In this document: one piece after another, positions 1 to 64,000 of the stretch
How the letters are laid out: each line of letters opens with the position of its first letter
Position numbering within the stretch: the first letter of the stretch is position 1
Assembly: GCA_965207735.1 (NCBI GenBank)
Contig: OZ242296.1
Coordinates: 1,952,001 to 2,016,000 of the forward strand
Source of the DNA: Candidatus Versatilivorator sp.
GTDB lineage: Bacteria > Acidobacteriota > Terriglobia > Versatilivoradales > Versatilivoraceae
Direction: 5' to 3'
DNA: 64,000 bases
The notes under the pieces: generated by a model
Told to the model about the DNA's origin: nothing
What the model saw: only the letters and a program-made list of their open reading frames with translations
Database searches by the model: none
Translations under genes and position numbers: made by a program

Positions 1-20
1 CTCCCGGTGAGACGTCCGGG

Positions 21-953
21 TCAGTGCACCTTCTCCGGGCTCATGATCTGCTCCAGGACGTCCATGCCCACCTGCCGGCTCCAGGCCTTGGTCAAGCGGT
101 CGAACAGCGGACCCGGTTTCCCGTCGGCGATGGTCAGCCCGTTCACCTTGGTGACCGGGGCGATGCCATAGGGAGTGGTGGCCAGGAAGGCCTCGTCGGC
201 GTTCACCACGTCGTGAACCTGAAGATTCTTCTCGATGAAGGGAATCTGCAGTTCCCGGCACAGCTCACTCGCGTTGAGCAGGCTGATGCCGCCCAGGATG
301 TTGCGGCTGGTGGGCGACAGCAGCCTACCGTTCTTGGCGATCAGGAAGTTGGCGCCGCTGGCCTCGCTGATGTTGCCGTCCAGGTCGAGCAGCACGGTGA
401 TGGCCTTGGGGTCGACCAGGCGAGCCTCCTGCTCCGCCAGCCACCAGTGCAGCCGGCTGCGGTTCTTGACCTTGGGATCGAGGCATTCGGGGGGCACGTG
501 CCGAATGGAGGGAATGACCACGTGGGCGCCCTCCCGAAACAGCGGTTGCCAGGTGGCGAACTGCATGGGATAGGTGTGGATGCAGAAGGTCGGCGCCTGG
601 TGCACCGCCCCCTCGGGCAGCCCGCCGTAGACGGCATTCTCCCCGGGGGTGATGAAGTAGACGACGGCCAGGTCGTCCGACTGGCCGATTCCCTGCAGGT
701 TGTGCTCCAGCAGCTCCAGGGTGACCTCGCGGGTCTCCTCATGAGTCAGCAGCGGCTGGATGCGGGCGTACTTGCAGGATGCATAGAAGCGGGTCAAATG
801 GTCGTCCAGGCGGAAGGGTTTGTGACCATAGGTCCGGACCAGGTCGGTCACGGTGGCCCCCAGGATGATGCCCCAGTCGTAGTAGGCAATCCTGGCTTGA
901 GAGGCCGGAACGATGGCGTCTCGAAAGTAGACGACGGGTTCGAAAGCCGGCAT
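21..953 (-). CDS. PLP-dependent aminotransferase class IV (branched-chain/D-amino acid aminotransferase family)
   Basis: 310-aa ORF; HLTRFYAS, KVKNRSRL (catalytic Lys), ISEASGANF, ILGGIS and DEAFLATT motifs typical of class IV aminotransferases. Confidence 0.85.
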   Translation of the reverse strand: MPAFEPVVYFRDAIVPASQARIAYYDWGIILGATVTDLVRTYGHKPFRLDDHLTRFYASCKYARIQPLLTHEETREVTLELLEHNLQGIGQSDDLAVVYFITPGENAVYGGLPEGAVHQAPTFCIHTYPMQFATWQPLFREGAHVVIPSIRHVPPECLDPKVKNRSRLHWWLAEQEARLVDPKAITVLLDLDGNISEASGANFLIAKNGRLLSPTSRNILGGISLLNASELCRELQIPFIEKNLQVHDVVNADEAFLATTPYGIAPVTKVNGLTIADGKPGPLFDRLTKAWSRQVGMDVLEQIMSPEKVH

Positions 954-993
954 GGCGTCCTCACTTTCTCACACAGTGGCGTTGGTTGGTTGT

Positions 994-1746
994 TCAGTAA
1001 CTGAGAAAGCCGCCGTCCACGATCAACGTGGTTCCGTGTACGAAGCTGGCGTCGTCGGAGGCCAGAAAGGCGGCGGCTCCCCCGATCTCCTCCGGCAGCC
1101 CGCGCCGAGCCAGCGGGGTTTTTCGAACATAGGTGCGGTCCACCCCCAGATCATCCAATTCCTGGCCGAGTTGCTGGTTCTTCTCGACCACGATGTCGCC
1201 CGGCGCGATGCCCACCACCCGGATGCCGTGGGAGGACAGGTCCAGGGCCATGGCCTTGGTCAGCCCCTCCATCCCGCCCTTGCTGGCGCAGTAGGCGGCC
1301 GCCCAGCTCTGGGCCGCATAGGCCCCGACCGAGGAGATGTTGATGATGACGCCCTGGCCGCGGGAGGCCATGTGGCGGGCGGCGAGCTGGGAGCAGAGAA
1401 AGGTCCCCTTCAGGTTCACATCCAGGATGTTGTCCCAGGCCTCCTCCGAACACTCCAGAAAAGGCGTGAGCGCGGGCAATCCGGTCACGGCGGCATTGTT
1501 GACCAGGATATCGATCTGCCCGTAGTGGCGGAGCGTCTCCTCGAACAGCCGCTCCACCTGAGGCCGGGAAGAGACGTCACAGGCCAGGGCCCGGCCACCC
1601 AGTTCTCCCGCCGTTCGTTCGGCCACCTCCAGGCGGCGTTGAGCCAGCATCAAGCGGGCTCCCTCGCGGGCGAAGCACTTGGCGATTCCCTTGCCGATTC
1701 CGGTGCCACCCCCGGTGATGACGGCCACCTTGTCCTTGAGTTTCAT
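994..1746 (-). CDS. SDR family NAD(P)-dependent oxidoreductase
   Basis: TGGGTGIG, NNAA, YCASK (YxxxK) and VDGG motifs. Confidence 0.92.
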   Translation of the reverse strand: MKLKDKVAVITGGGTGIGKGIAKCFAREGARLMLAQRRLEVAERTAGELGGRALACDVSSRPQVERLFEETLRHYGQIDILVNNAAVTGLPALTPFLECSEEAWDNILDVNLKGTFLCSQLAARHMASRGQGVIINISSVGAYAAQSWAAAYCASKGGMEGLTKAMALDLSSHGIRVVGIAPGDIVVEKNQQLGQELDDLGVDRTYVRKTPLARRGLPEEIGGAAAFLASDDASFVHGTTLIVDGGFLSY

Positions 1747-1819
1747 GGTGTCCTCTCCCGCAGCCTTTGTTCAGGCCAAGGTGGCGGCGGTTGCGCCTCC
1801 AAGGGCGGCTTCCCGCTCC

Positions 1820-2893
1820 TCAGGCTTCGGAAGCCAGGGCCGCGATGTTCTCGCCCGGGTAGATGCGGGGCGTGGCCCGCATCAGCATCAGCACACACTC
1901 GGCGGGTGCCGTGATCTCCTCGACCACCCTTCCATCCAGGCTGCGGATAATACCCAGCAGGTCTCCCCGGCGCACTCGCGCACCGATTTCCAGGGCGCCG
2001 AAAAACAATCCACCCTCCCGGCACTTGATGGCCACGTCCATGTCTCCGGATCCCCCCAGCAGCCAGGGCCGATAGCCCGCGGGTAGGCCCGCGCCCTCCA
2101 ATACCGTCATGTCGAGAAACTTCAACAGGTTGGCCAGCCCCTGGGTGTAGCAGTCCACGTCCTCGGGCCGCACGCGGCCGGCCCCATAGGCCTCGGTATA
2201 GAGAGAGGGGATGCCCAGCTCCAGGGTAGCCGAGAGGGTCCTCCCCGGAGACGTGTTGGGATGGGCCCAGACCACCGGGGCTCCAAAGGCGAGGGCTGCT
2301 TCCCGGGCGACGGCGGCCTGCTTTCCCAGCATGGAGTAACCGCAAAGCGTCAACATGTGATAGTTGCGCCCCGAACTGTGCAGGTCGATGTAGAAGCTGG
2401 CATGGCGCAACACCCGCTGCAGCACGGCCTGGGCCAGCCGCTGGCTGAAGCTGCCGTCGGCGCTGCCCGGAAACACCCGCGCCATATTGAGGGAGTCGAC
2501 GGGATTGCAGCGGATGCCGAGCCAGAAAGCCGTCAGGGTGACAATGGGCACGGCCACAAAAGTCCCGGTCAGTCTGGCGGGATCGAGGGCCTCATAGGTC
2601 CGGTAGATGGCTTCCATCCCCTCGTATTCGTCGCCATGAACCCCGGCCGTCACCACCAATGTGGGTCCGTCCTGGCGGCCCCTGGCCGTCAGGACCGGCA
2701 TCGACAGCCTCCGGCCATCGAACTGCAGGGCCATCTCGGCGGCGATGCGTTCTTCCGGGCAAAACCCGCTGGAGGCCAGAAAGCTCTGCCGGGCCAGGTC
2801 TCCCAGCCCCTCGGGCAGGTCCACCGAAAAGGAACGGATTTCCTTGGATTCCCTGGCGATGGCTTCGATGTCGAACTCGGGTGGTCGGCTCAT
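1820..2893 (-). CDS. Succinylglutamate desuccinylase/aspartoacylase-family (M14-like) deacylase
   Basis: C-terminal part of ORF 1820..3718, restarted at ATG 2893 (MSRPPEF); GVHGDEYEG, NMARVFPG and IDLHS zinc motifs. Confidence 0.85.
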   Translation of the reverse strand: MSRPPEFDIEAIARESKEIRSFSVDLPEGLGDLARQSFLASSGFCPEERIAAEMALQFDGRRLSMPVLTARGRQDGPTLVVTAGVHGDEYEGMEAIYRTYEALDPARLTGTFVAVPIVTLTAFWLGIRCNPVDSLNMARVFPGSADGSFSQRLAQAVLQRVLRHASFYIDLHSSGRNYHMLTLCGYSMLGKQAAVAREAALAFGAPVVWAHPNTSPGRTLSATLELGIPSLYTEAYGAGRVRPEDVDCYTQGLANLLKFLDMTVLEGAGLPAGYRPWLLGGSGDMDVAIKCREGGLFFGALEIGARVRRGDLLGIIRSLDGRVVEEITAPAECVLMLMRATPRIYPGENIAALASEA

Positions 2894-2985
2894 TGCCTTG
2901 ATCTTTCCCTTTGTGGTTTCGTGGATATCTTTTATCCCTTGGTGGATATCTCTTTCCCTGCTTGCCGGTCCGAGGCACTGCCTCG

Positions 2986-3978
2986 CTAGATTTCCTCCAG
3001 GGTTACCGGTACGCCCTGTCTCCAGGACTGAACAATGGCCTCGACAATACGCATGGACTGAATGGCCTCGCTGGCCGGGCTTTCGGGTGGACGGCGGCCC
3101 GCCACCGCTTCCAGGAAGGCCTGGTGCTCGTCGGCCATCAAGGGGTCCCGCTCCAGCTCGAAGGTGCGGACGGTTTCCGACTCGGTTTCGCGATTGCCCA
3201 GTCGCAGCGAGTTGGAGCGCATGTCGAAAAGAGCCCAGCCCCGATCCCCGATCACTTCGCAGGCGCCGCGGTCGGGATGCTGCACGTAGTTCATGTGAAT
3301 GGTGGCGATCAGCGGTTCCTCGTACTCCAGGGTGACGGCCATCAGGTTGGGATTGGATTGCAGCGGCAGTTCCCCGCCCCGGCAACCGGCGGCATAGACC
3401 CTGACCGGCATCTTCCCCAGCCACCAGTAATAGAGGTCGGGCTGGTGGGCATAGTCCATGGCGATGGCCCCCTCCACCTCGGCCTGGTGCCGGGAGATGG
3501 AGTTCATCAGGGTGAGATAGGTCCCCACGTGGAAGTGCAGCGAGAGGATGCGCCCGAAGGTTCCTTCCCGGATGAGCTCCTTCAGGTGTTGCATCACCGG
3601 ATGGAAGTGGTAGGTGAACCCCACGCTGAAGACCCGGCGACCGGCCTCGGCCGCCTCGAGCATTCGCTTGGCTTGAGCCAGGCTGTCGCTCATGGGCTTT
3701 TCGCAGAGCACGTGGCAACCGGCCTGGAGCGAGCGAATCGCCATTTCGGCATGCAATCGGTGGGGAGTGGCGATCACCACCATTTCCGGACGGGTGGACA
3801 GCAGGCTCTCGAAGGACCTATGGGTGGGAACCTCGCCCACTTCCCGCAAGGCCCGCTGCAGGTGGTCGGGATGAGATTCGCACAGCTCCACCGCCAGCTC
3901 CGGCCGGGCCGACAACACGCGGGCGTGCCGGCGTCCGATGGATCCGCAGCCGATCACTGCAATGCGCCTTTGGGCCAT
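2986..3978 (-). CDS. Gfo/Idh/MocA family oxidoreductase
   Basis: IGCGSIGRRH, IATPHRLH and HVLCEKP motifs. Confidence 0.9.
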   Translation of the reverse strand: MAQRRIAVIGCGSIGRRHARVLSARPELAVELCESHPDHLQRALREVGEVPTHRSFESLLSTRPEMVVIATPHRLHAEMAIRSLQAGCHVLCEKPMSDSLAQAKRMLEAAEAGRRVFSVGFTYHFHPVMQHLKELIREGTFGRILSLHFHVGTYLTLMNSISRHQAEVEGAIAMDYAHQPDLYYWWLGKMPVRVYAAGCRGGELPLQSNPNLMAVTLEYEEPLIATIHMNYVQHPDRGACEVIGDRGWALFDMRSNSLRLGNRETESETVRTFELERDPLMADEHQAFLEAVAGRRPPESPASEAIQSMRIVEAIVQSWRQGVPVTLEEI

Positions 3979-3997
3979 TCTCCGCCTGCCTTTCAGA

Positions 3998-5059
3998 TCA
4001 GATCTCGTCGACGTTGATGAGAGGCATGGAGGCGCCCTCCAGCATGGCGTCGATGGATTCCAGGTGCTTGAACCCGCCCCCGGTGACCAGGCACACCACC
4101 TTCTCGTCCGCCTTCACCAGCCCCTGGCGCATCGCCAGCTCCAGGCCGGACAGGGCGGTCGCTCCGGCAGGCTCGGTATAGATGCCTTCCTCCCGGATGA
4201 GGCGGCGCTGCCAGGAGTAGACGGCCTCATCGGACATCATCTGACCCGACCCCTGGCTGGCCAGCACCGCGTCCAGGGCCACCTGGGCGTCCAGCACGGC
4301 GGCCACCTGCAACCCGGAAATCTCACTGGTGCAGGTGACGGCCTGGGCGTGGGTCTCGTTCCTGCTCAGCGGCCCCACCACGGTAGCGCACCCCTGGGGC
4401 TGGGAGGCGTGCATCCTGGGAACCCGGTCGATGCGCCCCTCCTGAAACCACTCCCGGTACCCCTGATAACACTGGTAGAACAGGCCGCCCCCTCCGATGG
4501 GCCCGAAGACGTGATCGGGGGCGCCGCCGAGCTGCTCGCAGATTTCAAAGGAGATGGTCTTCACCCCAGCCATCTGCCGCGGACTGATGCAGGTGGCCGA
4601 GATCAGCAACACGGCCTCGCTGGTCCGGGCTCGGGCCTTGAGCCGTTCCACCACCGAGTTGGTCCCGGCCTCGGTGACCCCGAACTTCCTAACCCGGATC
4701 ACCCGGGCGCCGTAGGCCTCGGCCTGCACCAGCTTCGCGCGCGAAGCCGTCTCCAGAACATACAGGTCCAGCTCAAAGCCGAAGCGGGCCGCATAGGCGG
4801 CCAGGGCCGAGCCGGTATTGCCGGAGGAAGTGGCCAGCATCCGGTCGCGGTCCTCCTCGATCATCAATGAGGCGGCCATGCTGGCGAAACGGTCCTTGTA
4901 GGATCCCGAAGGATTCTGGAACTCCAGCTTGAAGTAGAGGTGGTCCAACCCCAGGGAGGGGCCGATCTGACGGCTGCGAACCAGGGCGGTGTCGCCCTCT
5001 CCCAGGGAAGCGATGTTGCTTCTGTCCTTCAGGGGCAGGTTGTCGAAATATTTCCACAT
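3998..5059 (-). CDS. Threonine synthase-like PLP-dependent enzyme (fold type II)
   Basis: SLGEGDTAL, NPSGSYKDR (PLP Lys), TSSGNTG, PIGGGG and EPAGA motifs; exact substrate uncertain. Confidence 0.85.
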   Translation of the reverse strand: MWKYFDNLPLKDRSNIASLGEGDTALVRSRQIGPSLGLDHLYFKLEFQNPSGSYKDRFASMAASLMIEEDRDRMLATSSGNTGSALAAYAARFGFELDLYVLETASRAKLVQAEAYGARVIRVRKFGVTEAGTNSVVERLKARARTSEAVLLISATCISPRQMAGVKTISFEICEQLGGAPDHVFGPIGGGGLFYQCYQGYREWFQEGRIDRVPRMHASQPQGCATVVGPLSRNETHAQAVTCTSEISGLQVAAVLDAQVALDAVLASQGSGQMMSDEAVYSWQRRLIREEGIYTEPAGATALSGLELAMRQGLVKADEKVVCLVTGGGFKHLESIDAMLEGASMPLINVDEI

Positions 5060-5502
5060 AGGGCTGGACTACGCGGGAGGGAGGGACCAGTCCCGGAGTC
5101 CCCGCCATCATAGAATTGCCGCCTGCCGCCATCAACTAAAAAAGACTGGAGCGGACGCTGCGCCACCGACCAAGGGCTCGGGAAACGGAGATATCCACGA
5201 AAGGAGTGATTAACTTTTTGGGAGGCCGTGTGTTCGGAGACGCAGCTCTTAAGCCGCCGCATGCGCGGCTAGGTTGGCGCAGAACTCATACGACCCCGGG
5301 CTTCCACCCGGGGCTACACGAGACCGCAGCTACGCTGCTCTATAAGGATGGCTTGCAGGAGACGTTTCCTCGGATGACCCACGCCAACCGCCGCATTCGC
5401 GGCTCTCCCCTAACGCACGACGCTGCGGTGTATAGGATTTTTCAATTGATTATCTCCGTGTGGCTGCTCCCCAATTTCGCGAAACGGCGTTCAAGAAACT
5501 CG

Positions 5503-5593
5503 AGTATCACTCCCCCCTTGAGAAGGAGTCGCAGAAGTCGAGCCGAATGGCGAAGGCTGATGCGGAGGGGGGCGGACGCGGCGCCGCGGGGGG
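5503..5593. repeat. Palindromic dispersed repeat family A (TCACTCCCCCCTTGAGGGGGAGTC core)
   Basis: Similar to the copies at 8483-8890, 13531-13610 and 42019-42148. Confidence 0.8.
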
Positions 5594-5667
5594 GGGGGCG
5601 ACCATGTGGCCCTCCTTGCTCCCCCAAAGCCTTTGGCATACTATTTCCGCAGGCGCCGGGAGAGCTC

Positions 5668-6483
5668 ATGAACGCGGACAGCTCCACATGGGACCGGATC
5701 GAAGTCAACGGTGTCCGACTGGCCTACTCTCTGTGGGGCCGGGGAGCCGGCGTTGTTTTCCTGCACGGCTGGATGTGCAACCGCTCCTTCTGGCAACGCC
5801 AGTGCCGGGAGCTGGCGGGCCGGAACTTCCGCTGCCTGGCCATCGACTTCCGCGGGCACGGCAACTCGGAAGCGCCCGCCGGGGGCTATACCATTGAGCA
5901 ACTGGCCGACGATGTGAGCGCCGTGATAGCGGCCCTGGAGTTCGGGCCGGCCGTCATCGTGGGTCATTCCATGGGCGGCATGGTGGCCCAGCACTTCTGC
6001 CTGGGACGGCCGGAGCAGACTGCCGCACTGGTTCTGGTGGCCACCATCGCCTCGGATGCGGAAGACCGGCTGATCTCGAAGAGAATCGCCTCCGATGCCA
6101 CCCGGATGGGCTTCCAACGTGCTTTCGACCGCCACTTCGACGCCTGGTTCGCTCCCGGCGTACCGGAGTCGGTCCGCGGCTGGGTCAAGATGCGGATGCG
6201 GTCCACCCCCGATGAGCTGGGGCTGGAACTGGTCGGCGCCTACAGCCGCTTCGACCTCACCGGCCGGTTGGGAGAGATTCGGCATCCCACCCTGGTGATC
6301 GGCACCCGATCGGACGACTCGGCCCCTCCCGGCCAGAGCCGCCGCCTGGCCGAACTGATCCCCGGCGCCCGACTGGCCCTGGTCGAGGACTGCGGACACT
6401 TCCCCATGCTGGAGAAACCGGAACTGCTGAGCCAAGCGCTGCTGCCCTTCCTGGAAGCGCAGGCCGGTTCCGGAGAGGATTGA
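5668..6483 (+). CDS. Alpha/beta fold hydrolase
   Basis: Start ATG 5668 within ORF 5206..6483; FLHGW, DFRGHG, GHSMGG nucleophile elbow and CGHFP motifs. Confidence 0.88.
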   Translation: MNADSSTWDRIEVNGVRLAYSLWGRGAGVVFLHGWMCNRSFWQRQCRELAGRNFRCLAIDFRGHGNSEAPAGGYTIEQLADDVSAVIAALEFGPAVIVGHSMGGMVAQHFCLGRPEQTAALVLVATIASDAEDRLISKRIASDATRMGFQRAFDRHFDAWFAPGVPESVRGWVKMRMRSTPDELGLELVGAYSRFDLTGRLGEIRHPTLVIGTRSDDSAPPGQSRRLAELIPGARLALVEDCGHFPMLEKPELLSQALLPFLEAQAGSGED

Positions 6484-7838
6484 CCATGCCGAACGGTCCC
6501 TGGCGTGAGGAGCACGACTTCCTGGGCCCGGTCCAGGTCCCGCGGGAAGCCCTCTATGGAGCCCAGACCCAACGCGCCCTGGACAACTTTCCCCTGTCGG
6601 GGGAGCGCTCCATCGGCGACTATCCGGCTCTGGTGGAGGCGCTGCTGCACATCAAGTGGGCGGCTGCCGAGGCCAACCGGACGGCCGGGTTCCTGGACGC
6701 CGAGGTCGCCGCGGCCATCGCTCGAGCGGTTCGGGAACTGATCGACGAAGGGGCCTGTCGCCATTTCCCCATCCATCGCTTCCACGGAGGAGGCGGCACT
6801 TCGGCCAACATGAACGCCAACGAGGTGCTGGCCAACCGGGCCGAAGAACTCCTGGGGGGGTGCCGGGGCCAATACCGGCGGGTCCATCCCAACGACCACG
6901 TCAACCTCCATCAGTCCACCAACGACGTCTACCCCACCGCTTGCCGCATGGCCGTGATGACTTGCTGGCCCTCGCTGGCCGAAGCCCTGAAAGGGCTGGG
7001 GCAGGTCTTGCGAGACTTGGCTTCACGGTTCGAGGACGAGCCCCGGGTGGCCAGGACCTGCCTTCAGGATGCGGTGGCCGTCACTTTCGGGGACCTGTTC
7101 GGAGGCTATGAAGCCACCCTTGCCCGAGCCGCCGGCCGGATCGCCCGCGACGTGGACGAGCTGCACGCCATTAACCTCGGCGGCACCATCGTGGGGCGCC
7201 CGCAGGATGCTCCCGAGGTTTACCGGGATCGGATCCTTCCCAGCCTGCGGGAAATCAGCGGCGACCCAGCCTACCGCTTGGCTCCCAACCTCTTCGACGC
7301 CGCCCAGAACCCGGACGGGATGGTGGCCGTCTCCTCCGGCCTGGAGCTGCTGGCCCGGGTCCTCATCAAGGTCGCCAAGGACCTGCGGCTGCTCAGTTCC
7401 GGCCCCGAGGCCGGCCTGGGAGAGATCCGGCTCCCCGCCGTTCAACCCGGCTCCTCCATCATGCCGGGCAAGGTGAATCCGGTGATTCCGGAGTTCGTCG
7501 TTCAGTGCTGCTTTCGGGTCATCGGAAACCATGCGGCTTGCGCCGGCGTCCTGGACCACGGCGAACTGGACCTGAACATCTGGGAGAGCATCCTGCTCTT
7601 CAATGTGCTGGATTCGATGGGCTTGCTGGCAAACGCCGCCCACACCCTGGCCGAGCGCTGCCTGGAGGGATTGACGGTGGTGCCGGAACGCAACCGGCGC
7701 AACACCGCCACCATCATTCCCCTGCTGACCGGTCTGGCGAAGGAGCGAGGCTACTCGGCGGTCAGCCGAGTGTGCCGGGAGGCCGGGGGAGACCCGCGGA
7801 AAATCCGAGAGTTGTTGAAGAAAGAAGGCTGGATATAG
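6480..7838 (+). CDS. Aspartate ammonia-lyase/fumarase class II family lyase
   Basis: YGAQTQRA, GGGTSANMNANEV, HQSTND and GSSIMPGKVNP signature; start may be ATG 6486. Confidence 0.88.
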   Translation: MTMPNGPWREEHDFLGPVQVPREALYGAQTQRALDNFPLSGERSIGDYPALVEALLHIKWAAAEANRTAGFLDAEVAAAIARAVRELIDEGACRHFPIHRFHGGGGTSANMNANEVLANRAEELLGGCRGQYRRVHPNDHVNLHQSTNDVYPTACRMAVMTCWPSLAEALKGLGQVLRDLASRFEDEPRVARTCLQDAVAVTFGDLFGGYEATLARAAGRIARDVDELHAINLGGTIVGRPQDAPEVYRDRILPSLREISGDPAYRLAPNLFDAAQNPDGMVAVSSGLELLARVLIKVAKDLRLLSSGPEAGLGEIRLPAVQPGSSIMPGKVNPVIPEFVVQCCFRVIGNHAACAGVLDHGELDLNIWESILLFNVLDSMGLLANAAHTLAERCLEGLTVVPERNRRNTATIIPLLTGLAKERGYSAVSRVCREAGGDPRKIRELLKKEGWI

Positions 7839-7911
7839 CCCGGAGGGCGGCGGGCCGAGATTCGCGGCCCCCCGCTCTTGCCGCCAGGCGGCTCAATCAG
7901 GAGAAAGCCCA

Positions 7912-8370
7912 ATGAAATCCCAAGACACATCCCCCGCCGAAGCCACCCGAGCACCGCAGGAAGAAACAAATCCAACGGAAATCGTGACCGTGCGCCCCAC
8001 CCGGGAGGTGATGTCCAAGCAGCGCCTTCCCTATTTCTTTGGAGTGTCGGAGGAAACTTCCGGAGCGCGGGGAATCTCCATGAGCCTGGTGGTCATCCCC
8101 CCCGGCGGAGCGGCCGAACCCCACTACCATCGAGGCTTCGAAACCGCCATCTACATGCTGGAAGGAAGTGTCGAGACCCGCTACGGAAAGGGGCTTCACC
8201 GAAAAGTCACCCACCGCCCGGGAGATTTTCTCTTCATTCCGCCCGGGGTGCCTCACCAACCGGTCAACCTCAGCGACCGGGAGCCGGCCAAGGCTATCGT
8301 GGCCCGCAACCATCCCAGCGCCAACGAGGAGGTGGTCTACTACGATCCGGATTCGGAGGATGTGGGCTGA
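7912..8370 (+). CDS. Cupin domain protein
   Basis: PHYHRGFETAIY and GDFLFIPPGVPHQP cupin motifs. Confidence 0.85.
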   Translation: MKSQDTSPAEATRAPQEETNPTEIVTVRPTREVMSKQRLPYFFGVSEETSGARGISMSLVVIPPGGAAEPHYHRGFETAIYMLEGSVETRYGKGLHRKVTHRPGDFLFIPPGVPHQPVNLSDREPAKAIVARNHPSANEEVVYYDPDSEDVG

Positions 8371-8482
8371 GGGGTCAGCGCCCTCGTACTCTTCCGTAAT
8401 GGTGCATCACGAGACCCGCCCGAAGCCCTTGTACGACGCCGCCAACAGGCCGCTGATATTCACGCACGGGGCGCCGAGTATG

Positions 8483-8890
8483 CCCCCCTCCGGATCGACT
8501 GCGGGCTGGCGCACCTTCGGGACGCCGAGTTTGCCCCCCTCCGGATCGACTGCGGGCTTCGCCCTTGTCTCTCCGACTCCCCCTCAAGGGGGGAGTGATA
8601 CTTGAGGCTTGCATGGGGCGCCTTGCCCGATTCCTGGGCGGGATGTAAACCATGTTCCCGGTCTAAAGTGTAAACGCCGTTCCCGGTTTGTACCCCGGAA
8701 TCACTCCCCCCTTGAGGGGGAGTCGCAGCCGAGCCGAATGGCGAAGGCTGATGCGGTGGGGGGTTCGCACAAGGCGAGCCAAAGGCGAGATCTTGTGCGC
8801 CGTAGCGGTAACCGCCGGCGTGCGTCGGTTGCGGTGGGGGAGTCGCAGAAGCCGAGCCGCCAGGCGAAGGCTGATGCCGTGGGGGGGCGG
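8483..8890. repeat. Cluster of family A palindromic repeats in both orientations (BIME-like)
   Basis: 8533-8662 is near-identical to 42019-42148; inverted copies follow at 8700-8760 and 8837-8890. Confidence 0.85.
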
Positions 8891-8917
8891 ACCGCACCTG
8901 AGACCCATATTTTTTAT

Positions 8918-9075
8918 GAACATGGATAGACAGGATGCACAGGATTATCAGCACGAGAGGTTGCTGCACCACAAGCCTGCTCGGGCGGCGATCCGCTACG
9001 GGTTGCGGATGCCCAGGATTACAGGACGCCGGACTCCCAAAACCAAATCCTGTATATCCTGTTAATCCATGTGAA
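8918..9075 (+). repeat. Dispersed repeat family B (CAGGATGCACAGGAT ... ATCCTGTATATCCTG)
   Basis: Imperfect inverted ends; homologous to 43783-43935 (reverse), to the split copy 52745-52797 + 57008-57070, and to fragments at 48610 and 52330. Confidence 0.75.
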
Positions 9076-9158
9076 TTATTCTTGTAAATCGCGAGTCGGG
9101 AATTGCACGCCCGAACCGCCAAGCGAAGGCAGATGGCGTAGGGGTGCCCCCCGGGGTC

Positions 9159-11051
9159 TCAGTGGCTTCGGAAGACCTGCAGGACGCCCTCGATCTCTCC
9201 AAGAATGGCCGGGTCGTCGATGGTGGATGGAATGGTGTAGTCGCGCCCGTCGGCCAGGTCCCGAAGGGTCCGGCGCAGGACCTTGCCGGAGCGGGTCTTG
9301 GGCAGGCGCTGGACCAGCAGGGCCTTCTTGAAGCTGGCCACGGCTCCGATGTCCGATCGGACCTCCCGAATGATCTCGACCTCGATGGCCTCCCACTGGC
9401 GCTCCACCCCGGCCTTCAACACCACGAACCCCAGCGGAATCTGCCCCTTGAGCGTGTCCCGGGCCCCGACCACGGCACACTCGGCCACGTCGGGATGGCC
9501 GGAGACCACCTCCTCCATTCTGCCGGTGGAGAAACGATGGCCGGCCACGTTGATGACGTCATCCACCCTCCCCATGACGAAGAGGCACCCTTCCTCGTCC
9601 TTGAAGCCGCCGTCGGCGGTGAAGTAGTAACCGGGGAAACGGCTGAGATAGGACTCCAGAAAACGCCGGTCGTCGTTCCACAGGGTTGGCAGGCAGCCCG
9701 GAGGCAGCGGGAGCTTGACGGCGATCAGGCCCTCCTCGCCGGGTCCCACCACTCGACCGTCGCCGTCAAGCACCTGGATGTCATAGCCGGGAACGGGCTT
9801 GCCGGCAGACCCGGCCTTGAGCGGATGGGGGGAGAGCCCCATGCAGTTGGCCGCCATCGGCCACCCGCTCTCCGTCTGCCACCAGTGGTCGATGACCGGT
9901 ATCCCCAGAAGGCGGCCGGCCCAGTGAAAGGTGTCCGGGTCCAGCCGTTCGCCGGCCAGGAAGAGATAGCGCAGGCAGGAGACATCATGGTCCTTGAGGT
10001 GCTCCCCCTCCGGATCTTCCTTCTTGATGGCCCGGAACGCGGTCGGGGCCGTGAACAGGACCTTCACCCCGTGCTGGGACACCACCCGCCAGAAGGCTCC
10101 CGCATCCGGCGTCCCCACCGGCTTGCCCTCGTAGAGCACACTGGTGCAGCCGTGCATCAGGGGGCCGTACACCGTATAGGAATGGCCCACCGCCCAACCG
10201 ATGTCGGAGGCCGCCCAGAAGACGTCTCCCGGCTGCACGTCGTAGATGTTGTTCAGGCTCCACCGCAAGACCACCGCGTGGCCGCCGTTGTCTCGCACCA
10301 CGCCCTTGGGTTTCCCGGTGGTCCCTGAGGTGTAGAGGATGTAGAGGGGGTCGGTGGCCTCCAGGGGCAGGCAGTCCACCGGATCGGCCGCCGCCGCCAT
10401 TTCCTCCCAGTCCAGGTCTCGTCCCGGTTGGAGAGAGGCCCGCGCCTGCGGCCTCTGGTAGACCACGCAGACCGCCGGCTTGTGCTCGGCAAGGTCGATA
10501 GCCGCATCCAGCAGGGGCTTGTAGGGAATCACCTGCTGCACCTCGATCCCGCAGGAAGCGGTCACGATGGCCTTGGGGCGGGCATCGTCGATTCGAATGG
10601 CCAGTTCCTGGGAGGCGAAGCCGCCGAAGACCACCGAGTGAACCACGCCGATGCGGGCGCAGGCCAGCATGGCGACCACTGCCTCGGGGATCATGGGCAT
10701 GTAGATGATCAGCCGATCTCCTTTTTCCAGGCCGGCGGCACGCAGCGCTCCGGCGAAACGCGAGACATCCTGCTGCAGTTCCCGATAGGAAATCCGACGG
10801 ACGACGCCGGTGACCGGGCTGTCGTAAATCAGGGCGGCCTGCTCCGCCCGTCCGTTCTCCACCTGTCGGTCCACTGCGTTGTAACAGGTGTTGAGCCTGC
10901 CGCCTTTGAACCAGTGGATGAACTGCCCCCCGGAGACATCCAGCACACGCTCCCACTTGCGTTCCCAATGCACGGCCTCGGCCGCCTCGGCCCAGAAGGC
11001 CTCGGGCTCCTCCAGGGAACGGCGATAGTCGGTTTCGTAGGATGTTTTCAT
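9159..11051 (-). CDS. prpE: Propionyl-CoA synthetase / acetate-CoA ligase family
   Basis: YTSGTTGKPKG AMP-binding loop, DHWWQTE, GRVDDVINVAGHR and LPKTRSGK motifs. Confidence 0.85.
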   Translation of the reverse strand: MKTSYETDYRRSLEEPEAFWAEAAEAVHWERKWERVLDVSGGQFIHWFKGGRLNTCYNAVDRQVENGRAEQAALIYDSPVTGVVRRISYRELQQDVSRFAGALRAAGLEKGDRLIIYMPMIPEAVVAMLACARIGVVHSVVFGGFASQELAIRIDDARPKAIVTASCGIEVQQVIPYKPLLDAAIDLAEHKPAVCVVYQRPQARASLQPGRDLDWEEMAAAADPVDCLPLEATDPLYILYTSGTTGKPKGVVRDNGGHAVVLRWSLNNIYDVQPGDVFWAASDIGWAVGHSYTVYGPLMHGCTSVLYEGKPVGTPDAGAFWRVVSQHGVKVLFTAPTAFRAIKKEDPEGEHLKDHDVSCLRYLFLAGERLDPDTFHWAGRLLGIPVIDHWWQTESGWPMAANCMGLSPHPLKAGSAGKPVPGYDIQVLDGDGRVVGPGEEGLIAVKLPLPPGCLPTLWNDDRRFLESYLSRFPGYYFTADGGFKDEEGCLFVMGRVDDVINVAGHRFSTGRMEEVVSGHPDVAECAVVGARDTLKGQIPLGFVVLKAGVERQWEAIEVEIIREVRSDIGAVASFKKALLVQRLPKTRSGKVLRRTLRDLADGRDYTIPSTIDDPAILGEIEGVLQVFRSH

Positions 11052-11271
11052 GGTCTGGTGTCCTATCTCAGAAATAAGTCCAGCCCCCCACGACGGGGCA
11101 GATCATCCGTGGATGAAACCGGGGATCTGGATGGCGTATCGGGAGCAGGGAAAAGTTCCGGTTCCCCTCGGCGTCTTTCTTCGTGGGTCTTCGCGGTCCT
11201 TCGTGTCCCTTCGTGGATAGCTCTTTTTTCCCCGTCGCATGCAGCTCGAAACCGGGTTGTTTCAGGCAACC

Positions 11272-13182
11272 TCAAATCCAGATCTCGACCAGGGTCTTGC
11301 CCAACCAGGCGCCTAGATAGGCCAGAGCCAGCATGTAGCCGAATTGCAAAATGGCCAGCCGCCAGCCGCCGGTCTCCCTCCGGACTACGGCCACCGTGGA
11401 CATGCACTGGAGGGCGAAAGCGAAAAAGATCAGCAGGGCGACGGCTGCCCCCGGGGTCAGATCCTGCTTCAGGGCCTGCTGCAAACCAGGGGAGCCTTCG
11501 TCTCCTCCCTCCTCTGCCGCCTCGATTCCGTAAATGGTCCCCAGGGTGCCCACGATCACCTCTCGCGCCGCCAGGGAGGTGATCAACCCGATCCCGATTT
11601 TCCAGTTGAATCCCAGGGGCTCGATGACCGGCTCGACCGCCTGCCCGATCCTGCCGGCCAGGCTCTGGGAAATTTCCGGCGCCTCGCCGTCGGTGCGAGG
11701 CACACTGGCCAGAAACCAGAGCACCACCGTCACCAACAGGATCACGGTGCCGGCGCGCTTGAGAAAGATGAGCGAACGGTCGGCCAGCCGCAAGCCGATG
11801 GACTGCAGTGTCGGCCAGCGGTAGGGAGGAAGCTCCAGGGTGAACGGCAGGGGACTCTGCCGTTTCAGGAGGGTGGACTTCAGCAGCCGGGCGGTCGCCA
11901 CGGCGGCCCCGAAACCCAGCAGGTAAAGCCCGATCATGGCCGCGGCCCGGGTGCCCAGCAACGGCCCCAGCAGAGGCTTTTCCGGCAGGAAGGCGGCGAT
12001 GACCAGAGCATAGACCGGCAGCCTGGCCGAACAGGTCATGAAAGGGGCGATCAGTATGGTGGCCAAACGTTCCCGCCGGCTCTCGATGGTACGAGTGGCC
12101 ATGATGGCCGGAATGGCGCAGGCGTAAGCCGACAACAAAGGGATGAAGGCCTTGCCCTCCAGGCCGACCCGAGCCATGGTGCGGTCGGCGATCACGGCCG
12201 CCCGAGCCAGGTAACCCGAATCCTCCATCACTCCAATCAAAAGAAACAGGAAGAGGATCTGGGGGAGGAACACCAGGACGGAGCCGACCCCGGCCCAAAC
12301 CCCTTCCAGGAGCAGGTCGCGGAACCAGGAATCGGGCAGCAGGGTTCCTATCCACAGGCCCGACGAGGCTATGACGGCTTCGGTGCCGTCCATCAGGGGC
12401 TGGGCCAGCGTGAAAATACTTTGAAAAACAGCCATCACCACCAGGAGAAAAATCAGCGGCCCTCCCAGGGGATGCAGCAACACCGAGTCCAGGCGGCGGG
12501 TCCAAACGGCGGCGGCGGGCGCCTGGTAGCCCGACTGGCCGGTGGCATGGACCGCCCAGCGGCGGCGGCTCACGATATCCTGAAGCACCGGGAGCTCCAG
12601 ACGCTGAGGGGCCGCGGAGCGACCGGAAAGGAACGCACGGATGCCTTCCAAACCCTCACCCCTGGCGGCGCTGGCCTGGACCACCGGAACCCCCAACCGC
12701 TCAGACAGGCGTTGGCCGTCCACCATTCCGCCCCGGCTGCTCAGGTCATCGGACATGTTCAGGACAACCAGGGTTGGGATTCCCAAAGCCAGGATGGGGG
12801 CGGCCAGGCTCAGGTTGCGGTTCAGATTGGTGGAGTCCACCACCACCAGGACGGCGTCCGGAGAAGGCAGGCCCGGCATCTCGCCCAGCAGCACCCCTCG
12901 GGCCACCCGCTCGTCCTCCGATCGGGCCGTGAGGCTGTAAATGCCTGGCAGGTCCACCAGGGTGATCTCCCGGCCGCCCTCCACTCTGACCCTGCCCAGG
13001 CGCTTTTCTACCGTGACCCCAGGATAGTTGGCCACCTTTTGCCGCAGCCCGGTGAGCCGGTTGAAGAGCGTGGATTTTCCGCAATTGGGAGCTCCAACCA
13101 CGGCGACCATGGAGAAGGCGCCAGAGGTCTTTGGCTCAGCGGGCTCGGCTTTGGCGGCCGATGCTGCCTGAAAATCAGACAT
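11272..13182 (-). CDS. feoB: Ferrous iron transport protein B
   Basis: GAPNCGKS, NYPGVTVE and DLPG G-domain motifs; EDSGYLAR and PFMTCSARLP membrane-domain motifs. Confidence 0.95.
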   Translation of the reverse strand: MSDFQAASAAKAEPAEPKTSGAFSMVAVVGAPNCGKSTLFNRLTGLRQKVANYPGVTVEKRLGRVRVEGGREITLVDLPGIYSLTARSEDERVARGVLLGEMPGLPSPDAVLVVVDSTNLNRNLSLAAPILALGIPTLVVLNMSDDLSSRGGMVDGQRLSERLGVPVVQASAARGEGLEGIRAFLSGRSAAPQRLELPVLQDIVSRRRWAVHATGQSGYQAPAAAVWTRRLDSVLLHPLGGPLIFLLVVMAVFQSIFTLAQPLMDGTEAVIASSGLWIGTLLPDSWFRDLLLEGVWAGVGSVLVFLPQILFLFLLIGVMEDSGYLARAAVIADRTMARVGLEGKAFIPLLSAYACAIPAIMATRTIESRRERLATILIAPFMTCSARLPVYALVIAAFLPEKPLLGPLLGTRAAAMIGLYLLGFGAAVATARLLKSTLLKRQSPLPFTLELPPYRWPTLQSIGLRLADRSLIFLKRAGTVILLVTVVLWFLASVPRTDGEAPEISQSLAGRIGQAVEPVIEPLGFNWKIGIGLITSLAAREVIVGTLGTIYGIEAAEEGGDEGSPGLQQALKQDLTPGAAVALLIFFAFALQCMSTVAVVRRETGGWRLAILQFGYMLALAYLGAWLGKTLVEIWI

Positions 13183-13438
13183 TGTCCCCCGTTTCCCCTG
13201 CCTGCGCGGAAGCGCTCAATATCAAGCGCTGGGCAGTAGCGCGTCTGAGAGCGACCTCCGAGCCGTCCACCCGGAAGATCATGGGGTCCCCGCCGGGAGC
13301 CGGCCGCCCGGCGCTCACGCGAACGCCGGGCAGAAAACCCAGTTCCATCAGTCGCTGCGCCACTTCCGCGGAGGTCTCCAGGCGATCCAGGATCCCTTCC
13401 TCTCCTCGCCTCAATTCCGACAGTGTCCTGGCTGACAT
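13175..13438 (-). CDS. feoA: Ferrous iron transport protein A
   Basis: RLMELGFLPG and APGGDPM motifs; overlaps the feoB start; ATG 13438 chosen (alternative start 13465). Confidence 0.9.
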   Translation of the reverse strand: MSARTLSELRRGEEGILDRLETSAEVAQRLMELGFLPGVRVSAGRPAPGGDPMIFRVDGSEVALRRATAQRLILSASAQAGETGDNV

Positions 13439-13530
13439 TCTTTCCCCAACCTCAGCTGCACCCAAGGTGGTTGACCCTTATTTCCCGCAAGACAGGGCCA
13501 TTCTACACCGATTGGGCAAACAGACCCTTC

Positions 13531-13610
13531 TATCACTCCCCCCTTGAGGGGAAGTCGGCGAGACAAGGGCGAAGCCCGCAGTCGAGCCGGTGGGGGGCCA
13601 ACGCGGCGTC
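13531..13610. repeat. Family A repeat copy
   Basis: TATCACTCCCCCCTTGAGGGGAAGTCGGCGAGACAAGGGCGAAGCCCGCAGTCG is close to the reverse complement of 8545-8600. Confidence 0.8.
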
Positions 13611-13627
13611 CCGTTGGTGGGGTGCAG

Positions 13628-14119
13628 CTACCCCCTGGGGGGCGGTCCCAGCCCCATGGCGCGGCGCCAGGCCGATATCTGTCCCAGGTGGTTCATTTCG
13701 TGGGAGGTCATCATCATCGTCACCATGTCACCCATGGTGGGGAAGAATTTGCGCCTTCGTTCGTCGGGGAGAGGGGTGGCGAACCAGGCCGGGTCGGCTT
13801 TGAGCACGGCGGCGGTAACGCGCTCATGCTGAGCCGTCAGGAAGGCAAGCAGGTCCTCCTTGGAGGGGTAGAGGGAAGGGTCTCCCGAGGGAACCCCGCC
13901 GGTGGCGAAGATCTGCGCCCATCCCTGCGGGGCCTGTGACTCGAGACCGAGCAGCCCGGCCAGGCGGTCGGCTGTCATGGCCAGGTGGCCGAGCGACCAG
14001 GCGGGATGATTGACCACGCCGGCGGGCTGTCCAACCATCTGCTGCGGGGTCAGATCCCCAACCAGCCTGGAAGCGACATTTAGATTGAATCTATAGAGGT
14101 AGGTCACATGCTGAATCAT
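13628..14119 (-). CDS. DinB family (bacillithiol transferase-like) protein
   Basis: NHPAWSLGHL and HEMNHLGQI three-His pattern. Confidence 0.8.
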   Translation of the reverse strand: MIQHVTYLYRFNLNVASRLVGDLTPQQMVGQPAGVVNHPAWSLGHLAMTADRLAGLLGLESQAPQGWAQIFATGGVPSGDPSLYPSKEDLLAFLTAQHERVTAAVLKADPAWFATPLPDERRRKFFPTMGDMVTMMMTSHEMNHLGQISAWRRAMGLGPPPRG

Positions 14120-14370
14120 CGAGCTCTCCTGCAGCTTTGGAATATGGAACGGATGGGCTCTCCGACCGACTCATCGGTACAATCGGAGGCGGCGGGGGCT
14201 CAACCCGGGGCAGGCCTTGAGGCCGGTCGCTTGCGTGATGAGGATAAAGGTCGGCACCACGCTATAATGCCGTCTCGAAATCGTACCATTAGTCGTCCCG
14301 ATAATCGCCTCAATCATAGCCGCGAACGTTCACAGCCCGCTATTGGCAACCCACGTCGACAGTAGCTGCA

Positions 14371-15963
14371 ATGGTCGAACAAAGAAGAACGAAATCTAAC
14401 ATCAATCCAGGTTCTGACGAGACGACTTGGTTTTGTGTTCGGCGAAATGGCGTCGCCAAGCACCGCGGATGGATCAATGAGGTTCCGCTTGATGATCTGC
14501 CACGGCATGTAGGCGCGCGGCGCGGGGATGTCGTCGAGGTCTGCGTCGGCCACGAATTCCGTCCCGTTGAACCGGGTCGGTTTTCCAAGGTGTTTTGCGA
14601 GCGGACCCGCGGCCTTGTGGGAATGGAGATCGCATTTGACGGCGAGGTTTACCGCGCCGCACCAACATGGATGCTCGCGACCAACCGGAGGTTCCAGCGT
14701 GTGCTGGATCGGTTTCTAAAAAAGCACGACGCAACCGCTGCCGAGTTCACCGCCTACGGCAGCCTGCAGGCTTTTTCGGCGCGGCAGTTTCTGCTATCCC
14801 ACGGCGACGAAGGTAGCGTGACCGAACTGTTTCGCGGTGCGCCGCTGGTTTCGCCGGCACCATCCGCGGGTGAAGATCGCGCTGCCGATCTGGCTCGAGG
14901 CATAGAGCAGTGGATGCGCGTTAATCTCTCGCCTGACGGCGCGCTGCCCTACAAATACTGGCCGAGCCGGGGGGTGGATTCGCCGGCGGACAACGCCATT
15001 CGTCGCTTCTTGGCTTCATTGTCTCTCGCCCGACTGGGGGAACTCCGTCACGACGCCGCGATCCGCGAGGCGGCTCGCCGCAACCTACGCTTCAATTTAA
15101 GGCGCTATTTCCGCAATATCGGTGAAGGCCGGGGGGCCATTGTCGAACCCACCGGGGCCAAGCTGGGCGCCGCCGCCATCGCCGCATTGGCCATCCTGGA
15201 GAGCCCGGCGTCGAGTGAGTTTCTCCCCGAATTGCACATGTTGACGGCCGGCGTCAATTCGCTCGCAGACAAGGACCGAGGGTTCCGAACGTTTTACTTT
15301 CCACCTGAGCGCGACGGTGACAACTGGAATTTCTATTCCGGTGAAGCGCTCTTGTTCTGGGCCGAGGCCACCCGGCGAGGAACGAGATCGGCACCGACGT
15401 TGGAACGTTGCGCGGCAACCTTCGCCTGTTGCCGCAATCGGCACTACCGAGCCAGAAACCCCGCTTTCATTCCGTGGCACACGCAAGCATGTGCGTCCTT
15501 ATATAAACAGACGGGACGGAGCGAGTTTGCCGACTTTGCACTCGAAGCCAACGACTGGCTTCTGTCCATGCAGCAGTGGGACCGTTGGCCGGGGCTGCCA
15601 CCGGATCTTTGGGGCCGCTTCTACGATCCATTGCGACCCGAGTTCGGCCCACCGCACGCGGCTTCTACCGGGGCGTATCTTGAGGGACTCGCAGATGCCA
15701 TGACGTTGGCCCGCGAGATCGGCGATCAAGCCCGCACGGCCGTCTACGAACGCGCGATTGCGCGTGGATTGCGGTCCCTGCGGCAACTGCAGTTCCGCGG
15801 TCCGCACGACGCCTTCTACCTTTCGAGACGGGAGCGCGTGATCGGGGCACTCCGGACCGAGGCCTACGACAACGCGGTTCGTATCGACTCGGCTTCACAC
15901 GCGCTGGCCGCGGCCGTCAAGGTACTGGAGCAAGGACTTCAGTCAACGGGCGGAAGCACGTAG
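14371..15963 (+). CDS. Hypothetical protein, probable (alpha/alpha)-toroid / six-hairpin-like C-terminal domain
   Basis: 530-aa ORF with repeated helical segments (KLGAAAIAALAI, FYSGEALLFW, PWHTQA, STGAYLEGL, VRIDSASHAL); the fold is inferred. Confidence 0.6.
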   Translation: MVEQRRTKSNINPGSDETTWFCVRRNGVAKHRGWINEVPLDDLPRHVGARRGDVVEVCVGHEFRPVEPGRFSKVFCERTRGLVGMEIAFDGEVYRAAPTWMLATNRRFQRVLDRFLKKHDATAAEFTAYGSLQAFSARQFLLSHGDEGSVTELFRGAPLVSPAPSAGEDRAADLARGIEQWMRVNLSPDGALPYKYWPSRGVDSPADNAIRRFLASLSLARLGELRHDAAIREAARRNLRFNLRRYFRNIGEGRGAIVEPTGAKLGAAAIAALAILESPASSEFLPELHMLTAGVNSLADKDRGFRTFYFPPERDGDNWNFYSGEALLFWAEATRRGTRSAPTLERCAATFACCRNRHYRARNPAFIPWHTQACASLYKQTGRSEFADFALEANDWLLSMQQWDRWPGLPPDLWGRFYDPLRPEFGPPHAASTGAYLEGLADAMTLAREIGDQARTAVYERAIARGLRSLRQLQFRGPHDAFYLSRRERVIGALRTEAYDNAVRIDSASHALAAAVKVLEQGLQSTGGST

Positions 15964-16592
15964 TATCCGCGACCGGGCGGGGGCAAAACGTCGAAAATCA
16001 GATGCACACGGGGTTCATCGGAGGTATTGCGGGCCTCGTGCCCGGCTTTGTTGTTGAACACCCACAACTCACCCTCCCGCATCACTACGGATTCACCCCC
16101 CGCGGTCAGTGGGCTGCCTTCCGGACTCTTTATTGTGAGGTGGAATCGATCGCGGATGCGGTAGTAAGCCCCGGCGTCAACGTGCGGGCGAACCCACCCA
16201 TGTGGCTGCAGCGCAACCAGAGTGGCCCGCCCGAGCTCGCCGCCATGAAGGTCGGCGATCCATTGACAGAACGCCAACGCGCATGGAAACCTGGTAGAGA
16301 TTCGCGTGACCCGACTCGCGTGAACATCGTTGGCGTTGCGCACCCCGGGTGGTAGGGGTTTCTTGGCGACGCGCAGGAAGATGTTCTGGGTGTCGCGCTG
16401 GCACCGGACCTTGCGTTGGCGACTCGTGTCGACCAGCCACATCTCCGGTCTCCCGGCAAGCTCCGAGCAAATTGGCGCGACATCAATGCCCTCCGCGATT
16501 TTTCTAAAAGGCGAACCATTCGAGAGGGTTGTCGGATCTGGCGTTACACTTTCGTAGCCGGCCCACTGGGCTGCCGTCGTCGACGCACCCAT
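15939..16592 (-). CDS. Aspartyl/asparaginyl beta-hydroxylase family 2OG-Fe(II) oxygenase
   Basis: ATG 16592 with GGGAGG RBS; RPHVD (HxD), RFHL, WVFNNKAGHEARN and PRVHLIFD motifs typical of the Asp_Arg_Hydrox family. Confidence 0.8.
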   Translation of the reverse strand: MGASTTAAQWAGYESVTPDPTTLSNGSPFRKIAEGIDVAPICSELAGRPEMWLVDTSRQRKVRCQRDTQNIFLRVAKKPLPPGVRNANDVHASRVTRISTRFPCALAFCQWIADLHGGELGRATLVALQPHGWVRPHVDAGAYYRIRDRFHLTIKSPEGSPLTAGGESVVMREGELWVFNNKAGHEARNTSDEPRVHLIFDVLPPPGRGYYVLPPVD

Positions 16593-16784
16593 GGTTTTCC
16601 TCCCTACATTCCTAGTACAGACACCGTTCAAAGAGTCCGTTTCGTTGGGCCCCAGTGGCAATTGACGCAGCAAGCAAAATCCCAGCCAACCTCTCGGGCC
16701 GCAGTGCTTAACTTGTACAAACCTCGGCATGCGTTGGACCGATCGGCCCTTCTGTCCCCGGCCGTTCCGACAATGGTTCCGTAG

Positions 16785-19043
16785 CTAGTCGTCGTCATCA
16801 TCATCGTCGTCGTCATCATCATCGTCGTCGTCATCGTCGTCGTCATCATCATCGTCGTCGTCGTCATCATCATCGCCGTCGCCGTCGCCGTCCCCGTCGC
16901 CATCCCCGTCACCATCGCCATCCCCGTCGCCATCACCGTCGCCATCGCCATCACCATCCCCGTCACCATCCCCGTCACCATCCCCGTCACCATCGCCATC
17001 ACCGTCCCCGTCACCATCCCCGTCGCCGTCACCATCGCCATCGCCGTCACCATCGCCATCGCCATCGCCGTCACCATCGCCATCGCCGTCACCATCGCCG
17101 TCACCATCGCCGTCACCATCGCCGTCACCATCCCCGTCGCCGTCACCATCGCCATCGCCGTCACCATCCCCGTCACCATCGCCATCCCCGTCGCCGTCCC
17201 CGTCGCCATCACCATCGCCGTCACCATCGCCGTCCCCATCGCCGTCCCCGTCACCATCCCCGTCGCCATCACCGTCGCCATCACCGTCGCCGCCGTTGTT
17301 TCCACCACTCCTACCTCCTCCGGACGGGGGCTTGGGTGGCAGTACGGCCTCAGGTGGAGTCGGCGGGGGGGGCGGTGGGGGGGGAGTGGGCGCACGCTCG
17401 GAGCTTTCCGAAATCACCTCCGGCAATGTCAATACGGTGCTGTTTGCGACATCCACTTCCAAGGCCACGGCGGTAAACAATCCCTCTCCCGCCATGGCGC
17501 AGTGTACCAACCCCAGGAACTCCGAGGTGTCGGTCATGGTGAAGGCGTCTTGGATGGACCAGGATGTCTGCCCGTTGGCCAACAGAGGAACCGGAATGGA
17601 ATCGAGCAGTACGCCCTCGTTCATCAAGTCGCACCGCAGCAGCACCGGACTCGCTTCCAGGTTATGGAGCGCGATGCCGGTGGTGGCGCCTCCTTTCCGG
17701 CGGCGTACCGGGAAGAGTGTGTTGTTAACGGGTAACCCGGCGTCTACCCAGGCCACTCCGAAGTCGGGGTGCTCGAAGCCGAGCATCGCGCCGATCCGAC
17801 CCTCCGAAACCACCCTGGCCGATCCCGTCACCAACTCCCCTCGGCCGTGAGTCGAGATCACGATGACTCCCAGAGGCTCCATCTCCGTCTGAACCGTAAG
17901 AGCGCCGTCCTCCCTGATCTCCAGACCGCCCGCGATGTCCACCAACCCATCAGGGGCAATCGGACTCCCTTGCGGGTCGTAGAAATAGATAGCCGGAAGG
18001 CTCGGAGGGACGGGCGCGTGAAAGGAAGTGAGGGGAGGGCCGCTCGGCCGTGTCTCCGTGTTCAGGAAGACCAAGTGGGTGATCCAATCCCCGTTGGCGA
18101 TATGAGGGAAATCCAGAATAGTCTGGCCGAGAAAATCTCCTGTATGGTCCAAGGGCACCACAGACAACGTGTTGAAGATGCGCTGACCGGGATCAATCTC
18201 CACGGCGATTGCGCTGAACCGACCCTCATTTGGCGCGCTACAGCGCACCGATCCCAGAAAGTCCGAGGTGTCGGTCGCGGTGAACACGTCTTCGATGAGC
18301 CACGAGGTCTGGCCGTTGGGCGCCAGGGGGATCTCCGCCTCTTCCAGCGTGGCGCCTCCGCTCATCAATTGACAATTCAGCGCAATCGCTTCCTCTCCCA
18401 GGTTGTGGAGGGCCGCCGCCGTGCTGACACCCTCCGCTTGGCGGCGCGCCAGAAAGAGTGCATCCTGAAGGGGTCGGCCGGCGGCAACCTCGGTGACCCC
18501 GACGTCCGGGATACTGTAGCGCACCAGTCCGCCAATGGGGCCGTTCGAGACCGCTCGCACCGATCCCGATACCAGCTTCCCTCGCCCGTGGGTTGTTATG
18601 GTGAGTTTGCCGAAGGGTTCCAATTCCGTCCGAACTGCCAGGCTGCCGTCCGCCCGGTTCTCCAGATCGCCCGTCACGTCCACTAACGACCCGGGGGCAA
18701 TGAGATAGCCCCCCCGATCGTAAAAGTAGACTGCGGGCCGAATCGGATAGTCGGCCACATTCACCAGGACCAGATCGGAAGTGGTGCCGGTCCCGTTGGC
18801 GAAATGTGTGAATTCCAGAGTGTGCTCGTCCTGAGTGGCTGCGGTCCCTCCGGAGGGGGCGCCAACAGCGGCGAACACGACCAGGAACCGGGCAAACGCA
18901 TGGAGCCCTACCCGGCGCAATGGCCGTGAAGGGGAAGGCCGGGCTCTTGTCCTCGCCTCGAACCTGAGGGTCCCGGACAAAACCCTGAACAACGCGATCG
19001 GGGCTGTGTCAATCCGTATTCCCAAGGATTCTCGTCGAATCAT
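16785..19043 (-). CDS. Probable secreted protein: two ~230-aa repeated domains, Pro-rich linker, (GD)n and poly-Asp tail
   Basis: Signal-like [20 protein letters not shown]; duplicated LxFxHxANG...P(A)xYFYD...THGRG(K/E)LV(S/T)GS...LHNL...ANGQTSW modules; start uncertain. Confidence 0.85.
16788..17291 (-). repeat. Coding tandem repeat: ~70 Gly-Asp dipeptides ending in 29 consecutive Asp
   Basis: 16875-17291 alternates GGN and GAY codons; 16788-16874 is all GAY; synonymous codons are mixed. Confidence 0.95.
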
Positions 19044-19259
19044 GGCCCACTCTACGCAACAGCGAACTCCAGTCGTTGAATTCAGCGTCTACGGTGCCTG
19101 GACCCATCGTGCCGAAGGGGATGTCAGCGTCCCTGGCTTTGCAGTGCTGCATGGGTCAAGGCGAAAGCGAAGGCAGGCGATTTACCTTCATCACCGACGA
19201 TCCTGTGAGTCCCAAACGCATCCCGGGCAGCCGGGCACGAGCCGATCAGGCAGCCGGGT

Positions 19260-19697
19260 TTATGCCACTTTGCCTTGGGCAATTCTGACTTTACCCAGGA
19301 GCTTGGCCATCCGCTCCACGTCGTCCTGCTCGGCAATGATCTGGTCTTCCAGCAGGTAGGCCGTGGGTTGGTGGCCGCAGACGTCCCTGGCCAGGCTGTA
19401 GGTTTCCACGGCTTGGGTTTCCAGCTCCAGGTCCATCTCCAACATCTCGGTCAGGTCGGTGGACTGGTGGACCTCTCCGACCTCGATGGTCGGGACACCG
19501 CCAAGGTAGACGATCTTCTCCCCCCAGGTCTTGGCATGGGTGAGGGCTTCCTCCGCCTGCTTGGTGAACAGCTCTTCGAATACCTCCCTGTCCGGACCCG
19601 TCAGGAGCATGCTGTGCTGGTTGTATTGGACTACAGCCGTGTACTCCAGGGAAACGGCTCGGTTGAGGACTTCGATCAGTTTGTCGTGATTTGCCAT
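19260..19697 (-). CDS. Ferritin-like / bacterioferritin-family protein
   Basis: ATG 19697 (MANHDKLIEVLNRAVSLEY); EEALTHA, LGGVP and DLELETQA ferroxidase-type pattern. Confidence 0.8.
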   Translation of the reverse strand: MANHDKLIEVLNRAVSLEYTAVVQYNQHSMLLTGPDREVFEELFTKQAEEALTHAKTWGEKIVYLGGVPTIEVGEVHQSTDLTEMLEMDLELETQAVETYSLARDVCGHQPTAYLLEDQIIAEQDDVERMAKLLGKVRIAQGKVA

Positions 19698-19897
19698 GGG
19701 TGCGGCACCCCCGTTTGGATTTTCAGACTGCCCGGCTGCCGACGATCCTCCGGTGGTGCAGGCGGCGCCGAGTCGGTCGATGAGCACTGGAACGAATGTT
19801 TTCGGGCTGACTGACTCGACCGCCAGCCAAATTCAGAATAGCCGGAACACCACCGCAAGTCAACCCTTAAGTTATTGAAAACAAAACCTTTATAGAA

Positions 19898-19916
19898 ATT
19901 GAATGTCAATTTCAAT
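19898..19916. promoter_or_regulatory. Possible Fur-like box in AT-rich divergent promoter region
   Basis: ATTGAATGTCAATTTCAAT, a 19-bp imperfect palindrome (ATTGA-N9-TCAAT) about 200 bp upstream of the ferritin-like gene. Confidence 0.35.
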
Positions 19917-20074
19917 ATCGCCTGAAGCAGGACCGATGGCATGCAGGCCGGTGAATGGACGGCAGGGCCCTCCTTGCGCCGCAGCTACTTTGGGGGTAGA
20001 TTCACTGTCTTCGGGCCAGTCGCCCGGGACCGCGGCTCGCCGGCCGGCGGAATGCCATAACCCGGAATGGGAAG

Positions 20075-20785
20075 GTGCTCATGTCCTTGAACCACCTGCT
20101 GCATGAACTCCGTGAATTCGACACCGCCCTGATCGCCAACACAGTCGGCTACATCGATCCCACGCCGGCCCACGAGACCTACATGGGCGGCTCCATCCAA
20201 TCGGTCACGCCCTCGCTGGGACCCACGGTGGGGGTTGCCGTGACCTGTGAGCTCGACAGCAGCACCCCCCACAACCAGGCAACCCCCGAGCCCTACCTGC
20301 GTCAACTCGACCAGATCTGCCAAATCGCCGAACCGGTGATCTGGGTGGTGAAGACGGTGGGTTCGCGACCCGACCATGAATGCGTGCTGGGAGACGGGAT
20401 GGCCAAGACGCTGGCCGCGGCCGGCTGCATCGGGGCGGTCACCGATGGCGGCGTCAGGGACGTGGCCGGACTGCTGAGCATTCCCTTCGCCGCCTATTGC
20501 CGGGGCAAGACCATCCACCACTGCGCACTCAACTACGGCCGGATCAATCAGCCGATAGAGGTCGGAGGCATCACCGTCCGCACCGGCGACGTCCTGCACG
20601 CCAACGACGAGGGCGTGATTCGAATCCCCTCCGCCTGCCTGGAGCGGCTTCCCGCCATGGCGATCAGGATGCGGTCATTCGAGCAGGACGCCCACCGCTT
20701 CATGCGCCACGCCGACCTCAGCCCCCGGGCCAAGCGCCAAAAGGTGAGCGAGTTGCTGGAGGAACACGGGTTCGCCCCGCGGTAA
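20075..20785 (+). CDS. RraA/HMG aldolase family protein
   Basis: LGDGMA, AVTDGGVRDV and GDVLHANDEGV motifs; start probably ATG 20081. Confidence 0.85.
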   Translation: MLMSLNHLLHELREFDTALIANTVGYIDPTPAHETYMGGSIQSVTPSLGPTVGVAVTCELDSSTPHNQATPEPYLRQLDQICQIAEPVIWVVKTVGSRPDHECVLGDGMAKTLAAAGCIGAVTDGGVRDVAGLLSIPFAAYCRGKTIHHCALNYGRINQPIEVGGITVRTGDVLHANDEGVIRIPSACLERLPAMAIRMRSFEQDAHRFMRHADLSPRAKRQKVSELLEEHGFAPR

Positions 20786-21039
20786 GCGAGTGAGATCGAA
20801 TTCCTGGAATGATTGCCGCCGCCGCTGCCGGGTCTCGGGTTGTCCAGGTCTTGAGAACCCGCTGGGTGCGGTCGAGATGTTGCTAGCCCGCATTTACCGG
20901 GAGACGGCCATGAGAGACAGAGCAGACGGAGATACAATGTGGGGAGGGTGGGATTTCAATCGGATCGTCCATCTTGGGTCGGGTTTTCTCCACCAAACGA
21001 CAGAGGGATACCGGCCTTTGAGGGGGCATACCAGCCATT

Positions 21040-23262
21040 TCAGGGTTCATGCCCGTCGTGCAACGTGATATCCCGAAAACGTGCAGCCAGAGTGCGGACA
21101 TCACGATTCATTCCTATTTCCTTGGGGGAGGTCGCATTCGGAAACTTGAATCCGATCACGATTTCCTCGTCCTGGAAATAAGTTGCGGGAACAACGAGGG
21201 AATAGACGCGCAACGGTTTCTCGGTCAGCATCCATTCACCGACGGGGTTGTCATTGATGTGGATCAGCACACGCTGGTGTGGGACCTTGTCCGGCACAAC
21301 GAAGGGGCGCAGTGTCGCGCTCAGGAGTACGGTGTCGTTGTTGGGAGGATCCACCTCCAACCCCAGTCTTGCGGCCTTGGCTCCTGTCCAGGTTCCGCCT
21401 CTATTGGGTCCGCTCCACCCGTCCAGCGGAAATCGAACAACGTTGCCCGTTTTCCCAAACCTGAGTAACGTACCCCAAAGGTACTTTCGGTTCCGGTACG
21501 CGGCCGGCTTGGGGTAGAGCCTTCCCTTTCGCCAGGAGGATTCCTGAAAAACGCTGCCCGAAATGACGTATTCCTGCAAGTTTTCGAAAAATCCGGATTT
21601 TGCAGCGCGATTCCGGTGAGACCGTGGTTGGTAGAATCTTCGCTGCCGCTCCTCTTCACTATTTACTGCAAAAACATTCTTGCCGCCAAAGTGCTTGGGC
21701 AAACCTAGCAGCCCAGCGACCGTTGCTGAGAAGTCATTGAGTTCAACTTGCGCCTCGGACACTTTTAGCGGCTCCCGACTCTGCGCAGGCTTTGCCAGAA
21801 ACAACGGCAAAACACCTCCCCATACCTGTAGATCGGATTTCATACTGTCAATCCACCGACCCGAATCGGCCGCTTGCATCTTGAACGACAATCCACCTCC
21901 ATGGTCCGACTGAATGATGATCGTCGAGTCATCGTAGATTGCCAGGGTCCGAAGTTTGTCAAGGAAGGTGATGGTCCTGTCAAGAGTATAGGCGGCCTGC
22001 CGTTTGTAGTTCTCCCGGGTTTTTTTCAAGGGAATCTTGCTTGGCAGGTTTCCTTCGGCAACCACCAGCGGGGGATGGGGTGTAATGAGGTGAATATACT
22101 TGTAGACAGATCCGTCTCTCCCCAGCGATGCCTTTTCGGTGAAATGACGGAGAAACTCATTCGAGGAAAAGTGTTTAAACTCCAGACCCGACAGTTCCAG
22201 CATCATCGATGATATCGACCAGGCCTGTTGGTTATAGATCACTTTCTTGATGAAATGGGGAGCGGCTCTAAACAGAGACAAGTCCAACATAAAAGCGGCT
22301 TGCCATCTTTCTGCTTCCTCCTTTCCCCGGAAGGGTCGGCGGATATGAAAATACGTCCCTTTTGGATAAAAGTTCAGCGAAAAATCCGTAGTCGAAGCGA
22401 TATCGACCTGATAGCCGGCATCTGCCAGAACCTTGACAACGTTCCTCCCTTCCAGTGCCTCTTGCTTGAATTTCCACACGGGAATGTGATTTCGGTATGT
22501 GGTCGCGGTCATGAATGAAGGAACGCTCAAGTAAGTTACGGTCGACGAGGTGATGGCTTCCTTGAAGAAGGTGAATCCCTGCAGGGCATCCCGATAACGT
22601 TTGGAGTCCCCGACAAGCTCTTCGAAGATGTCCGACTGAAACCCGTCCAAGACGATATGAATCACATTCTTGGTGGCTGAGAACCGGAAGAGCTTTTCGG
22701 GAGGATCCGAGTGGGCAATCGAGCGCCCGAGTTTTTCACCCGAATCGGTTCGTGGATCCGATTCCATTAACCACAGCGATCCCACCTGGACGGCGAACAG
22801 AAACAGGCAGAGTGACTGAACCATCGGGAGGAGCCGCCGCCGCCAGCAGACGGCAGCCCCAAGGACCGCCACCCATATTGGAGTGTCCACATAGCCCTTC
22901 CACGCTTCCCGCGGCCAGTCTATAGATGTTCCATCCAGCGGACCGTAACCCCATAGAAGGACATCACTTTGCAACCACAAAAGAACACCGATCGCAGCGA
23001 GAACCGCGATGTAGCATTGGCCTGGCCCTCGGGGCAGGGCTAGGCCAAGACCAACGAGGATGGCCATGGACGCCAGGAATGGCATGAAATAGAGCGCGAT
23101 CAGAGTGAGGAACGCCACTCTCATCTCTGCTGCATTGGTGATGTAGATCGCGAGAGGACAGAAGAGAAATATCTTAAAGCTAATCCAGCCAGCGACGAGT
23201 ATGAGAGGAATTGCTGCGTTTCCTTTATCAGTAATCATGAGATGTCCACTGAACCTCTGCAA
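21040..23262 (-). CDS. Membrane-anchored sulfatase-like (alkaline phosphatase superfamily) hydrolase/transferase
   Basis: Several N-terminal TM segments, then NVIHIVLDG, HLITPHPP and IIIQSDHG motifs; visibly lower GC than its neighbours. Confidence 0.75.
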   Translation of the reverse strand: MQRFSGHLMITDKGNAAIPLILVAGWISFKIFLFCPLAIYITNAAEMRVAFLTLIALYFMPFLASMAILVGLGLALPRGPGQCYIAVLAAIGVLLWLQSDVLLWGYGPLDGTSIDWPREAWKGYVDTPIWVAVLGAAVCWRRRLLPMVQSLCLFLFAVQVGSLWLMESDPRTDSGEKLGRSIAHSDPPEKLFRFSATKNVIHIVLDGFQSDIFEELVGDSKRYRDALQGFTFFKEAITSSTVTYLSVPSFMTATTYRNHIPVWKFKQEALEGRNVVKVLADAGYQVDIASTTDFSLNFYPKGTYFHIRRPFRGKEEAERWQAAFMLDLSLFRAAPHFIKKVIYNQQAWSISSMMLELSGLEFKHFSSNEFLRHFTEKASLGRDGSVYKYIHLITPHPPLVVAEGNLPSKIPLKKTRENYKRQAAYTLDRTITFLDKLRTLAIYDDSTIIIQSDHGGGLSFKMQAADSGRWIDSMKSDLQVWGGVLPLFLAKPAQSREPLKVSEAQVELNDFSATVAGLLGLPKHFGGKNVFAVNSEEERQRRFYQPRSHRNRAAKSGFFENLQEYVISGSVFQESSWRKGRLYPKPAAYRNRKYLWGTLLRFGKTGNVVRFPLDGWSGPNRGGTWTGAKAARLGLEVDPPNNDTVLLSATLRPFVVPDKVPHQRVLIHINDNPVGEWMLTEKPLRVYSLVVPATYFQDEEIVIGFKFPNATSPKEIGMNRDVRTLAARFRDITLHDGHEP

Positions 23263-23355
23263 TACTTCCTCGTGTCCGCAAATCGTGTCAGCCCGCGTGA
23301 CGCGGTAGTGGCTCTTGCCGATTGGACAAAACCTTCATGGCTTCGTGTCTCTTAG

Positions 23356-23598
23356 CCCGCATTTCTCACCAGGGGGCATGATCATGGCGCAGGGTTTTTC
23401 CCTTCAGCGCGTGCTCGCGACCGAAAAGCGTAGCGGTCACTACGCGCGAGAGAGCATGTGCGCGCTGAAGGGAAAAAGACAAGCCAAGGCATGCCCAGCG
23501 CAGTCTGTTACCCACAAACCCTTACCAGGGAGCCAATCAAAGTACTGAAGACAAACTACTTTTCGTCATGGCACCAGCGACCTGGCGAGAAATGCGGG
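23356..23598. mobile_element. 243-bp MITE, copy 1
   Basis: TIRs CCCGCATTTCTCACCAGG / CCTGGCGAGAAATGCGGG; flanks CTTAG and CTAAG; near-identical to 45531-45773. Confidence 0.88.
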
Positions 23599-23670
23599 CT
23601 AAGTGCTGGCGCCGCTTCGCGGCTTACTGGAACCCCGGACTGGTGCCCGGCGGACTATGGCGATGCCTCC

Positions 23671-24468
23671 TTACATCTCGGCCAGGGCTTTCATCATGGT
23701 GACGGGGTCCTGCTTGAGGAAGGCGTGGGTGGCCCGATCGGTATCCAGCTCCGCCACCAGCAGCATTTCCCGGCCCAGCTCCGAGGCTTGAATCACCAGC
23801 CCGTCGGGTCCGATGATGAAGGAGCGGCAGTTGTTGTTGGCATGGCACATGTTGGCGGAGACGAAGTAGATGGTGTTCTCCCCGGCCCGGGCCATCAGCA
23901 GGGCCTCCTGAATGGGCCGTTTCCAGGCCATGTCGCTGTACAGGTGGTTGAACTGGGGGTGAAAGACAATGGTGGCGCCGGCCTTGGCCAGCTCGCGAAC
24001 GTTTTCGGGGAACCGGAACCCCTCGAAGCAGATGACGATCCCCATGCAGATGTCGTCGAAATAGAACAGGGTGGGTCCGGTTCCCGGGGAGTAGCCTTCG
24101 GCGTCCTTGGGGGTGAGCCGGCTCTTGTGATGGACCGCCAGGGTCTTCCCCTCCCGATCCAGGATCACGGCGCTGTTGAAGGGCTTGGCGGACCCGTTGG
24201 GCGTCTCGGTGCCCACGATCACGCCCATGTTCAGTAGGAGGCAACGCCCGGCAATCTCCTCCAGCGCCCCTTTCAGGGCCCGGGCGGGACAGGCGGCCTC
24301 GGAAGCCAGCAGGCCGACCCGGTAGCCGGAGAGCTGGGTTTCGGGTAAGCAGAGCAGTTCCACCCCTTCCCGAGCGGCCTTGTCCATGGTCTCAACCACC
24401 TTGGCCGTGTTGACCTCCACGTCGGTGGTCTGGGGAATCTGCGCCGCGCCTACTTTGATCTTGCTCAA
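23671..24468 (-). CDS. Carbon-nitrogen hydrolase (nitrilase superfamily)
   Basis: LPE, HHKSRL and ICFEG give the E-K-C triad. Confidence 0.9.
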   Translation of the reverse strand: MSKIKVGAAQIPQTTDVEVNTAKVVETMDKAAREGVELLCLPETQLSGYRVGLLASEAACPARALKGALEEIAGRCLLLNMGVIVGTETPNGSAKPFNSAVILDREGKTLAVHHKSRLTPKDAEGYSPGTGPTLFYFDDICMGIVICFEGFRFPENVRELAKAGATIVFHPQFNHLYSDMAWKRPIQEALLMARAGENTIYFVSANMCHANNNCRSFIIGPDGLVIQASELGREMLLVAELDTDRATHAFLKQDPVTMMKALAEM

Positions 24469-24498
24469 TGCTCTCCTCCCGCTTCGGCTGCAGCCCCA

Positions 24499-25446
24499 TC
24501 AGGGGTAGACCGTATGGCCGGCGACGCTGAGACCGATCTTGAACAGCGTCTTCCCGGCGGTAATGTAGGCGGTTCGCTTGCCGGGGCCGCCAAAGGTCAG
24601 GTTGGTGATGACGTCTTCAGGAACATCGATAAAGCCCAGCAGCTCCCCCGTTGGGCTCACCACGTAGATTCCCGGCGGATTCAGGCCGGTTTCGCCCTCT
24701 CCCCTGGGCATCTTGATCCCGGCCGCGGCCCAGAGATTCCCCTGGGCGTCCACGCGGAGTCCGTCCGCGCCCCGACCCGGAGAGAAGTCGTAAACCACTC
24801 TCTGATTGACCAGCCCATCGTCCTCCTGAATGTCGAAGGCCCAGATCTTTCTGTTGCCGCCGGGCCGGTGGTTGCTGTCCACCACGTAGAGCGTCCTGTC
24901 GTCAGGCGAGAGGGTGAGGCCGTTGGGACGTTGTATGGCCGGTTGTTGCAGCACCCGAACCACCGAGCCGTCGAGGTCGATCCGGTAGACCCCCTCTTCG
25001 GTCATCTCCATGATGGATCGGTCGCCGTAGCAGGGGTCGGTAAAGTAGATCCGTCCGCGACCGTCAATGACGAGGTCGTTGGGACTGTTGTATCGCCGGC
25101 CCTCGAAGCGGTCGGTCAGCACCTCGACCTCGCCGCTTTCCATATCCGTCCGTACCAGCCGCCGCCGTCCCCCGGGGCCCGATTCACTCCCCTCGCAGCT
25201 CACCAGGCGGCCCTGCCGATCGAACATGTTTCCGTTGGTGCGGCCGCTGTCCTCCCGAAAGACCGAGAGTACCCCGTCGGCGGAAACCTTCATGATGCGG
25301 TTGTTGGCGATATCGCTGAAGAAGACGTTGCCCTCGGCATCCGCGGCCGGACCCTCGGTGAACGCAATGATGGCCGCCGAAGTCAACTTGGAACTGGCCG
25401 CCACCCAGTCCGAGTCCTGGGTACGGCGAGAAGGGTTATCGGACAT
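24499..25446 (-). CDS. SMP-30/gluconolactonase family protein
   Basis: ATG 25446; FTEGP, NSPNDL, PNGLTLSPD and GADGLRVD motifs. Confidence 0.9.
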   Translation of the reverse strand: MSDNPSRRTQDSDWVAASSKLTSAAIIAFTEGPAADAEGNVFFSDIANNRIMKVSADGVLSVFREDSGRTNGNMFDRQGRLVSCEGSESGPGGRRRLVRTDMESGEVEVLTDRFEGRRYNSPNDLVIDGRGRIYFTDPCYGDRSIMEMTEEGVYRIDLDGSVVRVLQQPAIQRPNGLTLSPDDRTLYVVDSNHRPGGNRKIWAFDIQEDDGLVNQRVVYDFSPGRGADGLRVDAQGNLWAAAGIKMPRGEGETGLNPPGIYVVSPTGELLGFIDVPEDVITNLTFGGPGKRTAYITAGKTLFKIGLSVAGHTVYP

Positions 25447-25601
25447 GAAACCTCCTGAATCCTGGCCGGCGCCCACCCGATCCCGAGCCGAACCTGCAGA
25501 TACTCTCATTCAACAGGGAACCTGTGCCAAAGGCCACAATTATGGGACGCCACCGAGGCAATGGCAAACCAAACTTCTCCCCGGACTGCCCTGGAAAACG
25601 T

Positions 25602-26720
25602 CTATCGGTAGAGCCTCGGAACCCTTGGACCGATCCGGCACAGCGCCTCGTAGGGAATGGTGGAGCAGGCGGCGGCGAACTCCCGGGTCGTGATCTCCTC
25701 GCTTCCCTGCCGGCCGATCAGGCAGACTTCATCCCCCACGCCGGCCTCCGGCACCGCCCCGACATCCACCGCCGTCAGGTCCATGCTGATCCTGCCGGCA
25801 AAGGGGAGGCGCCGGCCGTGCAGCAGGACGTTGCCCCCGGACGCCAGCAGCCGGTTGACTCCATCCGCGTAGCCGACCGGGAGGATGGCGATACGGGTGT
25901 CTCCGGGAGCCACGTAGTCGCCCCCGTATCCGACCGGGGTCCCGGCCTTCACCCTCTTGACCTGCATGATCGAGGTCTTGAAGCTCAGCGCCGGACTCAG
26001 GGTCAGCGGAGCCGGTCCGCTCAAAGGATTGATGCCATAGAGCATCAGCCCGGGGCGGACCGCATCGTGCCAGGCCTCTCGAAAACCGAGAATGCCGGCG
26101 CTGTTTGCCATGTGGTTTCGGATTTCCGCGGGTGTCTCGGAGGGCAACCCAGCCAACACCTGCCTGAAGCGGCCGATCTGGCTGCGGTTGGCGGGATGGC
26201 CGGGCTCGTCGGCCGAGCTGAAATGGGTGTAGAGACCCTGGCAGCGGACCCATTCCAGGGCCAGACAGCGGCGGATCACCTCGCCGGCCTTTTCGAAGGG
26301 TACACCCAGGCGGGTCATCCCGGTGTCGATCTTGATGGCGTAGCGGGCCGGGGTCTTCAAGCGGCCGGCCTCACGGGCCAACCGCAGCACCATGTCTTGG
26401 TCATACACCGCCGGCGTCAAGTCCCGGTGAATGATCTCGGCCTCTTCCCCCGGCCAGAACCCGTTGAGGATGAGGATGGGCGATCCTATGCCGGCCCGCC
26501 TCAACTCCAGGGCTTCCTCCAGAATGGCCACCGCCAGCGAGTCGACCCCCGCCTCTTCCAGGCAACGCGCCACCGGCACCGCCCCGTGTCCGTAGGCGTC
26601 GGCCTTCACCACGGCAATGACGCCAATGCCCTCCTCAAGATGGGTGCGCAGAGCCCGGAGGTTGGCCCGGATGGCAGTCAGGTCGACCTCTACCCAGGTA
26701 GGTCTGCCCGATTGATTCAT
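25602..26720 (-). CDS. alr: Alanine racemase
   Basis: AVVKADAYGHG, KIDTGMTRLG, VRPG, GYADG and GRISMD motifs; ATG 26720. Confidence 0.95.
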   Translation of the reverse strand: MNQSGRPTWVEVDLTAIRANLRALRTHLEEGIGVIAVVKADAYGHGAVPVARCLEEAGVDSLAVAILEEALELRRAGIGSPILILNGFWPGEEAEIIHRDLTPAVYDQDMVLRLAREAGRLKTPARYAIKIDTGMTRLGVPFEKAGEVIRRCLALEWVRCQGLYTHFSSADEPGHPANRSQIGRFRQVLAGLPSETPAEIRNHMANSAGILGFREAWHDAVRPGLMLYGINPLSGPAPLTLSPALSFKTSIMQVKRVKAGTPVGYGGDYVAPGDTRIAILPVGYADGVNRLLASGGNVLLHGRRLPFAGRISMDLTAVDVGAVPEAGVGDEVCLIGRQGSEEITTREFAAACSTIPYEALCRIGPRVPRLYR

Positions 26721-26739
26721 GGCCTGGTCCGGGGTGGGC

Positions 26740-28080
26740 CTACTCCTGCAGGAGGCTTTCAAAGCGAGTGTACTCTTTCAGGAAAACCAGGTCGACCTTG
26801 CCTGTAGGACCGTTTCGCTGCTTGCCAATGATCAGCTCGGCAACTCCTTGGTTCTCGTCGGTCTTCTTGTACAGCTCTTCACGAAATATGAAGGCCACCA
26901 GATCGGCGTCCTGCTCTATGGAGCCGGACTCTCTCAGATCCGAAAGCTGGGGGCGGTGATTCCCGGTTCGCTGCTCAGGGGCACGGCTGAGCTGGGAGAG
27001 CGCCATCACCGGAATCTCCAGCTCCTTGGCCAGCGCCTTAAGACCCCGAGAGATGCTCGATATCTCCTGTTGGCGATTTTCAAAACGCCCTGTTCCTCCC
27101 GAAACCAGCTGCAGGTAGTCCACGATCAGCAGATCCAGCCCGCTCTCGACCTTGAGGCGCCTGGCCTTGGCCCGCATCTCCAGCAAGCTGATGCCCGGGG
27201 TGTCATCGATGAAGATCTTGGAAGTGGACAACTCCCCCAACTTGCCGGCCAGCGTAGCCCACTCTTCCTTGCTCAGGCGTCCGGTCCGCAACCTATGGGC
27301 GTCGGTCCGGGCTTCCGAGCAGAGAATGCGAAGCAGCAATTGATCGCCCGCCATCTCAAGGCTGAAAACCCCAACGCTTTTCTGGGAGCCCATGGCGGCG
27401 CGGCTGGCAATATTGAGCGCCAGCGTGGTCTTGCCCATGGCGGGTCTGGCTGCGATCACCACCAGGTCGGAGGGCTGGAACCCGGAGGTCAGCTCGTCGA
27501 ACTTGGTGAACCCCGAGGGAATCCCCGTCACCATCTGCTGCCGTCCGGCCGCCGCCTCGATCTTTTTGAATCCGGTCTTGGCCAGTTGGCCGAGGCTGAC
27601 AAAGCCGGTCCGGATCTTGGATTCGGCGATGTCGAAGATCGCCCTCTCGGCGCTGTCCAGCACGTTCTCCACCTCGTCCTGCTGTTCGTAGCAGGAGGAG
27701 ATGATCTGGTTGGACTGCTTGATCAGTCTGCGCAGGGTGGATTTTTCCTGCACGATGCGGGCGTAATGCTCCAGGTTGGTCAGGCGGGGGACTTCATCGA
27801 TCAGCGAAGATATGAAGGAACGGCCTCCAATGGCTTCCAGTTGTCCGACACCGTCAACGGCATTGGACAGGGTCACCAGGTCAATGGCCTTGGAGCTCTC
27901 CAGCAGCGCCACCATTTGCTGGAAGAGCGTCCGGTGGCTGCTGAGGTAGAAGTCCTCGTGACTCAACAGCTCGACCGCCTGGTTGATGAGGTGGTTGTCC
28001 AGCAGAACGGCTCCCAGAACGCAGCGCTCGGCCTCGATGTTCCGGGGAAGTCCTTTTTCGATGGCAGCCTCGGCAGGCAT
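26740..28080 (-). CDS. dnaB: Replicative DNA helicase
   Basis: [31 protein letters not shown] and KQRNGP motifs; no intein. Confidence 0.97.
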
Positions 28081-28171
28081 GGGTTGGGTTCGCGAAGAAA
28101 CCGGGACGGCCTTCCAGGGAAGAAGACCCGGGGGAATCCGGTCGAAATCAAATGCCGGGCGGGTAGAGAGT

Positions 28172-28618
28172 CTACTCTTCCCGGGCCACTTCGACGTTGA
28201 CCACTGCAGTCACTTCTCGGTGGAGTTTGATGGGCACGTTATGCCCACCCAGAGACTTGAGGGGCTCCTCCAGGTCGATCTTCCGGCGGTCGATCTCGAA
28301 GCCCTTTTCCTGCAGTGACTCGGCGATATCCAGCGAAGTTACCGAGCCGTAGAGGACCTCCTGCTCTCCGACCTTGCGGGTGAACTGGAGGGAAACCTCG
28401 GCAAGCTGCTGCGCCAGATTCTCGGATTCGTTCTTCTCGATGGCTTCGCGGCGGACGCCCGCGGCCTTCTCCTGCTCCACCTGTCGTATATTGTGGGGCG
28501 TGGCCAGGACGGCTTTCCGCTTGGGCAGCAGATAGTTGCGCGCATAGCCGGGCTTGACGGCGACCAACTCGCCGCGATCGCCGAGCTTCTCGATTCGTTC
28601 TCTCAGGACCACGTCCAT
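28172..28618 (-). CDS. rplI: 50S ribosomal protein L9
   Basis: [12 protein letters not shown] and LYGSVT motifs. Confidence 0.97.
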
Positions 28619-28684
28619 GGCGTCCTTACTCCAGCGGTTCGAACCAATGGGTGAGACGAGGGAAAGGGATGCAGAGCCTCCGGC

Positions 28685-28960
28685 CTAACCCGCGGCAAAG
28701 GGAAGCAAGGCGATATTGCGGGCTCGCTTGAGAGCCTCCATGAGCTTGCGTTGACAGGCTGCACAGGTTCCCGAAATCCTTCGGGGCAGGATCTTGCCCC
28801 GCTCCGGGTTGAAGGCGGAAAGCAAACGGGTATCCTTGTAGTCGATATAGTCGATCTTCTCGGCGCAGAACCGGCACACTTTCTTCCGCCGAACGAAGTG
28901 TCGTCTACGGCCTCTTCTGGGTTTTGCGCTCGAACGTCCAAAGCTCCGGCTGGGAGGCAT
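28685..28960 (-). CDS. rpsR: 30S ribosomal protein S18
   Basis: [19 protein letters not shown] and [11 protein letters not shown] motifs; ATG 28960. Confidence 0.95.
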
Positions 28961-29012
28961 TGCAACGGCTCCTTTGTGTATGCTCCGAGGGGGGGGGATG
29001 GCTCCGTGCCGG

Positions 29013-29396
29013 CTATATGGCGGGAGCAACCGCCTCGGGTTCGGTTCCACGACTGCGGCGGGCCTTCTTCTTGAGGCGGGCCGCCTTGACCTTTTCCGCC
29101 CTTTTCAGATCTTCATCCACTCGCACCGTGAGGTAGCGCAAGACCCGGTCGTTGACCCGCAAGCGCCGCTCCAACTCCTTGACGCAATCCCCACCCGCGC
29201 CCATGGTAAGCAGAATGTAGATACCCTCGTGCAGATCCTGAATCTCATAGGCAAGCTTCTTCTTGCCCAAACGGTCGATGCTGTGCACCTCCCCGCCGAA
29301 ACTCCGGACCACTTCCTCCATCTGGGCTGTGATCCGTTCGATTCCCTCGTCATTGGACGACGGGCGCACGATAAACATGACTTCGTAACGTCTCAT
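29013..29396 (-). CDS. rpsF: 30S ribosomal protein S6
   Basis: [16 protein letters not shown] and VLRYLTV motifs. Confidence 0.95.
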
Positions 29397-29461
29397 GAGT
29401 CTCCGTTCCCGAAACTGTTTGCCGACCCCGCCAACGGAATGACGCGGTTGAGAAATGCGGG

Positions 29462-30031
29462 CTAACTCTCCCCCGGATTAAACCGGTTCATGGCATGGTC
29501 GACGCCGGCCAGGCAGACCGACTCCACGGCCTCGGCGCCCTTGAGAATCACCTGCCGAAAGGCCGCGGCACAATGCGAAGGCACGGGAGACAGAACAAAT
29601 TCGACCGCATCCGGAATGTCCTCTTCCGGAGCCATACCCAAGCGAACCCGGGTAAATTCCCGTGTGGCCAGGGCCTCGATGATGGACTTGAGGCCGTTGT
29701 GTCCTCCGTCACCGCCCCTGGCTCGAATCCGAAGCCGCCCCATGGGTAGCGCCAAATCATCGCAGATTACGACCAGGTCGTCAAGCGACAGACGGTACTC
29801 GGACAGAAGCAGGCTGACCGCACGGCCACTCAGATTCACGTAGGTCTGGGGCTTGGCCAGCAACAAGGAGGTTCCGGACAGCCCAACGGTGGCCACCCGA
29901 GCCAGGCAGGGATCCGACCTCCATCCACTTCCCCCGGCCGAGGCAAGCTGGTCGACCACGGCGAAACCCGCGTTGTGGGGCGTGTGAGCATAGCGCTGCC
30001 CGGGATTGCCAAGACCGACCACGAGCTTCAT
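29462..30031 (-). CDS. pth: Peptidyl-tRNA hydrolase
   Basis: VGLGNPG, HNAGF, KPQTYVNLSG and GGHNGLKS motifs. Confidence 0.96.
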   Translation of the reverse strand: MKLVVGLGNPGQRYAHTPHNAGFAVVDQLASAGGSGWRSDPCLARVATVGLSGTSLLLAKPQTYVNLSGRAVSLLLSEYRLSLDDLVVICDDLALPMGRLRIRARGGDGGHNGLKSIIEALATREFTRVRLGMAPEEDIPDAVEFVLSPVPSHCAAAFRQVILKGAEAVESVCLAGVDHAMNRFNPGES

Positions 30032-30039
30032 GGGTAGCA

Positions 30040-30290
30040 GTGGAGAGTGGAGAGTGAAGAGTGGAGAGTGATTCGGTTAACGGGTTTGGAATTGTCCATC
30101 GATTTCAGCCAGGGGATCAATATCCGATACGACCCTGACGACGGCATATGTTGCTTTCTTGCTCCTAAAACTCTCCACCAACACTCTTTACTTCGAGCCG
30201 TGAGAGTGATAGGGCGATCGTCTACAAAACTCTCCACTCTCCACTTTCCATTCATCATTCATCACTCATCATTCATCATTCATCATTCAC
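30040..30290. repeat. Heptamer tandem repeats (GTGGAGA)n, inverted (CTCTCCA)n and (TTCATCA)n between rplY and pth
   Basis: GTGGAGAGTGGAGAGTG at 30040-30070, its reverse complement at 30229-30245, then about 6 TTCATCA-like units; a related tract lies at 36905-36935. Confidence 0.8.
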
Positions 30291-30954
30291 TACCGGCTTC
30301 CTCTTCCGACTCGCCCCTGCCCTTCCCGATCACTTCCGGCCCCTCTTCCTCCTCCAGCCCTGGTGCGGCAACCTCTTCGGCCTCTACTGTCTCCTCCTTG
30401 GGCTGAACCACGTGCGCCACCACCAGATCGGAGTCGGACAGGACCTTCAGCTTGGGGCCCACCGGCAGGTCGGCCACTCTCAAATTGGAGCCGATCTCGA
30501 GATCGGAGATATCGGCAGTGATATGTTCCGGGATGTCCGCCGGCAAACACTCCACTTCAAGCTGCCTCAGGACAAACTCGAAGATGCCTCCTTGATCCTT
30601 AACCCCTATGGCTACTCCCACCGGCAGTACCGGCACACTGACCTGCAAGGCATTGTCCATTGCGATCCGCAGGAAGTCCGCGTGCAGCAAGTTCTCCTTG
30701 ACGGGATGGAACTGCCACTCCTTCAGCATGACGCTGGTTGTTCCCTGATTCTTGACGTCGAGCGAGAAGATCGTATTGTATCCCGCGCCGGAGTGCAGGA
30801 TAGCCAACAGGTCCTTGGGGTCCACGCTCAAGGAGATCGCCGCTTCCCGCTGACCGTAGAGCACGGCGGGAATCCTGCCCTGGAATCGCATCTGGCGCGC
30901 GGCGTTCTTGCCGAAACTGGACCGGATCTCAGCTGACACTTGGATTGATTTCAT
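30283..30954 (-). CDS. rplY: 50S ribosomal protein L25/Ctc
   Basis: GRIPAVLYG, QFHPV, HADF and IPEHI motifs. Confidence 0.95.
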   Translation of the reverse strand: MKSIQVSAEIRSSFGKNAARQMRFQGRIPAVLYGQREAAISLSVDPKDLLAILHSGAGYNTIFSLDVKNQGTTSVMLKEWQFHPVKENLLHADFLRIAMDNALQVSVPVLPVGVAIGVKDQGGIFEFVLRQLEVECLPADIPEHITADISDLEIGSNLRVADLPVGPKLKVLSDSDLVVAHVVQPKEETVEAEEVAAPGLEEEEGPEVIGKGRGESEEEAGSE

Positions 30955-31023
30955 GGTTGACTCTCTGGTATCAGTCTCTTCATGGATATCTTTTTCCGTA
31001 GCCTGCCGGTCTGAGACAGAAAG

Positions 31024-31965
31024 CTAGATGAAAAGCGAACTGACGGAACTCTCCTCATGAATGGACTGGATGGCCTTGCCCAGAAGCCCGGCTACGCTAA
31101 GAACTCGAATGTCCCGGCATTGGGAGGCCTCGGGTGACAAGGGAATCGTATCGGCCACCACCAACTCGGTCAAGTTGGACCCGGCGATTCGTTGGGTGGC
31201 GGGCCCCGACAGCACCGGGTGGGTGCAGCAGGCGTAGACCCGGGTGGCTCCCTGCTTCGCCAGCGCCTCGGCCGACTTGACCAGAGTGCCGGCCGTATCG
31301 ACCAGATCATCCACGATGACGGCCGTCCTGCCGGCCACGTCACCAATGATATTGACCACCGCCGCTTCGTTGGGCTTGACGCGGCGTTTGTCGATGATGG
31401 CCAGACTGGCGTGCAGTTTCTTGGCGTAAGCCCGGGCTCTCTCCGTGCCTCCGGCATCCGGAGAAACCACCACCAGGCCGGGAAGATGCAGCTTCTGAAA
31501 ATACCCCATCATTACCGGCGCGGCGAAGAGGTGATCCACCGGGATGTCGAAAAAGCCCTGAATCTGAGGCACGTGCAGATCCATGGTCAGAGCCCGGCTG
31601 GCCCCGGCGGTCGACAACAGGTCGGCCACCAGCTTGGCTGAGATGGGGACCCTCGGTTTGTCCTTTCGGTCCTGTCGGGCATACCCGAAATAGGGAAGGA
31701 CCGCCGTGATCCGCCTGGCGGAGGCCCTCTTGAAGGCGTCGATCATCAGCAGCAACTCCATCAGGTTCCGGTCCACCGGACGACAGGTCGGCTGAATTAC
31801 GAAGACGTCCTCTCCCCGCACGTTCTCCAGAATTTGGAAGTATCCCTCTCCATCGCTGAATCTCGTGAAAGAAGACTCGCCCAGGGGGACGTTCAGCGAC
31901 TGACAGATCTCCCCGGCCAAGGCCCGATGGGCAGTTCCCGTAAAGATCTTCATGCCGTTCGTCAA
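31024..31965 (-). CDS. prs: Ribose-phosphate pyrophosphokinase
   Basis: FSDGE, YFGYARQDRK, VSPDAGG and VDDLVDTAGT motifs. Confidence 0.97.
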   Translation of the reverse strand: MTNGMKIFTGTAHRALAGEICQSLNVPLGESSFTRFSDGEGYFQILENVRGEDVFVIQPTCRPVDRNLMELLLMIDAFKRASARRITAVLPYFGYARQDRKDKPRVPISAKLVADLLSTAGASRALTMDLHVPQIQGFFDIPVDHLFAAPVMMGYFQKLHLPGLVVVSPDAGGTERARAYAKKLHASLAIIDKRRVKPNEAAVVNIIGDVAGRTAVIVDDLVDTAGTLVKSAEALAKQGATRVYACCTHPVLSGPATQRIAGSNLTELVVADTIPLSPEASQCRDIRVLSVAGLLGKAIQSIHEESSVSSLFI

Positions 31966-32031
31966 GAGACCTTCACCTCTGAATCTTGTATTTCAGGGGA
32001 CCGTCGATCGTAAGTGTTTCGGGGAGACAGT

Positions 32032-32106
32032 TGGCTGGGGCGGGAGGATTCGAACCTCCGAATGCGGGTTCCAAAGACCCGTGTCTTACCACTTGACGAC
32101 GCCCCA
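32032..32106 (-). tRNA. tRNA-Gln(UUG)
   Basis: TGGGGCG...CTTTGGA anticodon loop...GGTTCGAATCC...CGCCCCAGCCA; 75 nt with encoded CCA. Confidence 0.96.
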
Positions 32107-33018
32107 TTATCCGATGGCCCTCGGGAGACATTCGACAAGGGATTGCCGGTATTCACCCCGGGTCAGGGTTCGAGTCGCCAGGAGGCGGACACCCCCGGCC
32201 CGGAGAGCTTCTTTGGCCTGTGTCAATGCTCCTTTTTCGTCAAAAAGACCCACAAGCGCCGAGCCGCTTCCGGTGAGGCCGGCTTTCCGGGCGCCCCGTT
32301 GGAGGAGTCTCTGCTTCAGGCGCTTCAGGTCAGGCTGTTCCCTGAAAACCACCGTTTCGAAGTGGTTCTCCAGCCCATCCCCTGACTCCAACGCGTCTAA
32401 GAAGGCTGGACAGAAGAGCGGAATCTTACTTTTGTTCACCGGGGTTGTCAACCGCAAACTCGCCCTGCGATAGGCCTCGGCGGTCGGCATCGGCCGGGAG
32501 GGAAGAACGATCAGGACATGGCAGGGGGCGGCGTCTTCCAGTGGATAGACCTCGGAGCCTCGCCCCACTCCCAGCGCCCGTCCGCCCAGAAAGAAGAAGG
32601 GGACGTCCGACCCCAATGCGCCTCCGATCTCGAACCAGTCCCGCCGGGACATTCGCAACCCCAGCAGACGGTTCAACCCCATCACGGCAGCGGCGGCATT
32701 GCTGCTCCCCCCGCCGAGGCCGGCCCCCTGGGGAATTCTCTTCTCCAGTCGAGCCTCCAGCCCCCACTCCAGCCCCGCATGGCGGCAAACGGCCTCCATG
32801 GCCCGAACCACCAGATTGTCACCGGAGTTCAACTCGGCCCAGTTGCACTGGAAGGACACCCCCTGCCCTTGGGTGAGCCCAATCTCCAGCGTGTCGTGGA
32901 GACCTATAGCCTGGAAGACGGTGCGAATCTCGTGAAAACCGTCCTCTCGTTTCCCCAGGATATGGAGTCCCAGGTTCACCTTGGCGTAGCTGCGCAGCTT
33001 GATTCGAGCCGGTTTCAT
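32107..33018 (-). CDS. ispE: 4-diphosphocytidyl-2-C-methyl-D-erythritol kinase
   Basis: AKVNLGL, KRIPQGAGLGGGSSNAA, LGSDVPFF and LTGSGS motifs; ATG 33018. Confidence 0.95.
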   Translation of the reverse strand: MKPARIKLRSYAKVNLGLHILGKREDGFHEIRTVFQAIGLHDTLEIGLTQGQGVSFQCNWAELNSGDNLVVRAMEAVCRHAGLEWGLEARLEKRIPQGAGLGGGSSNAAAAVMGLNRLLGLRMSRRDWFEIGGALGSDVPFFFLGGRALGVGRGSEVYPLEDAAPCHVLIVLPSRPMPTAEAYRRASLRLTTPVNKSKIPLFCPAFLDALESGDGLENHFETVVFREQPDLKRLKQRLLQRGARKAGLTGSGSALVGLFDEKGALTQAKEALRAGGVRLLATRTLTRGEYRQSLVECLPRAIG

Positions 33019-33033
33019 GGTAGTCTTGCGCGC

Positions 33034-33062
33034 AAAAAAGCCCAATCCCTCGAGATTGGGCT
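33034..33062 (-). terminator. Intrinsic terminator-like hairpin
   Basis: On the minus strand AGCCCAATC-6 nt loop-GATTGGGCT followed by a T run, just after the TPR gene stop. Confidence 0.5.
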
Positions 33063-33085
33063 GTATGGGTCGAATCCGCCCCCGG

Positions 33086-35161
33086 CTACTCGTCATCGGC
33101 GGACAAGGCCAGCTTGGTGTCCAGGTCCGCCATCTTCTTCTTGACCTTCCGGGTCTCCTCCTCGTCCTGCCCGTAGGCCACCGAGCGCTGCCAGGCAGAA
33201 CGGGCCTGCCGGTATTTCCCTTTCCGGTAATACAAGTCTCCCATGTGGTCGTGAAGGGTGGGGTCGCGGCGAACACGCTCCAGGGCGCTCACCAGGTAGA
33301 CCTCCGCCTCCTCGATGCGATCCAATTTGAAATAGATCCAACCCAGGCTATCCAGATAGGCGCCGTTATTGGGATCCAGGGCCACCGCCTGCTTGATCAG
33401 GTCCAGCGCCTCGTTCAGGTTGACGCCCAGGTCGGCCCACATGTAGCCGAGGTAATTCAAGGCGGATGCGTGCTTTGGATCCAGGGCGATCACCTTCCTG
33501 AAAGTCTCGGCCGCCTTGTCGTATTCCTTCCGGCGCTCCTGCAGGGCCCCCAGCAAGAAGTAAAAGGACTTTTCATGCTCGAAGTACTTCCGGGCTTCAT
33601 GAAGCTTCTCTTCGGCTTCCTTGAATCGCTTCTCCCTCTGGTAGATCTGCAGGATGTAGTGGTAGATCTCCAGGTCTTCCTTGTTGCCCTCCAGCATCCC
33701 CTGCAGTTCCCGCAATGCCTGCCGGGGTTTTCCACTTTCGGCCAGCACATCGGCGCAAAGCGCGCTGATGGCTCGAGTCGGGGTCTGTTCCCCGGCGGCC
33801 GTGCAGACAGCCAAGGCTAGGGGAACCTGCCTGGCCGCTCGATGGAGTCCAATCAGCAAAACCCTGGCCCGGTTCCTGTTTTCCGTACCCAGAACTCTCA
33901 GATTCTCCTGTTCATGGCCCAGATAGGCTTCCCCGAGCTGCTGCAACTCCTGGAAGTGGCCGGCGGCCTTCTCGAATTTTCCCAGTTCCTGAGCAGCCAG
34001 GCCGAGATGGGTCAGCGAAATGGTGCGGTTGCGCACGGCGCCGAAACTATCGCCCGGATCGCGTAACAGATTCAGCATCCTTTCAAAGCCCGCCTCCGCT
34101 TCCTCAAACCGACCCAGGTCATTGTAAAGCCTGGCCAACTCGAAGATGACTTCCACGTTGTTCTGGAACGAGGCATCGGCTCTCTTCAGATGCTGCAGGG
34201 CCTCCTGGTAACGGTGGCGGGTGCGGCTGACCCTCCCAAGGCCCAGGTGGGCGGCTCCATCATCCGGATCGACTTCCAGGATCTTGCGGTACTCCTTTTC
34301 GGCGGGATCGATCTGTCCGTCGAGTATCAGGGCGCGAGCCAGATCCCTGCGGAGCACATTCACCAGTGTCACATTGGCGGCCTCGACGTTCATGCCCTTC
34401 CGGTAAGTCTCGGCGGCCTTCTTGAAATTGCCCGACTGCTCATAGACCTGGCCCAGCCCCCTTAGAAGCACGGGAGAACCGGCGTTGATCCGGACCGCTT
34501 TTTCCTGATATTCGACGGCTTTCTGCAGCTCGTTCCGGCTGCGATAGAGCTCGGCGAGCATGCTCAAGGCCTCTTCGGAGGAGGGCGCCACTTCCAGGTG
34601 TTTCTCCAGGGTGGCAATGGCTTCCCGGGAGCGCCCGGCCTGGCCGTAGAGGCGGCCGAGCACCAGCAGCGAGTCGCCGTCCTGGGGATCCAACCGCCCA
34701 ATGGCCTCAAATTCGCGGATCGCCTTGTTCAAGCTGTCCCCGGAAGGGATTCGGTGCCCCCGTCTTTCGCTGGCCAGGAGTTCGTAATAGATGGCCCCCA
34801 GGCGCTTGCGGGCTCGCAGGTTGTCCGGGTCGATACGGGTCGCCGTTTCCAACTGCTGGATGGCTTCCAGGACTCGGTTGTTTCGAAGGTAGGCGCCGGC
34901 TACTTCGGTATGCAGCTGGGAGGACTGCGGGTCGTGCTGCAGCGCTTTGCGATACTCGGCCTCGGCCTTGAAAAAACTGCCGCTCTCCTCCAGCAGACGC
35001 CCCAGGCTGAAGTGATAGTAGGCGGCGGCTCGATTCACCGACGGGGCTTCCGCCTGGACGGGCGCGGAGTCGGACTGCTGGACCTGAACCGTGGCCGTCC
35101 AGAAGACCGCCAGCGCAGCCAGCAGGCACCTGTTGCCGATGCCCAGCGTTGGATAGTTCAT
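33086..35161 (-). CDS. Tetratricopeptide repeat protein, probably exported
   Basis: Many TPR units; C-terminal ALNYLGY...YLDSLGW motif; hydrophobic N-terminus; ATG 35161. Confidence 0.88.
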
Positions 35162-35252
35162 TCGTCTCCTCGACCCTTCATCTTTCCGGATTATCGCATG
35201 CGGCATGGACCCCGTCAAACCGACGCCGACAGCGGCGCGGCCGTGCCGAACC

Positions 35253-36821
35253 TCAATGGCGGAAGTGTCGCCTGCCGGTCAAGACCATGGCCATCCCATG
35301 CTCATTGGCCGACTGGATCACCTCGGAATCCCGGACCGATCCCCCGGGCTGGATCACGGCCCGGATGCCGGCCTCGGCGGCGATATCTATCCCGTCCCTG
35401 AAGGGAAAAAAGGCGTCGGAGGCCATGACGCAACCCTCCAGCGACGCCAGGGCCTTGGAGATGGCCAACCTGGCCGAATCCACTCGACTCATCTGCCCCA
35501 CCCCGATCCCCACGGTGCGGTCGGAGCTGGTATAGACGATGGCGTTGGACTTGATGTGCTTGCCCACCGTCCAGGCAAATCGGAGGGCCTCCCACTCCTC
35601 GGATGTGGGGGAGCGGTCGGTGGCCACCTTCCACCGGTCCTCATCCTCCGGCGCTCGATCCACTTCCTGCACCAGCAGGCCTCCTTCGACCCTTTTGTAG
35701 TCCCAGCGGGAAGGCCGAACCTGCGTGGCCTCATATCGAAGCAACCGCAGGTTCTTCCTGGCGCGCAGCCGCTCAAGCGCCTCCGGCTCGTACCCGGGGG
35801 CGATCACCGCCTCCACGAAGGTAGAGGCAATGGCTCGGGCCGTCTCCGAGTCGACCGTCCGATTGAACCCCAGGACAGAACCAAAGGCCGATACGGGATC
35901 GCATTGACGGGCCTTGAGATAGGCGTCGGCTTGGCTGACCCGGGAGATAGCCACGCCGCAAGGATTGTTGTGCTTGATGATGACCGCGCAGGGAGAAACC
36001 AGTTCGGCCGACAACTGGTAAGCCGCGTTGAGATCCAGCAGGTTGTTGAACGACAGTTCCTTGCCTTGCAGCTGGTCGCTGTCGGGCAGCAGATTGGCTC
36101 CATCGGCCGACTCTCGATAGAAGGCCGCCTGCTGGTGGGGATTCTCTCCGTAACGCAGGTCCATGACTTTTTCCAGGGCAAGGCTCAGCCGGCGCGGGAA
36201 ACCGCCCGGGGCGGGCTGGATGCCTTCGCCGGAGGCTTCCAGACGGGAAAGATGGCTCGAAATTGCCGCATCGTAGCCGGCGGTCAGGCTGAATGCCTCC
36301 TGAGCCAGGCGGAACCTGGACTCCAGGGTCAGGCTTCCCCCTTGGGCCTCAAGCTCTTGAAGGACCCAGCCGTAGTCTTCCTTCCGGACCACCACGGCCA
36401 CGTCCCTGAAGTTCTTGGCTGCCGACCGAACCATGGCCGGACCGCCGATGTCGATCTGTTCAACGGCTTCCTCCAGAGTGACTCCGGGCTGGGCGACGGT
36501 CTGCTGGAAGGGATAGAGGTTGACCACCAGCATGTCGATGGGATGGATGGCCTGCTCCTGCATCTGCCGCTGGTGCTCCCCGTCCTTCCGGATCCCCAGC
36601 AGTCCCCCGTGGATCTTGGGATGGAGAGTCTTGACGCGGCCCCCCAGGATCTCCGGAAACCCAGTCACTTCCGACACTTCGGTGACCCGGGCTCCGCTCT
36701 CCCGCAGGAACCGGGCCGTCCCTCCGGTGGAGAGGATTTCGTAGTCGAGGCGCAACAAACCCTTGACGAAGTCCTGCAGACCCTCCTTGTCGGAGACGCT
36801 CACAAGCACTCGGCGACTCAA
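35253..36821 (-). CDS. purH: Bifunctional AICAR formyltransferase/IMP cyclohydrolase
   Basis: [28 protein letters not shown] and ASDAFFPF motifs. Confidence 0.97.
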
Positions 36822-37084
36822 GGCGGAACCTCCCTATTGACTGGATGCCTTCAAAAAGCGCCATCATAGTCTGGAAGCCACCGGTCCGCAAGACGGATCG
36901 GTCGGAGAGTGGAGAGTGGAGAGTGGTCAGTAGTCAGCCACCCACCCGTCCTGCCGGGCGGATCATTCGAGGAAAAACACCCAATCGTCACTCGCAGACA
37001 ACATCTCGATATCGCTTGTCACACCCCCCCAATCAACAAGTCGAGGCGTTTGCAAGATTCGGCAGCGGGACCTTTGCCGGGAAT

Positions 37085-37205
37085 GGCCACAAAAGGCACA
37101 AAAACACAAAAAGAACCATCGGATGGGCAAGTCTCGAAATCAAGAAACTCGTTTTGTGCCTTTTGTGCTTTTTGTGGTTTCTGTTGTCTCTTGTGCTTAT
37201 CGTGG
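37085..37205. repeat. Dispersed repeat family C copy (9-bp units CCACGAAGG/CACAAAAGG in inverted arrangement)
   Basis: GGCCACAAAAGGCACAAAAACACAAAA ... TTTTGTGCCTTTTGTGCTTTTTGTGG; related tracts at 2905, 11180, 43980, 48680, 52400, 57170, 61110 and 63200. Confidence 0.7.
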
Positions 37206-37346
37206 TGAATGCTGGAGCCTGCAGCACATCATCCTTGCCGCCTCAATGTCATTCCCGATTGCGATATTTGCAAAAGGCTCCTTTTGTTTGAGCTAAGTGG
37301 CGCCCCCTATCCACGACTCTCCGGCCGGTGGTATCCTAGACCGGCC

Positions 37347-38750
37347 ATGGCTCGAACCTCGTCGCCGTCCCTCCGCCGGATTCCGGCAGTGGACAGGATT
37401 GTCGACAGTCCCGGGGCGGCGGCCCTCATCAGCCGCACCAGCCGTCCCTTCGTCACCTTGCTGGTCCGCAGGGTCCTGGAGAACCTCCGCCAAGAGCTGG
37501 CGAGCAACCCCGAAAAGGAGTGGCCGGCCCCGACGCTGGAGGACCGCATCCAGGAAACCCTGCAGCAGGAGTTCCGCTCCTGGGCCTGTCCCACCCTGAA
37601 GAAGGTCATCAACGCCACCGGCGTTGTCCTGCACACCAACCTGGGACGGGCGCCGGTCGGAGATACGGCCCGCCGGCAGTTGGCGGAAGTCGCCTCCAAC
37701 TACTCCAACCTCGAATTCGACCTGGGTCGCGGCAGCCGCGGCAAGAGAGACGTCATTGCCGGCCGCCTCCTGGAAACGATTCTGGATTGCCCGCGAGCCC
37801 TGGTCGTCAACAACAACGCCGCGGCCGTGTTCCTTATTCTCAACTCCCTGGCCGAAGGGGGCGAGGTCCTGATTTCCCGCGGGGAGATGATCGAGATCGG
37901 CGATTCCTTCCGGATCCCCGACATCCTGCGCAAGAGCGGCGCTGGCCTGAAGGAGGTGGGCACCACCAACAAGACCCATCTGAGCGACTACCGGCAGGGC
38001 TTCACCGACAAGACCAGGCTGGTGCTGCGAGTGCATCCCAGCAACTTCAAGATCTCGGGCTTCACCTCCAAACCGAGCCTGGAGGAGCTGTCCGCCCTCT
38101 GCGCCTCCAGGTCCGTCCCTCTGGTGGAGGACCTGGGCAGCGGCTGCCTGATCGACCTCGAGGCCGAGCGGATCGAACCCGAACCCCATCCGCGGGAGAG
38201 TCTTTCTCGAGGGGCCGACCTGGTCTGCTTCAGCGGTGACAAGCTGCTGGGCGGTTCCCAGGCCGGCATCATCGCCGGAAGCTCCCGCTATCTGCAGAGA
38301 ATCCGCCAAAACCCCCTCTTCAGGGCGCTGAGACTGGACAAGCTGGCCCTGGCGGTTCTGGAGTCCACTCTGATTGCATATCTGACCCGCCGGGAGGAGC
38401 TGGAGATTCCGGTGGTGCAGATGATTCGTATGGAGGCCGGCCGCCTGAAAGAGCGGGCAAGCCACCTGGTGGCGCGCCTTTCCGGGCTTCGAACCGATCT
38501 GACCATGGAGGTGGTCGAGGGCGCCTCCGTCATCGGGGGAGGGTCAACTCCCTCCCAGAGCCTGCCGAGCTGGCTCCTCCGACTGCGCCCCTCCGCAACC
38601 TCGGCCGCCGGGCTGGAGGCTCTGCTGAGGCAATCGGACCCGCCCGTGCTGGCGCGCCTGGACCGGGAAGCCGTCCTGCTGGATCTGAGAACCGTCTTCC
38701 CCGCCGACGATGCCCGTTTGGCCGACATCCTGAGCCGGATAGGCAAATAA
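37347..38750 (+). CDS. selA: L-seryl-tRNA(Sec) selenium transferase
   Basis: VINATGVVLHTNLGRAP, VNNNAAAV, EVGTTN, EDLGSG and FSGDKLLG motifs; ATG 37347. Confidence 0.95.
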   Translation: MARTSSPSLRRIPAVDRIVDSPGAAALISRTSRPFVTLLVRRVLENLRQELASNPEKEWPAPTLEDRIQETLQQEFRSWACPTLKKVINATGVVLHTNLGRAPVGDTARRQLAEVASNYSNLEFDLGRGSRGKRDVIAGRLLETILDCPRALVVNNNAAAVFLILNSLAEGGEVLISRGEMIEIGDSFRIPDILRKSGAGLKEVGTTNKTHLSDYRQGFTDKTRLVLRVHPSNFKISGFTSKPSLEELSALCASRSVPLVEDLGSGCLIDLEAERIEPEPHPRESLSRGADLVCFSGDKLLGGSQAGIIAGSSRYLQRIRQNPLFRALRLDKLALAVLESTLIAYLTRREELEIPVVQMIRMEAGRLKERASHLVARLSGLRTDLTMEVVEGASVIGGGSTPSQSLPSWLLRLRPSATSAAGLEALLRQSDPPVLARLDREAVLLDLRTVFPADDARLADILSRIGK

Positions 38751-38813
38751 TCCGCAGGTTGCCGTCCTTCCCCGCCCGGCCGCCGGGTGCATGAATTTGC
38801 AAGAGGTGCTCCC

Positions 38814-40352
38814 ATGAATGCCAAGCCCAATATCCTCTTCATCCTGACCGACCAGCACGCACCGCGGGTGGCCGGGTTTGCGGGCGACCCCGTCGTGCGT
38901 ACTCCCCACCTGGACGACCTGGCCTCCCGATCGGTGCAGTTCGAAACCGCCAGTTGCGCCTCCCCGGCCTGCACCCCGTCGCGGATGTCCCTGCTGACCG
39001 CCCTGGAACCGCACCGCTGCGCGGCCTGGGCCAACCACTGGATCATTTTTCCCGAACTGGTGACCTGGCCCGGCCACTTTTCCGAGCACGGCTACGCCAC
39101 CTGCCTGGTGGGTAAAATGCACTTCGGGGGCAAGGATCAGTTGCAGGGATTTCAACACCGGCCTTTCGGGGACTTCCATCACGGCCTCTCCCATCAACCG
39201 GAGCCGCTGAGCTTTTTCCCCAGCTACCACAACGCGGAGAGCGCGGGGGTCACGGAAATCCCCGAAAGCCTGCTCCAGGATGTCGTGGTCACCCGCGAAG
39301 CCCAGGCCTTTCTACTGGAACACCAGGACCGGAAGCCGGAGCAGCCCTGGTTCCTCTGCGCCGGTTACGGTCGGCCTCACGCCCCCTTCACCGCACCGGG
39401 CCGCTATATCCGCCGCTACCGGGGCCGGACTCCGCCCCTGGAACAACCCGCCGACAGCGCGAACCGCCTGGAACCCTACGCCCGCCGCATGTACGACAGG
39501 CTCTTTTGCCACTTGACCGAGGAACAGATCCGGAAAGGACGGGAAGGCTACTACGCCTGCGTCGACTACGTGGACGACTGCATCGGGGAACTGCTGGACA
39601 CCCTCCGGCGAAACGGCCTGCTGGAAAACACCATCGTCATCTACACCAGCGACCACGGGGAGATGGGTGGGGCTCACGGCCTGTGGCAGAAGTCGATCTA
39701 CTATGAGGAATCCATGGGAGTCCCTCTTCTTATCACGGGTCCCGGGGTTCAATCCGACCATTCTCGCGTATCCGGGGTGGTGTCCCTGATGGACCTTTTC
39801 CCGACCTGCTGCAGCCTGGCCGGCCTCCCCATTCCCCCGGGTCTGGACGGGATGGATATCAGCCCGCTCTTGCGGGATCCTGCCGGGGGACGTTCTCCTC
39901 GCGAGTTCGCACCCAGCCAGTATTGCGATTGGGGGACCCGCATCAAGACCCATGCCCTTCCCATCGGGCAGCCGACCCGCGCCTGGCGGGCCATCCGCAC
40001 CCGTGACTGGAAATACGTGGAGGTTCAGGGAGGAAAACCGCTGCTGTTCGACATGGCCGACGATCCCCGGGAGATGGCCAACCTGGCCGAGCGGCCCCAG
40101 CATGCCGAGCAATGCGACAGGCTGCGCCGGCAACTCTTTCAGCGGTTCGACTGGGAGGAGGCCATGGCTCAGCTGCGGGCCGACCGCCAGCGGATACCGG
40201 CCCTTGTCTCGGGCATCAAGCCCTCCACTCCCAACCAGTACCGGTTGCCGGACGGACGAACCTTCGATGCCGAAGCATCGCTCTATGAGGCTCGCTGGCT
40301 GCCCGTGGACGACAACGCCACCGGGGGAATCATTCCCCAGCAGTTCGGTTAG
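38814..40352 (+). CDS. Formylglycine-dependent sulfatase (choline-sulfatase-like)
   Basis: PNILFILTDQH, CTPSR (CxPxR), GKMH and YTSDHG motifs. Confidence 0.92.
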   Translation: MNAKPNILFILTDQHAPRVAGFAGDPVVRTPHLDDLASRSVQFETASCASPACTPSRMSLLTALEPHRCAAWANHWIIFPELVTWPGHFSEHGYATCLVGKMHFGGKDQLQGFQHRPFGDFHHGLSHQPEPLSFFPSYHNAESAGVTEIPESLLQDVVVTREAQAFLLEHQDRKPEQPWFLCAGYGRPHAPFTAPGRYIRRYRGRTPPLEQPADSANRLEPYARRMYDRLFCHLTEEQIRKGREGYYACVDYVDDCIGELLDTLRRNGLLENTIVIYTSDHGEMGGAHGLWQKSIYYEESMGVPLLITGPGVQSDHSRVSGVVSLMDLFPTCCSLAGLPIPPGLDGMDISPLLRDPAGGRSPREFAPSQYCDWGTRIKTHALPIGQPTRAWRAIRTRDWKYVEVQGGKPLLFDMADDPREMANLAERPQHAEQCDRLRRQLFQRFDWEEAMAQLRADRQRIPALVSGIKPSTPNQYRLPDGRTFDAEASLYEARWLPVDDNATGGIIPQQFG

Positions 40353-40404
40353 CCGCCATTCACTATCCAGCCGGCTTGCCGTTCGGAAAGGAGAGGGAGA
40401 CTCC

Positions 40405-41811
40405 ATGCTGGTTGGCATCACCGTGATGCCGGAGTATTTTCAGAGCGAGTCGGTCGACGGCGTGCTCGACAGGCTGGAACGTCTCGCCGGGGTCACCGCG
40501 GTGACGACCTCTCCCTATGTGATGGCGTTGGCGGACCGGCAGACCGGATTCCGGGAACCGCCCATAGACGCCGGCGCCGGCAAGGTCCGCCTGCTGGACC
40601 GGAACCTGTGGGGCAAGCGGGAGCTGTGGGCGCGGACGGCCCCCAGCTTCCAACCGAACCTGGATCTCTATCGGGGGTTGCGCTACCAGCCCTCCGCGGC
40701 GGACGACCTGACCCGAGAGCAGGGTCCCGTGGTGGGAGAGTTCATCCGCAAGGCACAGTCGCGTGGATTGAAGGTCTACCTTCAGGTACAGGCGGCTATT
40801 CCGCCCGGCTACCGGGTCCAGTTCGGTCAGCCCGAACCCGAAGACTGTCCCCGCCTTCCCGACGGCAGTATTCCCACCCGCCGCCTTTCGGCCAACGGGA
40901 GCCTGGCCAGTCCCCACATCCGCGACTACACCCTGGCGCTCCTCCGGGACCTCTGCCGCCAATATCCGACCGTGGACGGCCTACGCCTGGACTGGCCCGA
41001 ATATCCGCCTTACTTGCTGGATTCCATTTTTCTGGACTTCGGCGAGCACGCCCGCAGTCAAGCCCGGCGGATGGGACTCGACTTCAACCGGATGCGCAGC
41101 GCCGCCGGCGCGCTCTACCGCCGCCTTCACGGGGGACTCACCGACGAGGACCTGAGGATTTGCACCGAGGCCGGCAGCCTGGGCGAGGCTCGCCGGCGGT
41201 TGCTGCCGGAGCCTGCCGGCCTGGAGGAGTGGATCGAATTCAAGGCCAGCCTGGTCGAATCCCTGCACGCGGATTTTCGCCAAGCCATGAACGAAGCCGG
41301 CGGCCAAGGCATGGAGTTGCGGCCCAACGCCTTTCCGCCGCCCTGGAACATCTTTTCGGGACTGGACTACGGCCGGGTGAGCCCTTACAGCTCCGCCCTT
41401 TCCGTCAAGCTCTACACCATGCACTGGCCCATGATGCTTCGATTCTACGGGGATCGCCTGCGCCAGGCCAATCCGGGTGTGTCCGAACGGCTTCTGGTGA
41501 GAGCCCTGGCCCGCCTGTTCGATACCGGCCAGGAACCGACCCCGGACCGGTTGGCGGACTTCCGTTATCCGTCCCCTGAAGAACCCCATCCGGCGGGAGA
41601 GGCCGCCCAGCATCGCAAGATCGCTCAGGCCCAACTGGAGGCCGGCAGCACCCCGGTCTGCACCCTGGCACACGCCTACGGTCCCACCACGGACTTTCGA
41701 AGCCGCCTTCAGACGGCCCGGAGCGCCAGCCGGCACGGTTTCTGGATCAACCGCTACGGTCACCTGAGCGACGAAAAGCTGGCAATCGTCGGGGAAGTTG
41801 GGCGGGGGTGA
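40405..41811 (+). CDS. Hypothetical protein, possibly glycoside hydrolase-like TIM barrel
   Basis: ATG 40405 with GGAG RBS; the YPTVDGLRLDWPEY segment resembles GH-like barrels; function unconfirmed. Confidence 0.55.
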   Translation: MLVGITVMPEYFQSESVDGVLDRLERLAGVTAVTTSPYVMALADRQTGFREPPIDAGAGKVRLLDRNLWGKRELWARTAPSFQPNLDLYRGLRYQPSAADDLTREQGPVVGEFIRKAQSRGLKVYLQVQAAIPPGYRVQFGQPEPEDCPRLPDGSIPTRRLSANGSLASPHIRDYTLALLRDLCRQYPTVDGLRLDWPEYPPYLLDSIFLDFGEHARSQARRMGLDFNRMRSAAGALYRRLHGGLTDEDLRICTEAGSLGEARRRLLPEPAGLEEWIEFKASLVESLHADFRQAMNEAGGQGMELRPNAFPPPWNIFSGLDYGRVSPYSSALSVKLYTMHWPMMLRFYGDRLRQANPGVSERLLVRALARLFDTGQEPTPDRLADFRYPSPEEPHPAGEAAQHRKIAQAQLEAGSTPVCTLAHAYGPTTDFRSRLQTARSASRHGFWINRYGHLSDEKLAIVGEVGRG

Positions 41812-42018
41812 GGGGTCTGGGTGCTGACGGTGGGGGCGATATGGTTGGCGTGTGTTCGGAGAGTTAGCGCGTCCCGGGACGGCGCTACTACTGATGCCGG
41901 AGCCTTTTGCAATATTCCGCAGACAGGGGAGGTAGAGAGTAGGGGACGTTGAAGCAGCGCCGTCTCGCTTAGTGGCTCTACGAGTGCTGCCGATTGCCAC
42001 TTACGGGACGCCGTGTCT

Positions 42019-42148
42019 GCCCCCCTCCGGATCGACTGCGGGCTTCGCCCTTGTCTCTCCGACTCCCCCTCAAGGGGGGAGTGATACTTGAGGCTTGCAT
42101 GGGGCGCCTTGCCCGATTCCTGGGCACGATGTAAACAATGTTCCCGGT
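42019..42148. repeat. Family A repeat, near-identical to 8533-8662
   Basis: About 130-bp match with only a few substitutions. Confidence 0.88.
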
Positions 42149-42235
42149 TTAATGGGTGGACGATGCCCCCCCGCGCTCGCGGGGGAATCTCTTCCCTCTG
42201 ATGGGGGGGTACCCCGGGTGCGAGGCATCGGACCG

Positions 42236-43465
42236 CTACAGGTCGGCGAAGGGCAGAGCTGTCACTTCAGGGCCGAGAGGGAGTTGCAGGTCACCTGGAT
42301 GCACGACGTACCCCGGCATCGCAGCCCGCGTCATGTCGCTTTGGAATCTCCTGATGGTAGCGGCCATGGCCGGGCGGGGCGTCGCGGACAGCTTGACCTC
42401 GATCGGCACAAGCCTTCCGTCGGTCTCGACCAGGAAGTCCACTTCAGTTCCCACCATGGTTCTCCAATAATAGACCCGAGGGTCGAGGCCCCGATGGATC
42501 AGGGTTTTGAAGATCTCGGAGAGCACCGCCGTTTCCATGATGGCGCCTCCCATCGGTCCTGAGGCAGCGTGTAGGGGGTCTTTGAGGCCCGCAAGGTAGC
42601 AAAGCGTGCCGACGTCCGTGAAATACACTTTGGGGGTCTTGACGAGCCGTTTTCCTACATTTGCGAAGTAGGGACGCAGCACGATCACCTGATAGGTGGC
42701 TTCGAGCACGGACAGCCATGCCTTGACGGTGTTGACCGCAACGCCGAGGTCCCGGGCAACATCGGTCAGATTCAGGAGTTGGGCGCTTCTGGCCGCCAGC
42801 ACCCGAAGGAAGTTCTGATACTGGATCAGGTCTCCGACCTGACGCAGCATTCGCACGTCCCGTTCAAGATAGGTCTGGATGTAGCCGGCATGCCAAAGCG
42901 ATGCATCCCGGCTGGGTTGTGCCGCAAGTTCAGGGTACCCTCCTCGAAGGAAGTCCTTCCACAGCTCGCCAAAGACATGGGACCATTTCGAAGAAGACCG
43001 GCGTTGTCGCTCCCACGGAAGAGCCATCTGCGGCCGTCCCTCCGCTTCCCGTCTGGAAAGAGGCAATAGGCGCAGAATTGCTGCTCGGCCCGCCAACGAC
43101 TCGCTCACTTTCTCAGAGAGCAACAGATTTTGCGAACCGCTGAGAAGAAATCGACCCTTCCGGCTGCGGTCGGCATCGATCCTCTCTTTGATGTATGGAA
43201 GCAAATCGGGTACGTACTGAACCTCATCGAAGATCACCGGAGGGCGGTACAATTCCAGGAAGCTGCGCGGATCTTGCAGGGCACTCGCACGAACGTCGGG
43301 TGGCTCCAGAGAAACATACCGGCAATGCCTGCCGAAGAGGCGCCGGAGGAGGGTTGTCTTGCCGGATTGTCGAGGTCCGGTCAGAACTACGGCCGGAAAC
43401 TCGGAGGCGGCCTTTTCGAGGATCGGCTCCAGCGACCGGTCAATGTAATCTTGCATCCCGTACAC
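42236..43465 (-). CDS. AAA+ ATPase (AAA_14 / DUF4143 family)
   Basis: GPRQSGKTT, IFDEVQ, LSGS, ESLAGR, KTPKVYFTD and EVDFL...IEVK motifs. Confidence 0.9.
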   Translation of the reverse strand: MYGMQDYIDRSLEPILEKAASEFPAVVLTGPRQSGKTTLLRRLFGRHCRYVSLEPPDVRASALQDPRSFLELYRPPVIFDEVQYVPDLLPYIKERIDADRSRKGRFLLSGSQNLLLSEKVSESLAGRAAILRLLPLSRREAEGRPQMALPWERQRRSSSKWSHVFGELWKDFLRGGYPELAAQPSRDASLWHAGYIQTYLERDVRMLRQVGDLIQYQNFLRVLAARSAQLLNLTDVARDLGVAVNTVKAWLSVLEATYQVIVLRPYFANVGKRLVKTPKVYFTDVGTLCYLAGLKDPLHAASGPMGGAIMETAVLSEIFKTLIHRGLDPRVYYWRTMVGTEVDFLVETDGRLVPIEVKLSATPRPAMAATIRRFQSDMTRAAMPGYVVHPGDLQLPLGPEVTALPFADL

Positions 43466-43728
43466 CGGTTAGTTGAGGCATGATCAGTGTCTTCGGATCG
43501 AGTTCTTCCAGCGAGAAACGGACATAGCCGCGTTTGGCACTGCCGAGTTCTCAGCTTCCGAGTGAGCAGATCGCCGATCCAACTGCCATGCTTCTCAATG
43601 TGGAATGAAGATCTCGACCCTTCTTATGTCGATATTATGCATTTATAGTGCAAATAATCTATAAACTCTTGATAGATCGGGAACGATTATCCCGAAGATT
43701 GGCAGGGAGCGCCGGCCAAAGGCATTAA

Positions 43729-43770
43729 CCCGCATTTCTCACCAGGCCGCTGGTGCCATGACGACAAGTA
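43729..43770 (-). mobile_element. Truncated right end of the 243-bp MITE
   Basis: CCCGCATTTCTCACCAGGCCGCTGGTGCCATGACG is the reverse complement of the MITE right end. Confidence 0.75.
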
Positions 43771-43782
43771 TTTTATTAGAAT

Positions 43783-43935
43783 ATCGATGCACAGGATCCA
43801 CAGGATTTGGTCTTAGGAGTCTGGTGTCTTGCAATCCTGGGAATCCGCAATCCCCCACCGCACCATCGCCCGAGCCGGCTTCCGGTGCAGGAACCTCTCG
43901 TCCCGTCTGTCCTGTTCATCCTGTACATCGATGTC
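43783..43935 (-). repeat. Dispersed repeat family B copy
   Basis: Reverse-strand homolog of 8918-9075. Confidence 0.75.
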
Positions 43936-44075
43936 AATAATCCGTCTAGTGACGACGCGTGCCGTTGAAGCAGCTCCGTCTCGCTTCGTGTTCCTTCGTC
44001 GTTGTTCGTGTCCCTTCGTGGATATCTGTATTCCCGGCGTGCCAGTCTGAGGCACAGCCTCGCCGCCGGCGCGAC

Positions 44076-45460
44076 CTACTTCAGCTCACCCTCCCGGTCC
44101 AACATCTTGAGAAGACCCTCGAAGGCCTCCACCGTCCTTTGCAGGTCCTCATCGGTATGCACTCCCGAGATCAGGCCCCCGGGCCAGGGCAGGACGTCGA
44201 CGCCGTTGCAGAGGAACCCCGCCCGCGCCTTGTGCTGAAGCTGGGCGGAAGCGGCTCCTCGCAGTTTCCAGGAATCCACCCGACCCGCCATGATATCGGC
44301 AGGGGTTACCGGATCGTGGTCGGGATTGGGAAAGACGTGGAATGCTGAAAAATCGCCGTAGACGCACCAGTCGCAACCCAGCCGTTCGGCGACCGAGTTC
44401 ATTTCCCGGCGCAGCCTGGCTCCGCTGGCATTGGCCCGGGCGATCAGATCGGTGGACTGCAGGGTTTGCAAGGTGGCGATCCCGGCGCTGGCGGTGACGG
44501 GCGCCGCATTGTAGGTCCCGTAGTGAACCACCAGGGGCGGAGCCGGGCCGTCGTCTCCCTCCTGGAAATCCATGACCTGCATCACCTCGGCACGCCCCAC
44601 CAGGGCAGCGCCCGGATAGCCGCCCCCCACGATCTTGGCCAGGGTGGTCAGGTCGGGGGTCACGCCATAGTAACCTTGGGCCCCGCCCAGGGAACAACGA
44701 AACCCCGAGACGACTTCGTCGAAGATCAGAAGGATGCCCTGCTGGGCCGTCCACCGCCGCAGCTCCGGCAGGAAGGCGGGATCGAGGGGCACCTTGCCGA
44801 AGGTGGCCCCGGTCGGCTCCAGAATCACTGCGGCCACGTCCTCCCGGTCCCGGCAGAGCTCGTCCAGCCAAGCCAGGTCTCCCGGCGGGCAGACCAGCAC
44901 GTTGTCCACGATTTCCTGCAGGATGCCCGCCGGCGGCTTGGGCCGGCGGATTCCTTGCCAAAAGCCACGTGGTCATGCCATCCGTGGAAGTGGGTGGCGA
45001 AGCGCACCAACTTGGGCTTGCCGGTATAGGCCCTGGCCACCCTCAGAGCCAGGTGGGTCGCCTCGGTCCCGCTGACCGTAAAGCGAACCCGCTCGGCGCT
45101 GGGGACCAGGGACTGAATCAGTTCGGCCCACTCCAGCTCCAGCTGGTGGGAAGACCCGTAGTGGGTCCCGCGGGAGACTTGTTCCAGCACTGCCTCCTGG
45201 ACCGCGGGATGGTTATGCCCCAGCATCAACGCCCCGTGGCCGCCGAAGTAGTCCACATACTCCCGCCCGTCCACGTCCCACTTGCGGGACCCTTGAGCTC
45301 GGGAGACAAACACGGGATGAGGCTCCAGCACCCGGGCCTGGTGGGTGACGCCGCAGGGAAAGACCTGCTGCGCCCTCCTGTAGAGCTCAGCCGAAGTGGG
45401 TGTGGCTTCGATGTAGGACTGAAAGATTTGTGACTCCGCCTGCACGGTTCTGGTGTTCAT
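44076..45460 (-). pseudogene. Class III aminotransferase (glutamate-1-semialdehyde aminomutase-like), frameshifted
   Basis: N half (WDVDGREYVD, SGTEAT, HFHGWHD) is in ORF 44825..45460; C half (ILEP, IFDEVVSGFR, LAKIVGGG) is in ORF 44076..44909; frameshift near 44940. Confidence 0.85.
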
Positions 45461-45530
45461 GGGATATCCACCTGATGGTAGGGTTCAGTCAAGCAAAGAA
45501 ATTCTTTAGGCGCCCGGGAAACGGGCTTAG

Positions 45531-45773
45531 CCCGTATTTTTCACCAGGGGGCATGATCATGGCGCAGGATTTTCCCCTTCAGCGCGTGCTCGCGACCGAA
45601 GAGCGTAGCGGTCACTACGCGCGAGGGAGCATGTGCGCGCTGAAGGGAAAAAGACAAGCCAGGGCATGCCCAGCGCCGTCTGTTACCCGCAAGCCCTTAC
45701 CAGGGAGCCAATCAAAGTACTGAAGATAAACTACTTTTCGTCATGGCACCAGCGGCCTGGTGAGAAATGCGGG
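45531..45773. mobile_element. 243-bp MITE, copy 2
   Basis: Same TIRs as copy 1; perfect 5-bp direct repeat CTTAG at 45526-45530 and 45774-45778. Confidence 0.9.
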
Positions 45774-45774
45774 C

Positions 45775-46557
45775 TTAGGACTGGACGCCGGACCGGCCCG
45801 TGCCCTTCAAGCGTTCCATTTCCCGGTCCAGGCCGTGGAGCCAAAACTCCAGGTCCGAGCTCACCGTCATGAGCCGCGCGCCCCGATCGATCCAGCCTTG
45901 GCAAGCCTCGGCGCTGCCGACAAAGGTTCCGAAAGGCATCCCGGCTTGTCGGGCGGCTCGAAAGATCTCGTCGACCCTCCGGTCCAGCTCGGGGTGATCG
46001 CGAACCCCCAGCAATCCCATGGATTGCCGCAAGTCGTCCAGCCCCATGAAGACAGCGTCCAGCCCGGGAACGCGCACAATCTCCTCGATATTTTTCACCG
46101 ACTCCAGGCTCTCCATCTGAGCCACCACCGTGATCCAGTCGTTGGCCTGGGCAAAGTACTCATTGGTCCGATGGGTATACTCGGCCCGCAACGGTCCGCA
46201 ACCCCGTCTTCCCAACGGGGCGTACTTGGACCACTTTACCGCCAGGGCCGCCTGCTCGGCATTTTCCACCATGGGAACCACGATTCCGCTGGCTCCCCAG
46301 TCCAGGGCCCGCTTGATTTCAGCCTCTATCAGACCCGGAACCCGAACGATGACGTCGATTTGGGTCCCCTTGGCCGCCAGAAGCAGGGGCAGCAGATCGC
46401 TGGAGGTCAGATGGCCGTGCTCGGTATCCAGGAACAGCCAGTCATAGCCGGCGGCCGCAGCCATTTCCACGAAGGCCGGAGACCCGAAGTAGGCGATAGT
46501 GCCCACGGCTGCCTGGCCCTGCCGAAGCTTGCGCTGCAAGTTACCGCCGTTGAACAT
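45775..46557 (-). CDS. HpcH/HpaI aldolase family protein
   Basis: FLDTEHG, LDWGASGIVVP, PLGRRG, QMES and FMGLDDL motifs; ATG 46557. Confidence 0.9.
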   Translation of the reverse strand: MFNGGNLQRKLRQGQAAVGTIAYFGSPAFVEMAAAAGYDWLFLDTEHGHLTSSDLLPLLLAAKGTQIDVIVRVPGLIEAEIKRALDWGASGIVVPMVENAEQAALAVKWSKYAPLGRRGCGPLRAEYTHRTNEYFAQANDWITVVAQMESLESVKNIEEIVRVPGLDAVFMGLDDLRQSMGLLGVRDHPELDRRVDEIFRAARQAGMPFGTFVGSAEACQGWIDRGARLMTVSSDLEFWLHGLDREMERLKGTGRSGVQS

Positions 46558-46717
46558 TCCGTCACCTCGCGCCAATCCGGCACCCCGCTTTCTCGCCACT
46601 TTCGGCGGTCCGTGCGGAATCCGTCCGGGAAGACGTTGGAGAACGAAGAATAAAGCAATGAGCCGGAGAAGCTCAACCCTCGTTCCGCCGGGCCTCGCGG
46701 GAAAAAATAGGGGCGAC

Positions 46718-47506
46718 CTAAGGGATCCCTCGTCTATCTCCCCCGTCCATGTAGAGGGAACTGCCGAAGAGATAAGAGCAGGGCTCGGAAGCCAGAAAAA
46801 CCACCATGCCGGCGATTTCTTCCGGTTCAGCCAAACGCCCCGCCGGCAGCTTCCGCCCGATCTGCGCCAGAATCTCGTCCACGCTGCGACCTTCCTCCGC
46901 GGCCTTGTCGCGCTGCAAGTCCCTGGCTCGCTGGGTTTTGGTCAGTCCCGGACAGATGGTGTTGACCAGGATCCCGTCCCCGGAGACGGCGTCGGACAGA
47001 GCCCGGGTCATGTTCAGGACGGCGATATTGGACAGGCTCAGTGGGATGTTGGCCCGTGTCGGGCTGGCTCCCGCTCCTCCGGCGATGTTGACGATCCGCC
47101 CCCATCGGTTCCGCTTCATGTGTGGAATAACCAGTTGGGCCATGCGCAGATAGCCGTAGCTTTTCAGTCCCAGCCCCTCGTCGATGACTTCGGTCGAGAG
47201 CTCCAGGATGTCGGCCATCCTGGCCGCACCGGCGCAGTTCACCAGGATGTCCACGCCATCCCACCGCCTCACGGTCTCATCCACCACTCGCCGGCAGCCT
47301 TCCCGGGTGGTCAGATCGCTGGCGACCGCCCAGCCCTCGCCACCTGCCCGGTCGATCTCCGCCCTGACCTCCTCCAGCAAGGTTCGGGTGCGGGCGGTCA
47401 CACAGACCCGGGCGCCTTCCCGGGCCAGTCCCAGGGCGCAGCAGCGGCCGATGCCGCGGCTGCCCCCGGTCACGACGGCACGCTTGCCTTTCAATCCCAA
47501 GTCCAT
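46718..47506 (-). CDS. SDR family oxidoreductase
   Basis: MDLGLKGKRAVVTGGSRGIG, NCAG and MDGG motifs; ATG 47506; atypical catalytic motif. Confidence 0.88.
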   Translation of the reverse strand: MDLGLKGKRAVVTGGSRGIGRCCALGLAREGARVCVTARTRTLLEEVRAEIDRAGGEGWAVASDLTTREGCRRVVDETVRRWDGVDILVNCAGAARMADILELSTEVIDEGLGLKSYGYLRMAQLVIPHMKRNRWGRIVNIAGGAGASPTRANIPLSLSNIAVLNMTRALSDAVSGDGILVNTICPGLTKTQRARDLQRDKAAEEGRSVDEILAQIGRKLPAGRLAEPEEIAGMVVFLASEPCSYLFGSSLYMDGGDRRGIP

Positions 47507-47520
47507 GGATACCCCCCCGG

Positions 47521-48522
47521 CTAGGCCGCGGGCCAGGGCTGTCCCGCTTCGGTGGCCGCAATCATCTTCTGCAGCTTCTCCACGTAATACTCGACCACCC
47601 GGGCGACCAGCTTTTCCCCCTTGGCTGCCGTAGCCAGCAGCGACTGCTCCTGGCGGGCCCGATCGGTGGCATTCTCGCCTTCCTCGTTGATGCGGCCGTC
47701 GATGAAGGTGCGCCCGTCGATGCGCAGGAAGTGCTCCACCTCCGGCGAGAATCCCGACTCGTAGTTCAGATTGGCGTCGTCGTACTCCTTCATGCTGACC
47801 CGGCGCACGCGGTGGGGATGGGCGGCCAGGGCAATGGAGGTCTCGTACTCCTCGGCGTGAGACAGACGTTTCTTGCTTTCCAGGACGGTCTTGACGAAAT
47901 CCGGCGGGGTCGGCGCCCAAACGGAGTCCACCTCCATCGTCACCCCGAGCTTGCTTCGCCACGTCTCTTCCATTTCCTTGAGCGGCTGCTGGTTCCCTCC
48001 GTGGCCGTTGAGCACCAGCAGGGTATGGATCCCGTTGGTCTTCAAGGAGTGGAGCACATCGAAGATATAGTCCTGGAAGGTCTTGCGGCGCAGGGTGATG
48101 CTCCCCTTCCGCGACATCCAGTAAGGCGCGTAACCGCAAAAGCTCGGCGGCGCCACGATCACTTGCGGGTAGAGCTCCAGGGCAATCTGCTTGGCATAGA
48201 AGGTGGCGTGGGCCGTATCTTCCACCAGGGCGATGTGCTCGTTGTGCTGCTCGATGGAACCCGCCGGCAGGATGGCCGCCTTGAGCAGACCGCTTCCCAG
48301 CAACTCCCGGATCTCCTTGCGAGTGTTCTCCCACAGCAGGACCCGGTCGGGATCGATCCGACGCCTCAGCCGTTCCATGGGCGCATTTCGGGAAGCCGAG
48401 CCGGTTGGCGCCGGCAATGCACCGGCCAAACTCTCGGCCGCCAGTCCCGTCGTGAGCGTCCCCGTAGCCAGTCCGCCGGCTAGGGACTGCAGCAAACTCC
48501 GTCGCGTAATGCCCTGTGTCAT
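47521..48522 (-). CDS. Creatininase family amidohydrolase with Tat signal
   Basis: TRRSLL Tat motif; GSIEQH...D, NGHGGN and HAEEYETS motifs. Confidence 0.85.
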   Translation of the reverse strand: MTQGITRRSLLQSLAGGLATGTLTTGLAAESLAGALPAPTGSASRNAPMERLRRRIDPDRVLLWENTRKEIRELLGSGLLKAAILPAGSIEQHNEHIALVEDTAHATFYAKQIALELYPQVIVAPPSFCGYAPYWMSRKGSITLRRKTFQDYIFDVLHSLKTNGIHTLLVLNGHGGNQQPLKEMEETWRSKLGVTMEVDSVWAPTPPDFVKTVLESKKRLSHAEEYETSIALAAHPHRVRRVSMKEYDDANLNYESGFSPEVEHFLRIDGRTFIDGRINEEGENATDRARQEQSLLATAAKGEKLVARVVEYYVEKLQKMIAATEAGQPWPAA

Positions 48523-48775
48523 GGATTTCCTCCTGGAAATGTGCCAGTGATTTCCGGCGCCGGGTGGCCGGAGCCCGGTTCATAGTCAAGCGTGATTAGA
48601 TGGTTCATCTACATCGATGCACAGGATGAACAGGACCCTTGGGGGAAGGGTTTCACCGTCTCCGGTTCAACCGTCCTGGTGTCTCTTCGTGTTCATTGGT
48701 GTCCATTCGTGGTTCAACTCAAGCAATGACCTACCGTCTTCCCCTGGGTGATCCGCACGGCAGGTTGAGGGCCGG

Positions 48776-49933
48776 CTAAAACGACAGAACCCTGCGGGGA
48801 TTTTCCACCAGAATGGTTCGAATCTGGCTGGTGGAAACACCGAGTTGCTCCAGCGAGGCCGCCAGTCGAGTGGCCACGATGGTGAAGTCGGCCTGATTCT
48901 CCCTCCAGCCCTGGCTACCCTTGGTTTCCGCCGAAAATTCCCCATAAAAGTAGGGGACGTGATCGTGGCTGACCAGAATCTGCTGCAAGAATCCGCCCGC
49001 GATCAGTTTCTGGATCGAGCGGGCCTGCTTGTCGCAGTCGTAGTTTCCGGCGCCGACCCGATCGAACTGCAGGTAGCAGCCCAGCCTCGCAATCTCCTGG
49101 TGATAGTCCCCGGCATCGGCGTTCTTTCCGTCGTCCATGTGGCCCTGGTGCCCGATGATCACCCGGCCGGGATCGGCGCCCGATTCCAGCAACAACCTGG
49201 CCTGCTCCAGCCCGCCCCCGTTGGTGGTGTGGGTGGTGATGGGGCAGCCTGTGCGCCGGCTGGCCTTGGCCGCGGCAAGGTGAACCGCTTTCTCGCTGGG
49301 ACGCATCAGGGCGCTGGTTCCGATCTTGATGGCACCCGCCCGAATCGTGGTGAACCGCTCTCCCCTCCCACCGTGAGGATCTTCCATCCCCTCGGTGATC
49401 TCCCGTACAAACAGGTCTGCCATCTTGTCGGCGCCGTCGGACTCGATCCCCAACCGTACCGCCCAGGGATGCTGGGGCGCCAGGGCCTCGCACCAGAACC
49501 CCGTGGAGGCAATGATGTGGACCTTGGTCCGCCGGGCCAGATCCACCAGCAGTTGAGGATACCGACCCACCCGGATGGGGGTGCATTCCACGATGGCTCC
49601 GGGGCCGTCTTCGGCGGAGAGCGAGTGGTGAAAGGCGTTCAACATCCCCGCGGTCTCAGCCAGCATTCTTTCCCGCAGAGAGCCCAGGGGAGCCGCCGGG
49701 GTTGCGTAAAGCTCGGACCAATCCACCGTGGGCGCATGTTCGTGCATGAGGGTCGCACCCAGGTCTTCGGGATCGACGGGTCCGAGCACCGTCTGCACGG
49801 CCGCGGCCCTGTCCGATCTCTCGGGCGGCCTGCAGGCCCCAAGCTGCAGGGCCGTCCAGGCGGCCACGGCCGACCCGGCCAGGAACTGTCGCCGGCTGAG
49901 GTTGCTTCGATCCAAGAAAGAAGCCGATTCCAT
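48776..49933 (-). CDS. Phosphotriesterase-family metallohydrolase with Tat signal and possible lipobox
   Basis: SRRQFL and LGAC at the N-terminus; TLMHEH, AIKIG, ITTHT, IIGH, VSHD and ENPRRVL motifs. Confidence 0.88.
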   Translation of the reverse strand: MESASFLDRSNLSRRQFLAGSAVAAWTALQLGACRPPERSDRAAAVQTVLGPVDPEDLGATLMHEHAPTVDWSELYATPAAPLGSLRERMLAETAGMLNAFHHSLSAEDGPGAIVECTPIRVGRYPQLLVDLARRTKVHIIASTGFWCEALAPQHPWAVRLGIESDGADKMADLFVREITEGMEDPHGGRGERFTTIRAGAIKIGTSALMRPSEKAVHLAAAKASRRTGCPITTHTTNGGGLEQARLLLESGADPGRVIIGHQGHMDDGKNADAGDYHQEIARLGCYLQFDRVGAGNYDCDKQARSIQKLIAGGFLQQILVSHDHVPYFYGEFSAETKGSQGWRENQADFTIVATRLAASLEQLGVSTSQIRTILVENPRRVLSF

Positions 49934-50104
49934 GGTCTTCCCGGTCTTCGATCCGCGCGGGTGAGAGCCGGTCCTCGCCCTTTGAATAGCGCCGGACCCG
50001 ACCACGACTATCCTACCCCAAAAGGCCTTCTTCCCCGGCAAAAACCGGGGTTTGGGCCGACAGTGGAATTGGGGCCTGCGTCACAGGAGTTCCGTCAGGT
50101 AAAT

Positions 50105-52438
50105 CTAATCCCTTCCCAGGGCACGCCCCAGGAACTCCACCGCCCGCGCAATGGCGCCCGTCAGACCGAACAGGTTGTGTCCTCCACCCTCGTAGGTGAA
50201 GGCCTCGAACTCGGGAGGCTCGCGTCCCAGGGCCTCCATGGCACGGATCATCGAGTACGCTTGGGAAACGGCGACGGTCTCGTCGGAATCGCCATGGTGT
50301 AGCTGGACGGCCGGCAGGTCTTCGGCGAACAGAACGGAGGAGCGGCGCACCAACTCCAGGCGCACTTCAGGCAGTTCGATTTCGCCTCTCAGGTAGGGCT
50401 GAACAAAGATGGAGTCCAGGTGGGCCACGCCCGTGAGCTCGCGCGGACGCCCCAGGGCCGCCTCGCGCACGATTTGCCGCACCCAGTTGTCGAAGAAGTC
50501 GGTGGGACCGAAGAAGGCGACGATGTTCTCAATGCGCTCGTCGCGGATGCCGGCCAGCATGGCGACGCCCGCTCCACGACTTCCGCCGATGATGCTCACA
50601 CCTTCGGACTTCGCCTGCGGAGTCAGCTCCAGCGCCACGTTCAGGAGCGCCAAGGCGTCGTCCACATCGTAGTCCCAGTGACTGCCGGCGCCGGTCGAGA
50701 TCCACACGCGATCGCCAAACTCAAGCGGTTCGCTGCGAAAAGAGGGGATTACGTAGACGAAGCGGTCTCGCAGCTCGCCCAAGAACTGCCCGATGATATC
50801 CACATCGCCCACGTCGACACCGCTGTCGCCGCCGTGGAGGTACATCAGGACGGGCAGGGTGCCGGGTGCCGCGGAGTCGGGCGCAATGATCGCTCCGTAG
50901 TGGCGCGCCTCCCCGACCCGATGCGACACCACCCGCAGGGTCGCCGGGGTGTCGTCCAGGGGATGCGCCTCCGCGAATTCGAGCAACACGTCAACCGGAG
51001 AGATGTCGCGCTGGGCCCAGTCTGCACGAACGGCTTCGATCTCCGCAGCGGTCGGAGCGGCAAAAATGTTGTCGAGTTCGGTCTCGAGGTCGATCGCGTA
51101 GGCGTTGACAGCCGAAACAGCCAGGTCTGCGGCGACCATGAGCGTCTGGATGCCGGCCCCGGTGCCCAGGGTCCACTCCACCGCGACTTCGCCCTTCCAG
51201 TCCGTGACTGCGGTCGAGGGATCCACCCGGCCGCTTCCCGGCGTTGGCAAGAAGTTCACGGTCACGCCGGAAAGAGACTGACCTGACGTGTCGACAACGC
51301 GAACGACGAGGGGCCTGTCAAGGGTTTGCCGGGTGAACGCGCGTTGCCCCCCGCCTGCTACAATGCGGATCGCGGCCGCCGACTCTCCGAATACCGGATC
51401 GACCGGGACGCTGACCGGATCACATCCCGTCAGGGTGGGCTGTCGGTCCGCTCCTGTCACCGTGATGGGGCAGGTCACCGCACTCGTGGACGACCACGTC
51501 ACCGTCGGCGGGGGGGGATGGCCACCGTCGAGGGGGCCTCCGTCCGGGACCCGAATCGTCGGCACCGCCGAGAGTGAAGGGATCCGCTTCCCAAACCGCA
51601 GCCCGAGCGGAGCGAAAGGGGAATCGTCCTCGCTTCGCAGGAACAGGAGGCCGCGAAAGTTCCCCAGGAACCTTGTATCGACTCCTTCCACTGCGAACCA
51701 TTCCGGGAGCGTGCGCGCCGCCTGGTGGAAATCCCCCCAGTGGACGAACCCACCGTTCAAGGGGTCCCTTCCCTCTTCGTCGCGAATGCGAAGCTCGAGG
51801 CGGGAAGCGGCGTCTGGCTTGAACACTGCGACTCCAGCGCCGACTCTCGTCGATTCCTCCACGAACAGAGCGAATCCCGTCCCCAACCGGACGGGCTCGA
51901 CGCCGACTTCGATTCCCGATTCGGCGTGCCGATAGGTCAACAGCCCACTGACTGTGGCCGGCTCGGCCTCGACCTGGATCCAGCCTTGCCGAATGGATCC
52001 TGAGCCGGCGCTATTCAAGACTCGTCTGCCCCGCGACGGAATCTCCAACGTTATATCGGAATCGAACAGATCCGGGACCGGCTGTGCGTCCGGATCGTAG
52101 ACTTCCACCCGGACTTCGGCGGCGGCGTCCGGGTCGACGTTGCTGAGGACCAACTGCACCGACCATCCGCCTCCATCCACGTAATCCGGGAAGTACAGAA
52201 ATGTCGCTGCCTGTTCCTGCGCTTGTCCGGCGATCGAGTCGTCCGCCGGGCGGCGGACGTTCTCTAGCGGGGCGCCGGCAGTTTGCGCCGGCGACAGGAC
52301 GAAAAACAGGCACAGGGCAGAAATTAATAATCCTGTGCATCGACGTTTGCCAGAAATCAACTCATACCCCACAGGGAGAGCCGAAGCGGGGAACATCATT
52401 TCGTGACCTTCGTGGCCCTTCGGGATCCTTGGTGCCAC
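50105..52438 (-). CDS. Secreted multidomain protein: N-terminal beta-rich module, Ig-like domain, C-terminal alpha/beta (S9-like) hydrolase
   Basis: Signal-like LLISALCLFFVLSPAQ; YLHGG, GGSRG, HHGDSD and GGGH motifs; start probably near 52399. Confidence 0.75.
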   Translation of the reverse strand: MAPRIPKGHEGHEMMFPASALPVGYELISGKRRCTGLLISALCLFFVLSPAQTAGAPLENVRRPADDSIAGQAQEQAATFLYFPDYVDGGGWSVQLVLSNVDPDAAAEVRVEVYDPDAQPVPDLFDSDITLEIPSRGRRVLNSAGSGSIRQGWIQVEAEPATVSGLLTYRHAESGIEVGVEPVRLGTGFALFVEESTRVGAGVAVFKPDAASRLELRIRDEEGRDPLNGGFVHWGDFHQAARTLPEWFAVEGVDTRFLGNFRGLLFLRSEDDSPFAPLGLRFGKRIPSLSAVPTIRVPDGGPLDGGHPPPPTVTWSSTSAVTCPITVTGADRQPTLTGCDPVSVPVDPVFGESAAAIRIVAGGGQRAFTRQTLDRPLVVRVVDTSGQSLSGVTVNFLPTPGSGRVDPSTAVTDWKGEVAVEWTLGTGAGIQTLMVAADLAVSAVNAYAIDLETELDNIFAAPTAAEIEAVRADWAQRDISPVDVLLEFAEAHPLDDTPATLRVVSHRVGEARHYGAIIAPDSAAPGTLPVLMYLHGGDSGVDVGDVDIIGQFLGELRDRFVYVIPSFRSEPLEFGDRVWISTGAGSHWDYDVDDALALLNVALELTPQAKSEGVSIIGGSRGAGVAMLAGIRDERIENIVAFFGPTDFFDNWVRQIVREAALGRPRELTGVAHLDSIFVQPYLRGEIELPEVRLELVRRSSVLFAEDLPAVQLHHGDSDETVAVSQAYSMIRAMEALGREPPEFEAFTYEGGGHNLFGLTGAIARAVEFLGRALGRD

Positions 52439-54175
52439 TTCGTGGATATCTTTTTTGTCTTTGTGGATAGTCTCTCAATTTTCTTGGGTAGGTTACAGAC
52501 AAGGGAGAGGATGCGGGCGGGACGCCCGCGCTCGCGGGTGGGTCGTCCCGCTGGTGCGGTGGAGCGTATACGGCGGGCGACTTCTCTGAAAGCCGACCGG
52601 CACCCCTTGGGAAACTCCCCTTTGCCCGCGGGCCTGCCCCCGCCACCCTACTCCTGGGTGAATCAAACGAGGGGAAACAACAAATCTTCCCGGCCTATCG
52701 GGAACAAGGACCCTGCCAGGTTGATTCAGAATTCCGGATTATTGAACATGGATACACAGGATGCACAGGATTAACACAACGAGAGGCCGCCGCACGGACT
52801 ACAATATAAAATTTGTAACTGCTCATTATAGTAGACTTACTGTGGTTTGTCCTATTGTAATCCCCTCATTATATCCCTCTAATTGAACGGGAATCCACTG
52901 GACTATTCAGGACGTTGGTGGACAGGACTTACGATGTTGCAACCCCCGAGACTCTTCGTCCGAGACCGTCGAGCGGGGTGGTAGGCTGCCCCTGGGTTCG
53001 GATCGGAGATATCGGGTTGTGAGCATCCTCCAGCCTTGCCCCTCTCGGCCTCTGGCCATCTGTGGTCTACTGTTCTTCGAAGGCCTCATCAGTGAGAACC
53101 CGCAGCCGGGAGCCGACGTTGAGGTGCCGCGGGATGCCGAGGCGCTGGAGACGTTGACGGGTTTCGGGAGAGACGGGGATATGAAGCGGTACACGGTGCA
53201 ACATAAAGACACACAACAACACATGGAGCGACAAGCAGGTTACTAAGCTACACAAAGCCACACGGAGTAGACACTCATCCTCCATGAGCGCGAAAGCGCG
53301 CCTGGAGGCCTTCCCGCCAGGGATCACTGTGGAGGGAGCGACCCCCGGAAAGGGGAGGGTAAGGGTGACGTTTTGCCTGTCACCCTTTACCCTGCCCGGT
53401 GCCGCACCAGCGGTCAAAAGGAGGGGGTCGCTCCCTCCACTTTCTCCCCCTCCGGTGCGGCGCCACGACGCGCCGTACGAGGCGGGGACGCGCAGGGCCG
53501 GCGCCGCACGGCGCTTTGGCCCGGAGGACTCGGGGAATCCGTGCCAACCCGCTTCCAATGCGGATTCCCGGGCACAACCTGGACCACAGCGGGGAGGGCT
53601 TCGCCCTCTGAGAGTGGAGCGTTGGGGTTGTTGAGGGGACGCGCCACCACGTGCGCCACCACCGTGCGCCACCCCTCCTTTGTAAGGTGGCCACCCATAT
53701 GACGGCACGAGCGTGACCCCCGGAGGCGGAAATCGTCGATCATTTCGCGGCCGTTGGAGGCCGGGTTTGCCTGCTCCCATCGGGCGATCTTCTCCATGAC
53801 GACATCGAGGCCGCCATGGCGTTCGACCATCGCCCAACCGGCTACAGCGATGGCTTGCCTGAGGGCCGCATCTGGCGACTCGACCGCTCCCATGTCTCAG
53901 GATCCCCGGGCCTGGAGAACGCGCTGGGTGTGGTCGAGATGGTGCTGGTCCTAAACGACCGCGAATACCTCGACAGTCCAGTTTGCCTTGCAACCGGCCG
54001 CGTGAGTATGATGCGTCTTATCTGTCCGAGAAATCCGTGGCGGTACAGACTGGATTCTCGGCGCCCCGCTTATCCTGATGTTGATTGGCTTGCTCGCTGA
54101 TAGACTGACCCGGCGCTAGCCGCCGAGTTGCTCCGCCAAATCGAGGACTGCCGCGAGGCACGCAAAAGAAAAGGG

Positions 54176-55438
54176 ATGGACCACGCTAACCTGTTTAACC
54201 CGTTTAGTTCGCTGCCTCCTGAATATGAGAACCGCTTGACGTGGGCGTTCCTTGTGGCTCTCAAGTATGATCCGCTCCTTCAGAATTTTTTCCGCGAACT
54301 GGTGGAATCAAGACTGCCGCAGAAGGCGCGAGACCTCAGTAACTTCTGGCACCCCGCGCGCGTTGCTACGCAGACGAAATGGATTGACCCATCTACCATC
54401 CAGCTGGTTTCCGTACTCCTCACTGATGACACCATTCAAGACGTGCAGGTCGAGTGGTCGGATCGTGACCCCCGGTACGATGGCGTAATCGAATTTCCAG
54501 ACGGCCTCACGTTTATCGTGGAAAACAAACCTTCCCATGGCAATGTATGGGCGAAACAATTGTCGCCGAGCCGGAGGTCTTTTTCGGGAAACATTGACGA
54601 TTGCACCCTGCATGGTACAGCGATATGCCTGGCGTGGTCAGAAGTTCTGGAAGGTGTATTGGAGTACGTTAACTCCAAAATCGCGCTCTTTGGCAGCCGC
54701 GAAATTTGCCTTGATTTTCTGTCATTCGTGGATGAGTTCCACCCTCGCTTGACTCCCTACCGCACGTTCAGGCTCTGTGGTGACAGGTCTCAGGCACTCG
54801 AAAGACGGACGAAACGGCTGTTGGATGTTTTGGCGAGCAGATTAGGGCTGGAACGTCGGGAAAACTACCTGTTCCGACCAGGCAAGATTGCCGAGAGAAT
54901 TGCGATTTTGGTCGAAGATGGGCCGACGCTCAAGGTAAGTCTTTGGCCGGCAGATACCGTGTGCCAGGCTCGTCGGTTCTACGAAATTGTGGACAGGACG
55001 GCTTTCTTGGATTTGAATGAATGGCAGGTCGAACCTAATCTCCACTTTTCATTCATGAACAGTCACCTAATCTGGGCCAAAACCACTTGGGAAACTGATA
55101 GGTATTTCGATGATTTCGCAGACAGGCAGTTATATGGGCAAATGAACCAAGCCAGACTGCTTCCTTTGGCACAACAATGGGAGAAAAAAGGCCTAATCAC
55201 AGGCAAGGATCGGGGCGATATCGAATATCAGTTCAATTCAACGAGGCGAGAGACCCTTAATGTAATCCCTGGATTTTGTGTCTATCGGGTATGGGACCTC
55301 AACACCGTTATCAAGTTGGAGGAGAGCCGAAAACTCGAAGACGAAATCATTGACGCGCTTGTCAATCCCCTCGAGAGCTGGAAAGAAACTCTAGAAGCGG
55401 GACAACACGGATTTCCCGCGTCTGATGCGACAAAGTGA
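54176..55438 (+). CDS. Hypothetical protein with PD-(D/E)XK nuclease-like N-terminal domain
   Basis: ENRLTWAF...RYDGVI...FIVENK pattern; visibly lower GC; ATG 54176. Confidence 0.6.
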   Translation: MDHANLFNPFSSLPPEYENRLTWAFLVALKYDPLLQNFFRELVESRLPQKARDLSNFWHPARVATQTKWIDPSTIQLVSVLLTDDTIQDVQVEWSDRDPRYDGVIEFPDGLTFIVENKPSHGNVWAKQLSPSRRSFSGNIDDCTLHGTAICLAWSEVLEGVLEYVNSKIALFGSREICLDFLSFVDEFHPRLTPYRTFRLCGDRSQALERRTKRLLDVLASRLGLERRENYLFRPGKIAERIAILVEDGPTLKVSLWPADTVCQARRFYEIVDRTAFLDLNEWQVEPNLHFSFMNSHLIWAKTTWETDRYFDDFADRQLYGQMNQARLLPLAQQWEKKGLITGKDRGDIEYQFNSTRRETLNVIPGFCVYRVWDLNTVIKLEESRKLEDEIIDALVNPLESWKETLEAGQHGFPASDATK

Positions 55439-55626
55439 AGCGAGGCGGGGACAGCGGGGCCGGCGGCGCACCGCGTAGTGCCGGGGAGCCAGCCTACCCA
55501 ATGTAATACATTGGGGCTGGCGAGGGGCTCCGGCCCCTTCGAACCCCCGACCGGGGGAACACCCCCCTGCCCCCCATCATCCCCGCCGCTCCCTTCTCCC
55601 TCTCCCGGGAACTTCGAGCCTGACTC

Positions 55627-56856
55627 TCACCCTGGCTTACCCCGGGCACCCGACCCCTGGGCCAGGTAACGCGCCCAGTCGTCCATCAGGACACGCCGGC
55701 GCTCGAATAGGTCCGAGCGGGCATAAGCCGCCTCCACCCGGTTGCGGACCACATGCGCCAGGGCCGCCTCGATCACCTCCCGGGGATGGTCGGTCTCCTC
55801 AGCCGCCCAGTCCCGGAAAGTCGAGCGGAAGCCGTGAGGCACCGCCGCAATCCCAAGCTGGCGCAGCAGTCGGCGCACCGCGCTGTCATGCAGCGGCCTC
55901 CCGCCTCCATGGGTGAACACCAGCGGACCGTCTCCTTCATTCAGCTTCTGCGCCGCCTCGAGAATCTCCAGGGCTCGGCCACACAGTGGCACACGATGCC
56001 GGCGGTTCGTCTTCGCCCGCCTTGCCGGGACGGTCCACACCCTCCCGCTGCAATCGATCTCCTCCCACTCGGCCCACCGAACCTCACTCCACCTGGCTGC
56101 CGTCAGCACCAGGTACTCGAAGGCCAGCTTCGCGGCCGGCACCGCTGCCGATGCCTGCACCGTCCGGATCGCCGCAGCCACCTCCCGATGGGGCACGGCC
56201 TGCATGTGCTCGGTCACGTCCTTTTGGTGACCCAGCACCGGGGCGATCCGGTCACAGGGGTTGTCAAGACGGAACTCCATGGCTACGGCCCATTCCAGGA
56301 CCGCACGCAGGCGCTGGCGCACCCGCTTGGCCGTGGCGACCTTCCGGTGCCAGAGAGGCGTGAGGATCTCAAGCAGATCGGCGCTGGTGACCTCGGAGAC
56401 CGGCATCTTGCCGATGCGGGGAAAGGCGTACCGCCTCAGGCTGGACATCCACTCGCGATGGTGACGCCGGCCGCGCCAGCCGTCCTGCTTCTGTTCCAAA
56501 ACACGCATGGCGGCTTCGGCGAAGGTGAGGATGCCCTCGGCGCGGCGCTTCTCGGCAAGCGGGTCCCCGCCCTGGCGAGCGAGCTTGCGGTTGGCGAGCG
56601 CCTTCTCCCGGGCCTCGGCCAGGGAGACCAGGGCAACGCTGCCGAGTCCGAGCTCGCGGCGGCGGCCTCGGATAAGGAGGCGTTGAATCCAGGCGCGTGT
56701 TCCGCTGGGCTGGACGAAGAGGTACAATCCGTTTCCATCGGCGTGTCTACCGGGCGGAGCGGAGCGAATGAAGGCAGGAGAGAGGGCCTTATGGGGATGG
56801 CGGCCCTTGGGTTTGGTTTTGGGTAGCAGACGGGCGGGATGTGATCCAGTAATCAT
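55627..56856 (-). CDS. Tyrosine recombinase/integrase (P4-like, with arm-binding domain)
   Basis: HADGNGLYL arm domain; TAARWSE, PHGFRS, ALAH and AAYARS catalytic R-HxxR-H-Y. Confidence 0.93.
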   Translation of the reverse strand: MITGSHPARLLPKTKPKGRHPHKALSPAFIRSAPPGRHADGNGLYLFVQPSGTRAWIQRLLIRGRRRELGLGSVALVSLAEAREKALANRKLARQGGDPLAEKRRAEGILTFAEAAMRVLEQKQDGWRGRRHHREWMSSLRRYAFPRIGKMPVSEVTSADLLEILTPLWHRKVATAKRVRQRLRAVLEWAVAMEFRLDNPCDRIAPVLGHQKDVTEHMQAVPHREVAAAIRTVQASAAVPAAKLAFEYLVLTAARWSEVRWAEWEEIDCSGRVWTVPARRAKTNRRHRVPLCGRALEILEAAQKLNEGDGPLVFTHGGGRPLHDSAVRRLLRQLGIAAVPHGFRSTFRDWAAEETDHPREVIEAALAHVVRNRVEAAYARSDLFERRRVLMDDWARYLAQGSGARGKPG

Positions 56857-57283
56857 CCCCCCATTATATAGGGGATGGCAATGGATTGCAAGGGAGGTTA
56901 TGGGCTGGCCGAACGGCTGCGGGACTCAGTTAAGTCAATGATAATAAATACAGTTATGGACATTACTGGACAAGAATGGACGTAGCTGGAACTTGATAGG
57001 ATGTTGTCGCACGGGAAGCAGACTCGCTCAATGATCGAGTGCGCATTTGCGGATGTCCAGGACTGCAAGCCAGACCCCCGCCCTGCCGTGCGGATCATTC
57101 GAGAGTGAAACAATCGGAAATCGTCAATCCTTTCGCGAACTTGGCACCCCGTCGCGGCCACTCTCAGCGCCTTAGTGCCCCTTCGTGGTTCTTCGTGGCC
57201 CTTCGTGGATAGCTCTTTTTCTTTTTTCTTTTGTTTCTCTTGTTTCAGGCAGGCCGACCAGGAAATCGGTTCCGCACAGGCCC

Positions 57284-60200
57284 CTATTTCCTCGCCGGCA
57301 GGTAGGCTCCGTCGCCGCTACGTTGTCCTGGAGCCCCGCCGTCGTTGACCACCCCGTAGGCCAGGAACGGGTTCTCCCCCGACACCTTCTCGATCCGGAT
57401 GTACCCCTGCCTGGTCTCCGGGTTGGCTCTGAGCAGAACCCTGTTGATTTGATGCCAGCCCCGGGCCGGGATCGGCTTGGTGACCACCGTCTCCTCCAGC
57501 AACCCCGTCTCCCCGTTATAGATCTCCAGGTGAAAGACGCTCTCACTCTCATCCACTTCGCCGGTGTTGACCAGCGCCAGGTTGCTGCGGTTCTCCTCAT
57601 TCTGCTGCAACCCATTCACCCAGGCCTCCTTCTCGAAGGCCTCACCTTCCGGCACCGCGTTGTAGAAAACGCTGTACTGCCCGCCGCCTCCTTGAGACCC
57701 CGTCCTGGCCCCAATCACGATCCCGCTCAGGTCTCCCTCTTCGGCCGTGACGAACAACGGCCCCAGGTAGAAGCCCCTGCTCCTGCCCAGCTTCGCCATC
57801 TCCTCTCGACGCAACTCCTCCACCAGCTCGGGAACGATCTGCTGCTCTCCGGCTTCCAGCTCCATGCTGAAGCCCACCCTCTTGTCCTCCCCCTTGATCT
57901 GCTCCGACACAAATTCCAGGTTCAGCGTCCTGGGCTCCTGGGAGAAGTTCGTCACCGTCAGCTCGCTCCTGAACTCACTCGTCTCCACGATCACCGGCAA
58001 CGTCTGGGCCATCTTCCCTTCCAACGAACTGGCCGTCACCGGAAAGACGAACGACCCGTCCGAGTTCACCTGGTCGTTGATCACCCCGTAAGCGTAGAAG
58101 GGCGCCTCTCCTTCCACCCGCTCCACCTTCACGTAGCCGCTCTCCACACTGCCCAGCAGCCCCGAGTACTGGTGAAACCCTCCCGGCTCGAGCGCTACGT
58201 CGTCCAGCTCCCGGGCAGTCGCATCCCCCGCCTCTCCCGAATACACCGTAGTCCTCAGGATGATCGCTCCCTCCCCCGGTGACCCCATGTTCTGGAAGGC
58301 AACGTTGGAGCGATCCTGACTGTTCTGCCGCAGTCCGCTCAGATAGACGGCCTCGGTAAAACCCTCTTCCTCTGCCACCCCCAGATAGGCCAGCCCCGCC
58401 TTCCCATCAGGCACCAGCGTCGCCGTCCGCACCACCGCCTCCACCTCAGAGCCCAGCGGCACCTCCACCCGCAACGTCCCCAGCTGGTTCCCCGTTTCGG
58501 GAATCGGGACCCCAAGACCCCTCAGGTAGTCGAGGGCGTCGATCTCGATCTTCTGTCTGCCTGCGGACAGCATGTCCGAGGCTTCCCCGCTTCTCTTTTC
58601 AGGCTCGTCCCTGGACGTATAGGTGAAGTTGAGCTCTACCTCCTCGTCCCCCCGGTTGGTCAGCGTCAACTCCGAGGTGAAAAAGGACTGGTTCCGGCCT
58701 GCTGAGGAGAGAATCACCGGGACGAACAGTGACCCCGTTGTCAGGCGGAAGCTCCCCTCGGCCGGACCCTCATCGCCGCAGTCATAGGCGAACCTCCCCA
58801 ATTCAGACTCGGTGAAGCTCAAACGAATCTCGCAGGAGGCCCCGTCATCGTAGTCCAGCCTCACTGTCCCCATGTGAAGACCTGTCTTCTCATAGGTGTA
58901 AGTGCCCGATCGGGAGGCATCTCCCGACTCTGTCTGTTCGAAGCGGTTGCCGTCTCCGAACTGTAGCTCAAAAGTTCTCGCAGCCCCGTCTTCACCTGTC
59001 AGGTTCAAGGTCAGCCGTTTGCCCTCCAGGTCTGCCTCGGTAAGTTCCGGCGGATCATCTCCCACTTCTTCCGTGGCTTCTTCCGAGGCGACCCTGAGGA
59101 TCAGGTCTCTGCCGCCGCCGTTCGAGGTGGTCACATACAGCGCCCCGTCGGGGCCCATCATCGGGGTCCGGAGCCGGCCGTAGGAGCGATCCAGCTCGGA
59201 GACAATGACCTGACCGACGAAGTCGCCCTCCGGGGTGAACTCGAACAGACGCAGCCGGCTGTCCCTGAGCGTGGCCACAGCCAGCCGCCCCTCCCAGACG
59301 CCCCATTGCCTGCCCTCCAGGAAGATACCGCCGCTCACGGCCACGGTCGGTGACCCCGACGACCACTTGGCCTCAACCGCGTCGGGGAACTTCGCCCGGT
59401 CGGTCATGGGAACGGATTCGTTGTAGCCGGGCACCGGATCCCAGCCGTAGTTGCCGCCGGCAACCAGCAGGTTGATCTCGTCGTCCACTCTCGGTCCGTG
59501 TTCCACCCCCCACATCTGACTGGTGCCGGGACGCAGCGCCAATCCCTGCACGTTTCGGTGGCCATAGCTGTAGACCCGCGAGGGAGCCAGCGGGTTTGTG
59601 TCCGCTCCTGCACCAGTGGCCGGGTCGACTCGAAGCACCTTGCCTCCCAATGAGGTCAGATCCTGCGGGATCCTCCCCGAGGCCGCGTCCCCGGTCCCAA
59701 TCCACAGATAGCCCTCCGGTCCGAAGCGCAGCCGGCAGCCGCCGTGACGCCCGCTGGTGGCCGGGATGCCCCCGACCAGGGGATCGGCCACCCGGGTGGC
59801 CGCGGTGTAAACGGCGTTCATGGTCCAGGCGATCACCTGGACCTCGGGCCCGACGTGGCCCTGGCAGGTGTAGAAGCGGCGGTTGGAGGCGAAGTCCGGA
59901 TCGACCACGATACCCATCAGCCCGGTCTCGCCGACGGCGAACAAGTCTCCCATCTCTGCGTTGACCCTGCGAATTGTGCCGTCGGCCCCTCGGCTGCTGA
60001 GCACGCCCCGTTTCTCAGTGAACAGCATGGTCCCGTCGGGCGTGAAATCCAGATCCCAGGGGATGGTCAGGCCGGAAACCAGGGTGGAAACCAGCAGTTC
60101 GGGCGCGATCTCCGCGGTCTCGACCGACTGAAGAGTGAAGGTCAGGGTGGCGATCGGCTCGTTCGAGAACTTTCCCATACCCCGAATGCTGGTGATGACT

Positions 60201-61000
60201 CCCTGCGGCGTTGTGGCAGGGTTCGACAGTGAAAACTCGGTGCCTCCCTCAGTTCCGGCGTCCCACGGGTACAGGTTGACCGTCAGCGACGCCATCCATT
60301 CCCCCTGCTCATCCAGAAGGGACAGCCCGGAGACCCCCACGAACCAGTCCGGGCTCGGAGCGATCATGGTGAGCAGGGTGACCCGGGGATGATCGGTGGT
60401 GAGCATGACGCTGTCGATGGTGGACGAGCCTGTGGGCCGGATGTTGCCGCTGCCCAGCAGGACAGCGAGCGCATCAGGCGCGGCTGCCCTGACTTCGTTC
60501 GCCAGGGTGCTCGTCCCCCCCAGTTCCGCCATGAACTCGACCCCGGCGGTGGCCCTGCCGCCCTCCCTCAGGAAAGTCACGCCGGCATTGTGCACCCCTC
60601 CGATCAACCTGGTGAAATGCGCACTGCCTGGAAGGCCGCCGGAGGTGACGGCGGTGGTCCATAATCCCCGGAAGGTCACGCTGTAGGTGGCTTCCGAGTG
60701 AACCTCAACCGCCGGATCGCTCTCCGGCGGATCCAGCCACATATTGAACAGCGCATCGGCCTGACCCTCATCCGCGATCGCCGCCGCTGCATCGAATGGA
60801 TCCGACGCTGCCAGGCCCAGGGATGCAAGGCACGCCAGGATCAGGGTGGAGAGAGTTCGCCGCAACGGTCCGGCCCCATCCCGCCACCAAGAGTCGATCG
60901 GGGTGACCAGCAGCCGGAGGGTCGATTGCAGCCCCTTTGCCCGGACAACGATGAGGGAACGTGGGGGTAATGAGCTCGGGTACTCGGTTTTTTTGTCCAT
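57284..61000 (-). CDS. Large secreted protein: Spondin_N domain + PQQ-type sugar dehydrogenase beta-propeller + conserved C-terminal module
   Basis: MIAPSPDWFVG...YPWDAGTE (spondin); HGGCRLRFGPEG, GHRNVQG, EHGP and DEIN (GSDH family); start uncertain (61000 or 61162). Confidence 0.85.
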   Translation of the reverse strand: MDKKTEYPSSLPPRSLIVVRAKGLQSTLRLLVTPIDSWWRDGAGPLRRTLSTLILACLASLGLAASDPFDAAAAIADEGQADALFNMWLDPPESDPAVEVHSEATYSVTFRGLWTTAVTSGGLPGSAHFTRLIGGVHNAGVTFLREGGRATAGVEFMAELGGTSTLANEVRAAAPDALAVLLGSGNIRPTGSSTIDSVMLTTDHPRVTLLTMIAPSPDWFVGVSGLSLLDEQGEWMASLTVNLYPWDAGTEGGTEFSLSNPATTPQGVITSIRGMGKFSNEPIATLTFTLQSVETAEIAPELLVSTLVSGLTIPWDLDFTPDGTMLFTEKRGVLSSRGADGTIRRVNAEMGDLFAVGETGLMGIVVDPDFASNRRFYTCQGHVGPEVQVIAWTMNAVYTAATRVADPLVGGIPATSGRHGGCRLRFGPEGYLWIGTGDAASGRIPQDLTSLGGKVLRVDPATGAGADTNPLAPSRVYSYGHRNVQGLALRPGTSQMWGVEHGPRVDDEINLLVAGGNYGWDPVPGYNESVPMTDRAKFPDAVEAKWSSGSPTVAVSGGIFLEGRQWGVWEGRLAVATLRDSRLRLFEFTPEGDFVGQVIVSELDRSYGRLRTPMMGPDGALYVTTSNGGGRDLILRVASEEATEEVGDDPPELTEADLEGKRLTLNLTGEDGAARTFELQFGDGNRFEQTESGDASRSGTYTYEKTGLHMGTVRLDYDDGASCEIRLSFTESELGRFAYDCGDEGPAEGSFRLTTGSLFVPVILSSAGRNQSFFTSELTLTNRGDEEVELNFTYTSRDEPEKRSGEASDMLSAGRQKIEIDALDYLRGLGVPIPETGNQLGTLRVEVPLGSEVEAVVRTATLVPDGKAGLAYLGVAEEEGFTEAVYLSGLRQNSQDRSNVAFQNMGSPGEGAIILRTTVYSGEAGDATARELDDVALEPGGFHQYSGLLGSVESGYVKVERVEGEAPFYAYGVINDQVNSDGSFVFPVTASSLEGKMAQTLPVIVETSEFRSELTVTNFSQEPRTLNLEFVSEQIKGEDKRVGFSMELEAGEQQIVPELVEELRREEMAKLGRSRGFYLGPLFVTAEEGDLSGIVIGARTGSQGGGGQYSVFYNAVPEGEAFEKEAWVNGLQQNEENRSNLALVNTGEVDESESVFHLEIYNGETGLLEETVVTKPIPARGWHQINRVLLRANPETRQGYIRIEKVSGENPFLAYGVVNDGGAPGQRSGDGAYLPARK

Positions 61001-61199
61001 ACTCAATCTAGATTTCTCGAGTCGAAACAACGTTGCCAAATAAACTAGCCTGGCCACCCTGCCGGGCAGATTATTCGAGGGAAAACGGTCGATCGTCAAT
61101 AAAGACGCACCACGAATGAACACGAATATACACGAATACAGATGGACTTCCTTCAACGACATGCAACACCAAAATGCTTCTGCAAGATTGTTACTTTGG

Positions 61200-63194
61200 G
61201 TAGAGTCGAGGGGAGGCGCGCCGGCCTTAGATCGAGGGAGTCGCTGTTGCCGGCGGCTTTCGCCACTCGCCGGTGCCTCAATCTCGTTCCTCGCTGCGTT
61301 TCCTCGCCCCCGCTCGTCAAACCGGACGTGCGGTTTTCCCGCATCCGGCTTTCAGTCAAGATCATGCCTTCGCCCTCGGAAGGCTCTGTGGCTTCGACCC
61401 CAGGCAAGTGAGTCCATAGGTTTTCCATAGTCTCTCGTCCGAGAAGCGCACACTCCCCCCGGTCCTCACCTTGTGCTTCCGACAGAGCCACTGACGCAGC
61501 CGCCCGCCCGCGTGGCGGTCGATCGCTCGGTAGGCCGGGCTCACCTGCCCCAGAACGAAGTAGTTCGCCCACCCGGTCATCGCCCGGTTCAGGTGTTCTA
61601 CCATCTGTCCTCGAAGCAGCGTCCCGTTCCTCGGCGCCGTCCACTCGCTGATCTTGCGGCAGATGCTCTGGACGCTCGCCTGGCTGGGTCGTGTGCCGAT
61701 GTAGGCTCCTTTCCCTTTGGGGCGATAGTTGCGTCCGATGCGATATCCCAGAAACCCCATCGGTTCCTCCGGACACCGCAAGCATCGGGTCTTCCGCTCG
61801 TTGACCGGTAGCTTCAGCTCCTCCATGATCCGCTTGACCGCCGTCAGCATCTCTGCCGCCGGTGCCCTGCCGAGTACACGGAAGTCATCCGCATAGTTGA
61901 CGATCTCCGCACAGAAGCGCCGGGCATATCCCAGCACCTTCCAGCCCAAAACGAAGCGCCGCATGTAGAGATTGCTGAGCAACGGTGAGATCGGGGCTCC
62001 TTGCGGTGTCCCCTTCCGCTCCCGGCGCCCTCGGTTCCGGCGGCGTCTGCCACCCTTCCCGTCGTCCTCCTCCACCGGCATCTCCAGCCATGCCTTGATG
62101 AGCTTGAGCATCCTCCCGTCACTCACGCGCCGGGCAATGCTTCGAATCAGCTCCGCATGCGGAATCTCGCCGAAGTAGTTGGACAGGTCGCCGTCAACCA
62201 CCTCCTGGTAACCCCTTTGCAGGAGTTCATGCACGCGTTTGACCGCGTCGTTGGCACTCCGCCCCCGCCGATAGCCATATTGCTCCGGTTGCAGGTCCGC
62301 TTCGAAGATCGGCTCCAACACCAGCAAAGCCGCCGTCTGCGCTACCCGGTCCCGTATGCAGGGTATGCCCAAAGGCCGGAACTTGCCGGGCTGTTTCTTC
62401 GGGATCAGCACCTGCCGCACCGGCTTCGGTACGTAGGTTCCTTCCCTCAGGTCCCGCGCCAGTTCCCCCAGCCAGCCCTCCACCCCATACGCCTCGATGT
62501 CCTTGAAGCCCTCCCCGTCCACCCCGGCCGACCCGCCGTTTCGGCGTACCTGTGCCCAGGCTTCCTTCAGAAAGTCCTCTCGCCACACCTTGTCCGACAG
62601 CGCATGAAACCGCCGCTTGGGGTCCTCCTTCGCTTTCGCATGTAGCATGGTCTGGAATTTCCGAACCCCCTCTGACCCTGTTAGACTCTTGTCAGTGGCC
62701 ACGCCTTGCCTCCTTTCCATGCTGCTCTCAACTCAGGGTCCCTTCCCTCCACCGGCGTTACCCGGCTTCTCCGGTACTACCGACCCATCCGCCACCCTGA
62801 CGGCCCGGCCTGCCCCTCGCGGGGTCCCGGTTGATGTGTGCCGCATCTCCCCCAGGGCTTCCCGTGTTGCTGCCTTCTTCCCCTTCCATGCGTGCCAGCG
62901 TCACTACCCCGACGGAAGCGGATCGGTGCCCGCGTCGCTCTCTTCCCCATCCGCCAACGGCCTTCCCCTAAAGACAGGAGGGTCGGCTTCCGTATTGTCC
63001 GTTTCGAGGCCTGCTCGACGTTCACTCGCGTTCCGGCCCGCATGCTCGCTGAGCCGCCCTTGGCGGCCCTTGACCCCAGAGTGCTTCAGACCATTTCGTT
63101 ACCTCCATGATCCGCCCTGGCTGCTACCAACCGGAGCGACAGTTGTTGGGCGGGGTTCGCACCCGCCAGAAGAAGGCGCCTTTCCACGGCGCAC
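61200..63194 (-). mobile_element. Group II intron (about 1995 nt)
   Basis: 5' GTGCG at 63194; domain V AGCCGGATGCGGGAAAACCGCACGTCCGGTTT at about 61319-61350; 3' end ...GACTCTAC at 61200; internal RT ORF. Confidence 0.9.
61362..62720 (-). CDS. ltrA: Group II intron reverse transcriptase/maturase without endonuclease domain
   Basis: RPLGIPCIRDR, GTPQGAPISPLL, YADD, FLGY and GWANYF (domain X) motifs; true start may be GTG 62702. Confidence 0.93.
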   Translation of the reverse strand: MERRQGVATDKSLTGSEGVRKFQTMLHAKAKEDPKRRFHALSDKVWREDFLKEAWAQVRRNGGSAGVDGEGFKDIEAYGVEGWLGELARDLREGTYVPKPVRQVLIPKKQPGKFRPLGIPCIRDRVAQTAALLVLEPIFEADLQPEQYGYRRGRSANDAVKRVHELLQRGYQEVVDGDLSNYFGEIPHAELIRSIARRVSDGRMLKLIKAWLEMPVEEDDGKGGRRRRNRGRRERKGTPQGAPISPLLSNLYMRRFVLGWKVLGYARRFCAEIVNYADDFRVLGRAPAAEMLTAVKRIMEELKLPVNERKTRCLRCPEEPMGFLGYRIGRNYRPKGKGAYIGTRPSQASVQSICRKISEWTAPRNGTLLRGQMVEHLNRAMTGWANYFVLGQVSPAYRAIDRHAGGRLRQWLCRKHKVRTGGSVRFSDERLWKTYGLTCLGSKPQSLPRAKA

Positions 63195-63277
63195 TATCAC
63201 TTCGTGGATAGCTCTTTTTACCCCGGGCCCGACCCCGATTGTGCATGCCGAACATGGTTTACGCCTTACCCCCCAAC

Positions 63278-63357
63278 GTAGAGGCAACCCTTGTGGTTGC
63301 CTGCGGCGTGGTTGCCCGGCGATTCCCGGATTGGGCGCCCACAAGGGGCGCCCTTAC
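63278..63357. repeat. GTAG-type REP pair (REPIN-like)
   Basis: GTAGAGGCAACCCTTGTGGTTGCC and the inverted GGGCGCCCACAAGGGGCGCCCTTAC. Confidence 0.65.
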
Positions 63358-63390
63358 GGTTGCGTGCAGGACGACAATAGCGACCGTCCG

Positions 63391-64000
63391 CTACTCCCTC
63401 GCCGGCAGGTAGGCCCCGTCGCCGCTCCTCTGTCCCGGAGCCCCGCCGTCGTTGACCACCCCATAGGCCAGAAACGGGTTCTCCCCCGACACCTTCTCGA
63501 TCCGGATATACCCCTGCCGGGTCTCCGAAGAAGCTCTGCCCAGGATCCCGTTGATCTGATACCAGCTCCGCGCCGGGATCGGCCTGGTCACCACCGTCTC
63601 GGCCAGCATCCCTGTCTCCCCGTTGTAGATCTCCAGGTGGAAGACGCTCTCACTGCCGTCCACCTCTCCCGTGTTCACCAGCGCCAGGTTGCTGCGGTTC
63701 TCCTGGTTCTGCTGCAATCCCTCCACCCAGGCCTCCTCGGTGAAACCCTCACCCTGCGGCACCGCGTTGTAGAAGACGCTGTATTGCCCGCCCCCTCCCT
63801 TTGAACCTGTCCTGGCTCCGATCACCACCCCGCTCAGGTCTCCCTCTTCGGCCACCACGAACAACGGCCCCGCGTAGAAGCCCCGCGTCGTACCCAGCCC
63901 CGCCACTCCCTGTCGCCGCAACTCCTCCACCACCTCGGGCACGATCGCCTGCTCGCCCCCTTCCAGCTCCATGCTGAAAGCAGCCGTCTTGTCGTCGGTC
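63391..64000 (-). CDS. 3' part of a paralogous secreted protein with the same C-terminal module as 57284..61000 (runs off the window)
   Basis: Ends ...GENPFLAYGVVNDGGAPGQRSGDGAYLPARE, nearly identical to the end of 57284..61000. Confidence 0.88.
   Translation of the reverse strand, partial: TDDKTAAFSMELEGGEQAIVPEVVEELRRQGVAGLGTTRGFYAGPLFVVAEEGDLSGVVIGARTGSKGGGGQYSVFYNAVPQGEGFTEEAWVEGLQQNQENRSNLALVNTGEVDGSESVFHLEIYNGETGMLAETVVTRPIPARSWYQINGILGRASSETRQGYIRIEKVSGENPFLAYGVVNDGGAPGQRSGDGAYLPARE

Follow-up and report, generated by a model that had tools for sequence, protein, structure and literature searches.

A toroid-fold protein family travels with a predicted aspartate beta-hydroxylase and Gly-Asp tracts on likely exported bacterial proteins

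Three neighbouring genes in a 64,000-nucleotide stretch of the Candidatus Versatilivorator sp. genome (contig OZ242296.1, positions 1,952,001 to 2,016,000; hereafter the window) encode a carrier protein with a long Gly-Asp tract, an Fe(II)/2-oxoglutarate oxygenase and a protein with a predicted (alpha/alpha)6 toroid. The linkage of this cassette is real and the three genes travel together; both enzyme genes accompanied Gly-Asp repeats in five bacterial phyla. Judged from sequence comparisons, the toroid protein, rather than the hydroxylase, looks to be the constant partner of Xaa-Asp tracts, which would reverse the order of roles proposed in an earlier note on this DNA. We consider it slightly favoured that the toroid acts on small-residue-Asp stalks, and that the Gly-Asp branch adds beta-hydroxylation to yield a metal-binding polymer at the cell surface. 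The features concerned, in window coordinates, are these:

14371..15963, plus strand: toroid protein, 530 aa, the predicted core enzyme
Approximately aa 19-155 of the toroid protein: degenerate AMMECR1-like N-terminal domain (hhalign)
aa 160-527 of the toroid protein: (alpha/alpha)6 barrel (AF2 model)
15939..16592, minus strand: Fe(II)/2-oxoglutarate oxygenase of the AspH/proline-hydroxylase family, 217 aa, with its own RBS
16785..19043, minus strand: carrier protein ORF, 752 aa, with a signal-like N-terminus, the predicted substrate
16788..16874, minus strand: terminal Asp29 run, conserved in some carriers only
16872..17291, minus strand: (Gly-Asp)70 tract in mixed synonymous codons
17328..17390, minus strand: Pro-rich linker of the carrier
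17409..18833, minus strand: scaffold, an unnamed repeated domain with an 'HFANG' motif, an interchangeable part of the system

ORF analysis bore out the earlier description of the carrier as a 752-aa protein with a signal-like N-terminus, a Pro-rich linker, about 70 Gly-Asp dipeptides and 29 terminal Asp. A hydrophobic stretch lies at its N-terminus, the tract has exactly 70 units (aa 585-724) and the tail holds 98 Asp, including the terminal run of 29; within the 5.26-Mb genome, this protein contains the sole (GD)>=6 tract and the sole run of at least eight Asp. Six different hexamers encode the tract, with a longest identical run of three, which sets it apart from a simple microsatellite. 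A microsatellite or assembly artefact was ruled out by this codon mixing, seen in the window and at most loci, and by dN/dS near 0.2 (0.19-0.26 for the toroid gene). No RNA data set was listed among the holders of this sequence; contigs from four runs were strain variants that spanned the three genes but skipped the repeat. The 'HFANG' domain had 1426 homologues and is often found alongside Fn3, LRR or Calx-beta domains in surface proteins; (GD)>=4 occurred in none of the 120 matches listed, and only 4 of 54 cassette loci used this scaffold. Carrier lengths spanned less than 150 to more than 1800 aa, the scaffolds were unrelated and many carriers had no poly-Asp run, the Xaa-Asp dipeptide tract being the conserved element.

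The oxygenase gene was placed as previously described, on the carrier's strand about 190 bp beyond it and with its own RBS. Its start is the ATG at 16592, 192 nt past the carrier stop and preceded by GGAGG, which gives 217 aa (the 263-aa ORF originally listed begins too early), and its 3' end converges with that of the 530-aa ORF, the two overlapping by 25 bp. The protein matched PF05118 (E 1e-17, 64.8 bits against a curated cut-off of 22.6) and fell far below the LpxO and OlsC equivalog thresholds (17.9 versus 500 and 14.5 versus 450 bits). The H137-x-D139...H185 motif and R195 were invariant in 54/54 aligned sequences, and the DSBH fold places them as predicted Fe ligands and 2OG-binding Arg. 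The oxygenase product is probably beta-hydroxy-Asp. Against this count the oxygenase's closest relatives of solved structure, which include enzymes that hydroxylate free proline or a nucleoside antibiotic, and homologues of 49% identity that are joined to other domains and for which no toroid was found.

For the 530-aa protein, predicted structure and structure search agreed with the toroid fold anticipated in the earlier note. The AF2 model (pLDDT 95.4, pTM 0.94) comprises an N-terminal alpha/beta domain and a toroid whose predicted six hairpins place it in the (alpha/alpha)6 superfamily, and the best matches (VIA) were a cellobiose 2-epimerase (Z 28.4) and GH76 (Z 28.3). Hydrolases, epimerases, cyclases and transglycosidases were all among the fold relatives at 7-16% identity, and these tied Z-scores across enzyme classes mean that the fold leaves the toroid's chemistry unfixed. 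The ORF had no Pfam (E<=0.1), NCBIfam or PDB sequence match, and hhalign to an AMMECR1+toroid protein gave 99.8%. Far toroids (~20% identity) retained R211, Y322-x-G-E325 and R504-x-D506-x3-H510, as expected of an active site. This retention of polar pocket residues (Arg, Tyr, Glu, Asp, His) argues against a non-catalytic role, in which the toroid would chaperone long polyanionic tracts or adapt them for export and the oxygenase would be the sole modifier. We regard that alternative as improbable, although the toroid is basic (the pI values of the two enzymes are 9.3 and 9.0), its AMMECR1-like domain has lost the cysteine of the RGChG motif characteristic of AMMECR1 (PF01871; PMC2034487), reading RGW there in its alignment with the AMMECR1 domain of L124, and a helical (TPR) domain binds substrate in AspH.

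A search for co-occurrence showed that the enzyme pair usually has an acidic-repeat protein beside it: among 54 toroid loci, 52 carried the hydroxylase and 50 a (GD)>=5 tract, in several gene orders and with the tract on at least five unrelated scaffold types, mostly exported. In a survey of 401 genomes of the phylum to which this genome belongs, (GD)>=10 was present in seven, six of which had a close toroid and belonged to the seven genomes with all three genes adjacent; the sole (GD)>=10 genome without a close toroid carried a near-pure GGCGAT microsatellite. In a second phylum (401 genomes), only one genome besides the survey's centre had (GD)>=10, and in that genome an autotransporter with (GD)87 is followed after 45 nt by a far toroid. 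Chance adjacency of the three genes was ruled out by these two surveys. Toroid and hydroxylase distances were correlated (Mantel r 0.83, 53 loci), and at one locus (L029) the toroid was broken, the hydroxylase absent and the GD tract missing genome-wide. At nine loci of one clade the tract was fused in frame to the hydroxylase, which there comes after a lipoprotein-like signal. The basic pI of both enzymes also favours a role on the tract, as does the requirement of DurX for a Gly beside its target Asp (PMC10373908). From this evidence the Gly-Asp tract is quite probably the target of the enzymes. It might instead be an unmodified Ca-binding spacer, with the enzymes acting on a small molecule, lipid or polysaccharide of the same surface process, since lipids and free amino acids are substrates of bacterial AspH-family members, sugars are those of most toroid fold relatives, and BapA of P. 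denitrificans, with 891 Asp-Ala repeats, has been discussed as a Ca-binding adhesin (PMC5588039). However, a spacer leaves the in-frame fusion unexplained, the tract is grafted onto unrelated scaffolds only beside the enzymes, and such tracts without a toroid were nearly absent from the 802 genome slots searched; we judge this reading to have little likelihood.

The toroid family comprised 2014 cluster representatives, with no toroid in the viral contigs searched. The window cassette was absent from 13/13 congeners, which suggested cross-phylum transfer, but the toroid tree required four phylum changes, the minimum needed, so this absence is insufficient to establish such transfer. A Gly-Asp-Glu-type acidic tail replaced the tract at one close locus and in a congener. 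The search for a fourth core gene turned up a single recurrent candidate, a LuxR-like membrane regulator (13-16 loci, mostly Pseudomonadota), which was rejected. Ferritin-family genes flanked the cassette in three lineages (the window; L034/L054; L008/L010/L014/L049) and such flanks were absent from the other 48/54 loci. A scan of the window turned up no Fur-like box, the best candidates at the three genes having 8-10 mismatches to the consensus; iron regulation of the cassette is weakly hinted at.

Among far toroids (~20% identity), 12 of 21 loci adjoined (Gly/Ala/Ser-Asp)n adhesins, none with this hydroxylase, and nine had no tract. These tracts ran to 37-602 Xaa-Asp units in which Xaa was G, A or S and Asp alone was constant. 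In Listeria, an LPXTG protein with (AD)134, which we take to be lmo1799, lies 71 nt before the toroid homologue. The far toroid genes of Listeria, Staphylococcus and Agrobacterium are annotated as glucosyltransferases or Mur ligases; the TagE 'poly(glycerol-phosphate) alpha-glucosyltransferase' label had no profile support in the one far homologue scanned. Of the distant toroid loci, 27/38 were without (GD)>=5, some with full 17-kb flanks, which, like the nine far loci without a tract, counts against the cassette reading; six combined a GD tract and toroid without the hydroxylase. Toroid-hydroxylase fusions were found in 7/21 long homologues scanned and in 7/38 distant loci, with a GD tract upstream in five of the latter. 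Such fusions, together with the carboxylate-adjacent acid-base chemistry known for the fold in uronic-acid enzymes (GH88 matches), would suit a sequence in which hydroxylation comes first and the toroid then tailors beta-hydroxy-Asp, for example by dehydration or C-beta epimerisation. This we hold to be very unlikely: the hydroxylase was absent from the six distant GD loci and all 12 far tract loci, so the toroid appears independent of hydroxy-Asp, although those genomes may have an unrelated hydroxylase elsewhere. Thus, of the earlier proposal, the three-gene system with the tract as likely substrate stands, on co-occurrence, scaffold swapping and fusions, whereas its hydroxylase-first hierarchy looks wrong.

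The cassette probably modifies Asp residues in the long Gly-Asp stalk of a carrier that is itself likely exported, with the toroid as the likely core enzyme acting on Asp across (Gly/Ala/Ser-Asp)n tracts. It might do so by cofactor-free acid-base chemistry, isomerising Asp to isoAsp or epimerising it to D-Asp ahead of export, an assignment that, although our leading guess, we rate as rather doubtful. The oxygenase, in the Gly-Asp branch only, would add beta-hydroxyl groups, and the product is likely a protease-resistant polyanionic stalk whose alpha-hydroxy-carboxylate groups would serve as surface ligands for Ca or Fe. Neither the 530-aa toroid protein nor the 217-aa oxygenase had a signal peptide, and an N-terminal hydrophobic stretch was present in 0/120 close toroids versus 53/63 carriers, a mismatch of compartments that counts against this reading; twin-Arg was only modestly enriched (18/53 versus 7/44). 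The toroid could alternatively attach a sugar, amine or amino acid to Asp side chains, alone or with Mur-ligase or ATP-grasp partners, or cross-link the stalk to the envelope, given that Mur ligase, PGA_cap, ATP-grasp and YkuD domains occur beside toroid homologues or fused to them, that the fold search ranked GH76 proteins, Dfg5 included, near the top, and that cyanophycin joins an Asp backbone to Arg side chains (PMC9427784). Yet no donor-supplying or ligase gene recurred across the 54 close loci, the GH76 catalytic DD pair was not conserved, and the toroid stands alone in Listeria and several GD loci; we think attachment unlikely.

More broadly, isomerisation or epimerisation by the toroid could belong to an undescribed, widespread post-translational system, in which the family rewrites Asp backbone or stereochemistry, at hundreds of residues, in (Gly/Ala/Ser-Asp)n surface stalks. 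Its reach would extend from uncultured acidobacteria to the adhesins of Listeria, Staphylococcus, Klebsiella and Agrobacterium. Modules plugged in for tailoring (Asp beta-hydroxylase, Mur ligase, PGA_cap, ATP-grasp) would then convert a ribosomally made repeat into a non-natural polyanion, poly(Gly-beta-hydroxy-Asp) in this branch; we see this as a fair way short of probable. Adhesins such as BapA and Lmo1799 carry Xaa-Asp stalks without an explained function, and the genes beside many of these stalks are unannotated or labelled glucosyltransferase or Mur ligase. The toroid-tract link offers an entire uncharacterised enzyme family a candidate substrate that is concrete and cheap to synthesise and, if true, would extend a fold mainly associated with sugars and terpenes to the chemistry of Asp in peptides. 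Beta-hydroxy-Asp is the metal-binding unit of beta-hydroxy-Asp siderophores, and the hydroxylase branch would be making a gene-encoded polymer of that unit, of biomineral and biomaterial interest.

Among known systems, staphylococcal SD-repeat (Sdr/Clf) proteins are modified by SdgA and SdgB, GT-B glycosyltransferases acting on Ser. The cassette resembles that system in having a dedicated enzyme encoded next to a surface protein that bears a long Xaa-Asp stalk, and NCBIfam Sdr/Clf models matched the carrier tail weakly; it differs in its toroid and oxygenase and in a tract without Ser in which Asp is constant, neither the toroid model nor the tract fitting the GT-B fold and Ser acceptor of SdgA/SdgB and TagE. 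The RiPP beta-hydroxylases DurX/CinX and PoyI share the predicted Fe/2OG beta-hydroxylation of Asp/Asn in a gene-encoded peptide, and DurX requires Gly adjacent to its target Asp (PMC10373908); they modify one or a few sites of a short leader-core peptide, whereas a large exported protein with up to about 100 such sites is predicted here, and cassette loci had no leader-core precursor and no conserved protease or transporter. Human AspH shares the PF05118 family and fold with the oxygenase, which has the HxD...H motif, no TPR domain and ~20% identity to it; the predicted substrate is a low-complexity tract rather than an EGF domain. Bacterial beta-hydroxylase genes adjoining secreted Gly-rich or collagen-like proteins, their proposed substrates, have been described (PMC2938197), in neighbourhoods for which the main text, in its accessible part, names sulfotransferases and PAPS synthetases and no toroid or Xaa-Asp tract; a literature search largely confined to open-access main texts found no account of the cassette or the toroid-tract link. 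Paracoccus denitrificans BapA (891 Asp-Ala), which migrates anomalously in gels and for which the authors could not exclude modification (PMC5588039), and Listeria Lmo1799 (226 Ala-Asp; PMC8687577) have the same class of tract as the cassette, with no partner enzyme described in the accessible parts of those papers. Finally, the six-hairpin enzymes (cellobiose/GlcNAc 2-epimerases, GH76, GH88 and class II terpene cyclases) align with the toroid at Z 25-28 and an rmsd of ~3 A over ~300 residues, whereas the toroid, at 7-16% identity and with no sequence match to them, is set apart by its extra AMMECR1-like domain and its peptide-repeat context.

All three elements of the cassette proposed in the earlier note were present in the window where it had placed them:

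16785..19043, minus strand: carrier ORF of 752 aa, with (GD)70 at aa 585-724 plus Asp29
15939..16592, minus strand: PF05118 oxygenase (hydroxylase), starting at an ATG at 16592 preceded by GGAGG, 192 nt downstream of the carrier
14371..15963, plus strand: 530-aa toroid ORF, convergent with the oxygenase gene and overlapping it by 25 bp

The (GD)70 tract, the codons of which are synonymously mixed, is the only one of its kind in this genome, and dN/dS for the toroid and hydroxylase was 0.19-0.26 (each versus two relatives). The carrier region also encodes an unnamed repeated 'HFANG' domain (17409-18833; 1426 homologues, no Pfam model), whose partners in other proteins include Fn3, LRR and Calx-beta domains. 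Two 7-bp tandem repeats lying near each other, AGTGGAG x4.6 (30039-30070) and CATTCAT x5.9 (30249-30289), are possible phase-variable tracts. A ferritin-family gene adjoins the cassette in three separate lineages (window 19263-19787 and 11272-13465; L034/L054; L008/L010/L014/L049), accompanied in the window by FeoAB and in gammaproteobacterial loci by a TonB receptor, bfd and a Fur-like box.

The gene association drawn from the window was seen again when a GTDB scan with the toroid was performed, yielding 54 loci from Acidobacteriota, Pseudomonadota, Gemmatimonadota, Chloroflexota and Binatota. The hydroxylase was present in 52 of these, a tract of at least (GD)5 in 50 and of at least (GD)10 in 46. 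The four misses comprise a broken toroid in a genome lacking any tract (L029), a remnant whose genome has an intact cassette elsewhere (L055; L206), a contig of just 3.6 kb (L052), and a locus whose tract lies ~1.2 Mb away on a Calx-beta-type surface protein (L030). Among close metagenome loci, the tract was seen in 31 of 42, with the contig end falling at the tract in many. Gene order and strand differ among the 54 loci, as does the carrier scaffold: the window's domain occurs in four, and elsewhere the tract is borne by RTX repeats, a bare signal, or lipoproteins with lectin or TbpB-like domains; none of the 120 listed homologues of the window scaffold carries a tract. Starting instead from the tract, at least (GD)10 was found in 7/401 genomes of the window's phylum and a close toroid in 6/401; all six fall among the seven, with the three genes adjacent, and the seventh has a near-pure hexamer run. 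Since toroid loci are not independent, the case is built on scaffold diversity and this reverse test, and not on any p-value.

Pairwise identities of toroid and hydroxylase were correlated (Mantel r 0.83, 53 loci), which shows that the two proteins are inherited together and no more than that. In-frame tract-hydroxylase fusions without a conserved internal start occur in nine loci of a single Thermoanaerobaculia/Multivorans clade, counted as one event. Single proteins that contain both toroid and hydroxylase account for 7 of the 21 long homologues scanned (from 150 listed) and occur in 7/38 distant loci, where a GD protein lies upstream in five; the remaining two have <300 bp of upstream DNA. 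These comparisons show the linkage, and the cassette is a real, conserved system, wider than the earlier note saw. The names of many relatives suggest marine sponge symbionts. The cassette is apparently so far undescribed: the available main-text portions of PMC2938197, PMC10373908, PMC2034487, PMC7159879, PMC8687577, PMC5588039, PMC9427784 and the off-topic PMC12426252 hold no account of it or of a toroid-tract link.

The hydroxylase is also seen in other states. In a genome of the same genus (G003; L058:47-286, L062), a remnant with stops directly adjoins a DinB gene, the Gly-Asp-Glu tail of the carrier orthologue begins at the contig end, and a toroid was looked for there and not found; at L144 such a tail lies next to intact-looking enzymes. 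A two-gene insertion resembling an IS21-type element splits the gene at L049:11572-14832, where tract and toroid are kept. Close homologues (~49%) with no toroid have a PRTase-like domain and a PQQ-type beta-propeller as fusion partners (L057, P0391-P0395).

The three-gene system stood, but the toroid's suggested part as a later tailor probably does not, as tract and toroid occur without this hydroxylase in 6/38 distant loci (L168, L175, L186, L188, L189, L193). In a second survey, centred on an alphaproteobacterial carrier and covering 401 genomes of its phylum, at least (GD)10 was found in two genomes, the centre and G799, the latter encoding an autotransporter with (GD)87 followed 45 nt on by a far toroid homologue; an Xaa-Asp tract was present in 5 of 12 regions taken from this survey. 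A search of plasmid records with the G799 toroid returned 55, labelled 'poly(glycerol-phosphate) alpha-glucosyltransferase', 'Mur ligase family' or hypothetical. In seven of nine examined, a tract adjoins the toroid (those of A. baumannii and Variovorax had none next to it):

S. aureus: (SD/AD)135
L. monocytogenes: (AD)134
Agrobacterium: (AD)171
Sulfitobacter: (AD)159
K. aerogenes: (SD)122
E. raffinosus: (AD/SD)81
S. simulans: (AD/SD)602

An hhalign match (97.7%, E 2e-12) and the retained motifs YN..RH, [FY]Y.GEA and R.D...H support the homology of these far toroids. The hydroxylase profile matched none of 21 far loci, although a remote oxygenase could escape it. From these distributions, the toroid is likely the core of the system. 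No tract was found in 27/38 distant or 9/21 far loci, and the family therefore probably has further substrates, which either have their genes at other loci or differ in nature.

Toroid genes were also seen in other arrangements. Four tandem toroid genes at L235:6864-13919, with no Xaa-Asp tract, lie next to a large divergent gene that may encode a cyanophycin-synthetase-like ligase. At L123:1-3566 and L124, a putative RiPP-like branch, a double AMMECR1 is joined to the toroid, directly followed at L123 by a radical SAM gene that resembles RiPP methyltransferases. L175:10107-11952, which has a toroid and no hydroxylase, places a GD carrier with a Gly-Ala tail beside a PqqD-family protein and a 279-aa unknown. 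Other toroids are fused to or adjoin MurF-like ligase, PGA_cap, ATP-grasp and YkuD genes (L167-L169, L171, L176, L192-L194; P0248, P0265, P0288, P0337, P0301, P0331, P0378, P0387), and in L168, L171 and L193 a GD tract lies at the edge of the contig; this branch possibly joins amino acids to tract carboxylates, cyanophycin-style.

Structure prediction and structure search recovered the suggested toroid fold (pLDDT 95.4, pTM 0.94), with residues 160-527 forming an (alpha/alpha)6 barrel in the model. Two matches tied at the top, at 9-11% identity: cellobiose 2-epimerase (Z 28.4; 319 residues aligned, rmsd 3.0) and GH76 (Z 28.3; 301 residues aligned, rmsd 2.8). Foldseek concurs on the fold. The N-terminal domain aligns to an AMMECR1 domain, the cysteine of which it does not have. 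Conserved R211, Y322, E325, W369, R504, D506 and H510 sit where alternate helices begin, or close by, and, judging by the fold, appear to line the central pocket. The hydroxylase model (pLDDT 88.8) matched proline cis-4-hydroxylase, a nucleoside-antibiotic beta-hydroxylase and AspH; its invariants comprise a predicted metal triad, an Arg for 2OG and six more basic residues.

As regards the chemistry, which we infer, Xaa in toroid-linked tracts is Gly, Ala or Ser while Asp is constant, making Asp the likely target. Rearrangement would be simplest, as the minimal cassette has no cofactor motif or donor gene. Succinimides form most readily at Asp-Gly, Asp-Ser and Asp-Ala bonds, and the closest folds include epimerases; on these grounds we tentatively suggest that the toroid would turn tract Asp into isoAsp or D-Asp, our best single guess although a weak one; it may instead have a transfer, anchoring or chaperone role on the tract. 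The main problem for the proposed mechanism is compartment: enzymes at close toroid loci lack a signal whereas most carriers have one, so that modification must either take place before export or rely on some other way for the enzymes to get to the envelope. An N-terminal hydrophobic stretch was found in 50/150 distant toroids. In a predicted exported branch (L195-L197, L200, L201, L203, L204, L182, L183), the toroids have lipoprotein-like signals and no tract lies close to them. The hydroxylase would beta-hydroxylate tract Asp in the Gly-Asp branch only, a restriction that fits a report on DurX, in which beta-hydroxylation requires Gly beside Asp and which offers a precedent for the reaction proposed here (PMC10373908).
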